Assembly (NCBI GenBank): GCA_951406725.2
Contig: OX597822.1
Coordinates: 31,992,001-32,056,000, forward strand
Direction: 5' to 3'
DNA: 64,000 nucleotides
Source: Octopus vulgaris
Taxonomy: Eukaryota
The notes under the pieces were generated by a model. The model searched no databases. It saw only the letters and a program-made list of their open reading frames with translations, and had not been told where the DNA came from. Both the position numbers and the translations under genes were made by a program. Within the stretch, counting starts at the first letter, position 1. Every line of letters starts with the position of its first letter. This document shows positions 1-64,000 of the stretch, in pieces.

Positions 1-519
1 TTGATGCTTAACTCTACCGGTTTTCGTAAATACCTACGTACCCAAGTCGAAACATACTCAAACAGATGCGTACGCAATCGATCACTCACAAAAGTTGTAC
101 AGAATAAGATATGAGTTAGATGGAGGAAGTATCGAATTTACAATTGGGAAGGGCTCCAAGACTGGAGCCCTTCTGGAGTTAGTTTCGAGAAACACCAGGG
201 TACAGAGAAAAAAATTCCAGGTCTGTGCATGATGAGTTGTCGTTGAAGGAAGAATTTAGAGTTAAGTAGGTTCGAAGACTGCATTTCCTAGAGCTGGTTT
301 TCAGGAACACAAAAGATCATGTTTGCGCGGAGTCTTTAAATACAAACATTAGACTCAGGAGGGTTTTAACCAGTATTTCATAGAACTTGTTTTCAGGTAG
401 AGTATATTCCTCTGAAAAACTCTTTGTGAAATGAAGTTTCGTTAAATAAAATTTGTTAAAAGTTTACTTAATTAAAACAAAAATGACGAGCAATATTTTA
501 CAAATAAAATCTTAATTGA

Positions 520-801
520 CACTCCGTCCGTTAAGACGGGGAGTGTTTCCGTTGTCTGCTCGTGAAATTAACGTGCAAGTGACCGAGTACTCCACAAACA
601 CGCGTACCTTTGACGTAGTTGTCAGTGTGATTTAGCGTGAACAAAATGTGATAGAGCTGGCCCTTTTAAATTACAGGTACTACTCATTTTGACAGCTGAG
701 TGGATTAGAGCAACGTGAAATAAAGTGTCGGGCCGCATATCGAACTCACAACTCTACTATCTTGAGCCGGATACCCTAACCGCAAAGCTATGTGTCTTCA
801 C
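520..801 (-). mobile_element. tRNA-derived SINE, degenerate; tail shared with the SINEs at 28307 and 56357
   Basis: Reverse-strand tRNA-like head near 740-801 and core actcattttgacagctgagtggattagagcaacgtgaaataaagtgtc. Tail actccgtc..gctcgtgaaattaacgtg matches the copies at 28307 and 56357. Confidence 0.7.
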
Positions 802-2039
802 ATACCCAAATAATACATCATGTTGTCTTTTATTGTTGAATAAGAACAAATTTTCTGTTTAATACAATTACTTCATTTAATAATTGGTTATAATTAGGAA
901 TGTTCTTTTCTCTTAAATATGGGAATGGTTAGCTTGAACTTTTGAAATCGTGCAAGAGTTTTGTTATAAAATAAGTTTCGTGTTCATGCTATTAATTTGC
1001 CGGTTCCTACTTAAAAATTATATTAGAAAGTATCACTAAAATCGAAAACATATGCCTTGTAACTATTTTTCGGGCCCATGCGGTTTGTGAGGTCCTAAAC
1101 TGTTGATTCTTAGCTTATACCTAAATCCAACATACTCTAGGTGGTAGATGTGGTGGTGTTACTCTTTTCTATCGGATGTGTTTCCCCTTCTTCATTATGT
1201 GACCTTGTGGGAAAATGTGAGAAATCAATATAACATTTATCAGTATTCCATAAAACTGCTTCAATCAACAACAAAAGCTGTCAAAACAACAACAAACAAA
1301 CAATAGTGCGATATAAGCAGCAGCAGTAGTACTAGCAGTAACAGCAGCTCAGCCGAAGCAGCAACATCTCGCCTTCTCAAATTACGGAGAAGAGTGAGAA
1401 CAGAAACAAAAACAAAAAGAAAAAAAGAGAGGAAGAAATAGAAGAAAAAAAATCCTTTAGTAATAGCAATCCTTCCTTTATGTTATAATGAGTAAGATGA
1501 AGGGAAGCGAAGCAGTTCACGGCTGCAGGCTTTTAGAACATGTTATCATTTATTTGTATCAATGACACAATGAAAGAATGGAAAGAAAAGTTGACTCATG
1601 AAATTTGAAGCGAGAACGTAAAAGATCGTGAACTAAATACACACAATTTCGCCATTCTGCTCTACCAGTTTACCATTTACATTAGTATGTATTCGTTGAC
1701 AAGTGTTTCACTGTAGAAATCGCCGATGTTGTCGTTTAGTTCTGAGTTGATAGAGAAGGATAAGAACCACAAAATAGCTTTTATTTTCAGATATATTCAG
1801 TCTAGATTTTACACTATCCATTTTATTTTTCTTCAAGTCGGTAGGATGTGATTTCAAAGAGAATTTCGCTGCTGTTTACTAGGAGGCTGAGTGACCGTGT
1901 AGAGGCCTCTGGTTTTGGTTCGAGTGTTTAGTTACAGTGTAGTGTACGGGTACATTGGAGTAGCATAATTTAATGCACAAGGATGCACGATTATCGAATA
2001 AGATGTTAGCTTTGCAACCCGAGCACCGAATGTGATTCC

Positions 2040-2441
2040 GTACAAATGGCCGAGTACTCCACAAACACACGTACCTTTCACATAGTTGTCAGTGTGATTC
2101 AGCGTGACACAAAATGTGATAAAGCTGGCTCTTTTAAATTACAGGTACTATTCATTTTGACAGCTGAGTGGATTGAAGCAACATGAAATAAAATGTCTGA
2201 CCAGATATCGAACTCACAACTTTACGATCTTGAGCCGGATACCGTAACTACAAAGCCATGTGCCTTCACATGCCCAAGTAATGTATAATTTCTTTTATTT
2301 CTCTATAACAAATTTTCTGTTTAATACAATTACTTCATTTAATAATTTGTTATAATTAGGAATGTTCTTTTCTCTTAAATATGGGAATGGGTAGCTTGAA
2401 CGTTTGAATATCGTGCAAGAGTTTTGTTACAAAACAAGTTT
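2040..2441. repeat. Local diverged duplicate of 573-978 (SINE part plus unique flank)
   Basis: Colinear match that includes non-SINE flank (aattttctgtttaatacaattacttcatttaataatt...gtgcaagagttttgtta). Bracketed by a 31-bp direct repeat at 2011-2041 and 2439-2469. Confidence 0.85.
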
Positions 2442-3475
2442 GCAGCCCGAGCACCGAATGTGGTTCCGTTGAGTGAAATCACAGACAAGAGTTTTTATTC
2501 CAGTCACAATATTGCCTAACCCTTTTGAGTGAAACTGTGTTGACGGTAATTTGGTAGAAGCCTGTCGTATGAATTGTGTGCGTAGCATAAAAATCCAGGC
2601 TTGTTACACATGGTTGATTCTGTTCGAGAACTGTATTAAATGTACGCGTGTCTGCGGATTTGCTAAGCCACTTAATTAAATGAGCAAGTATTTCTGTCGA
2701 TCGAACCATAAATTACACATCGCAGAAAGCGACGGAGACCCACTTATAATAATTTATGAGCATTATTGCTTTTTATGGTGTTCAGGAAGTTTAAATATTT
2801 CGGCAGGCCAACATAATTCTAGGAAGAAGAGATGTAGCAAAAAGAAAAGCCAGAACAACAATATCAAAAGGAGCAATGTTCATAGCATTAGCCTGGCAAC
2901 GTTCCTAGATCAATCTGTTGGAAGATGCAACGCCTAAACTTCTACAAAAGGAACTAAGTAAACTATTCATACAAAAGCATTGATATAGTGTAATCAGGTG
3001 CTTCGGCAGTGACGAAAAGGGTGTGGTACCATCATCGGAAAGGTTAACAATTCATATCTTGCCAATCGGTGCTGAACTCTCTCCATGGCCAAGACATTAA
3101 AATCTTATTTATGACGCAGATTGTTTACTTAGCTGAAAATAGCATTAATAAAACGGTACTGCATACTACTTTCGAAAGTAGAAGTTTCACCGTGGAATTA
3201 ACAACGGTTTCGTTAACCTATTCCTTAGAGTTCGCTTTCATTTTGTGCTTCTCGTTAAGTGTTTTTTTTATGTCTTCGAGACATAAAATACAATGTAGTT
3301 AAAGTCAAAAAAAGTTAGATAGCTGCTGCAAGTAACGGAAACAACCATTTCTATTTAATTTCATTAAACGTTCTGCAAAAGTACAATACACTAAAAACCG
3401 AATATGTTAAATGTCAGGGACGTATTGCGGTGAAGTACTTATGACAGGTAGTAGACATTGTTAAAGTATATAATA

Positions 3476-4043
3476 AAGGCGGCGAGCTGGCAGAAACGTT
3501 AGCACGCCGGGCGAAATGCGTAGCCGTATTTCATCTGCCGTTACGTTGTGAGTTCAAATTCCGCCGTGTTCGAATTCGCCTTTCATCCTTTGAGGGTCGA
3601 TAAATTGAATACCAGTTACGCACTGGGGTCGATGTAATTGACTTAATTCCTTTGTCTCTCCTTGTTTGCCCACTCTATGTTTAGCCCCTTGTGGGTAGTG
3701 AAGAAATAGGTATTTCGTCTGCCGCTACGTTCTGAGTTCAAATTCCGCCGATGTCGATTTTGCCTTTCATCCTTTCGGGGTCGATTAAATAAGCACCAGT
3801 TACGCACTGGGGTCGATATAATCGATTTAATCCGTTTGTCTGTCCTTGTTTGTCCCCTCTATGTCTAGCCCCTTGTGGGTAGTAAAGAAATAGGTATTTC
3901 GTCCGTCTTTACGATCTGAGTTTAAATTCTGCTGAGGTCGACTTTGCCTTTCATCCTTTCGGGCTCGATGAAATAAGTACCAGTTAAACACTGGGGTCGA
4001 TATCGTTGACTAGCCCTCCTCCTGCCTATAGTAGAAAGGATTA
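3476..4043 (+). mobile_element. Trimeric tRNA-derived SINE (head plus three ~184-bp body units)
   Basis: Head ggcggcgagctggcagaaacgttagc. Unit gtatttc..ctgagttcaaattccgccg..gcctttcatcctttcggggtcg recurs at ~3527, 3710 and 3894. TSD TTAAAGTATATA at 3461-3472 and 4044-4055. Confidence 0.85.
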
Positions 4044-4191
4044 TTAAAGTATATAGTTAAAGAAATCAACGGAAATCAACAACAAAAAGAAAATAAGTAT
4101 TTTGACAACAATAATAAAATTACTTACAAACATATGAACAGTCATACAAACATACTTATAATACATATATATTTATACATGTGTGTATATA

Positions 4192-5620
4192 TTAGGGTGT
4201 TCGGAAAATAATTGCGTTTCACCAAAAAGGATATAAAACGAATGTAAATTACATCTATCCCAAAAGTATTAATTAAGAATGTAATCACCACCCTTTTCAA
4301 CGACTTGCAGCTCTGCCAGTAAGTAAGGTTTTCTTAATACCGTGTTCAAAGAAGCCTATTTCTGTTCGTGAAAATCTTCTGAAAGACAGTTATCAACTTC
4401 CTCTCTGTTTCTAAATGTTTCGCCTACTATAAAATGTTCTGGAGAGCGGAACAGATGGAAATCCATAGGTGCTAAGTCAGCTGAATATGGGAGATGCGGA
4501 AGAACTTGCCGTCCAAACGACCGTATTTTTTCTGGAACTTTGTTTTGAAGAGTGTGCCCGTGGATTGTCATGCTGGAGAATAACAACACCTTCTCTGTTT
4601 ACCAAAGCTGGCCACTTTCGACATAACTTTTCATTTACACAATCAACTGTTGGCAATAATGTACTGCATTGATGATCCTTCCCTTTTCCAGTAGCTCCTA
4701 ATGGACGATACTTTTTATGCTCCATCAAACACAGAGTAAAAAAAAAATTGTGGATCGAGTTCTGGTTTTGGTGTTGGCATTGAACTCTCATTACATAGTA
4801 ACCATTGTCTTTTTCGTTTTCGGCTGTAATAGAAAACCCATTTTTCATCACCTATAACAATAAGCTGAAGAAATGACAGGTTGTTATTCCTGGTTAGAAA
4901 GCTGTTCGGTTCCCAAGTGTAACTCATATGGAATCCAAATTCTCTCTTTACACTGTTTTCCCAATTTACAGTTGAACATAACACATAAAATTATGGGGCA
5001 AATCTCTGGTGTCCTGGTGTGGATCAAATACAATAGTTTTATTCAAAAGGTCATCATTCAAAGTGGGTAGTCTTCCAGAGGGAGGCTTGTTAGATATGTC
5101 ACAATCGCCATCTTTAACCCTTTAGTGTTCACATTATTCTGCCACAATTAATGCTTTTTTTCATCCACATTGTTTTGACTTAATCATGCATTATGTTGTA
5201 GCTATGAGAATTTGATGAGGCAGATGTTAATTTTTAAAACGATATTGTAGGGTTGGTGTGAAAGACCAGATCTGTCCAGTTTGAACATAAAACAGGCAGA
5301 ATACTTTTGGCCGGATATGGCCGGTTTAAATGCTAAAGGGTTAAAACTTTTGAGCTCACAGCCGACATTTACGAGCTTTCACTGCATCCGGATGCACTTC
5401 ACAAATGTTTTTCAATGCTTCTGTTGCGGTACTTTCCTTTCGAAATTCATACAGGAAGCAATGGCGAATATGTTGTTTCATAAAGTTCTTAATCTCCATG
5501 GGGTTAATTACAGAAATAACTATGAATGACATAATGCTGAATAGAAGAGATGATATATTATTTCTAAACAGCTCCTGGCCGTTGGACATTGGCTCTAACG
5601 TGATTTTTTGATTCATATTT
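4192..5620 (-). mobile_element. Degenerate mariner transposon (transposase pseudogene)
   Basis: Fragments in several frames: HIRHCFLYEF, GDEKWVFY, LQHDNPRAH, HLPYSADLAPMDFHLFRS. TIR-like end ta|ttagggtgttcggaaa at 4192. Confidence 0.85.
5118..5340. mobile_element. piggyBac-type non-autonomous MITE inserted in the mariner ORF
   Basis: TTAA|CCCTTTAG...CTAAAGGG|TTAA. Removing it rejoins mariner-like coding sequence (..KDGDCDISNKPPSGRLPTLNDD). Confidence 0.85.
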
Positions 5621-5636
5621 CATTGTGGTGAACATA

Positions 5637-6100
5637 CAGGGTGCGGTGAATAAACTGTCATCTAAATTACGCAAAAATGAAAATAATACTGTCATCTCAT
5701 TTTAACAGATATATTTACCAAAAATACATGAAAATATCGTGAAATACTAAAGAGTAAATTTATTCAACAAAATCACCATTGGCCTCCAGATGACTTCGGA
5801 ATCTCCTGCATCTCTTTTGGACAATCTTCTTGTTTATGTTGGTGAATGCTGACGTAATCGTTGCATTCAATTCATCTTTGTTGCCACAAGGAGTTTTTTT
5901 GGTCTCGCTCAACTGCATCCCACACAAAATAATCAATGGCGTCGCAGTCTGGGGAGTTAAGTGGCCAGATGTTAGGGGTGACGTGGCCGCAGAAATTGTC
6001 TGACAGCTATGACTGGGTTCTCCAGTTTGTGTGACAAGTAGCAGAGTCCTGTTGCCAGACATAGGGTCTCCTAGCAGCCACCCTCTTGACTCGGGGTAGC
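5637..6100 (-). mobile_element. 3' fragment of DD37D (maT-like) Tc1/mariner element
   Basis: TIR ta|cagggtgcggtgaataaa. Homologous to 16715-17590 and 53648-54624. Confidence 0.8.
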
Positions 6101-6215
6101 ACGAAAGCAAAATAAAACTATATTTCATTCAAAAATTGAAAGTATTTTTAAAAGCCCCAAAATATAAAGTAGATTATGATTGGAGATGACAATTCACTCA
6201 AAATAGCTGTAGTTA

Positions 6216-7443
6216 CGTGGGGCGTTCAATAAGTAATGCCCCTGACCCACTTCCCATAGCAGTAGAGCAACGACACTTGGCACAGTTATTAGTCTTTTCC
6301 TACATAGGAACTACCCAGAGTTATGCATTTCTCCCATCGTTTGATACAGCTCTGGAGACCGTTTTTCTAGAAGACCCCAGCTTGGTCCTCCAACCACGAC
6401 GTGACTTCAGAAATCAAGGTTGCATCATCTGGGAAACGCTTTCCTTTCAAAATCAACTTCATGGCTGGAAAGAGGTGAAAATCAGAGGGTGCAAGGGGAG
6501 GAGTTCATAGCTGCACGCCTGTGCTTCTGATCTGGCGACACGCGAGTTGTGGATCGGAGCGTTGTCCTGCAGGAGGAGGATGCCTTTGCTGATCTTGCCC
6601 CGCCTCTTGATTTTGATAGCTTCTCTTAATTTCCTCAAAAGTGAAGCATGATAGGCTCCTGTAATTGTGGTACCCTTTGCCAGGAAATCTGTCATCACTA
6701 CTCCGTCCTGGTCCCAGAAGACTGTGAGCATAACCTTGTCAGCGGAGGGCTGCACCCTTGCCTTCTTTGGAGGAGGTGAGTCACGGTGCTTTCACTGCAT
6801 TTACTGGGCTTTGGTCTATGGATCATAGTGATGAACCCAGGTTTTATCCTGTGTGATCAGTCTTTTGAAAAATTTTGACTCATCTTCTTGGCACATCTCC
6901 AAATTCATCCTCGAGCACTCAACGCGTTCTTGCTTCTGGAAAGGTGTGAAGCAACCTGGAAATCCATCTGGCAGACACCTTTTGCATATGCAAATGGTCA
7001 TGAATGATAGTTTCCACAGACCCGGTACTAATCTTGACCTTATGGGCTATTTGGCGAATAGTTATGCGTTGACCTTCCAAAATGGCAGCCTCAACTTGAC
7101 GGACAGACTGCCACAGAGTTCCGACTATGTTTGAATTCACGATGCCAGCGTTTTACAAGGTCATATGATGGGGCATCATCACCATAAGTTACTTTCATTT
7201 CATCAAAAGTCTCCCGTGGTGTGCGTCCTTTCAAATACAAAAACCAGATCACTGCTTGACACTCAACAGGCTCCATTTCACACTTGACTCAGTTCAAACA
7301 CCTGTAAATCAGAAACCACAATTAATTCAGAGCTGTAATTTGCCACTTACTCTATAGAGGTATAAATAAGTGCACATGCAAAATTACAGCTAGATCAAAT
7401 AATTGCAAGTGGGTCAGAGGCATTACTTATTGAACGCCCCTCG
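6216..7443 (-). mobile_element. Near full-length mariner (irritans/Himar1-like), transposase disrupted
   Basis: ~37-bp TIRs cg(t/a)ggggcgttcaataagtaatgcc..ctgacccactt with TA TSD. ORF pieces MEPVECQAVIWFLYLKG, KVSARWISRLL, ITQDKTWVHHYDP, KVMLTVFWD, LLQDNAP. Confidence 0.92.
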
Positions 7444-8016
7444 TAGCATCCACTATGGCCTCAAAACGGCTCTAGAACATGACGCATGAAACAATGTCGC
7501 TGGGAACATCTTCCAACAGCACCTGGCCACCATCTCAGGTTTTGTATTGCAGTCAGAGTGCTGTTTTTCTCAAACGTACCCCACACGTTTGCGGGGGTAT
7601 GGCGAAGAACCGAATCCTGCTTCTAAACATACGACTTTGAAGCAGCATCCTATTCCAGATTCTAACAGCTTTATATGAATTGAGACTAAGACACTGTTCA
7701 TCTGTTGCTGGATGAGCAGCGGCGTGCGGCCGCAGTCAGAACGCCTAATGTGTTCCTGCTCGCCACGATTTCGTAGTCTCCGTTGGTGTTGCACATATCA
7801 CGTCCTACTGCACTTACAGCACAGAGCAGTGAGCAGCAGTCATGATGTCGGCATTTTGATACATACCTGATGTTAATGATCACGACACAGGTAACTCTTC
7901 CATATCTTTATGGTAGCTAAAATTTTCTCTACAGCAACTTGAATCTTTATGTTCCTCATGCCGTTAACTGTTCACAATAGATAAATCTGTTCATGAGCAC
8001 ACTATATCTGTCTATT

Positions 8017-8017
8017 C

Positions 8018-8101
<84 letters not shown>

Positions 8102-8178
8102 GTCTGTCTGTCTGTCTGTCAGTCAGTCAGTCAGTCTGTCTGTCTGTCTGTCTGTCTATCTTGCTATCTATCTATCTA

Positions 8179-8216
<38 letters not shown>

Positions 8217-8246
8217 TCTCTCTCTCTTTATATATATATATATATA
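8017..8246. repeat. Compound microsatellite (ATCT)n/(GTCT)n/(CT)n/(TA)n
   Basis: Direct reading. Confidence 0.95.
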
Positions 8247-8790
8247 AATGAAAAGATGTATTTTAAATACAGAAACGAGAAATAAAGGTAACGTATACCG
8301 TATATTGAGTACACGACAGAAGGTCCCTAATTCTTAATCAGTTACCAACTAGATGCTATTACTCAGTTTCGCACCGTTTATGATAAAACTGAGGTGCTTC
8401 TCATGCTGGCGATGCCCGAGAAAGCTGCGGAAACTACAGAGCCGAGAGCGAACAAAACACGGATAACAAGCGGTGCAGAGTGAACATGCGAAAGTGAATA
8501 AATGTAATTTAAGACGACGGCCAAAGGACAAAGATGATATAAATAAGAAACGAGCAAAATATAGGCTCAGGGCCAAAAAGACACGAATGGGGGTAACGCT
8601 TAGAAGTCGATCCTAAAGGATAAAAATAAAAACAACAAATAGCATATCATGTACCAGTGGGGCACGAGAATTTAGGACCGATGAGCTATGCCATGGTTAT
8701 AAAGAAGGGAGACAAAGAAAGAAAGGCTAGCCACGGGTCATGTGTCGTTAGCAGGCCGAGAAGAAGGAGGTTGAGAGAGAGGGACAGAGG

Positions 8791-8835
<45 letters not shown>

Positions 8836-9207
8836 CAAAAGTCGAAAGAAAAAGAGGGAGAAAGAGGAAGGGCTAGAAATAGAGTCGCACGGATATATAA
8901 ATAGCTTAGTGTTAATAAAAGTCAGAGTGCGTTGGGTTCTGTTACTTAATAGATGAAAAAATGTATTGCAAATACACAAACCACAAATAAACAAACAAAC
9001 AAACACACACACACACATGATGGACACTCCCGTCGGAGATGACGTATGAACGTTCAGATTTTGCCGAACGACCATCACAAATGATTACTTTATATTGATC
9101 AAAATTTCGTAGCGCACATTTGCTCACTCTCTCCATGAAATCGATGCTGTCGCAGAGCAAGGTGAGATGAAGTGTTCTGCTCAAAAACACAACGAACCAT
9201 CCGGTCA

Positions 9208-9240
9208 TACGAGGTGCGTTCAAAAAGTATCCGACTTTAT
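9208..9240. mobile_element. Isolated mariner-type TIR relic
   Basis: ta|cgaggtgcgttcaaaaagtatccgac resembles the TIR at 6216. No partner end identified. Confidence 0.45.
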
Positions 9241-9859
9241 TATTTTGTCTGTCAAACAAAATCTTTTAGAAGGAAGATAACACCATCTATTCTGCGTGCG
9301 CAAGAAAATTTCGGCGCCGAAATTTCTCAATTTCTCAATTCGAGGGCTGCAGACTCTTACTCCTTAAAGTTTTCACATTACAGTTGTTCTACTCTGGTAT
9401 GCGTGACTATATAGCCACCTTAAATTTAGAAAACCTGATACTTGGCACCATAATATATTTGCACGTTGGTGATGACTTGGTGCACATCTTTAGCATGAAT
9501 TGGAAATCGCTTGCAGACAATATCTAATAATCACAATTATCTATAACGAGCAAAACGTCCCCCGTCCAATGGACAGTGCTGAGTTGTCAAACATTTAAAC
9601 CAAATTTTCTCAAAGCAACTTGCCCGACCGTCCCATAGGCCTCCCCTTTGAGAAACACTGATTTTACCTAAATTTGAGACACCAGCAAAAGAAGAAATAA
9701 AGATAGACATTGTTTCTATTTCAAAGAAAAACAATTTTATTCACACAAATATGCAGCCGAAGAGTTTAAAGTACCAGTAGTGATAAAGCTGTTGACTGGG
9801 AGAACACAAACATGGTTTAAATAGTAAGCTTGGCAGGAAAGAAACGTGCCTTTAAGCAG

Positions 9860-10097
9860 TACAATAACAACAAAAAATGGAAGGTTCAGTTATGTACAGG
9901 TTGACGGAAGAAAAGCAGGACAAAAACGGCTTTATCGATCGCATTCTCACCTGGAACCGAATTTTGTAATTTTTACAAGACTTATACACGCCTTGATACC
10001 GTCGGTATCTGCAGATCAAATTTGAGCGTAATCGGATGGAGGATACCCGAGTTCCTAGAAGACACACACACAGACAGAACGGATTTTATATAATAGA
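9860..10097 (-). mobile_element. Helitron-like non-autonomous element, 5' part
   Basis: Reverse strand starts a|TCtattatataaaa..ctgtctgtgtgtgt, like the Helitrons at 20471 and 61681. Left boundary approximate. Confidence 0.5.
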
Positions 10098-10715
10098 TTA
10101 TAGTAGGCAGCGAGATGAGAGACTCGTTATTGTGCTGGGCAAAATGTCGAGTGTAATTTCTTCCGGCTCCTTATGCTTTGAGTTCAAATTCCGCCAAGAT
10201 CGACTTTGCCTTTCAGCCTTTAGTAATTGGTAAGACAATTACTAGCCAAGGTCTAGGATTCGTGTAAAAGACTTCCCTCCCATTTCAGATTGCTAGCTTT
10301 GTAGTAAAATAAGAAAGAAATATTTCATAGTTATAGTATCGCTCTAAGTTGGCGGCCTTTCTCTTGGAAAAACATCGATGGTGCGGAAAAGGGAAATTCG
10401 CATGCAAGGGCAACTGCTAATCTCCCTAAAGAAATACTTCCTGTGTTTGCTCGTATGTATGCAGAAAACGATCACCCCAGATGAACGGAGGGTCCAAGAG
10501 TATTTTCATTCAATCTTTTCTACAGCTAAAACAATGGTCGCCGTTCATCAGAGTTCGCAACCTACACTTAAATGCTCGCAACTCCCTCTCTTTCTCCCCA
10601 CTATCTCTTCTTCTCGTCATCCATATTCTTTCTGCTTCTAACCACCTCACCCACTAACTTCTCCAGTCATTCTTCGTGTGCTTTCTCTTTTGTCTTCTTC
10701 TTTCACTTTCTTCTT

Positions 10716-11120
10716 TTACTTGTTTCAGTCATTTGACTGCGGCTATGCTGGAGCACCTGCTTTTAGTCGAGCAAATCGACCCCAGGACTTATTTTTTCTA
10801 AGCCTAGCACTTATTCTATCGGTCTCTTTTTGCCTAACCGCTAAGTTACAGGGATCTAAACACACCAGCATCGGTTGTCAAGCGATGGTTGTGGTGGTGT
10901 GGGGGACAAACACAGACGCACAAACATATATACACGCATACATATATACATATGCGACGGGCTCTTTTCCGTTTCCGTCTACCAAATTCACTCACAAGGA
11001 TTTGGTCTGCTCGAGGCTATAGTAGAAGACACTTGCCCAAAGTACCACGCAGTGGGACTGAACCCAGGACCATGTAAGTGGGTAAGCAAGCTACTTACCA
11101 CACATCCACTCCTGTACCTG
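10716..11120 (-). mobile_element. CORE-type tRNA SINE
   Basis: Reverse head gagtggatgtgtggtaagtagcttg..ggttcagtccc, CORE-like ttgggcaagtgtcttc, tail gctccagcatagccgcagtcaaatgactgaaacaagtaaaa. Confidence 0.85.
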
Positions 11121-11734
11121 TTTCTTTTTTCCCAGGAACCAACCAATTAGCAACTGCTTGAATGAAATAACAACTACAATAGCATCAAAGAATTCTGTGA
11201 AGCTTGCAAGACCAAGGCCACATACTTTTACCAAGTATGGCTTTTCTTTCTGTGGATAAATTTCGGTATTAATGTTTCTGTATTCTGTAGAAATTTCTGT
11301 ATAATTTCTTGTATTAATTATATTTGTATTAATTATACGCATATGCCAGTCTCATTAGAGCGCAAGGCTTATTCTCAATGCACAATCGAAGCTATAGTAT
11401 TTCGTTTACATTAGTTATTCTAATAACCTTTTGATGAATATACGATTATTATACTTTTCCAAATTTTTCTCTCTTCAGGCATTGAGATTTTGTATGAACA
11501 AAAAATTAAACGAAACCGAAATTTTCTTTTTAACGTTAAATCACTCACTTCGTTTCTATTGTAATCAGGGAAAAATGCAGGAAAAGAAAAGACACAAGCA
11601 AGCAAGTTATTTTAAAAGATGGAAAAAAAAGAGAAAAAACGAGAAAAATAATATAAATTAGGAATAATAGAGAAGAAGAAGGCATAAAAAAGAAAATATT
11701 GGTGCAACAGACGAAAAAATAATCGTAATTACGG

Positions 11735-12462
11735 AGCTGCTGCTGCCTGTTGAGTTGTTGTTTATGACGATGATGATGATGATGAGGAGGAGGAGGAGGA
11801 GGAAGAGGAGGAGGAAGAGGAGGAAAAGGAGGAGGAGATGGCGATAGCGACGGCAACGATGACGATAGTAATGATGATGGTGATTGTGATTGAATGAACA
11901 TGAAGCTGATGGTGATGATGATGGTTGTAGTGTTTGGATAAGAACGGTGATGATAATAATGATGATGATGATGATGATATCCATGATGATGATTATGATG
12001 ATGATGATGATGATGGTGATGATAATGATGAGGGTGGTGGTGGTGGTGGTGGTGACGGCGATGGCAGTGGTGTTGACGGTGGTGGTGGTGGTGGTGGTCA
12101 TTGTGGTGGCAAATGTAAGGGGATGATGATGACGTTGATTCTGATGCCGATCCTAATTGTGATGATGTTGACGATGAGGATGATGATGAGGATGATGATG
12201 ATGATGAGAGTAAACAAGAAGACAGAGGAAGGTGCATGAAAAGAAAGAAGGAAACGAAGAAAAAGAAAGCAGAGAAGTAAACAGGAAGAAATCGAAAAAA
12301 ACAAACAAAGAAACAAACACACACACACACAAAGAAAAAGTAAGAAACGAAAGTTGTAGAAAGAAAATAATTACAAAATATACTTTAAAAAATAGATTAA
12401 TAATAATTATAACAATAACAACAGAAGTACTAGTAAAAATAATAATAATAGTAATAATAATG

Positions 12463-12514
<52 letters not shown>

Positions 12515-12590
12515 CAATAATAATGATAATAGTAATAATAATAATCATAGTGATGATGATGATGATGATGATGATGACGACAACAACATT
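11735..12590. repeat. Long compound trinucleotide microsatellite (GAT/GGA/GGT/AAT)
   Basis: Direct reading; accounts for the homopolymer ORFs. Confidence 0.95.
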
Positions 12591-13131
12591 ATTTTTCGGT
12601 GAAGTAGAAGAATAAAATATGATGAAGAGAAAATGGCGGAAATGGCTTTGGTTTGTTGTCGTGTACCACATAACACTATGATAATAACATAATGGTTATA
12701 TAACTAACTCAGCAAGTACTTGTTTCTATAATGTTACAAGGGAAAATATTTGTAAAACATAAGGTGAAAAGGAGCAAAATATTTAAATGCGAAGAAATTT
12801 TTCGAAAGAATTTATTTTAACAGAAAGAAATAAAATTAAATAAATTAGTATGGCTTTAGTTTATGTAAAATTTCATTTCGTTAATTATTGCATTCTTATC
12901 TGAGAATACATGAATAGATTCTAATTACGGAGCTGAATTTCTATAAGGAATTATTGCGAAAATAATTCCAAATTTCTCTCAAGTTTATACAGTCCACAAT
13001 GCAGTTCTAATCGTTTCATATTACAACCAGCTGTCTGCCATGTACCATTCATTCGCTCACACATACACACACACACACACACACTTATATATGTATGTGT
13101 GTGCCTGTGTGCATATGCATATACATATCAT

Positions 13132-13423
13132 CGTGACCGACCAGGCTATCACATATCGCTGGTCACAATGCGTTTCACATTGTTTTGGCCTTCAAACGAC
13201 GACGCCCCGCTGGCTAAGCGAACAGGCCAACAGAAGAAAGAGTGAAAGAAAGTTGTGGCGAAAGAGTACAGCAGGGATCGCCACCATCCCCTGCTGGAGC
13301 CTTGTGGAGATTTTAGGTGTTTTCACTCAATAAACACTCACAACGCCCGGAATCTGGGAATAGAAACCGCGATCCTACAACCGCGAGTCCGCTGCCCTAA
13401 CCACTGGGCCATTGCGCCTCCAC
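13132..13423 (-). mobile_element. tRNA-derived SINE, head gtggaggcgcaatggcccagtgg, tail type 1
   Basis: A box tggcccagtgg and B-box-like ggtttc(g/t)attcc. Body shared with the copies at 21215, 23701, 28307 and 56357. Confidence 0.85.
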
Positions 13424-13629
13424 ATATGTACACACACGCGCGCGCACACACTCACGCACACACAGCCAAATGGTTCGATCCAAGTACTTATCTTTTAGAG
13501 CCAGAAACTTATTCTGTGGTTCTGTTTTGCCGATCCGCAAAAATTTCGAGAACGTAAACACACCAACACCAACCGTCGAACAGCGGATGAGAACGAGTCA
13601 CAAAGTAAGCTCACAGACAGATACACACT

Positions 13630-13701
<72 letters not shown>

Positions 13702-14229
13702 TACACACACACATGAATAATAATGTGCTTTTAAACGTTATTGTATACAAACTTTCTAATATAAGGAAAGAAAAGAAAACAAACACAATACGTTACGTAC
13801 GGAACAGATTTATTACTTAAGCATACTTTTTTTGCTGAAATTTTCCCGTTGTCCAGAGTCATCAGTCCATGAGACGATTCTGAAATTATGATATTACTGA
13901 TGGTTTTGCTCCTGTTTCTGATTTCACGTACGTTTATTTTCTGTTTTTACTGCGTGCAGGATGGTAGCTTACAATCTGCCGGGTACATGTGCATTTTCAT
14001 TCAATTTAACTCCACGGTTTTTTAAAAAAAAATTCTTCTGGTGGTTATATCTAGAGAATAACTCAGTATTTCTCTGTGTGGTGGCTGTTGTCTTGCTAAA
14101 ATAGAAATATTTCTCGTCATTGTAGTGGATGTAGAAGTTTACGGTAGATATTTGCCGATAAGTTCAAAAATATGTATAGCACATGTGTGTAAGTGTTTGT
14201 GTGTAGGTATGAATGCATGTTTGTATCTC

Positions 14230-14649
14230 TTTTACTTGTTTCAGTCATTTGACTGCGGCCATGCTGGAGCACCGCAAATCGACACCAGGACTTGTTCCTT
14301 GTAAGCCTAGTACTTATTCTATCGGTCCTTTTTTGCCGAATCGCTAAGTTACGAGAACGTAAACACACCAGCATCGGTTGTCAAGCGATGCTGGGGGGAC
14401 AAACACAGATACTCAAACCCACCAACACACAAACACACACACACACACACACACATACATACACATATATATACATACATATATACGACAAGCGTCTTTC
14501 AGTTTCCGTCTACCAAACCTACTCACAAGGCCAGGTCGGCCCAAGGCTATAGTAGAAGACACTTGCCCAAGGTGCCACGTAGTGGGACAGAACCCGGAAC
14601 CATGTGGTTGGTAAGCAAGCTACTTACAACACAGCCACCCCTGCGCCTG
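14230..14649 (-). mobile_element. CORE-type tRNA SINE
   Basis: Same family as 10716 and 55662; internal (CA)n. Confidence 0.88.
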
Positions 14650-14939
14650 TATGTATATTTGCGTATATATATGTGTGCATGCTCGTGAATGCTGACAAAT
14701 CAAGAAGTCGGATATTTTTTTCGGATCTTGAATACCTGTAATTTGTGTCCTTCATCCTGATACTTAAGAGTAAAATACTAGCGCATTTGCATTTCTGTAG
14801 CTGTGCGGTTAAGAACTTCGCTTGGCAACCACTTAGTTTCAGGTTCAGTACAGCAGCGTGCGTCTTGAGGTGTTATATTTTAATATATACATGGGATGTC
14901 CAACGCTAAGCAGAACCCGTTTGATATATATATCCTTTT

Positions 14940-15153
14940 ATTGTTTTACTTCTTTCAGTTATTTGAGTACAGCTATGCTTTTAGCACCACAATGAGGAGT
15001 TCTGGTCGAACAAGCCTCAGAACCTATTTCTTAAGCATAATACATAATTTTATCGGTTTTATATACTGAAGAGATAGCTTGCGGGGACGTAAACAACAAA
15101 CACTGGCGGTAAAATGGTGATGGGTGGACAATCACAGACACAAAGTCATACAC

Positions 15154-15187
<34 letters not shown>

Positions 15188-15365
15188 AAACGCACACACT
15201 TACATGCACATGTATATATATACACACACGCAACGGTCTTCTTCCCGTCTCCGACTGCCAAATCCACTCGAAAGGCTATAGTAGGGGGCACCCGCCAAAG
15301 GTGCCACGTTGTGGAATTGAACCTGGAACCATGTGACCTCCTAGCCCACCGCAACGCCTGCGCAT
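14940..15365 (-). mobile_element. CORE-type tRNA SINE, old copy
   Basis: Degenerate colinear match to 14230-14649. Confidence 0.7.
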
Positions 15366-16259
15366 ACACACACGCACACACACACACACACACACATATA
15401 TATAATTTGCCCCGATTAAGTAACTGAATTTTTACATCGGCAAAAAAGAAAAAAAGAAAAATCACCCACAACTTTTCAAAAATTTCTTTTCATAATAAGA
15501 TGTCCCCAATTATTTCGAAGGCTGTGCTGAAAAAAATATTTGAAAAATACCCGTTAAAACTGAAAAAAAATTGAACTTATGTGGGCGTCCTGGTCCGAAC
15601 ATCCGCGGCTAATGCACCCTTAAATCACAGATTTGTCGCCTGAAAATTATTTTCAAATTGTAAACATAAACAAATTGCATATTCGTAGTGTCTGTGTTTT
15701 AAAACTATGATTAAAAAAGTGAAAAAAATTTAGAATTTATAGAGAGGCTGGGTTAATGAAATAATTCAAAAAGATTTCGTAATTGTATTTAAGTTACGTT
15801 TCAATTTCTGTTTGAAAATAAAGGAGATGTGGATTGTATTAGTGATCACTATTTCCCCTAATTTTTTCTTTTCTAAATCCGCAAGGCTTCTCATATTACG
15901 TTTCAAGGACGAAGCGAAAAAAACCCCCCAATAATTGGTCGAAATCTGTTCTGAGTCGGGGACAGTATTTTGAAAATGCTCGTAAATTTTCAAAATATTT
16001 TCTTTTATTTTTACTGAAATGATGCTTCCCATTATTTATAAGTGTGTAGTAGGATGAGATAAAAGAAAGCAACTGGGCCAAATCCGTCTGGAATTGGGGA
16101 GAGAAGATGCATAAATTTAAAAAATTCTTTTAATAGAAAACATCTCTCCATCATTTGCGAGGGTGTAGGGAAACGAAAAATTCGAAAAAACGCTTCTTCT
16201 ATTGTGGAAATTACCCAGTAAGGACAGAATACTCAGTTAGTATACACACATGCATACAT

Positions 16260-16344
<85 letters not shown>

Positions 16345-16657
16345 AAGTTAGAGGGATGTGATTTGCTCCCTTACTCACAATATACTGAGCACAAGTTGTG
16401 TCATTAACCAGCTGGAAAAGACGTTTTCCTGGCGTAAAAATGTAGTAACATACTTCTTAATAGAACAGCCATATTATAGGAGCCAAAAGACGCTACGCTC
16501 TCTCTCTCCTCCTACTCTCTCTCTCTCTATATATATATATATTGATAGATAGATAGACAGACAGATATATAGATAATTAGATAGATAGCTAGATAGATAG
16601 ACATTTAGATAGATAGATAGATAGGTAGATATACATACATACATACATAATACATAC

Positions 16658-16714
<57 letters not shown>

Positions 16715-17590
16715 CAGAGCGATGGGTAAATTGTTGCCATTAAAACGTTTTAATTTTGTGCATGCGCATGGTTTGTTGTTTGATTTTGTTGACTGCAAAG
16801 TATAGTAGAGTCAGTCGGGCACCGTCTGTGAGAAAAAAATGTCACCATGATACATTTCACTCTGCCAGAAATTTGGAAACGACATACTGCACTGCTTGGC
16901 ATTCGCGCCGGAAGCACCAATACGAACATTTCAGTGTTTGGGTGTCAATTTGTGGACTATGCAATCTGAGGACATGTACCGAGAGTGATAAAAATCAAAC
17001 ATCCAATAAACATTATGGTGTTTGGAGCGATCACTAATGATGGCGACGTTATGCTTTCATTCATCTTCCCACACGGCCTCGCACTTAACACGGAGACCCA
17101 CATCAAGTACCGGGAGGAGGTAGTGCTGCTCCTGTTCAAGATGGTGGCGACTGGGAGACCCTATATTTTTGCAACAGGACTCTGCAACACAAACAAGAAA
17201 ACCCAGTCATGGCTGTCAGGCAATTTCTGCGACCACATCACCCTTAACATCTGGCCGCCCAACTCCCCTGACTGCAACCCCATTGATTATTATGTGTGGG
17301 GCGCAGTTTAGCGAGAGACCCTCAAAAGTCCTTGTAAGACCAAAGATTAATTGAAGGCAAGGATTATGGCAGCATTCACAAACTTAAACAAGGGGATTGT
17401 CCAGAAGATTTGCAGGAGAGTCAGAAGTAGTTTAGAGGTTGAAGCTAATGGCGATTTTATTGAATAAATTTACTCATTAGTATTTCAAAATATTTTAATG
17501 TAAATTCGGTAAACATATCTGTTCAAATGAGATGTCAGTGTAATTTTAATTTTTTGCGTAATTTAGACAACAATATATTCACAGCAACAT
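16715..17590 (+). mobile_element. Internally deleted DD37D (maT-like) element
   Basis: Degenerate TIRs. ORF relic IKHPINIMVFGAITNDG...WPPNSPDCNPIDYYVWG. Confidence 0.85.
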
Positions 17591-17637
17591 ATATATACCC
17601 ACATACACATACATACATACATACATACATACATACA

Positions 17638-17673
<36 letters not shown>

Positions 17674-17681
17674 TATATATA

Positions 17682-19423
<1,742 letters not shown>

Positions 19424-20470
19424 TCTTGTCACTGAACCACGATTCATAATTCATTTCGCTCTCGATTAGAATTTTTTCCCATTGTATTTTAATACATACA
19501 TGCCTTATGAATTCACTTACGCTTTGTGTCCACATTTTGTTCAAGGAAAGGTTTACTCCGGCGGGAATTCTGTCCTGAATATACATTGTTTATGGAATAA
19601 TATTAAGTATGTGGCTGTGAAAATGCAAGCTGGCGTCTTCATAGATTAATTAGCTATCATCTTATACGTTAGTTTGAGTGTTTCTAGTTTGGATCAATCT
19701 GTTTATTATACTCATAAGTTTGCTACATATTCAATGGTATTTGCTGTTTCATTTGTTTGACACCACAATAATATACTGCGAGATTTGCAGTTGATTTTCT
19801 ATGCAGAAATGTCTTGACATTCATTTCTGTTAACTAACTACAAGCACCAAGCAATTATAATTGTTTATTACATTCTTCCTGAATTATTAATATTACGGAG
19901 TTGTATTTAATGATGAAATCATTAAGAAATACTGAGCATTCTTCTGCAGCACCAAGAAGGGAAGATGCTATGCATAATTCATATATATTCAATCAGGCCG
20001 CTGTTTCTGATGCTTCAGGGAGTTTCAATTAGTGAAGTGCCGGTAAAGGTCAAACAACGTGACTCTTTTCCTCTGGCTCTCTTATCAAATCAACAATAAT
20101 AATAAACCCATAAACATTCATTCATATTCTACGTAAATATCATTTACTCTTTGAAATTAAGTTACTTTATGCAAATCATCAGTATTCCCATCATTATAAT
20201 TAGTTTAAATTACATTGTGTTTCCAAAGATGCTTTAACAAGACCTCTGGACTATTCAAAAAGTGTTGTGGTGAAATTTATTAAATCGACCCCAGAAAATT
20301 TTTAACAAATATTCTAATCCCTAAAGAATGAAATGTAAAAATAGTCCTCAGTGGGAGATTTATTAGAGTTATAGATGCAGGTACAGAAACAGAGCCATAA
20401 GGTTAACCCATTGCGCCTACTTTGGGATTTTTTTAAAGAATAAGCTTTCTATATTTAGAACCAATCTAAA

Positions 20471-20863
20471 TCTTTATATATAAAAGTAAGGTTGTGTGTC
20501 TGTCTACTCCGATTTAGATTCCTAACTACTCCCACATTTTGCGGTGCAGGTTAACCAAAACCGGGTATCTTATAGTCGTGATTCATATCAAGCCCTTCTG
20601 GGTATTAGCACGCGTCTACGATGAGTCTACGATTTTAAAAATAATTTACCATAATTTCTTTCCATTTTAATGCATATTTTTTAAATATAAGGGAAGTAAC
20701 TCTCTAAAAATGTCTACGATGAGTCAACGATTTAAAAAAAAAATTGCCATAATTTTTTTTCCATTTTTAATGCATTTTTTGCTATTTTTTGGCTATAACT
20801 CTCTAAAAATGCTTTATAGTTATTTCCCTTACAAACCCGAGCAACGCCGGGCGATACTGCTAG
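20471..20863 (+). mobile_element. Non-autonomous Helitron
   Basis: a|TC start, subterminal hairpin cccgagcaacgccggg, CTAG|t end, internal tandem duplication. Confidence 0.88.
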
Positions 20864-21110
20864 TATAAATATATAACAGAAATAGGGTATCTGAAGACAA
20901 TGGTTTAATTATTCTAAGAATAATTAACCATGAAAACTAACAGAGAAGGAAGAAAATCAACGATGAAATACTCGTAAATGGCTTTGACATGCAAATGGTA
21001 TCTAATTTCCAGACTGGGGAACACTGCACAAAATGTATTGAATGCCCTCTATGTCTTTAATTATACATATAGGTATGCACACACGCACACACACACACAC
21101 ATACACACAT

Positions 21111-21166
<56 letters not shown>

Positions 21167-21214
21167 TTCTTCCAATCAGTACTCACGTCATTAGCCACAA
21201 AGAATAATCTTTAA

Positions 21215-21646
21215 TTCGAACCTACTCTAAGCTACTAAGAATGCGAGTGGCAACTTGAAGGTCCACCCACTACGCGCGATAGACTGGCGGTTGCACGAGC
21301 GTGAAAGCTAAGTTATTATCCTCGTTCCGTAAACGGTGGTTTTTAATGGGTGGAGAGCTGAACCATCCTGGCGTACAGAGGATTCGCAATCTAGACGAGG
21401 GTCTGAAAGTTTACCACACCATAGTGGGTTACCCCATGGTTTCTCTGCTTTGTGGCAGATGTAGGAAGAAAGAGTGAGAGAAAGTTGTGGTGAAAGAGTA
21501 CTGTGGGGTTCACCCCCCCACCGGAACCTCGTGGAGCTTAGGCGTTTTTGCTCAATAAACACTCACAATGCTCGATCTGGGAATCGAAACCGCGTTCATT
21601 TGACCGCGAGTCTGCTGCCCTAACCACTGGGCCATTGCGCCTCCAC
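21215..21646 (-). mobile_element. tRNA SINE (gtggaggcgcaatgg head), tail type 2
   Basis: Head and body at 21465-21646 match the family; the leftward tail is unrelated to other copies. Left boundary approximate. Confidence 0.75.
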
Positions 21647-22479
21647 TGCGGTTGCTGTTACTTCCCTTTTCGGTTTCAGTTTAATACGAGTGTTATTGGT
21701 TGTCATTTTGGTGTTAGCGAGCATAATCTGGCAAGACGGAGAATCTTTTTTTTTCCACTTTTTCCTTTGTTGCTGTTGAGTTTTGTTGTTGTTTATAATC
21801 TAATAAACCTTTCTGAAGCCTTCTAATAAAAGGATTTCACAAATAAGGTTTGAGATTTATAGGAGAATTAAATAAAACGTAATGTTGGAGCTAACAATGA
21901 ACAAGAGAGTTCATTTCGGAGAAATGGTCACATAATTCAATTTAGTGATTTAATGACATTTTAATTAATTAAAAATGAATGAATCTAATCGCCAAAGTAT
22001 AGTGACAATTCTGATCATACTTGAGTTCTATTAGATCTTAGAAATATTCATTGTTGGATTGGTGACGCAGTGTATGTTCCAGCTCTGAGTTCAAATCCTG
22101 TTGAAATTAATTTTGGTTTTTCAACCTGTTGGGGTTGATAAAATGAATACCAACCCATGGCGATGGAATGTGAAAATAACGCCTTGCAGTATCTGTTACA
22201 TCTCTATTCGTTCTTACGGCAACATATACAAAGAGACTGAGGGTTTTCGTCTTGATAAATAGCGGTGGTAGGTAAGAAGAACGGGGACTTCCGAGCATGT
22301 GCAACTGTTGGTATTTTCCCCACCAAATGACTTTAAAAACCGGTACCGAGGCATGTGCAGATGCATGATCAACACTGACTGACGAAAGCCTTATACACAC
22401 ACTGTCACCGAAATACAGAGATTACTACTATACCAGACTAAGAGGAAATGCATAATTTGTTTGTGGCATGCTGCTCTTG

Positions 22480-23187
<708 letters not shown>

Positions 23188-23700
23188 TATCCTAAAAAGT
23201 TATATATTAAAAGAGCTTTCTGAAATCTTAATGGAATATTCCGATTTTCATGAGAGTACGTATGAGTTTAGGTGCTTCTCAAAAAGAAATTATCTTATTT
23301 TCATCCATTAAAGTACGACATCGGTATGTTTTTGTTCTTTATTTCACCCATCCTGGATTGATGGAGGTTAAAGTGGAGTCTGCTAGATGTTGATGCTTTT
23401 TTATGCTGTTGTTGTGTAGCCTAAATCAATGTTAGCCGATCAAGCCGATCTATATTCATAAGCGTTCCTGCCGTGTCTATTCCATCATATAAATTTCAAG
23501 GGGAAATTATTTCATTCATTTGATTCTTTGAAATATGGCCGCCTTTTTAATGCATGTCATTCATATTAACAACCCTGGATGGAGGGAAGATAAGTTCACC
23601 CTGGTGTATTTTATTGTTGTTACTGTTATTTTTATTTAGTTCAGATCAATTGTTGTTGAGTCAACACTCTCTCAATATTCATTCCTTATTAAGATCTGGC

Positions 23701-24011
23701 GTGGAGGCACATGGCCTAGTGGTTAGAGCAGTGGACTCGCGGTCGAGGGATCGCGGGTTCGAATCTCAGACCGGGCGATGTGTGTATTTATGAGCGAAAC
23801 ACCTAAGCTCCACGCGGCTCCAGCAGGAGGTAATGGCGAACTTCTGCTGACTCTTTCGCCACAACTTTCTCTCACTCTTTCCTCCTGCATATTCCAGCTC
23901 ACCTGCAACGGATCGGCGTCCCGTCCAGGTGGGAAATCTATACGTCAAGGATATCGGGAAACCGGTCCTTGTGAGCCAAGCGTGGCTCGAGAAAGAACAA
24001 ACAACAAAAGC
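23701..24011 (+). mobile_element. tRNA SINE (same head family), tail type 3
   Basis: Head gtggaggcacatggcctagtggttagagc..ggttcgaatc. 11-bp TSD TAAGATCTGGC at 23690-23700 and 24012-24022. Confidence 0.88.
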
Positions 24012-25428
24012 TAAGATCTGGCACTCTGTGTGCTCATTTAGAGTTCTTTGTGACCTTGACCATCGACCAAATAAATGAAATTATCTTGGTCGTGCTGGTA
24101 AAAATTAGTTTAATGCTAAATACAAATACGCATATGCTTATATTTTTTTCATCTCTATAAGTATATCTTATTTTTCAAGCAAACAGTATTTAAAAAAATA
24201 TTTCAGCGTTTTTAGGAAAACAATATGTTAAATAAATAAATTTTGCAAACAAAGCAGATGCATTGTTAAGTCCTTACCGATAAAACTGTTATCCACCTGC
24301 AGATTATATGATACCTAATACGGCATTGTACACGTTTTACTAACGCTTTTCCCAAGGCAGTTTTCATTATTGATATATTTTAAACTTTATTATATTATAC
24401 AGAAGTTAGTATAGAATTTTCCAATGTTTCGACGCCAATATATTACTTCTTTTATCGAGCGAAGACTCCTGAAATACAAAATCGATAATGGGTCAATTTG
24501 AACTTATGGTGCAAAGAAACAGAGCAAAATTCTCTAAGGCACGTTGATGCGTCTTGTATTCTAGAGTATCTGCTGATTCACTACCTTGAAGATGTGTTAT
24601 CTTTGTTACACACTTTACTTGAAGAACGTATTATCTTAGGGAATTATCGATGTGGTAGATATGTCACTTCAAATTACTGGCTGCAGCTTAGTAAAACTGA
24701 AAATGCCTGTTCACAAAAAAAGGTCAAATGTTATAATGTGCGATATGCTGAAGAAACAAGCATATTGCTGGAGAGAATTGAAATATTTGTAGATGACCTT
24801 TCGATCTTTTGTTAATGCCAGTTTGTTGGCGGTGCCACTTGTGAAGAAATATCATTATTAAAAGAAGGTTCATGAAAAGAATGAGCGATCTTGTAAACGT
24901 TCTTCGGTGCATTCTCAAAATACTGATTACTGCTGCTTATCTTGGCTTGATGTTAGATAAATATTTTAATGGATTTTTCTATCATTCCTCAAGACTGAAG
25001 AAGTTCAGATACCAATGGGATCAACTTTAACTTTTGTTCGTCCAGATTGAATAAAGTAACAGCCAATAAAATACTGAAATTAAATTAATTAAATCGATTA
25101 AGTCTCTCCCATAGAGTAACATATTGTTAAGATAGGTACATTATTGAGCGAATATTTAACAATATTCAGTGGAACCCAAGGTAGTATTTTGTTATGACCT
25201 TGTGAGTTCAGATGCCACCGAGGTTGACTTCCTTTTCATTATATGAAAACTGATACGATAAATACCATTCTAGTACATAGGTCACCGTTTTTCGACCCTA
25301 CCCTTCTTCAGCATTTGAGGTCTTATGCCTAGATGTCAAAATTTGCTTCGTTTTCATTACCTATATTGGGTATTTTACACACACAGACACAGCCCCCTCA
25401 CACACAAACACACACGAATGAACACACA

Positions 25429-25460
<32 letters not shown>

Positions 25461-25534
25461 TACACACACACGTATGTATTTCAGGAAAAACTATGGCTTA
25501 CATGTTGCTGAGAAAGTAGCAGCGCATGTAATAC

Positions 25535-25808
25535 CATACCGGAAATCTGTGTTGGTATGTTTACGTCCCTTTGTAGTTCGGCAAAGCAGATCGATGGAAT
25601 AAGTACCATGTTTATAAAAAAATAAAATAAGTACTGTGGTCGATTAGTTCAACTAAAATTCCTCAAGACGCTGCTCTATCATGGTTCCAGGTTCAGTCCT
25701 ACTGCGTGACACCTTGATCAAATGTCTTCTTCTTCGAGTCGATCAAAACCTTATGAGCGGACTTGGGAGATGGAAACTGAAAGAAGGTCGCACAGACACA
25801 GGTAAATA

Positions 25809-25893
<85 letters not shown>

Positions 25894-26270
25894 CTATATA
25901 TAATTAGTGTACATTTAAACACAAAAGAGGTGACCCTAATAGGACACCTTACATGCTAGAAGGAACAGTCAAAATCCAAGCCACGGTTAACAAACCTTAT
26001 TTTATTCGTTAATTAAAGTTCGAAACCTAGGTCCGGTAACAAAATATGGTAAATGTTTTTATTTTTCATTCCCTTCGAAATTGCTCTTAACCGTGGTTTG
26101 GATTTGACTATTCCTTCTAGCATGTAAGGTGTCCTGTTAGAGTCACCTTCTTTGTTTTTAAGTGTATACTAATTTTATACGAAAAATATATTTATATTGT
26201 CTGTTTCATACATGCTGGGCCACTGGTAGAAAAATTTCTATATTCCAAACCTCTCTCTCTCTCTCTCTCT

Positions 26271-26317
<47 letters not shown>

Positions 26318-26540
26318 GTGTGTATGTGTGGGTGCGTGTGTGTGTATGTGTTTGTCCCCTCCTCACCGCTTGAAAACCGGTTTTAATGTGTTTAAGTCCC
26401 CGAAACTTAGCCGTTCGGCAAAAGAACCCGATAGATAAGTACCAGGCTTATAATTATTGGGATCAAGCCATTGGGCTACAAGGTCTTCAAAGCGATGCCC
26501 CTGCATGACCGCCGTCTAATGATTGAAACAATTAAAAGTT
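25535..26540 (+). mobile_element. Tandem or fragmented CORE-type SINE pieces interrupted by a fold-back element
   Basis: Tail piece at ~25535-25680, head piece at 25681-25795, tail piece at 26315-26540. Confidence 0.65.
25902..26174 (+). mobile_element. Fold-back relic of an HHR-bearing retroelement (~89-bp inverted arms)
   Basis: Arms at 25902-25990 and 26087-26174. Spacer holds an HHR 3' half, GAAA-CCTAGG-TC, at 26022-26033. Confidence 0.7.
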
Positions 26541-26563
26541 AAAATATAAGATATATTTATGTA

Positions 26564-26603
<40 letters not shown>

Positions 26604-28306
26604 CATGTATATATCAGTATATATGTATGGATATGTATATATGTGCATATATATGTGTATATATATTTGCATAAACACACACACATACATATTAGATTAT
26701 GTACATGTAAGATACTAAGGTAGAAAAATACTAAAATTCTCAATTTTGCTTCAGAAGCAGGTAAAAGAAATTTCTGCCTTAAAATATCAATCTCCAATCC
26801 TAGCAAAAATGCTACACACACTCGACAGGTGGAAATAAATAAAATGAAATTTCTCATCCAGGCAAATTAATAAGCAACTGCAAAACTTCCGTTATATAAG
26901 AGGGAAAGAAAAATATCACCACTTCTTAAACCGTGGGAAACTTCCTCAATTTACTCTTTGTTCGTAGATCTACCACAAAATAGATCAACGTTTCCTTAGG
27001 TAAACATCTAAGCTACAGAAACTGGAACTAACTAGAAATCGATGAGTATTTTATGACAGATGGTGTCATAATACGATATTTCTTTTCTTACAATATATTC
27101 ATAACAATGTCAGTAAGGAAATATGAAAATACATGGCTTCACTTCAGTGTTCGTGGTTAAATACTTTTAGCCACTTTGATATCTCATATGATACAATACA
27201 CAATTGAAAGCGTTATGCAAAGGCTATGTGTTTTCCTTTTTACCACACAGCTATGCTGATAGTTCAATTGTCGTAGTTGCACCCAAGGCATGATTTTGTA
27301 AATCACTCACTCGTTACTGTGGCATTAGAGATGGCGTATCTTCTTAGGCTGTATCTTAGGCTATACATTGCGATGGATCCCAGCCTCCTTTAAGCTGAAT
27401 CAAAGATGCAGCTAATGAGCTGTACTCATTAACGAAAGCTAATGAAATACTAATCAAATCTGTCGAACTGTCACTGATTACTATAGTAAAGTAAAATCCT
27501 CAACTTGCTACTTAGGTATTGCTGAAAGTATTGTGAAGCGAATTATTTTATTAGCCAAGGGCAGAGTACATTAAAAGACATATCGGAGAATCTTATTGAT
27601 TTAGTTTATCTGCTGCTTCGAATCTGAGGTAGCCATTAGCAAAATGTTGCAATCTATATGATCTATCTAGAAACCTTGATTGTGAAACTGATATGGTTTT
27701 GTAGTAACTAGATCAAACACAAAATGATAAATATATAGATGAACAGGCATAAATGGATTCGGTTATAAGATGGAAGTCGACAATACTGTTAAAAGCTGTA
27801 CATGAATATACGCCACTATACTTTGCAGAATATTGTTGGTGAGTCATTTAACGCAAAACCGGCGCATTCCTTGCTACGTAGACATTATACTAATCCACTT
27901 TGTTACATCAAATATATGCATTCACATTAACAAAACTGTCGATTTCGGCCTTTTTGCTCGCCATTATATTTGTACTTCATTATCGTCATATCTCATTATC
28001 TGTTGACTCATAGCAAGGGGCGGGGCAACTTATGAATTTTTTGCATCGTGTAATGATTATCAGTTAGAAAAAAATTACCATTATGAAAAATATTATCATT
28101 GCTTTATTCTAACTTTATTTTTCATTGTTGTACAGAGTTTAGTGTCTTCAGAAGTTTTAATCGATTGCTTCAATACCAATACTTATTATACGGCAGTACA
28201 TACTTTATCGATATCAAATATTCAAATCTCTAAGTTAAGTTTTTTAAAACCGGTAGTGTTAAAAGTGTAAAAACAAACATTGAAATACATTTTCACACAC
28301 ATATGA

Positions 28307-28676
28307 GGAAGCACTCCGTCGGTTACGACGATGAGGTTTCCGGTTGATCCGAATCAACGGAACAGCCTGCTCGTAAAATTAACGTGTAACTGACTGAGCA
28401 CTCCACAGACACGTGCACATTTAACGTAGTTCTCGGGGATATTCAGCGTGACACAGAGAGTGACAAGGCCGCCCCTTGGAATACAGGTACAACAGAAACA
28501 GGAAGTAAGAGTGAGAGAAAGTTGTGGTGAAAGAGTACAACAGGGATCACCACCATCCCCTGCCGGAGCATCGTGGAGCTTTTAGGTGTTTTCGCCCAAT
28601 AAACACTCACAACGCCCGGTCTGGGAATCGAAACCGCGAGTCCGCTGCCCTAACCACTGGGCCATTGCGCCTCCAC
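28307..28676 (-). mobile_element. tRNA SINE (same head family), tail type 4
   Basis: Full length, with TSD TCACACACATAT at 28293-28304 and 28677-28688. Near identical to 56357-56741. Confidence 0.9.
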
Positions 28677-29686
28677 TCACACACATATAGTTGGTAACAT
28701 ATATGCCCAGTTCGGTTTCATGTGGTCTAAACTGTCAGTTATATACTTTACGTAAAGTCTAAAGAAAGTTGTGTTCATATGATAAGCATGGTTTCAAGCA
28801 TTTTAATTTGCAGCTAAAGATTACTAAGCACCTACTCCAACTACTGACCTGTAATTGCTGAAAGGAATCTGCTTGTCCACTGATCAGTTGTTGCATTTCC
28901 ACTTCGTGTTATCAACTCCTTTTGATGGTATCCAGAAGAACTAGCCGAGTCATACCATCATAAATTTGAATTGTTTTAGGTAAATGATTGGTGGGACTTC
29001 ATTTTCCTTTTTCGTTTTGTTTGGAGGCTTAAAGATAGAATAACAAAATTTCGCTATGACTGAATAAAATGTTCATAGAGTTTTAACATACTTCATCAAA
29101 GTGCAGGCTCTGGCTCTCTACAACACTGCATATCCGAAATCAGTCTACAGTATCACACGAAAAATTCTGAGGTGATGTTCAAGTATCATATCAGACGATC
29201 AGTTTCCTTGCAAATAATTAATAATTTTACTAAGATGTCTGTCAAGCACTCTATTCGTGATTTTACGCACTACATGTACAGAGCGGTTATTTCGCAAGTA
29301 GATTTCGATAATACCTCGTGACCTGGATTTTTTATTTTACAAAAAGAAACTATACTTACCATCGATGAATGGAGACTTTACTTTAAGATCTAATCTACAG
29401 ATTAATAGCGGACATCTGAAGGTTTCGATACATAGATCCGTGTGTGTAAAATTCCGAGTAACTGCTGTTAAATCCCCTCTTCCCATCTGTCAATACAATT
29501 CCACATTACCAATTGTGTTTGCTTTTCTTTCGTTCATAAACGCATACATTTGTAAGTACAAATACCTACACATCAGTATAATATAAAAATAACATATATA
29601 TGTATGTATATATAATGTATAATATATATATATATATATATATACATATGTGTGTGTGTGTAAATATATGTATGAATATATGTATG

Positions 29687-29720
<34 letters not shown>

Positions 29721-29751
29721 TGTATGTATGTATGTATGTATGTATTGTTTT

Positions 29752-30115
29752 CTACTTGCTTCAGTCACAAGATTGCAGCCATATAAGGGTACCGCTTTGG
29801 AAAATTAGGCCTAGTACTTATTGTATCAATGTCTTTTTCCGAACCGTTACGGGGATATAAGCACATCAATACCGGGTATCAAGTGCTGTTAGGGACAAAC
29901 ACACACACACACACATACACACAAACACACACACATACACACATACACACCCGTACGCGCGCACATGCACACACATATGTACAAAAGGATTCTTTCAGTT
30001 TCCGTCTACCAAATCCATTCATAAGTTTTTGGTCGGCCAAGGCACCACGCATGGAACTGAACCCGGAGCCATATGTTTGGATAGCAAGCTACTTACCACA
30101 CAGCTACTCTTGTGT
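29752..30115 (-). mobile_element. CORE-type tRNA SINE, degenerate
   Basis: Colinear with the family, with deletions. Confidence 0.75.
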
Positions 30116-30124
30116 CTATGTATG

Positions 30125-30173
<49 letters not shown>

Positions 30174-30188
30174 TCAATTTACCCTGTA

Positions 30189-30295
30189 ATTTCTTATACG
30201 ATATACCGTTTCATCTGCTGATTAATGGTAAACCAACCTGATTAAATTAAATCAAGCCAATCTTCCACAGGCCCTCAGATTCTTCAGTAAGAAAT
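30189..30295 (-). ncRNA. Type I hammerhead ribozyme (array unit 1)
   Basis: Reverse strand: ATTTCTTA-CTGAAGA-ATCTG..CAGAT-GAAA-CGGTATATCG-TA-TAAGAAAT. Confidence 0.85.
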
Positions 30296-30681
30296 AGCCC
30301 AAGACGGAACAGATATTTTCACGAGGCATTTCCGACGTTGCCAAGTTTATATCTGACCTAAAATTTTCAAATCGTCGCACTCGCGCCAAATTTATCGGCA
30401 GCAAATAAATATAAGCCGTCGATTCAATTACGGAATTAACCAGAAAATTCATAATTAATCAATATAGGGTGGCAAAAAAAATTTTGTAGAATTCTTTTGC
30501 CACCAGCGGCCTAGTAGGAAAAAATTAAAATAGTCATAGACCATTTTTAAGTTCAACATCAACAATAAAGGAACGGCCATAATAGGCCATACACCCACTA
30601 GAAATAACAGCCAAAGCTTCAACCGCAAATAAAAGTTAATTCAGTAAACCAGGAGAAAATTTAAAAAACATTTACCCTGTA

Positions 30682-30788
30682 ATTTCTTATACGATATACC
30701 GTTTCATCTGCTGATTAATGGTAAACCAACCTGATTAAATTAAATCAAGCCAATCTTCCACAGGCCCTCAGATTCTTCAGTAAGAAAT
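30682..30788 (-). ncRNA. Type I hammerhead ribozyme (array unit 2)
   Basis: Same core and stems as unit 1. Confidence 0.85.
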
Positions 30789-31174
30789 AGCCCAAGACGG
30801 AACAGATATTTTCACGAGGCATTTCCGACGTTGCCAAGTTTATATCTGACCTAAAATTTTCAAATCGTCGCACTCGCGCCAAATTTATCGGCAGCAAATA
30901 AATATAAGCCGTCGATTCCATTACGGAATTAACCAGAAAATTCATAATTAATCAATATAGGGTGGCAAAAAAAATTTTGTAGAATTCTTTTGCCACCAGC
31001 GGCCTAGTAGGAAAAAATTAAAATAGTCATAGACCATTTTTAAGTTCAACATCAACAATAAAGGAACGGCCATAATAGGCCATTCACCCACTAGAAATAA
31101 CAGCCAAAGCTTCAACCGCAAATAAAAGTTAATTCAGTAAACCAGGAGAGAATTTAAAAAACATTTACCCTGTA

Positions 31175-31281
31175 ATTTCTTATACGATATACCGTTTCAT
31201 CTGCTGATTAATGGTAAACCAACCTGATTAAATTAAATCAAGCCAATCTTCCACAGGCCCTCAGATTCTTCAGTAAGAAAT
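31175..31281 (-). ncRNA. Type I hammerhead ribozyme (array unit 3)
   Basis: Same core and stems as unit 1. Confidence 0.85.
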
Positions 31282-31666
31282 AGCCCAAGACGGAACAGAT
31301 ATTTTCACGAGGCATTTCCGACGTTGCCAAGTTTATATCTGACCTAAAATTTTCAAATCGTCGCACTCGCGCCAAATTTATCGGCAGCAAATAAATATAA
31401 GCCGTCGATTCCATTACGGAATTAACCAGAAAATTCATAATTAATCAATATAGGGTGGCAAAAAAATTTTGTAGAATTCTTTTGCCACCAGCGGCCTAGT
31501 AGGAAAAAATTAAAATAGTCATAGACCATTTTTAAGTTCAACATCAACAATAAAGGAACGGCCATAATAGGCCATTCACCCACTAGAAATAACAGCCAAA
31601 GCTTCAACCGCAAATAAAAGTTAATTCAGTAAACCAGGAGAAAATTTAAAAAACATTTACCCTGTA

Positions 31667-31773
31667 ATTTCTTATACGATATACCGTTTCATCTGCTGAT
31701 TAATGGTAAACCAACCTGATTAAATTAAATCAAGCCAATCTTCCACAGGCCCTCAGATTCTTCAGTAAGAAAT
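31667..31773 (-). ncRNA. Type I hammerhead ribozyme (array unit 4)
   Basis: Same core and stems as unit 1. Confidence 0.85.
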
Positions 31774-32274
31774 AGCCCAAGACGGAACAGATATTTTCAC
31801 GAGGCATTTCCGACGTTGCCAAGTTTATATCTGACCTAAAATTTTCAAATCGTCGCACTCGCGCCAAATTTATCGGCAGCAAATAAATATAAGCCGTCGA
31901 TTTTTTAAAATTTTCTCCTGGTTTACTGAATTAACTTTTATTTGCGGTTGAAGCTTTGGCTGTTATTTCTAGTGGGTGAATGGCCTATTATGGCCGTTCC
32001 TTTATTGTTGATGTTGAACTTAAAAATGGTCTATGACTATTTTAATTTTTTCCTACTAGGCCGCTGGTGGCAAAAGAATTCTACAAAATTTTTTTTGCCA
32101 CCCTATATTGATTAATTATGAATTTTCTGGTTAATTCCGTAATGGAATCGACGGCTTATATTTATTTGCTGCCGATAAATTTGGCGCGAGTGCGACGATT
32201 TGAAAATTTTAGGTCAGATATAAACTTGGCAACGTCGGAAATGCCTCGTGAAAATATCTGTTCCGTCTTGGGCT

Positions 32275-32381
32275 ATTTCTTACTGAAGAATCTGAGGGCC
32301 TGTGGAAGATTGGCTTGATTTAATTTAATCAGGTTAGTTTACCATTAATCAGCAGATGAAACGGTATATCGTATAAGAAAT
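32275..32381 (+). ncRNA. Type I hammerhead ribozyme (inverted arm, unit 1)
   Basis: Stem I ATTTCTTA (32275-82) pairs with TAAGAAAT (32374-81). CTGAAGA at 32283-89, stem II ATCTG/CAGAT, GAAA at 32358-61, stem III ACGG-tata-TCGT, cleavage triplet GTA at 32371-73. Confidence 0.87.
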
Positions 32382-32767
32382 TACAGGGTAAATGTTTTTT
32401 AAATTTTCTCCTGGTTTACTGAATTAACTTTTATTTGCGGTTGAAGCTTTGGCTGTTATTTCTAGTGGGTGAATGGCCTATTATGGCCGTTCCTTTATTG
32501 TTGATGTTGAACTTAAAAATGGTCTATGACTATTTTAATTTTTTCCTTCTAGGCCGCTGGTGGCAAAAGAATTCTACAAAATTTTTTTTGCCACCCTATA
32601 TTGATTAATTATGAATTTTCTGGTTAATTCCGTAATGGAATCGACGGCTTATATTTATTTGCTGCCGATAAATTTGGCGCGAGTGCGACGATTTGAAAAT
32701 TTTAGGTCAGATATAAACTTGGCAACGTCGGAAATGCCTCGTGAAAATATCTGTTCCGTCTTGGGCT

Positions 32768-32874
32768 ATTTCTTACTGAAGAATCTGAGGGCCTGTGGAA
32801 GATTGGCTTGATTTAATTTAATCAGGTTGGTTTACCATTAATCAGCAGATGAAACGGTATATCGTATAAGAAAT
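32768..32874 (+). ncRNA. Type I hammerhead ribozyme (inverted arm, unit 2)
   Basis: Same core and stems as 32275-32381. Confidence 0.85.
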
Positions 32875-33261
32875 TACAGGGTAAATGTTTTTTAAATTTT
32901 CTCCTGGTTTACTGAATTAACTTTTATTTGCGGTTGAAGCTTTGGCTGTTATTTCTAGTGGGTGAATGGCCTATTATGGCCGTTCCTTTATTGTTGATGT
33001 TGAACTTAAAAATGGTCTATGACTATTTTAATTTTTTCCTACTAGGCCGCTGGTGGCAAAAGAATTCTACAAAATTTTTTTGTGCCACCCTATATTGATT
33101 AATTATGAATTTTCTGGTTAATTCCGTAATGGAATCGACGGCTTATATTTATTTGCTGCCGATAAATTTGGCGCGAGTGCGACGATTTGAAAATTTTAGG
33201 TCAGATATAAACTTGGCAACGTCGGAAATGCCTCGTGAAAATATCTGTTCCGTCTTGGGCT

Positions 33262-33368
33262 ATTTCTTACTGAAGAATCTGAGGGCCTGTGGAAGATTGG
33301 CTTGATTTAATTTAATCAGGTTGGTTTACCATTAATCAGCAGATGAAACGGTATATCGTATAAGAAAT
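33262..33368 (+). ncRNA. Type I hammerhead ribozyme (inverted arm, unit 3)
   Basis: Same core and stems as 32275-32381. Confidence 0.85.
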
Positions 33369-33490
33369 TACAGGGTAAATGTTTTTTAAATTCTCTCCTG
33401 GTTTACTGAATTAACTTTTATTTGCGGTTGAAGCTTTGGCTGTTATTTCTAGTGGGTGAATGGCCTATTATGGCCGTTCCTTTATTGTTG

Positions 33491-33519
<29 letters not shown>

Positions 33520-33522
<3 letters not shown>

Positions 33523-33910
33523 ATTTATAATTGAGGATAATATCGATATTATCAAGTGGCTAGCATGGGAATAAATACCATACAAAGGTAATAATTTTTT
33601 TACAACTATAAATAAGGGTATCTGAGAGACACCACCATGCCGAAATAGGAGTCAAACCCTCAGATACCCTTATTTATAGTTGTAAAAAATTATTACCTTT
33701 GTATGGTACTTATTCCCGTGCTGACCACTTGATAATATCGATATTATCCTATTTATAAATTTATATAATTCGTCACTATATTCACTGCGGTGTTTATTTT
33801 GACCATATCGTGCTTACGAGGTAGTTGGCGGGCAATTTAAATCTGGCCTTGTACATACGTGCATATATATATGTATGGACGTGTATATGTACGTGTTCTG
33901 TATATATCTT
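33520..33910 (+). mobile_element. Penelope pLTR/retrozyme-like element (second family) with inverted 5' segment forming a fold-back
   Basis: Arms at ~33520-33627 and 33659-33765. Colinear with 36749-37343. Confidence 0.75.
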
Positions 33911-34252
33911 TAACACATGGTACGCCTCTATAACACTGTCTCTCTCTCCCCCCTCTCCTACATTTCTCTGCCTTTCACATTTTGCACTCCACTTTGATCT
34001 GTCTCTTTCTCTCTCTCTCTCTTCTCCTCCTCCTTTGTTCCTTGTTCCCCTTCTTCCTCTCGTCATCTGTCCCTCTTTTCCTCTCTCTTCTCCTCACACG
34101 TGACTAACCGACCGATTGCTAGCCTTTACGTGGCCAGCAGCCGTCGCGGCAAGACACATTTTTCTCTCTCTCTCGCCCTGAGGCATATTTCTAACGCCAG
34201 CTCAAAATTTATTCGTCCAGTCGAAAAGACGCTTGTCTGTGACGTCCTGTTT

Positions 34253-34258
34253 TTGTTG

Positions 34259-34335
<77 letters not shown>
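34253..34335. repeat. (TTA)n microsatellite
   Basis: Direct reading. Confidence 0.9.
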
Positions 34336-34671
34336 TTGTATTTTTGTACACTTATTCGTGTTATCATTATTGTTTTTACGTATTTTTGCATTTTTATTTC
34401 TGTAACATCGTCCGGTTTTCAGTCCTTGTTTTGTATACATTCCAGTCTTTCTTCCAAGGAATCTAATGCGCTTGGCTTAGGTTTTCCTTTTGAGCTGGCC
34501 AGATCGGAGCAATCTCAATATTAATCAGCCGAAATTGCGAGGATGATCCGGTTCTTGACTGAAGATTGAAGGCTTCGAATGTCCTGTCCGTGTTTTTAGT
34601 ATTGTCTCCTAAATGTTTTACGTTCTTGTCCCAGTTTGTATTTTTTTACATTTACATATATATATATATAA

Positions 34672-34965
34672 AGAGGTAAAGACCCCCTTCGGTCATGAAT
34701 GACCATGGGATTGCACCTAGAAAGTTACCCTCCTAGACACAAGTCCGGGCAAGGTTGTTTATGGAAGACCAGCAGTCGTCCATGAATACCAGCCTCCCCT
34801 CTCCACGCCACCAGTGTTATCCAAGGGAAAGACAAAGGCCGATACAGCTTGGCACCTGTGACGTCGCAACTCATTTCTACAGTTGAGTGAACTGGAGCAA
34901 CGTGAAATAAAGTGCCTTGCTCTAGCATTAAAGACCCGTCGTTTCAGGGTGATAGTGCTAATGCA
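34672..34965 (-). mobile_element. SINE sharing its core with 520-801 but carrying a different tail
   Basis: Core actcatttctacagttgagtgaactggagcaacgtgaaataaagtg. Reverse tail ends ggtgcaatcccatggtcattcatgaccgaaggggggtcttta-like; a relic of the same tail lies at ~62585-62665 (+). Confidence 0.7.
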
Positions 34966-34977
34966 TATATATATATA

Positions 34978-35359
34978 TCTCTCTATATAAACGGCAGCTT
35001 GTCTGTGTGTGTTTCTGTGTGTCTGTTTGCTTGTACCCTCACCCTGACCACGGCTTTCAACCGATTCTGATGAAACTTGACACACACATAGCCCAATGTC
35101 ATAATTCAAAACTAACGCAGCGAAAATTTTGAAAAGTTCCCCCAGTTCTGAAAAAGATCGATAAATTCGACATGGGGTCGACAATCAGAAACACAAACCA
35201 CAGATGGTCTAGGGGACGCAACTCGACCTTTTTAACTCTCAAAAAAATTTACCATCATTTTTTCCCCCATTTTTTTGCTATTTTTTGGCTATAACTCTCT
35301 AAAAATGCTTTATAGTTATTTCCCTTACAAACCCGAGCAACGCCGGGCGATACTGCTAG
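34978..35359 (+). mobile_element. Non-autonomous Helitron with a different 5' body and the same 3' end as 20471
   Basis: a|TC start; ends cccgagcaacgccgggcgatactgCTAG|t. Confidence 0.85.
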
Positions 35360-36019
35360 TATGTCTATATATATATATATATGTGTACATATTACATGTA
35401 CATCTATATATATACATCTACACATAAAATACAAAATACAAAGTTATATCTTGATATCGCTAGTGATAACAATACTCAAAATATATAATAGACTGGAATT
35501 GTAAGCCCGTCTCTTGTAATTTCGATCAATTGTATCTTGTCCTCCCTCTTGTATAGAAGTGTGGCTACAATCCAGCCTACATCTACTTGTCCCAGATATA
35601 AAGGTAAAAATAAAATATTTCCACTTTGCAAGTCCGAGTCGAGTACTCCCTTGCACGTTCCGTTGACTCGAACCTTGCTTCTATTGTGGCGAATTTACCG
35701 CCTCTGATTAGATGTCTTTCATAGTCGCACCAAGGCACTTCAAATCTTCTTTTTTCTCTACATTGTATACTTTATAGACAATTGTCTCTGCTTTAATTTA
35801 ATTTTTTATTATCCATCTGGACTATTCCATTTCTGCACGCTAATTTAATTTTTAATTTATTCCCATTCATGTGAAACAACTTATTCAAGTTCAAGTTATT
35901 GATGCAATTTTATACCAATTGCTATTTTTTTTTATATTACGATTATATTATACTTTAGTTTGATTTTAATTATTACTTACTACATATAATTCAATTGTTA
36001 TTATTATTTTTATTGTTAA

Positions 36020-36278
36020 AGTGAAAGTATCTGGCATAAAATAGAGTAATGTTTTTGTTTCACTTTTAACACGTAATACTGAAATAGTGGAGAAGATATG
36101 ATATTGCTATGGGCTCGCTCTAGGCAAGAAGTTGAACTTTTTTTGCCCATGAAAATACATGGACCCTAAGTAAGACATGTGTAAAATTTGAATGAAATTG
36201 GTTGTGTAGTTCTCAAGTTTTAGGGAAACACACAGACAGACAGACAGACACACATTCTCAGTTTTATATATATAAAGA
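36020..36278 (-). mobile_element. Helitron-like element, 5' part
   Basis: Reverse start a|TCtttatatatataaaac..(gtct)n. Left boundary approximate. Confidence 0.55.
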
Positions 36279-36279
36279 T

Positions 36280-36499
36280 ATATATTTGTATTTATGTGCT
36301 AATGTGGTATTTTGAACTGACGAAAGCAGAGCTTATTTGAAGCAAAGCTAGAAATCCAGGATCTTGAATTATTCAGTAATATCTTTTTGCTAGTTTATTT
36401 TGTCCCTCTGTCTTATCTCATGGTGTGATATGAACATTTTTTGTGGTTTTTAGAGTCAGGCTTTGACTGCTATTTCTCATGGTGGTGTCTCTCAGATAC

Positions 36500-36503
<4 letters not shown>
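36280..36503 (+). mobile_element. Truncated copy of the second HHR retroelement family
   Basis: Colinear with 37115-37332; ends in (TA)n. Confidence 0.75.
36312..36368 (+). ncRNA. Type I hammerhead ribozyme with minimal, palindromic stem III
   Basis: ttgaa-CTGACGA-aagc..gcta-GAAA-tccagga-TC-ttgaa. One mismatch in stem I. Confidence 0.7.
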
Positions 36504-36563
<60 letters not shown>

Positions 36564-36580
36564 GTATATATACACCTATA

Positions 36581-36669
<89 letters not shown>

Positions 36670-36704
36670 TACATATACATACATATATACATACATACAC
36701 ACAC

Positions 36705-36748
<44 letters not shown>

Positions 36749-36751
<3 letters not shown>

Positions 36752-37343
36752 TATAAGTGAGGATTATATCGATATTTAAATATCGATATTATCAAGTGGC
36801 CAGCAAGAGTTTCGACTGCTATTTCGGCATGGTGGTGTCTCTCAGACACCCTAATTTTTAATTGTAAAAAATTATTACCTTTGTACGGTATTTTTTTCCC
36901 ATGCTGGCCACTTGATAATATCGATATTTAAATATCGATATAATCCTCATTTATAAATTTATATAATTCGTTATTATATTCACTGCGGTGTTTATTTTAA
37001 CCATATCGTGCTTATGGGGTTTTTGGCGGGCAATTTAACTGGCCGTGTGCATACGTACATATGTATGTATGTATGGACGCTCGTATATGTAAGTATATCG
37101 TTTGTTCTGCATATATATATCTGTATTTATGTACTCTTGATATATTCAATTGATTACGGTAAAGCTTATTCAAAGCAAAACCAGAAATCCTAGATCTTGA
37201 ATTATTCAATAACTTTAGCTTGTCTATTTTGTCCCTCTGTCTTATCTCATGGTACGATATGAACATTTAACGTGGATTCATAGTCAGAGTTTCGACTGCT
37301 ATTTCGGCATGGTGGTGTCTCTCAGACACCCTCATTTTTAATT
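36749..37343 (+). mobile_element. Penelope pLTR/retrozyme-like element: ~479-bp monomer, terminal direct repeat and inverted 5' piece
   Basis: Direct repeat at 36807-36863 and 37286-37343. 36749-36806 is the inverse of ~36902-36958. (TA)n on both sides. Confidence 0.8.
37144..37202 (+). ncRNA. Degenerate hammerhead ribozyme
   Basis: attcaa-TTGATTA-cggt..acca-GAAA-tcctaga-TC-ttgaat. Core mutated; stems covary with the 36312 copy. Confidence 0.6.
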
Positions 37344-37960
37344 ATATATATATATATATATTTGTATCATATACACATATACAGACATACATATATTTAT
37401 ATATGACGGCGGCTTCTGATCATGATTTCTTCTCTGCCTAACACAGTATTAGTCAGCTTAAGGATTAAAATAAAAGATTTTTGATCAAAGTTATTTGCAG
37501 TGTGATCGCGCCTGAAGCTATTTAGTTGAGATGTAAATTTCTTAACCACAGAGTAAGTTTTTTTTCCATGACGAAAAGGAAAATACACACTTGAAAATTT
37601 ATATATTACTCCTTGGCCAGAAACGCTCTTTGAAGGGGATACATTATCCTGTTGACTTGATCAGCTGTAACTTTTATGGATCGCATTGATTTATGATATG
37701 CGTGTAAGTACACATATTAGAGAAAACGGTGTAAGCAATTGAATCGATATCGGAACGATGAAAAGCGACATCGAGCCCAGTGACTTTTGAACGCAGAGCA
37801 TAAAAGTGATCGAGATAAACACTTGCATTTCTACACTGTTTGTTCTGAATTGTTTCCTGTTCGACCAATGAATTGTATCCACTGCAGTGCAAGCTTAAAT
37901 TTAATTTTAATCTGAATTAATAATCTCGGAGATTCACTCAGATAAACTTCTGAAACCATA

Positions 37961-38187
37961 CGTGGTGGTGTTGAAATGTTCCTGGCTTTAGATAAAAGAA
38001 AATAGAACAGAATCAGTTAATTATGTTTTTATTCAATATGTCCCCCTCTCAGATTCACACTTAACATTCTCTAAATTGCAGTGGTCCTTCAGTTTTTCTA
38101 AGACCTGTAAAAGAACTGGGAAGTTTGGAACTCGAATCAAGCCTTTCGCGATACCCTTAAAGCCAGGAACATTCCAGCACTCCCTCG
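37961..38187. mobile_element. Mariner-derived MITE
   Basis: Imperfect ~30-bp TIRs cg(t/a)gg..gtg(t/c)tg(a/g)aatgttcctggcttta with TA TSD. Confidence 0.8.
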
Positions 38188-38553
38188 TATAGGTCCCCTG
38201 TTTAACTGGACGCTGTTAGAGTTCACTGCCGACTTCACTGAAATGAGTTTGGTCCAGCATGATTATTGGGAAATTCTAGCATGTTTGATATCATCTTCAT
38301 AAACGTGGGCTGCTGTTTCTGTTTGGTGAAATATGCACTGGAAAATTAGAGCAGTGGTATTTTTCGGGGCATGCAAGCTACATTGTCAATATAGGCAAAC
38401 TTACAGATTCGAAATGATATTTGAAGAGAGGAAAGGTAAGATTTAAGATAAATTAGAACACTTAATTTGTAATAGAGAATTAAAGTATATATTAAACATT
38501 TATATTATAATGATATAATTCAATATGAAATTTTTAATTTAGTGGGTGGCAGT

Positions 38554-38719
38554 GAGGCGTCTTCAGCTCTGGTGTTGGGTGCATGTTTTCTTCTTTCTTC
38601 TGTTCCCTGGCCTCTTCGATGTGTCGTCAGCGAGTGTCAGCCGGTGACTGACTGACTTGTCAAATTTTTCCCTTTAAATATCTGCCCCAGACTCTAGCAG
38701 GCAGCCCCAGCAAGTTGTC
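38554..38719 (-). repeat. Diverged direct repeat of 40223-40393, LTR-like
   Basis: Colinear match cttcagctctg..cttctgttccctg..ctgactgacttgtcaaa..ccccagcaagttgtc. Confidence 0.7.
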
Positions 38720-40102
38720 GATAGAACTGAATGTGTAGCGTCTTGCGTATTTTAGTTTCTTCACGATGTAGCTTTTGCTTTTGGGTTCTCCTCGGTTCTT
38801 TGTTGAATCTATAAGTCAAACATCAATCAAGTATTGACATCTGAATAACTGACTGTACCCAGCCCCTAAAGTTCATTGCGAGAATGTTAGTTCGGTATCT
38901 TGGCATTTTAACCTGGAATAATAACATCTTCATCAGACATCATCACGGTAAACGTTTTCCGTCTGGCGAAAAGAGGATAAGTACCAGTAATATATTAAAT
39001 TTTGTGTAATATATTGAAGCTGCTTTTATTGTTTTGCACAGAAACTGGACGTGTGCCTAATAGACAGAAAATCAATTATGTTACTCAGCTGTTTATACAA
39101 GTTGATTGAAGTAAGTTACTAATTAGATATGAATCTGTGACTGGCTCATAAATTAGGCAACAGATAACATTTTAATGTGTTAAGTTGAGAGAGAAAGTCA
39201 TTTGAATATTGTACTCACAGCGTATTAACACGACAAAGGCATTGGGGAATAAATAATATATATGTGCTTAGATAAGAGAACAATTCAAATTCAATGTAGG
39301 TAATTATCTGAAGAAAACTAAAATATATTTGAAATCGCTATAACTGACAAGTGTAACAAACAACATTTTTCACAAACACCTGATTATGCGACGCTTGTTT
39401 TCCTCGCTAATGTATAAACTGGAAACCTTCCAAAAAAAGAATGATATAATGTATCTTTATTATTTAAGGATAACCTTTCGGACTTTAAAAGATGTAATTA
39501 TTTGAAATTCTCTTGCAAAAATAAAAGCAAAACAACAACAACAACAACAACAAAAAAAACAAAACAAAACAAAGGAATATATCAGATAAATATATACAAA
39601 AGAAATGCTAACTGAAACAACAGCAAGTATCGGTTGTTAGTTTCAGTGTTGGAGATTATAAGATAGTTTAGCACTTTATTAACTGTTAAAATATAACTTG
39701 ACAATTTGTACACATTATTCAGAGAATTTCTGCCTACAGTAGAAAGTATATCACCTAATTAATGACGAGCAGAAGAGAAATAAAATAAATACAATTATCT
39801 ATTTATGCGTGAATCTTTCACTTTCTTTAAACTGCCTTACCTTTGAAGTTAGCTAGCTGCTTGTATGATAGAGTTAAAACATTTTCCGCCCATGTAAGTC
39901 TATGCAGCATATTGCGGTAAGGAATGTAGAGCAGGAGATAATTTCGAGGTGATGTAAGATCATGAAACTGTTTCGATTCTCGTATGCACATTAATTTTGT
40001 TTCTCACGCTGCTAATCTCTGAGAAAACGTTTAATTGCATAATGTCAGACTATTCAATTTCAGAAAAAATAAAAAGCATGGAATTACAACCGTGTTTCGT
40101 GG

Positions 40103-40395
40103 TCTGCTACCACAACAGCTCCTTTATAGGATCCAGTTAGCTCAAGACATCATCAGGAGGAACCACGTCCGGTTTCGGCCCCTACTCCTCTACCGTTTTG
40201 ATGTGGCGGCCCCCTCCTTTCGGAGGTGTCTTCAGCTCTGCTGTTGGGTACATGTCTTCTTTCTTCTTTCTTCTGTTCCCTGACCTCTTTGATGGAGCGT
40301 CAGCGAATGTCAGCCAGTGGCTGACTGACTTGTCAAAATAATCCCTCTAAATAACTGTCGCTAGGCTCCAGCAGGCAACCCCAGCAAGTTGTCAC
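40103..40395 (-). mobile_element. Putative LTR with PBS-like sequence
   Basis: Repeat of 38554-38719. The reverse strand carries TGGTAGCAGA (40103-40112), resembling an initiator tRNA-Met primer binding site. Confidence 0.4.
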
Positions 40396-40597
40396 GTGGC
40401 ACTGTCTCACCTTAACTGACTAGTGAAGGCGCGTAGTCTTAGCCCGCAGATTCTCTAAATTGTGACGCGAGGAGTTTAACAAATGGTAAACATCTTGCAA
40501 TGATTAACTCTCAACTCACAAATATACATTCTACATTCAGTACATCGCCTTTCATCATAAGACTAACTCCGTATATACTCTCTTTTCACTCTTTAAT

Positions 40598-41018
40598 CTT
40601 TTACTTGTTTCAGTAATTTGACTGCGGCCATGCTGGAGCACCGCCTTTGGTCGAGCGAATCGACCCCGGGACTTATTCTTTGGAAGCCCAGTACTTATTC
40701 TATCGTTCTCTTTTGCCGAACCGCTAAGTGACGGGCACATAAACACACCAGCATCAGTTGTCAAGCGATGTTGGGGGGACAAACACAGATACACAAACAC
40801 ACACACACACGCAAACACACACAAACACGCACATATATATATCTACATATATACAACGGGCTTCTTTGAATTTCCGTCTACCAAATCCACTCACAAGGCT
40901 TTGGTCGGCCCGAGGCTATAGTAGAAGACACTTGCCCAAGGTCCCACGAAGTGGGACTGAAACCAAAACCATGTGGTTAGTAAGAAAGTTACTTACCACA
41001 GAGCCACTCCTACGCCTA
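40598..41018 (-). mobile_element. CORE-type tRNA SINE
   Basis: Full-length family match. Confidence 0.88.
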
Positions 41019-41926
41019 TGGCCATAAATCACCTGCAAATGTATGAAACTCCCAATAGTTACTTAAGGGAGATTTTTGTGCGATAATTTGTGGATATATT
41101 AACGAGTCATAAAAATAAAATAGCAAAATATTTTTAACATAACGAAGGGAAAAGAGAAACGTTATGAATTACTACCAATATTTAGCCATAGATGAGTTTT
41201 AATCGAGTAAATCTATAGAAGACCTATAGAATATCTATAGAAAATTTATAGAACGTACTTCTGATATGACCAATTTGTGCTACTTTACTTCCGGGTACAC
41301 AATAGAATATGCCTTACCTTTATATTTAAATATGGCAGGATGTGATACGAGTTAGATTTAGCAATCATTTCTTGCAGCTCTACTGATCGGTTAGAGGCAA
41401 CTACATCAGTTGCAGCTTATTGGATTGACAATTCGTCGGTGCACGGAGAGATGTAACAACGATTTATGTTTTAGAAACTATACCGTACAAGTCTCATTGA
41501 TATAACACTCGACTATCGAAGACATGTCGGAGTAGCTGAAAATGTGTGTCACTTGTGGTATGAAAGCACGTAATAAGCACTCAAAATAGCGAAGCACATG
41601 AAAATGATGACTGATTATTTACATTACCTGAGATTAGTGAAGGTGTTTTTTAGTTCCAGATCTATCCAGAAAAAGCAAACCTCTGATAAAAAACATTTTA
41701 TACGTGCCATGTATGTTAGGGATGTTTAGAACACACACATGCATGCACACGCACACACACACACACACACACAAACACACATATATATATATACATACAA
41801 TTATATATAAAGACACATATATTTTTATATTTACATATATATATGTATATATACATGTATATAAATAAATGTATGTATGTATATATATATGTATATATTA
41901 TATATATACATATATATAGATGTGTG

Positions 41927-41960
<34 letters not shown>

Positions 41961-41964
41961 TGCA

Positions 41965-42052
<88 letters not shown>

Positions 42053-42260
42053 ACCTCGTGAGTACCGTTGGCGATTTTTTTCCTCTGTCTTCCCTTCTCG
42101 GGATCTTTCCTTCTCCTATGTTTCCGACGAAGAGCTCCGCTCGAAACGTTAAACCCTCCTTCTTCCCTTCTTTCCTGAGCGTCCAATAATACATTATTTG
42201 TTCCACGTTCTCGCGTTGTTGTGTTTTTTTGTTCTTTTTGTATTTTCTTGTTTGGATTAA

Positions 42261-42263
<3 letters not shown>
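42053..42263 (+). mobile_element. Short Penelope pLTR-like element between microsatellites
   Basis: Pyrimidine-rich ~210-bp insert containing a minimal HHR; ends in (TA)n. Confidence 0.7.
42120..42154 (+). ncRNA. Minimal type I hammerhead ribozyme (core variant CCGACGA)
   Basis: gttt-CCGACGA-a-gagc-tcc-gctc-GAAA-cg-TTA-aac. Confidence 0.65.
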
Positions 42264-42328
<65 letters not shown>

Positions 42329-42789
42329 CATATACCTAATACTCGTGCCTTTATGTAACCTTACACGATACGCGTACATAACTTAGTGCAATGGTCGGAA
42401 TCGTCTGTATTAGGATAAAAAACACATCGCAGTTAATATATGTATACATATCTTTATGGAATTAAGCTATTTGGGAAATGCATGATAACAATGTTTTCAT
42501 GTCTTAGAAGAAAACGTTTAAAAATACGAGATAAAAAGCTACTTCATTTCTCATTCGAAGGTGTCGAAAATTCCGTCGATTGAACGTAGTTGCAAAATTT
42601 CACAGCCAGAGAAAATAATACAATATTACATAACATGTAAATATGACAGTGCATAAATATTTCTTCATAATCCACAGCGGTGCTGCAGTAATTAATGTTG
42701 AGCTGTCAACCTTGTGGCTTTATGTTAATGAGTTATGTCAGTAACAGTCTTGCTTGCATTCAAGTGTGTATATGTATGTATGTATGTAT

Positions 42790-42833
<44 letters not shown>

Positions 42834-43546
42834 GCAGATAGAGATAGAGATAGAGATGGAGGCAGTTACTAACACATGCACACAATACAGACACACTGAC
42901 ACACGCATACATAATAAAATTACGAAAGCTGGTGATTACTCTTAACACGCTTATCTCTTCATTCAGTGTGCTGTGGATCGGAAAAGATTGCCAATCGCCT
43001 TCCAAGTAAGATAGTCATAATTAGACTGGCCTTTCCTTCTACATATATGTTGTGCATAGTGCAATATTGGCCTAATTATGATATATAGCATTTTACTATT
43101 GTCTTTGAGTAATGGTTCGTGATCTAATGATCAGGGCTTTCCATATCATGATTAAAAGTTCATGAGATTAGTTTCTGGGTCTGGCGGGACATTGTGTCTT
43201 TGAACTAATCACTTAATTGCAAATTGTTCTCGTCTGCTCAACTGTAATAAATAACGGCCCTGGCCTGATACTGCCATCTTTCCCATCATCAGTAACATCC
43301 CTGATGTTCCGTGGGATCAAGTGTTAGCAGTCAAAGAGGTTGTCTATTATGTCTGCTTGAGTCTTCATAGTCATCTAAAACAATCAGCAAAATTATAGTA
43401 GATGTCAACATGTCCTACGCGCTTGCGAGTAACGGCTGTCTATACTTTACGCTCTTTCTTTACATTAAGGATATGAATGATTCCACGTACATATTGCTGT
43501 TGTTGTTATTATTATTATTATTGTTCTTCTTCTTATTATTATTATT

Positions 43547-44030
43547 CAGTAGTTTTATTTTTATAGCGTGCTTTCACTTCACTACCGAGCACAGCTCTGC
43601 GTGCCTTGGGTATGTGCTGTGGTTTGTTGCGATGCTCTTATGGTTACTGTATTGAAAGCGTTTTGCGTAGGATGTGTGCAGTGCCCAGTAGTGCAATTTT
43701 CTGTATGTTATATATATTTGTAAGTCCTGGCGTTTTTGTCATGTATTTGTGTATTTGTCTGAATATTTTTTTAACACAACTAATGCGCCTACTATGATAG
43801 GAATTGTTTCTGTTTTTAGATTCCACATTCGAGTTACCTCTATTTCCAGGTCTTTGTATTTTGAAAGTTTCCCCATTTCTTTTAGAGAAACGTTGTCATC
43901 TGCTGGTATTGATACTTCAATTAGAAAGCATTTTTTTCTTCATGATATCTGACAACTATATCAGGCATATAGGCCTTAAATTCTTTATCTGTGCGTATTG
44001 GCATATCCTAGAGTAAGGTAACTTTCTTGT
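43547..44030 (-). mobile_element. 3' end of R4/Dong-like non-LTR retrotransposon (restriction-like endonuclease domain)
   Basis: VSIPADDNVSLKEMGKLSKYKDLEIEVTRMWNLKTETIPIIVGAL and IQKIALLGTAHILRK. Flanked by (TTA)n. Confidence 0.82.
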
Positions 44031-44075
44031 TTATTATTATTATTGTTGTTGTTGATTTTGTTGTTGCTATTATTA

Positions 44076-44185
<110 letters not shown>

Positions 44186-44209
44186 CATTATTATTATTAT
44201 CATTATTAA

Positions 44210-44362
44210 AGCGTTAATCTGAGTTCAAATTCCGAAGTCGACTTTGCGTTTCATCTTTTTCGGGTCAATAATTTAAGTACCAGTTGAGTACTGGGGTCGA
44301 TGTAATCGACTAACCCCTTCCCCGAAATTTCCGGCCTTGTACCTATACTAGAAAGGATTATT
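44210..44362 (+). mobile_element. Monomeric SINE of the 3476 family, truncated
   Basis: ctgagttcaaattccg..tttcatcttttcgggtc..ctggggtcgatgtaatcgact..agaaaggattatta. Confidence 0.75.
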
Positions 44363-44371
44363 ATTATTATT

Positions 44372-44873
44372 AGCTGTGATGGACAAGGCTGAACAGCAAG
44401 AGGACAGATACAATCCTCTTTGGTAGAGTTCTCACTGACGTTTTCAAGTTTCACTTGAAAAGGAAATTGAGAGTGTTGAGTGAAGTGCTCAACACTCGAG
44501 TGAGTTTATTGCAAGGTGGGTGAAATTTTCGAAAATGACAAACGTGGATGGTACCTGTCTGAATGTAGACCTGTGAGTCGAAGAGAAGGAATTGGAGAGG
44601 GCACTTGCCCATATGGTTTCAGGGTAATCTCGGACAGTGGGGTCCCTCAATTATCCCCAGAGGCGTTCCTGTATGAGGAGGGCGACATCTCTATCAGCCC
44701 CCCGCCCACATTATTTTACCTTTGTATGCCTTGCATATGTCTCTCTTCCAGTGTATACTGTGTATATTTCTTTATTTTTATCATTTCATTATTATATGTA
44801 AACCTCAACACTTTATGTCTGTCTCTGTATTATCCCTCCCTCCTTCGCCCTTGTGATAAATATATGAAATCAA
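44372..44873 (+). mobile_element. Probable L1/Tx1-like LINE 3' end
   Basis: WTRLNSKRTDTILFGRVLTDVFKFHLKRKLRV, then a frameshift, then SEFIARWVKFSKMTNVDGTCLNVDL*, followed by UTR-like sequence. Clade assignment is inference. Confidence 0.5.
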
Positions 44874-44889
44874 CATTATTTTTATTCGA

Positions 44890-45367
44890 TGTTTGACTTT
44901 TGCTTTACGTTTGTACAAGTTGGCTCCAAGTCTCAAGCAGAGACCTCAAGAGACAACAAGTTGGAAGTTCATGTTGGCGTTATGCCTAGTGTGCCATATA
45001 TTTGGTTTTGTACTTAGTGTCGTACTAGTGAATGTCTAAAAAACCATACGAAAATTGTTTGTTTTAAAACTTGAGATTACATAGGAAGTATTTTGCATAG
45101 GATATGAGCAGTTCCCATGAGAACTATCTTTTGCATTTCTGCCATTTTGGGGTTTCCTGGTATCTAAGTTAGGTAGCAATCAGCCCCTTTTGCTATCATT
45201 CCCAGGGCACTTATGAAAACAGGTATTGTTTTAGTTTTCAGGTTCCACATTTTCCTGATTTCTATTTCAAGATCTTTATATTTGCTCAGTTTTTGGTAGG
45301 TCTTGACAGATACGTTTATATCGATTGGGACAGTCATATCAATGTGGAGGCATGTTCTTTGTCTGAT
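44890..45367 (-). mobile_element. 3' end of a second R4/Dong-like element
   Basis: CLHIDMTVPIDINVSVKTYQKLSKYKDLEIEIRKMWNLKTKTIPVFISALG..MQKIVLMGTAHIL. Abuts (TTA)n. Confidence 0.85.
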
Positions 45368-45370
45368 TAA

Positions 45371-45431
<61 letters not shown>

Positions 45432-45433
<2 letters not shown>

Positions 45434-45895
45434 CAACGAGCTGGCAGAATCGTTAGCATACCGGCCAAAATGCTTAACATTATATCGTCAATCTTTATGA
45501 TTTGAGTTCAAATTCCACCGACGTCGACTATGCATTTCATCTTTTCGGGGTCGAAAAATCAAATACCAGTTGCGCGCTGGGGTCGATTTAATCGACTGGC
45601 TCCATCACTTCAAACAATTTCAGGCATTGTGCCTCTTGTAGGCATTATTATTAATATTATTATTATCATTAGTGATAATAAAAAGGCGGCGAAGTGGCAG
45701 AATCGTTAGCGCACTAGGCAAAATGCGGTATTTCTCTGCCGCTACGTTCTGAGTTCAAGTTCCACCAAGGTCGACAGTACCTTTCATTCTTTTGAGGTCG
45801 ATAAATTACGTACTAGTGAAATACTGGGATTGATATAATCGACTAGTCACCACCCAGCAAATTTGAGGCCTTGTTTCTCCAGTAGAAAGGATTAT
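45432..45895 (+). mobile_element. Two monomeric SINEs of the 3476 family
   Basis: Heads (c/a)gagctggcagaatcgttagc-like at ~45432 and ~45683. Confidence 0.8.
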
Positions 45896-48269
45896 TGTTA
45901 TTAATATTATTAACATGTATCACTAAATATATTCGCAATTCATTTTCGTAATACGTGTAAGTAGGTGGAAATTGTTAAGCGCTTTTACAAAACCAGTTCG
46001 TTAGAGAGTAGTTTTCTTCGGACCTATTGGAGGAAACTTAATAAAAAACATTTTGAATACTAAACACCCGTAGTAGGTATTTGATGTCGTAAAAACAAGA
46101 CATTTTGGGGCGATCTACTATTCTATAGGAGTAAAAAAACAAAATTGAAGATATTGTTTAACTACTAGGAAGGCCCAAAATATTATTTTAAATCAACACA
46201 AACCTATTTACTGTGTTCTTGATAATGTAATATTTTCATTAGATGTTCCAGTATTTTAATTGTTTTTGAAAGCCATACAGAATGTTATCAATATATGCAA
46301 AGAGCACATGATCAATAACAATGTTTTCATTCTGCGTTGTTCTTTGAAAATTCAATAATTCTCTTTAAAATCAAATAAAGTTTATGTGGGCTTTCACTTT
46401 CTTCCATTAGACCTTTGATATATTTTTTTCAATAAGAGAGTACGCCTGGCAGTAAAATTCTGTAAATTATATAAGTGAACGGTGTCAATACGTTACATAT
46501 TTTTTAAAACCAGCTGTATTTTCGTTTAGCTCTCATCAAAAGATATATTATGATATTCTTTGAATGTAGAAAAACACATGATGTTGTTTTAGATAAATAG
46601 CATTTTGTAAGTAGTGGGTCTATTTCAGGAAGATCAAAAAGAGAAATGATATTTTAAATTTTAAAAATATATCAAAATTATTAAATAAATTCGTACCGAA
46701 TGCATTTATTTAAAGAAGCTACATATATAGTACCATAATTCAACATTCCATATGGTGACTAAATGCCACTATCTAGGAAATCCTAGTAAGAATTAGATAC
46801 CATTATATCGGGTGTAGACTCACGTTTCAGTGACAAAGAGAAAGAGGGAAGGAGAGGGTGAGGGAAAAAGAGAGGGAGAGAGAGGGAGAGAGAGGGAGAG
46901 AAACAGACATATACAGACAGAGAGAAAGAGAGACAGATAGATAGACAGACAGACAGACAGAGGAATGGTGAACAGGATGTAAACCGCAGACAGATAATTC
47001 CCTTTCCTGAAGTCTGTGATACGGTTCTCTTTCTTAGCTGAATTCAGTTAAATTCCATTACCGAAGAACGTGGAAAAAAGATGTATGAAGATTATACTGC
47101 TTTGCTGACGAGATCCTATTAAACCAAAATATGTCCATTGCTTTCACCAGTTTACTTTGAGGACAAGATGAACTCATTTATGAATCGCTTTATTATTTTA
47201 AAGAATTTGTTTTGCTTGTATTACAGCGCATATATCCCTAACATGTTGCTTTCAGATTTGAAAACGCTAACTGCATATGGAAATTTTTGCGTATGAATTC
47301 CATGTCTAACGTTAAGGAATCAAAGTCTTTCTACTCAATACTAGTACATATGGGAAAGAACAAGAGAGAGAAAGAGGGAAAGAGAGAAAAGGAGAGAGAC
47401 ACACCATATGTCATTTTCGTATTAGCATGCAGAGCATAATAATGTAGTATTCCTGACCTTTCCATAATTGATCTTATCATATAGAGAGATGAAAAAAGTG
47501 TGATATACATCATTCTGCTTATAAAGGGAAAACATGACGTTATAAATACACTTCATATAATTACTCATTGTTCTTTACAATATAAACTCGTTATTCAATC
47601 AATCTACAATCGTAATCATATGTACACATTCCAGGCAGTACGTTTTGTCCTTGCTGCCATTTGCATTTTCAAACCACTTCCTTTGACTTCAAAGTAAACA
47701 ATTATCCAGAAACGTACACAATTATTTCAGTAAAAAAATATACATATACCCGAGAATAATTGATGAATTCGATTCGGTCGTAGATGTACGTTGCATCGAG
47801 TTCTTTTTTCATTTTAATTTCTTTTCCTTTGTATATTCCCGTATTTATTCAGTGAAGACTTCATTCTTAAAACAATGCTGGATTCTTACTTCAGGATTCT
47901 AATGTTTACATTACATTACTTTTGTATTTTGTATAATTTCTTTTGTCGTTAAAACAAAACCCAAGTACAATTCTGTAATTTGAATATTGGTTTCTTGCAA
48001 TGCCTATTGTGTATTTTCTGTTCTTCGTTCATCCTTTTTGTTTTTTCCTATTACTGTTTTTTTCTGAAGTATGCGGTAGCAATGGGGTGCTTTTACTTAC
48101 ATGTTTGTATACATTTTCCCCTCAGAGCACAAGGAGAACATAAACTCATTTTATACAAATTAATTTCGAATCCGATATAGAATTCGACAAGCCGCTCAAA
48201 CGTAGTAAAAATCTCTAAAACAATAGATCTTTTCATGGAAGAAAAATGCAAAAAAAGTAATACAATCTC

Positions 48270-48395
<126 letters not shown>

Positions 48396-49292
48396 CATAT
48401 GTATACATCTGTATACATACAAGTAATTATCTATATGTCTGCATTTTACATCTAAGGTACCATAGAATAAAAAAGAACCCCATTATATATATACTTGTAT
48501 ATATATACATGTATATATACATGTGTATTTATATGTACATGTATATATACATACAGAGAGAGAGAGAGAGAGAGACATGTGTATATATGTGTATATGTAT
48601 GCATGTATGTGCATATATGTATAATATTTTTTTTAGCTACAGCAAAGTTTATTGAGATAGAGAATAAAACCATCAAGAATGAAAGGTAAAAAGACAACGT
48701 ATGAAAAAAATGTAAAATAACAACAATAACAAACGACAAAAACTATAAAAGCATTTCTATCCAAGAAGGATGTAGAAAATAGAATCGATGGCGCGCTGAA
48801 CAAGATGCGTTGTGATATTCACTACAGACACTCTACAGAATGTATTCAGATATTATTAGGGTCTAAACAGCAGCAAAAAATCAACAATACCATATATGCA
48901 AATTTTAAAACTCAATCAATATTTGTTTCCGTTAATCGATTTGTGAGCTTACTTATGTATTGATTTCAAATTTGACACAAGGCCAGCTATTTTGGGTCCC
49001 AGTGCTCAGCTGCTACTCATTCTATCGACCCCGGACGGTTGAGCGTCAAAATGATCCTCGGCTAGCTAGGGAAACATATGTAGCCTGGACATAATCTGCT
49101 CCACTCCCACGATATAGGTTTTTATTCGCATTCATAGTGACTTGAGTTGCTAACATCGCTAATTGCTTATTATTGTTCTTGAATGTTGTTTTTTTTATAC
49201 CCACCACTGACTGATCGAAGCTTACAAACGTCCTACACTCAGATCCTTGGACCTTATAATTACATATCGATTCATAAATTCTTTTTTACTGA

Positions 49293-49658
49293 TTTTACTT
49301 GTTTCAGTCATTTGACTGTGGCCATGCTGAAACACCACCTTTAGTCGAGCGAATCACCCCAGCACTTATTCTTTGTAAGCCTAGTACTTATTCTATCGGT
49401 CTCTTTTGCCGAACCGCTAGATTACGGGGACGTAAACACACCAGCATCAGTTGTCAAGCGATGTTGAGGGGACAAATACAGACACAGAAACATATACACA
49501 CATACGTATATACATACATATACGACGGGTTTCTCTCAGTTTCCGTCTACCAAATCCCCACTCACAAGACTTTGGTCGGCCCGAGGCTGTAGTAGATGAC
49601 ACTTGCCCAAGGTGCCACGCAGTGGAACTCAACCTTACCACACAGCCACTCCTACGCT
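49293..49658 (-). mobile_element. CORE-type tRNA SINE
   Basis: Family match with a small deletion in the head. Confidence 0.85.
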
Positions 49659-50064
49659 TATATATATAATTAGAAAATGAGATGACAAAGGCATAAAGGA
49701 TCATCTTATGTCCTTCAGTACCTTAAACTGTTTCTATCATAATATGTATTGGACTCATAGATGAATATCTGAATAACACCTCATAGCTTCATTGAAGCCT
49801 CGAAATAGATAGCATTCCTTATTCGAGGTTCTGATACAGCTATAAATGAATCCGCCGCATCTTACAGCAGAATCAGGTGTAAGCAAATGAATTTTATAAG
49901 ATACCCATTTATTCGTTTGTCCTCTAATTTTTTGTTGCTGTTCTCATCTAATACGTCGTTCTGAAGCAAACGTATTTTGATTTTTACACCAGGTTACTAG
50001 TCTCAAAATGCTCAAGCGAAATATATTTATATATATTTGAACTCTCCAGTCATCTCACCATGTT

Positions 50065-50268
50065 GGACCGACGAATTCCGCACATTTTTTCTCTCTGTTC
50101 TTTTTTTCTTTCGTCCTCTTTCTATTTTCCCCTCTTAATCCTTTTTGTCGAAGAGCGTAGGCTCGACACGTAAAAGACTTTCGTGTTTCCCGTTCATTAA
50201 ACTGATACACCCGCCTATTGTTCCCTCACCTGTCTTCGTCTTTTGTCTTCTGTAAATTTGAACTATAT
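50065..50268 (+). mobile_element. Short pLTR-like element with a degenerate HHR at 50140-50177
   Basis: cttt-TTGTCGA-a-gagc-gtag-gctc-GACA-cg-TA-aaag. Same architecture as 42053-42263; ends near (TA)n. Confidence 0.55.
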
Positions 50269-50275
50269 ACGTATG

Positions 50276-50339
<64 letters not shown>

Positions 50340-50519
50340 CATACATAAGAAGTTTGAAAACGCCACTATATAAGATAAATTTTAATTTTTAATTTTCTTA
50401 GGAATTTTACATGTTACGGTTCTTCTAGAAAAAACGAACCTTATCAAAAATATTTTAAAAAGTTAAGTGTAATGAAAAAGTTCATAATTGTTTCTTACTG
50501 GTCTCAACAGAATCCACGT

Positions 50520-50600
<81 letters not shown>

Positions 50601-51238
50601 CGTATTTATATATATTCACATATGCGTGTGTGTGCATGTTTGTATGTGTTAATATATGCAGACGAATGGATCATTTGGTACTCCTACATTTGATTTATGA
50701 TGAGTCTTTACTGTGACGTAAGCATGTTATATTTATAAATGCAGTAAGCACAGCATCAATATGATTACGTAATACGTTTCGCAACTTTTAACTCATCAGG
50801 CGTACTAAATGTACAAGTGAGGAGTGACATGTTAATTAATCAACTAATAATCAATAAGTGAAATTTATAATCAAGAGTACTAATATTTAAGCAATTTTAT
50901 ATCGATGAAACTGCAAACTCTTCATCACGTGGGTTGATAGCAGAATAAGTTTGTAAATCAAAGAACAGCTAAAAATCATTCGTATTCTAAAGATGTGATT
51001 AAACTGAGCAACCTAGCTCATAATTACATAAACATCTTCATAAATTTAGGAGATAGAAAAAGCGAAAACAACATTGCTGTCCGCGTGGGTCTGGAAGTTA
51101 AAGGACCAAAATATTCATTTTCATGTAGTGTAGAGCGTAGCCAGGCAGCTAAGCCTTATGTTATTCATAGATGTGGTTGAAATCTCTGCTGACTGGTATT
51201 GTTGAAAATCTGAATATACACGGGCAATGTTATTAATA

Positions 51239-51798
51239 TTGGGTTGTCCGGATAGTTTGTGCCGATTTTTAAAGAGAAGAAAAAGGTCAATAAATACTTG
51301 CCTTTACATTTTTAATCAACCAAATATGAACCATTTTTTGCACAATACGTCTCCATCTTTCTTTTAACTTCAAAATACCCTCTTCCCAGAATTGAGGTGG
51401 TTTCATGGCAATGAATTCATCAAGGTATCTTTTTACATCATCCAAGGAATTGAAATTTTTACCATTAAGACTATTCTGCAGGGACCTTAATAAGTGGAAA
51501 TCCGAAGGAGTAATATCTTGTGAATATGGATTGTGGGTAACACATTCCATCCAAGCTGCAGCAATTTTTGTCTGGTTCCCAAAGCAACAAGTGCCAAAAA
51601 GGAACTTCTTATCTTCCATTTTAAAGGGTTACAGAATTAACACAGGTTATAGGGACATAAACCTTCCACAAAAAGATAGCTTAAAATCTGCTCTAAATGG
51701 AGGTGTAGTCAAATCCTATTTTATGGACTCAAACATGTTCTAAAATAAGTTGAAATGTAAGCTACTATAAATTTGCACGAACTGTCCGGGCAACCCAA
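51239..51798 (-). mobile_element. Internally deleted mariner
   Basis: TIRs ttgggttg(t/c)ccgga(t/c)agtt(t/c)gtgc with TA TSD. Relic PYSQDITPSDFHLLRSLQNSLNGKNF..ERWRRIV. Confidence 0.9.
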
Positions 51799-53554
51799 TA
51801 GATCAGATGAATACAGGTATTCTATCAATAGAACTTTCGTATAATGTAAACTCATTTTATAAAGGCTTCCCAGAGGTCTCGTTACATATCTACAATCTTA
51901 GAATATAGAAGTTTATTACCAGTAATAAAATTTATAGATTACATTTTGGTAACCTTGCGTATGATGATACTGTTAATACATATACCTTATCATACTTAAG
52001 CAATTTTGGTCCACCTTTAATTCTAATGACAGACATACCGATGACTTATTTTATGCAACTTATATATTATGGAATTCATTTTAATATCTTTATATCATTT
52101 GTCGTGGTGATATCTTTATAACACTTGCTTCGTCGTCCCTAGTTATAGAGACTCTCTAATACTTTAAAATCGTTATGTTCCTATGAATTCTTTTAACATT
52201 TATTACCACCTTTATACTTCTGTATAATTCTCACAGATTCTCGTAACATTTTCTTAATATTCTCTGTAGTTTTAAATTAATATAGTAGTGATTTAATATA
52301 TCCCCTCAAGCTTTATTAAGTAACATATATTTATAGATTTAGACCTTTATGGTAGCACAGATTGTTGCCTACATTTCATTAGTTTAGTATACATGTTTAC
52401 TTGGTTCTGCCAAAGCTGTCTTCCTGTCACAGACCTTCCTCTTCCTCTCCTTTTCTCTTCCTCTCCAATGAAATTTCTCGGAGAACTTCCTTATTGTCTG
52501 AGGTTACTCTTAAAATTTTCTTTCTGAATTATAAATAGTATTAAGTAATGCTAATATTCTATTAGCTCTGCAATAATTAATCGGCATACTTTAATCAAGA
52601 TGAAATTTTAAAAAATCACGAAATTTGTGATCCATGTCATTCCTTAATGTACTAAAAAATATGGCACAGTAAATGACATTTTGAGAGCCACATAGGCAAC
52701 TGTCTTAAAATTATTTATGATAGGATCGTGTGTTGTTTGCTGCCTGCTATCCGCTGTCAGAGAAACATGTTTTGCCCTAACCAGCTCTCAGGAGCGAGGT
52801 TGCTAAGTTTAATGATATCTTTAAAATAAAAATAAATTTCAACTATTATGTAACTTGCAACCATCAATTACTATCCATGCTCGTTAAAATCATGAAGGTA
52901 GCAACAGGAAGTATTATTTCACTAGTAATATTAAGATAGTAATTCAAATTATAAATAGAAGTACGTAATATTTAAGTATTACGTTTAGCATTTCCTTCAG
53001 GTATTCTGAATATTACTCAAGACATTTCGGATTTTGACTTCACATCAGTAAATGAAATGAAAAATACATTTCAGAGAAGTTCTTTAATGTCAAGCACTGC
53101 ACTGGTAATTCTAATTTTGATAAAGTAAACGTATTCCTGGCATATCGGTATGGATTGCTACATGTACATCTACCTTCAGATAACGCAGACAGACACAACG
53201 AACTGGAAGTATGGAATCAATACCGGAACAAGTGTGAATACTATGATTCGTTTACTCGAAATTAAAATATCTAAATGTAGAAGTTTCCACTAACAAAATT
53301 ACATCTGTTTCTTCAGTCAGATATTTTGGTTAGAAATAAAAAAAAAACATTTAAATCAAAATGGCTGGCTATCAAAATGGACTCAGATTTATTGAAACTC
53401 CAAGTTTAAGCCACTTTGGTTCCGTTGGCAAAACTATACCTATACGCGTACATACATACATACATACAAGCAGACATATTGTATGTATAGATTAATATGT
53501 GTGTGATTCTGTGAGTGTGTGTATATAAACATATATATATATATATATATACAT

Positions 53555-53646
<92 letters not shown>

Positions 53647-53647
53647 T

Positions 53648-54624
53648 TACTCTGATCGTTATGATAAGAAAATAACTCCTAAATTTGCTGGTGAGATCAA
53701 GGCCATGATTGACAATTATCCCTCCAAGTCAATCAGGCCTCTTGCCAGGAACCTGGGAGTGTCTGAATTTCTTATCAGGCACGTACTGCATGAAGGCATT
53801 TGGTATTCCTCATACAAAATTAGAAAGGGCAATTTTTTATCCCAAGCGATCAAGGGAAAGAAGAAAGACTGCGCTACGAAACTTTTGAACAAACTGAAGC
53901 ATCTCCTCCAACCGAACCTGCTTAGTTTTTTCTCAGACGAGAAAAAATTTGCTAGGATCAGGTGGTGAACACACAGAACAACCGTTGTCTTGCCGTGTCC
54001 CCAAAATGTATATCAACAGTGATAAAAATCAAACATCCACTCAATATTATGGGGTTTGGAGTGATCACTTGTGATGGCAACGTTATGCTTCCATTCATCA
54101 ACCCACCCGTTCTCAAACTCAATACGGAGGCCTACATCATGTGCTTGGAGGGAGTAGTGCTGCCCTAGTTCAAGAGGGTGGTTGCTGGAACGCTCTATTT
54201 TTGGAACCAGGACTCTGCACCATGCCACAAAATCAGGAAAACCCAGTCATTGCTGTCAGTCAATTTATGCGACCATATCACCATTAACATCTGGCCACCT
54301 AACGCATCAGACTGCAATCCCTTTGATTATCATGTGTGAGTCGCAGTTGCGCAAGAGACCAACAACACTCCTTGTAACACCAAAGATGAACTGAAGACAA
54401 GGATTATAACAGTATTCACCAACTTGAACAATGGGGCCATCCAAAGAGTTGCAGGAGAATCCTAAGTTGTCTGAAGGCCATGATTGAAGGAAATGGCGGT
54501 TTTATTGAATAAATTTACTCTTTAGTATTTCAAGGTATTTTGATAAATATATCTGTTAAAATGAGGTGCCAGAGTTATTTTCATTTTTGCGTAATTAAGC
54601 TGACAATATATTCACCGCACCTTG
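53648..54624 (+). mobile_element. 5'-truncated DD37D (maT-like) element
   Basis: FFSDEKKF; QDSAPCH..WPPNASDCNPFD with 37 aa between the Asp residues; right TIR gacaatatattcaccgcaccttg|ta. Confidence 0.88.
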
Positions 54625-54657
54625 TATATAAACATACACACACACACACACATGCCC

Positions 54658-54695
<38 letters not shown>

Positions 54696-55661
54696 ATACA
54701 TACATTCATAGTTTTTGTGTTTATATGCATGCACACGCATATATAATTTGTCATGTGTGTAACATGTAAATTTGCGTATATATGTTCTTCTACGTTTATA
54801 TATTATCTATTTTCTCTATATATGTACATATTCATAGATGAGTGTGTGGTCGCAATTGTTCCAGTCAACGGAGCTATCGGTTTTATGACTGAAAATCTGA
54901 CAGTTCTTAAATTATCATAGGTGTTTCACTGTTTACATGTCAAAGATATACAGCTCTCAATGGATCATTTAACATAATTGTAAACGCACTTCATCTGTTC
55001 TACGATTTCATATAATTATACAGCATCGATGCAATATGGCGTTAAGATTAAACTGTGAGTAAGGAGGCAGAGTATATTATACGCTGTATTACTTTGGCTG
55101 CTGAGATTGCGTCATTAATTTGTGTCAATAACTAATACATAAATAACCATAATTATAAGAGCTAGAGTTGTAGTACTAGCGGAATTAGTCCATCGCCTAA
55201 TTTAACACTAGCAACCGGCCATTTGATGCCTTTAGCTCATTACTATCTTTCAGAGAAATCAGGTTAGATCTCCGATTTGTTTATAATTTCCTCCAACACC
55301 TGTCTCGGGAGCAAGGAAGAGCGGTATAAACTTGGTTCCTTTTTATTTTGCTAACTTATCAAAGATGAATATCGAACAGGCTGCAAGAATGATCTATATT
55401 TAGATACATGTTTTTTGTGGATCAGTCCATATCAACTGCAACAATATACAACTCCAATATACACTGTAATATATCATCTGCAATATACACGTAGAGAGAT
55501 GTTTAGTTTGTAGCCACATCTATAAAATACGTTCAACACATTACTTTGTACTTGTGCAACAACCGACATTCTAAACTCGGTAAAGTTACCGATTGTACAT
55601 CCTCCGTTTATAAACACTTCAAATATTGAAGTATTTCGAGTACATATTCCTCACATTCGTC

Positions 55662-56049
55662 AGCAGGAGTGGCTGTGTGGTAAGTAGCTTGCTTACCAAC
55701 AACATAGTTCCGGGTTCACTCCCACTGCTTGGCTCCTTTGGCAAGTGTCTTCAACTATAGCCTTGAGCTGACCAAAGCTATGTGAGTGGATTTAGTAGAC
55801 GGAAACTGAAAGAAGCCCGTCGTATATTTATATGTGTATATATGTGTATGTGTTTTTGTACCCCGAACATCGCTTGACAACCGATGCTGCTGTGTTTACG
55901 TCTCCGTAACTTAGCGGTTCGTCAAAAGAAACCGATAGAATAAGTACTAGGCTTACAAAGAATAAGTACTGGGGTCGATTTGCTCGACTAAAGGCGGTGC
56001 TCCAGCTTGGCCGCAGTCAAATGACTGAAACAAGTAAAAGAGTAAAAGA
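55662..56049 (+). mobile_element. CORE-type tRNA SINE, full length
   Basis: A box tggctgtgtgg, B box ggttcactccc, ttggcaagtgtcttc, tail ..gactgaaacaagtaaaagagtaaaaga. Confidence 0.9.
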
Positions 56050-56356
56050 TCCACCAAAGATATTTACCTTTGGATTCATATATCAATATATGTGATGTGT
56101 TGCTTAGAATTGTATTATAGCAATTATTCAATTTTTATAATAGCTTAGTCAAAGTAGAACGGAGAAACACGGTGACAAATTTCATGGCCGGCGAGATTGT
56201 TGGGATAAAGTTAAATCCTAATCGGATACTTGGTCCTCCTTCTTGTAACAGAGAGGACTCCACTAAAGACACTGAAAGGACTGGTGGTTGCTTTAAACCA
56301 GATCAGATCTACTAGGATATTACAGAAAGTAATTCACAGAACTGCTACTACATGGT

Positions 56357-56741
56357 GGGAAGCACTCCGTCGGTTACGACGATGAGGGTTCCGGTTGATC
56401 CGAATCAACGGAACAGCCTGCTCGTGAAATTAACGTGTAAGTGGCTGAGCACTCCACAGACACGTGCACCTTTAACGTAGTTCTCGGGGATATTCAGCGT
56501 GACACAGAGAGTGACAAGGCCGGCCCCTTAAAATACAGGTACAACAGAAACAGGAAGTAAGAGTGAGAGAAAGTTGTGGTGAAAGAGTACAGCAGGGATC
56601 ACCACCATCCCTGCCGGAGCCTCGTGGAGCTTTTAGGTGTTTTCGCTCAATAAACACTCACAACGCCCGGTCTGGGAATCGAAACCGCGATCCTATGACC
56701 GCGAGTCGGCTGCCCTAACCACTGGGCCATTGCGCCTCCAC
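56357..56741 (-). mobile_element. tRNA SINE, tail type 4
   Basis: TSD ACTGCTACTACA at 56341-56352 and 56742-56753. Confidence 0.9.
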
Positions 56742-57488
56742 ACTGCTACTACAGATACTCTCGACATTGCATCAATGCTAAAAAATACTAATAAATTACA
56801 AAAGTAGAGTGAAATAATGGATAAATTAGCGAGAAAATATGCATCACTTTCTGAGTATAAATCGCAATGACATCTAATTTCCATTTCCATTCTATGTTGT
56901 TGAATAAAATAAGCAGCGCTTAAAAATAGGTAGATTTTATGCTATGTATTTATGTGAAAAATTAGTATATGTTACGGCAATAAAATTACAATTTTCCCAA
57001 CTATTAATTTTTATCTGTTTTCTTATAAAAGAGACAAAAGAATTGTTTGTTATATACGCGACGTTTCCATCAGTGTAGTTTCAGATCGTCTACATGGGTT
57101 TACCTCACACTCTGGCATGTTTTACACGTTACTCATTTAGATATCAGTAAAAAATGTCACTCCCACTAAACTTGTTGAGAGCCTTTTCTGTAGTTTGTTC
57201 ACTCACTGATATATGTGTGTGTGTGTGTGTGTGTTTCTGTGTGTGCTTCCGTGCATGTGTCTTTGAGAACGTATGCATGCATTTCGGTATGTGAGACCGT
57301 TAATCCAGACAATATTTTACCTCTCTCTGTCTTTTTTCTCTCTCTCCGTTTTCGTTATTCATTGTTCTTTGTCGAACAGCGTTGGAATCGTCAAAGACTT
57401 TTCCATTATTCTAAAGCGTCAAATTACTATATTGTTTTTGTTATTCTTTCAAATGTCTCTGTCTTTTGATTTTCGTGCATTTTTGCCA

Positions 57489-57567
<79 letters not shown>

Positions 57568-57628
57568 ATACCTACCTACCTATCTATCAATCTATCTATC
57601 TATCTATCTATCTATCTATATATATATA

Positions 57629-57724
<96 letters not shown>

Positions 57725-58650
57725 TATATATATATATGTACATATATATATATATTGAGAGGGAGAGGAAGAGAAAAGGGGGAGAAAGAAAGAGAGGAAG
57801 ACTTTTGCGTATCGAAATCTGATATTAATATTTCGGAAACATTTTCATCTAATTAACAAAACCAACTCATCTCAGAAGTATAAACGTTTAATTACAATCA
57901 TTGTTAACAGCGGGTTAAAAAAAAATTCTTCTATAGATAACATGTATTTCTGCGTGAACTGAGGCCGACATAACAAGAGTAGTCGAGAAAGTTTTGGTTG
58001 ATTATGAGTAACATTATTTACGCGAAATATAGATACATTTACATAAATACCTCCATTAAGGAATATTTAGAATTTAATGCAAGTCAATGAAATTAAAAAT
58101 CAGTCATTTTAGTAGTAAATTTGGCATCCAGATTCGAAAATCTGCAGACAGAATTCCTAAAAAACGATCGACTACTGTAGCATAATAGTTAAAAGATTGC
58201 ATGTTAGAGACGAATGAAGCGACTGAAAATATGTATACATATGTAAATGTACTCACTCATGAACAATTACACAGTTATATAGGCATACATACGTACATGC
58301 ACTTGTATTCACATACGAACACTCATAAATATAGATTCAGAAAGGTAATACATATAATTATGTATATATCCACATTTGCCATATACATATAAATGTGCAT
58401 GCGTAGAGACGTGTGTGGCTGTGTCTGTTTTTGTGTGTATGCACACACACATACCTTCTATATATATTTATATGCACATATTTTTCTCTCTCTTTCCATA
58501 TGTATGTAGTTGCATATATATATATATATGTATGTGTGTATGTATGTATTATCAGTCTATCTATTTATCTATCAGTCTATCTGTCTGTCTCTCTATCTAT
58601 CTATCTATCTATATATCTATATATCTATCGATTGAATAATCTTTCTATTA

Positions 58651-58726
<76 letters not shown>

Positions 58727-58861
58727 AGCACTCACATACATACACACACGCTCACTGAGAATGTGAAATTCAAACAGGGGAAAGAAATAATAATAATTAT
58801 ACATATGTGTCTATATATGTATATATATTTGCACACAGATAACAAATTTTATGCATAAATA

Positions 58862-58907
<46 letters not shown>

Positions 58908-59609
58908 TATATATTTGCACACACACATGTATTCATAATCATATATACGTAGTCATAGAGGTACTTATGAATATTAAAATAATACGCATGTGCATGAGCA
59001 CATGGCAGAGATGGGAGTATTTGCTAGTGTGCATGGTGTGTGGCGCATGCATACATGTAAGAACGTATGCATGTATGTATGTGGGAGTTTAAGTGTATTT
59101 CTGTATGAGTAAGTATTCGTGTAGTTCTGTAGGTTCTCAAGTATTTGGAATTGTGAAATCACGTCACAAAATTTTGTCAGTCTGCATTACTCTCATTTCC
59201 AGCGCACAATGTCTAAATAAGATTGTAATTCATCACGTATGTACTACGTTCTATCGATTATTTATATGCGGAATTTTCAGAGATGAAAGCATTAATTAAC
59301 CTGAATTTAAGTACACTTTATATCATATAAGTATTTCGCTTAGACTAAAATATATGAGAAAAATTGTTTAGATAACAAATGCTCAAAATTCTTTGACAGC
59401 AATCACGTAGCGAGCACTGAATGTTCCAGAATGATACTAGCCTTAGGTAATATTATTCTAAATTTATTTCCTATATTCGAAATATAATATTCTTTTATCC
59501 CCTGTACACTATATCTCCCTCTGTCAAACTGTTAAACATATTTCCAACCATTTAAAATTTCTTTCTCTCTCTACCAACCCTCCTTTCTCTGTACCTAGTT
59601 TTATATATT

Positions 59610-60194
59610 CCTTTCTACTATAGGCACAAGGCCTCAAATTTTGGGGAAGGAAATAGTCGATTATATCCACACCAGTGCTCAACTGGTACTTAATTAATTG
59701 ACCCCGAAAGGATGAAAGGCAAAGTCGACCTCAGCGGAATTTGAACTCAGAACGTAGAGACAGGCGGACGAAATACCTATTTCTTTAATACCCACACGGG
59801 GCTAAACACAGAGAGGACAAACAAGGACAGACAAACGGATTAAGTCGACTATATCGACCCCAGTGCGTAACTGATACTTATTTAATCGTCCCTGAAATAA
59901 TGAAAGGCAAAGTCGACCTCGGCGGAATTTGAAATCAGAACGTAGTGGCAGACGAAATACCTATTTCTTTACTACCCACAAGGGGCTAAAGACAGAGAGA
60001 ATGAACAAGGACAGACAAACGGATTAAGTTGATTATATCGACCCCAGTGCATAACTGGTACTTATTTAATCGACCCCGAAAGGGTGAAAGGCAAAGTCGA
60101 CCTCGGCAGAATTTGAACTCGTAACGCAGCGGCAGACGAAATATCGCTAAGCGTTTCTCCCGGCGTGCTAACGATTCTGCCAGCTTGCCGCCTG
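59610..60194 (-). mobile_element. Trimeric SINE of the 3476 family
   Basis: Three body units. TSD CCTA(G/A)TTTTATATATT at 59594-59609 and 60195-60210. Confidence 0.88.
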
Positions 60195-61164
60195 CCTAAT
60201 TTTATATATTAATTCAGTAGGTCAAACCATGTCCTTAGTCGTAGAAATTATATATCTATGGTTGTTTAATCCTCTCTGAATTTGTAACCCTATAAATTTA
60301 TTGTAACTTCAGAAGCTCAAAAACTTGGTAATCTCTTAATCATAGTAAACTTAACCGCTCCATCTAACTTTGGATATCAGTTATTACCGGTTATTAATAT
60401 TTTTTTTCTTTTTGTAAGTTTGCATTCCATACAATTCTATTTACATGCGTTTGAACTTGCAGCCTCTTAGATTCTATCCCCTGTTCTCGAGCTTTGTTAT
60501 TCCCTTCAGAGCATTTGCTCTAGTATCTGGTCTTTTTGACTGCGTAAATCAATGGAGCGGAAGTTGAAAATTGCCGGACACTTTGGGTAGAGAGTTAAAA
60601 ATAAAAAAAGATACAAATATAGTTGTAGAACTTACAAAAAGAATATAAAAATCTGTTGATATACTATTTTATCAATTATATTTCTGTATAAGAGAATTAA
60701 TAAAAAATAAAAGTAGCAAGTATTACAAGACACCCAAGCTGTAGTGGGTGTTTTGTAAAGCTTTACATTACAGTTATAAAGATCCACTTCATACCTAGAT
60801 GCACTTTCCAGATACCCGTTTGAAAACAACTTCTTCAAACTGACAAATTTACTTCTGTTCTGAAACAAGATATTCACTTCTTTATATCTCTATTACATGT
60901 TCTTTCTGCTCTTATCTATTTCTTGCATTCTCTCTAGCTCTCAAACATGCCCCGGCTGTGTCATAAACGCATAATGAATTCGTAGATTTACATAGAAAAC
61001 GTGATGTATATAATCCAAAACATCTGGCAGATTGCCTCAATAAGACATCACATCCCTTCTCTTGATATTTCTTCTCATCACCTGTGCTTTTGATGATATA
61101 AACAGAGTTCGTTCTCTTACAAACATCCGTACCAACACATAGCAATTTGAAATCGATATAATGA

Positions 61165-61592
61165 TCATTGTATTTTACTACCCACAATAGTCTAAACACA
61201 GAGAGGACAAACAAGGACAGACAAACGGATTAAGTCGATTACATCGACTCCAGTGCGTAACTGGTACTTAATTTATCGACCCCGAAAGGATAAAAGGCAA
61301 AGTCTACCTCGGCGGAATTTGAACTCAGAACGTAACGGTAGAGGAAATACCTATTTCTTTACTACGCACAAGGGGCTAAACACAATAGTCTAAACACAGA
61401 GGGGACAAACAAGGATAGACAAACGGATTAAGTCGATTACATCGACCCCAGTGCGTAACTGGTACTTCATTTATCGACCCCGAAAGGCAAAGTCGACCTC
61501 GGCGGAATTTGAACTCAGAACGTAACGGCAGACGAAATACGGCTACACATTTCGCCCGGCGTGTTAACGTTTCTGCCAGTTCGCCGCCTTAT
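61165..61592 (-). mobile_element. Multimeric (~2.2 unit) SINE of the 3476 family
   Basis: Two units plus. Candidate TSD TCGATATAATGA at 61153-61164 and 61593-61604. Confidence 0.85.
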
Positions 61593-61680
61593 TCGATATA
61601 ATGAAATCGTTATAATGATCTCTTAATGTGTAGTGACATTGATTGTCAGAAGGGTTTGGCTAATAAGCTGTCCTAGCTAA

Positions 61681-61951
61681 TCTTTATATATAAAAGTGAA
61701 GTTGTGTGTCTGTCTCCTACGATTTTGATTCCTAACTATTCCCACATTTTGCGGTGCAGTTTAACCAAAAGCGGGTATCTTATATCGAGCCCTTCTGGGT
61801 ATAAGCACGCGTCTACGATTAAAAAAAATTACCACCATTTTTTCCCATTTTTAATGCATTTTTTGGCTATTATATAAGGAAGTAACTCTCTAAAAATACT
61901 TATATAGTTATTTCCCTTACAAACCCGAGCAACGCCGGGCGATACTGCTAG
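61681..61951 (+). mobile_element. Non-autonomous Helitron (shorter version of 20471)
   Basis: a|TCtttatatataaaag start; hairpin plus CTAG end. Confidence 0.85.
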
Positions 61952-62665
61952 GGACAAATAAAAATCTGCAAGTAACTGGGAATTGCCTCAGAAAAGTGTC
62001 TATGTATGTGGCTCATAATCATATAAACTATGCTTCTCTAGTCTTTCAGCACATATTCGCTGTGATTGGTTACGCCTTTTTATGCTGGTTAAATAGTGCA
62101 CTCATCAGTTTGCTCCTTTCTTGTCAAACATTATACTTTTCCCTGTGGCCTATGCCAAACTACTGGAAGATTAAACGTAGTGTATCATTTTGCTACACAT
62201 AAACAATACATCTAAACGTCTAAAATAACCTTTCAAATTCAAGCCTAGAACCGCCACCACAGCTCTCGTCATTTTATGCAAGTCGCATTTAAGCAATATT
62301 CACATAAATTAGGATGTTAATAATCCTACTATGCTTACAAACACGATTAAGCTATAACTATTAGGTCACCTCGTACTATTGCTTTTATGGGTAATTTCTG
62401 CAACTACAAAGGACGTTGCTCCTTTGAAATAAGAATCCTTTGAAAATAAGGATCTGCTAATACCTATGCACTCCTTACATTATATATTATATGTTGTCAG
62501 TCTTACAGTATATGATACCCAAACGTTGCACGTCCAACTTGCCTGGTTACTCTCCCGCAGAAAACGCTGCTCACCAACATACTCCTATATTGCTCGGACT
62601 TGTGCATCTGAGGGAAACTCTCAAGGTGCTTAAATGATCATTTATGACCGAAGGGGGTCTTTACT

Positions 62666-62723
<58 letters not shown>

Positions 62724-62733
62724 GCATAGTAGT

Positions 62734-62998
<265 letters not shown>

Positions 62999-63035
62999 GT
63001 ATATACTCAAAATAAGCAACAAGAATGACTCCGGT

Positions 63036-63126
63036 AATTTGGTACAATCGTTTCGTACTACATCATTTTATTAAATGTTGTAAGTATTACAACAGTTTTA
63101 AAATGCTGAATACTCATCAGCCAATT
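63036..63126 (-). ncRNA. Type I hammerhead ribozyme with a long hairpin stem II
   Basis: Reverse strand: aattgg-CTGATGA-gtatt..catttta..tgttgtaa-tac-ttacaaca..taaaatg..agtac-GAAA-cgattg-TA-ccaaatt. Lies in a ~300-bp insert (63005-63306) between (TA)n tracts. Confidence 0.82.
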
Positions 63127-63304
63127 ATAGAGGTTTTCCATTAATACAAACATTTTCATATCAAGTGGCAATATTATAGAGGAGGTAGATACATAGACAA
63201 AGATGTGGATTTAACTTTTAAGAACATTTGGGGTAGTTGAGCTCATCAACTAACTGACTAAGATTCAGTTGTTCTAAACTACTTTACGGTTCTGAGAATG
63301 AAGG

Positions 63305-63337
<33 letters not shown>

Positions 63338-63340
<3 letters not shown>

Positions 63341-64000
63341 TAGTTTCAGCTCAGAACTGCGGCCATGCTGATGCACCGCCGTTTTCTGTTACACTGTTAT
63401 TACGACGAACCTCGTCTAATATGTGGCACTTGGTGAAGAATGGAGTTTGATATAGCTATTCTCATTTGCACCTCTTGCCGTGAGGTAGGTTCATCTGGGA
63501 CTCTTGACAGGAAGATGTCCAGCTTTGATTTAAAGAGCGCTATCTCTACTTTGTGCAAGTTCCTCAGACTCTTTGGGAGAATATTAAAAAGCTGTGGGCC
63601 CTTGAAACCCAGGCTGTTGCAGAAGCTGGTCCTGAAGCGTGATGGCATTGCTGGGATCTTGGGCACTATGCAGTGTCGTCCCGTTCTTGCATTGGTGTAG
63701 CTTACAATGCCAAAATTTGGCACAATTCCTTCCAGGATCTTCCAGACATATATTACTGCATACCTCTCCCGTTTTCTCCCCAGGGATTAGTGTCTTAGCT
63801 GTTTCAACCTTTCCCAGTAGCTGAGCTGTTGCAAAGAGACGATCTTCTTTGTGAATCTTCTCTGGATTGCTTCAAGGTCCGCTGTTAATTTTACACTGGT
63901 GGGTGACCATAGCTGTGAGCAGTAATCTAGGCGACTGAGGACGAATGTCCGCCAGAGGACCATCATGCTTTCCTTATCTCTGGTTCTGAATGTTCTTAGG
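63338..64000 (-). mobile_element. 3' end of CR1-group LINE (ORF2 C-terminus plus 3' UTR), running off the window
   Basis: LRTFRTRDKESMMVLWRTFVLSRLDYCSQLWSP..LEAIQRRFTK..LSYWERLKQL..FKSKLDIFL, with one in-frame stop; terminal stop at 63400. Confidence 0.88.

What the first reader, a model, noticed from the sequence alone, without database searches (positions are those of the whole stretch)
30177..31920. Inversion breakpoints match twin-primed reverse transcription of one multimeric or circular RNA
Seen: read in HHR-sense orientation, the left arm ends at ..taagaaattacagggtaaat (30177) and the right arm starts at the next monomer positions, ttttttaaa.. (31901). The two arms therefore join almost seamlessly into one ~6.7-unit multimer whose 5' half is flipped. 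Variant bases are not mirror-symmetric (ggagagaattt is in left unit 2 but in the fourth right-arm unit), which argues against a simple read fold-back. Known: this geometry is the twin-priming signature of target-primed reverse transcription. Inference: a single insertion event, possibly with rolling-circle RT around a circRNA. The result is a palindrome with ~1.5-kb arms and a ~245-bp spacer that could form dsRNA or siRNA.
Basis: partly seen in the sequence, partly recalled or inferred. Interest (0 to 1): 0.75.

Follow-up and report, generated by a model that had tools for sequence, protein, structure and literature searches.

The report
Retrozyme copied from both DNA ends
This is one of hundreds of copies of a young, protein-free repeat carrying a predicted self-cutting RNA, pasted into TA microsatellites as two back-to-back arms that nearly always end at two fixed sites, one each; a Penelope-type enzyme likely copied one RNA from both cut DNA ends, and the seamless fit seen at this locus is not the family rule.

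Summary
Observation confirmed: 30177-33492 is a head-to-head array of a 493-nt unit (3.50 + 3.23 units) with a type I hammerhead motif, between (TA)n tracts; the left outer end (unit position 20) abuts the right arm's start (22). The family shows this fit is not its signature: 89 of 118 loci have one arm ending at position ~132 (site A) and the other at 229-243 (site B), none A+A or B+B; 0 of 62 sampled two-armed loci show the twin-priming fit. This locus's left junction carries the 7 letters of a site-B start, then skips 218 nt, so it is likely an ordinary A+B insertion with an internal jump or deletion. Both arms share variants (43 of 145; shuffled mean 3.5) and stop together near the ribozyme cut (15 of 62), supporting one template; uniform units favour, but do not prove, a circular RNA. 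This is the published Penelope 'inverted copy plus one-sided tail' layout on a non-LTR retrozyme. The scan reported the same two-site pattern before on other DNA, including this genome. Spanning reads, empty site and small RNAs remain untested.

The parts
30130..30169 (.). (AT)20 target microsatellite, left flank
   Evidence: sequence; TRF
30170..30176 (-). 7-nt junction: TT plus five letters matching unit positions 243-239, identical to the variant site-B end of loci L080 and L094; likely the true start of the left arm, followed by a 218-nt skip (238-21)
30177..31902 (-). left arm, 3.50 units, unit positions 20 (outer) back to 266 (inner)
31900..31903 (.). central head-to-head junction (266 | 22), 1-2 T shared
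31902..33492 (+). right arm, 3.23 units, unit positions 22 (inner) to 132 (outer, family site A)
32275..32381 (+). type I hammerhead motif (stem I 8 bp, CUGAAGA, stem II with long hairpin extension, GAAA, 3-bp stem III, GUA cut before 32374); further copies 32768-32874, 33262-33368 (+) and 30189-30295, 30682-30788, 31175-31281, 31667-31773 (-)
   Evidence: conservation and paired changes in older copies; no Rfam hit
33493..33515 (.). (AT)n target microsatellite, right flank

Best explanation
The locus is a single, recent insertion of a non-coding hammerhead retrozyme into a (TA)n tract, likely made by a Penelope-like reverse transcriptase/endonuclease that cut both strands and primed each DNA end at its own fixed internal site of one RNA. 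Shown: two head-to-head arms; family-wide fixed outer ends at position ~132 (A) and 229-243 (B), one of each; shared variants between arms; frequent stops just after the predicted cut. Inferred: the two cDNAs were joined at their unfinished ends; arms longer than one unit came from repeated copying of one unit, most likely a circle, while short inserts came from self-cleaved linear monomers. At this locus the left arm likely began at B(243), then skipped 218 nt to position 20 by a template jump or a later deletion; its landing next to the other arm's stop (22) is more likely a by-product of a shared hot zone than a designed fit.
For: 181 exact A ends and 664 exact B ends abut (AT)n genome-wide, reversed-pattern controls 0. 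Of the first 79 listed A-end loci, 62 have an inverted second arm and 62 of 62 end at B, 0 at A. In 37 loci chosen by unit similarity, not by end: 29 A+B, 6 single, 2 B+other. Arms of a locus share 43 of 145 variants against a shuffled mean of 3.5, maximum 10 in 1000 (76 loci). Inner ends fall in positions 489-28 in 27 of 79 A arms and 19 of 62 B arms (5.3 and 4.2 expected), both arms together in 15 of 62 (Fisher p 3e-5). Lineage markers uniform within a locus in 46 of 47 cases; 0 indels at the cut in 264 crossings; 100 single-unit, 42 locus-wide and 15 subset variants. The window's left junction equals the B(243) junction found exactly at 2 other places; the same 7 letters follow 5 of 2929 other (AT)6+ runs, all in one compound microsatellite. 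A Penelope enzyme cuts and extends both strands and starts at two internal RNA sites in vitro (PMC11167929). An intact (TA)n-flanked RT + GIY-YIG element with two fixed 3' ends is present in this genome.
Against: The mobilising element is not identified: the unit has no similarity to 50 GIY-YIG loci examined apart from one real retrozyme stub nearby. A-to-B distance is about 107 nt, against 30-40 nt tails in the papers. 15 variants shared by only some units of a locus, including two at this locus (456G in 6 of 7, 33C in 2 of 7), are not explained by copying one monomer circle. The hot zone was defined after seeing the data. Joint stops near the cut could also come from annealing of the two cDNA ends at the T/A-rich palindromes at 22-33. 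No target-site duplication can be defined inside (TA)n. This locus is the only one of 13 listed jumps that lands next to the other arm's inner end, which leaves a real hand-off open.
Confidence: 0.7

Rival explanations
1. Primer hand-off: copying began at B for 5 nt, the other DNA end was extended from A for 3.2 rounds to position 22, and the first end then resumed at position 20 on the same continuous template for 3.5 more rounds, so the two arms record one 6.7-round run.
For: The fit is within 1 nt. The junction has no clean microhomology join: one A more than a CAT-mediated deletion would leave. Both arms share 456G. Under uniform landing, 1 such fit among 13 jumps has roughly a 1-in-8 chance (hand estimate).
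Against: 0 of 62 ordinary loci show the fit; 7 of 13 jumps land in 489-44 and 27 of 79 A arms stop in 489-28, so both coordinates are hot; L079 jumps to position 3 without any fit; the locus was picked because of the fit; 33C sits in one unit of each arm.
Confidence: 0.3
2. Linear multimeric transcripts of existing genomic arrays are the template, and no circle is needed; long arrays arise later by unequal exchange and are homogenised by gene conversion.
For: 15 subset variants, several in neighbouring units, two of them linked in the same two units of L094; excess stops at the cut on later passes, 9 of 102 against 3.7% background (p 0.013); L041 and L047 stop in the zone on a third pass.
Against: Mostly star-like variation within arrays (100 single-unit against 15 subset variants) and 42 locus-wide variants point to a one-unit bottleneck; locus-wide A>G exceeds T>C in RNA sense, 9 to 1 (p 0.003), single-unit variants do not, 13 to 10, although 4 of the 9 also occur in older copies. 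Copying linear arrays alone would shorten them every generation (inference).
Confidence: 0.3
3. Dual priming by two separate RNA molecules, one per DNA end (as proposed for some L1 insertions), from one source locus active in the cell.
For: Arms overlap in template coordinates at nearly all loci, which one molecule can give only with strand displacement or sequential copying; a dimeric enzyme is predicted for a Penelope protein (PMC11167929).
Against: Never A+A or B+B in 93 two-armed loci; arms stop together at the cut more than independent molecules would; rare variants are shared by both arms in 14 cases.
Confidence: 0.2
4. Assembly or read fold-back artefact.
For: Palindromic tandem arrays are hard to assemble; no displayed contig bridges this locus's junction (32 of 10,376 pieces shown).
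Against: The arms start at different unit positions (266 and 22), variants are not mirrored, outer ends obey a family rule, and 14 of 15 displayed joints in run X14 are head-to-head junctions at other positions.
Confidence: 0.04

Closest known systems
Metazoan non-LTR retrozymes (Cervera and de la Pena 2020, PMC7229834, passages read; Li, Clavereau and Pollet 2026 preprint 10.64898/2026.07.22.740005, parts 1-3 of 5 read)
   Same: Non-coding tandem units with one type I hammerhead each, low GC, dispersed multimers; proposed circular RNA intermediate and mobilisation by Penelope-like elements.
   Different: Unit of 493 nt is at the long end; hammerhead has a long stem II extension. The passages seen describe no inverted arms or fixed ends ('inverted' 0 times in PMC7229834 main text; its supplementary model figure was not seen). 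Circles and cleavage were not shown here.
Insertion units of endonuclease-bearing Penelope-like elements: inverted 5'-truncated copy plus one-sided 30-40 bp tail (PMC8557442, PMC3846280, passages read)
   Same: Head-to-head layout, one end longer than the other, (TA)n target preference, short palindromes at some central junctions.
   Different: No ORF; tail equivalent is about 107 nt; both arms can be multimers. PMC3846280 proposes self-priming on an antisense template; two fixed outer ends with variable inner ends fit two target-primed events better (inference).
Two-site internal initiation by the Anolis Poseidon element PAc in vitro (PMC11167929, parts 1-2 of 4 read)
   Same: Both target strands cut and extended; two internal start sites downstream of the hammerhead that define the tail.
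   Different: That paper saw no strand preference for the two sites and no need for ribozyme cleavage; here the sites are used strictly one per end and many arms stop at the predicted cut.
L1 twin priming and dual priming (PMC2837659, passages read)
   Same: Two DNA ends primed, inverted 5' part, arms joined in the middle.
   Different: In L1 the second primer anneals at a variable internal site and the pieces do not overlap; here the second site is fixed and the arms overlap.

Membership tests
Metazoan non-LTR retrozyme | Type I hammerhead motif in every unit | tested here: met
   Core CUGANGA/GAAA/NUH and three stems laid out; in 14 older loci core and stem I nearly invariant, N7 variable, GUA/GUC at the cut, paired changes at 410/477 and 414/473. 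Rfam gave no hit.
Metazoan non-LTR retrozyme | Tandem non-coding units of a few hundred nt, low GC, dispersed | tested here: met
   493-nt period; no frame of 150 aa or more over the array; 783 candidates in the genome.
Metazoan non-LTR retrozyme | Self-cleavage of the transcript | not testable with these tools
   Indirect only: arms stop just after the predicted cut, 37 of 122 first passes.
Metazoan non-LTR retrozyme | Expressed as linear and circular monomer RNA | tested here: inconclusive
   Runs guessed to be RNA hold the unit as contigs only; circular fold z = -4.1 against 40 shuffles; no raw reads.
Penelope-like element insertion unit | Inverted 5'-truncated copy with a tail at one end only | tested here: met
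   89 of 93 two-armed loci A+B; offset about 107 nt rather than 30-40.
Penelope-like element insertion unit | AT-rich or (TA)n target | tested here: met
Autonomous Penelope-like element | RT plus GIY-YIG ORF within the element | tested here: not met
   No ORF; none of 20 B-end loci ran into an ORF-bearing element at the arm.
Derivative of a specific Penelope pLTR | Sequence homology to the terminal repeat of a host element | tested here: inconclusive
   No match to 50 GIY-YIG loci out of 6136 candidates; sampling is small.
L1-type twin priming | Outer end of the inverted piece adjoins the inner start of the other piece | tested here: not met
   Met at this locus, but in 0 of 62 other loci within 5 nt in either direction.
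L1-type twin priming | Variable internal second priming site, poly(A) tail, target-site duplication | tested here: not met
   Second site fixed at 229-243; no poly(A); duplication undefinable within (TA)n.

The most novel reading that the evidence does not exclude
A Penelope enzyme complex copies one circular, sometimes A-to-I edited, ribozyme RNA round and round from two fixed sites, one per cut DNA strand, and this locus caught a primer hand-off: after 5 nt at site B and 3.2 rounds from site A, the same running template was passed to the other DNA end for 3.5 more rounds. It would be a genomic record of rolling-circle target-primed reverse transcription with primer swapping.
Probability: 0.22. 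Interest if true: 0.72.

Novelty: new member of a known kind. Interest (0 to 1): 0.45.

Why it matters
How Penelope-like elements make their inverted, one-tailed insertions, and whether animal retrozymes really spread through circular RNA, are stated as open in the papers read (PMC8557442, PMC7229834, the 2026 preprint). This young family gives hundreds of near-identical insertions with exact coordinates: two start sites used strictly one per end, a pile-up of stops at the ribozyme cut, and arms that share variants. That gives sharp predictions for an existing in vitro system. The single locus adds one unusual jump but is not itself evidence of a new mechanism. Each insertion also leaves a near-perfect palindrome of up to kilobases, a possible source of double-stranded RNA, untested here.

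Tried and rejected
Reads for this locus: contigs of 4 runs on the central junction showed no displayed piece bridging it; the unique left flank 29770-29940 had no cover in any of 4 runs, so neither the junction nor an empty site could be tested; contigs cannot cross the (TA)n. Rfam found no hammerhead at either threshold. Twin-priming fit as a family signature: rejected, 0 of 62 at 5 nt; 1 and 4 at 20 nt against 5.2 expected each. End-to-end jumping between linear monomers as the source of multimers: disfavoured, 0 scars in 264 crossings; the 6 indels expected from the mean rate are mostly homopolymer slips, so this is a test for scars only. L090 as a retrozyme-Penelope hybrid: rejected by reading, the retrozyme stub sits in its own short (TA)n beside an older decayed element. 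Partner search: a second Pfam accession recalled from memory was not in the library; GIY-YIG loci gave no homology. Editing as the origin of this locus's 456G: not shown, the allele is also in L043 and in 1 of 14 older loci. A second stop zone at 205-241 holds for B arms only (11 of 62, p 0.006; A arms 7 of 79, p 0.38). Rows dropped: L045 (duplicate of L044), the third, diverged segment of L057; older loci L129-L148 were left out of variant statistics. Sequence and nearby look-ups of earlier notes returned nothing.

Full report
Observation. The window holds two arrays of a 493-nt unit, 30177-31902 and 31902-33492, in opposite orientation between (AT)n tracts. Numbering from the predicted ribozyme cut, the left arm covers positions 266 to 20 on the minus strand (3.50 units) and the right arm 22 to 132 on the plus strand (3.23 units). 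One base is skipped at the 20|22 fit.

The unit. It carries a type I hammerhead motif: 8-bp stem I, CUGAAGA, stem II extended by a long hairpin, GAAA, 3-bp stem III, GUA cut. Rfam misses it. In 14 older loci the core and stem I are nearly invariant, N7 varies, the cut triplet is GUA or GUC, and two stem II pairs change together. No frame of 150 aa or more overlaps the array. The circular fold is more stable than 40 shuffles (z -4.1). Cleavage and circles are not shown.

The family. The genome search gave 783 candidates, 39 scored. I fetched those loci, 60 more chosen by an exact end pattern and 20 by a second end pattern. Outer ends are fixed: 181 exact ends at position 132 (site A) and 664 at 239 (site B) abut (AT)n, controls 0. 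Of 118 loci, 89 are A+B, 25 single-armed by BLAST, 3 B+other, 1 A+other (this window), none A+A or B+B. In the sample of the first 79 listed A ends, 62 have an inverted arm and all 62 end at 229-243; one end is A by construction there, so the other end carries the information. In the 37 loci not chosen by end, 29 are A+B, 6 single, 2 B+other.

Test of the twin-priming fit. L1 twin priming puts a variable internal priming site next to the other piece's start (PMC2837659, passages). In 62 loci the fit occurs 0 times within 5 nt in either direction, 1.4 expected each by chance.

This locus. The 7 letters between (AT)20 and the left arm equal the junction of a variant B end at position 243, found exactly at 2 other places and with small changes at 3 more fetched loci. 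The same letters follow 5 of 2929 other (AT)6+ runs, all within one compound microsatellite. The window's full left junction is unique in the genome. So the left arm likely began at B and skipped positions 238-21. Thirteen same-strand jumps were listed; 7 land in 489-44 and only this one lands next to the other arm's inner end. Since 27 of 79 A arms also stop in 489-28, the fit may be coincidence; a real hand-off is not excluded, and I give it about 0.3.

One template. Arms of a locus share 43 of 145 variants; shuffled pairs share 3.5 on average, at most 10 in 1000 (76 loci). Fourteen rare variants are in both arms, including 456G and 33C here. This suggests self-cleaved linear monomers as one class of template. 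Annealing at A/T-rich palindromes near 22-33 could add to the joint stops.

Circle or linear multimer. For a one-unit template copied repeatedly: lineage markers uniform in 46 of 47 cases, 0 indels at 264 crossings of the cut, 100 single-unit and 42 locus-wide variants. Against: 15 variants occur in only some units, two linked in the same two units of L094, and this locus has 456G in 6 of 7 and 33C in 2 of 7. These need multimeric templates or later gene conversion. I put a circular template at about 0.55.

Enzyme. The genome has many GIY-YIG loci (6136 candidates, 148 matches). Nine of ten loci picked for long frames encode a 765-aa RT + GIY-YIG protein, the tenth 755 aa; nine checked end at (AT)n at two fixed positions 31-38 nt apart, 6 short and 3 long. 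No homology to the unit was found, so the partner is unidentified.

Artefact. Contigs of run X14, under another organism label, show 14 head-to-head joints among 15 displayed, so the layout is not an assembly habit. This locus itself was not covered informatively.

Comparison. Inverted truncated copies, a tail at one end only and (TA)n preference are published Penelope features (PMC8557442, PMC3846280; passages). Two internal start sites and extension of both strands were shown in vitro (PMC11167929, parts 1-2 of 4). Retrozymes as non-autonomous Penelope partners with circular intermediates are proposed (PMC7229834, passages; preprint 10.64898/2026.07.22.740005, parts 1-3 of 5). Seven searches listed no paper whose title or abstract describes strict one-site-per-end pairing or stops at the cut for a retrozyme; supplements were not seen, and the model figure S9 of PMC7229834 may bear on this. 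Earlier notes of this scan report the two-site pattern on other DNA, including this genome; my reading was recorded before I saw them and they are not counted as support.

Verdict. A real, young non-LTR retrozyme insertion with a known Penelope layout. The family data make the insertion mechanism testable; the seamless fit that prompted the finding is a single-locus exception. Interest 0.45.

Noticed in passing
window 33520-33770: A second, older head-to-head stub of another high-copy family (2420 candidates) shares the right (AT)n: arms of about 140 and 109 nt, a 31-nt one-sided tail typical of Penelope stubs.
   Followed up: partly
window 3526-4003 and 59655-60143: Two 2.6-copy arrays of a 184-nt unit, in opposite orientation; not examined.
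   Followed up: no
L179-L188: Young (TA)n-flanked RT + C-terminal GIY-YIG element, 93-98% alike, with two fixed 3' ends; two copies (L182, L187) show an upstream 466-aa ORF; no canonical hammerhead pattern found in L179.
   Followed up: partly
L034:4090-4122 and L035:4312-4342: Two independent loci carry the same short templated piece (unit 88 to 56/58) at the central junction, next to arms starting at 467 and 459.
   Followed up: no
L041, L074, L078, L089, L127 central junctions: Runs of repeated TTTAAAAAA-type units at position 22-30, as if the enzyme slipped repeatedly near the RNA's 5' end.
   Followed up: no
L044 and L045 (C11): Two near-identical insertions 63 kb apart with the same ends and flanks: a segmental duplication or haplotype duplicate.
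   Followed up: no
L049, L056, L096, L099, L109, L121: Both arms stop at nearly the same unit position away from the cut; 10 of 62 loci coincide within 5 nt, often at local hairpins.
   Followed up: partly
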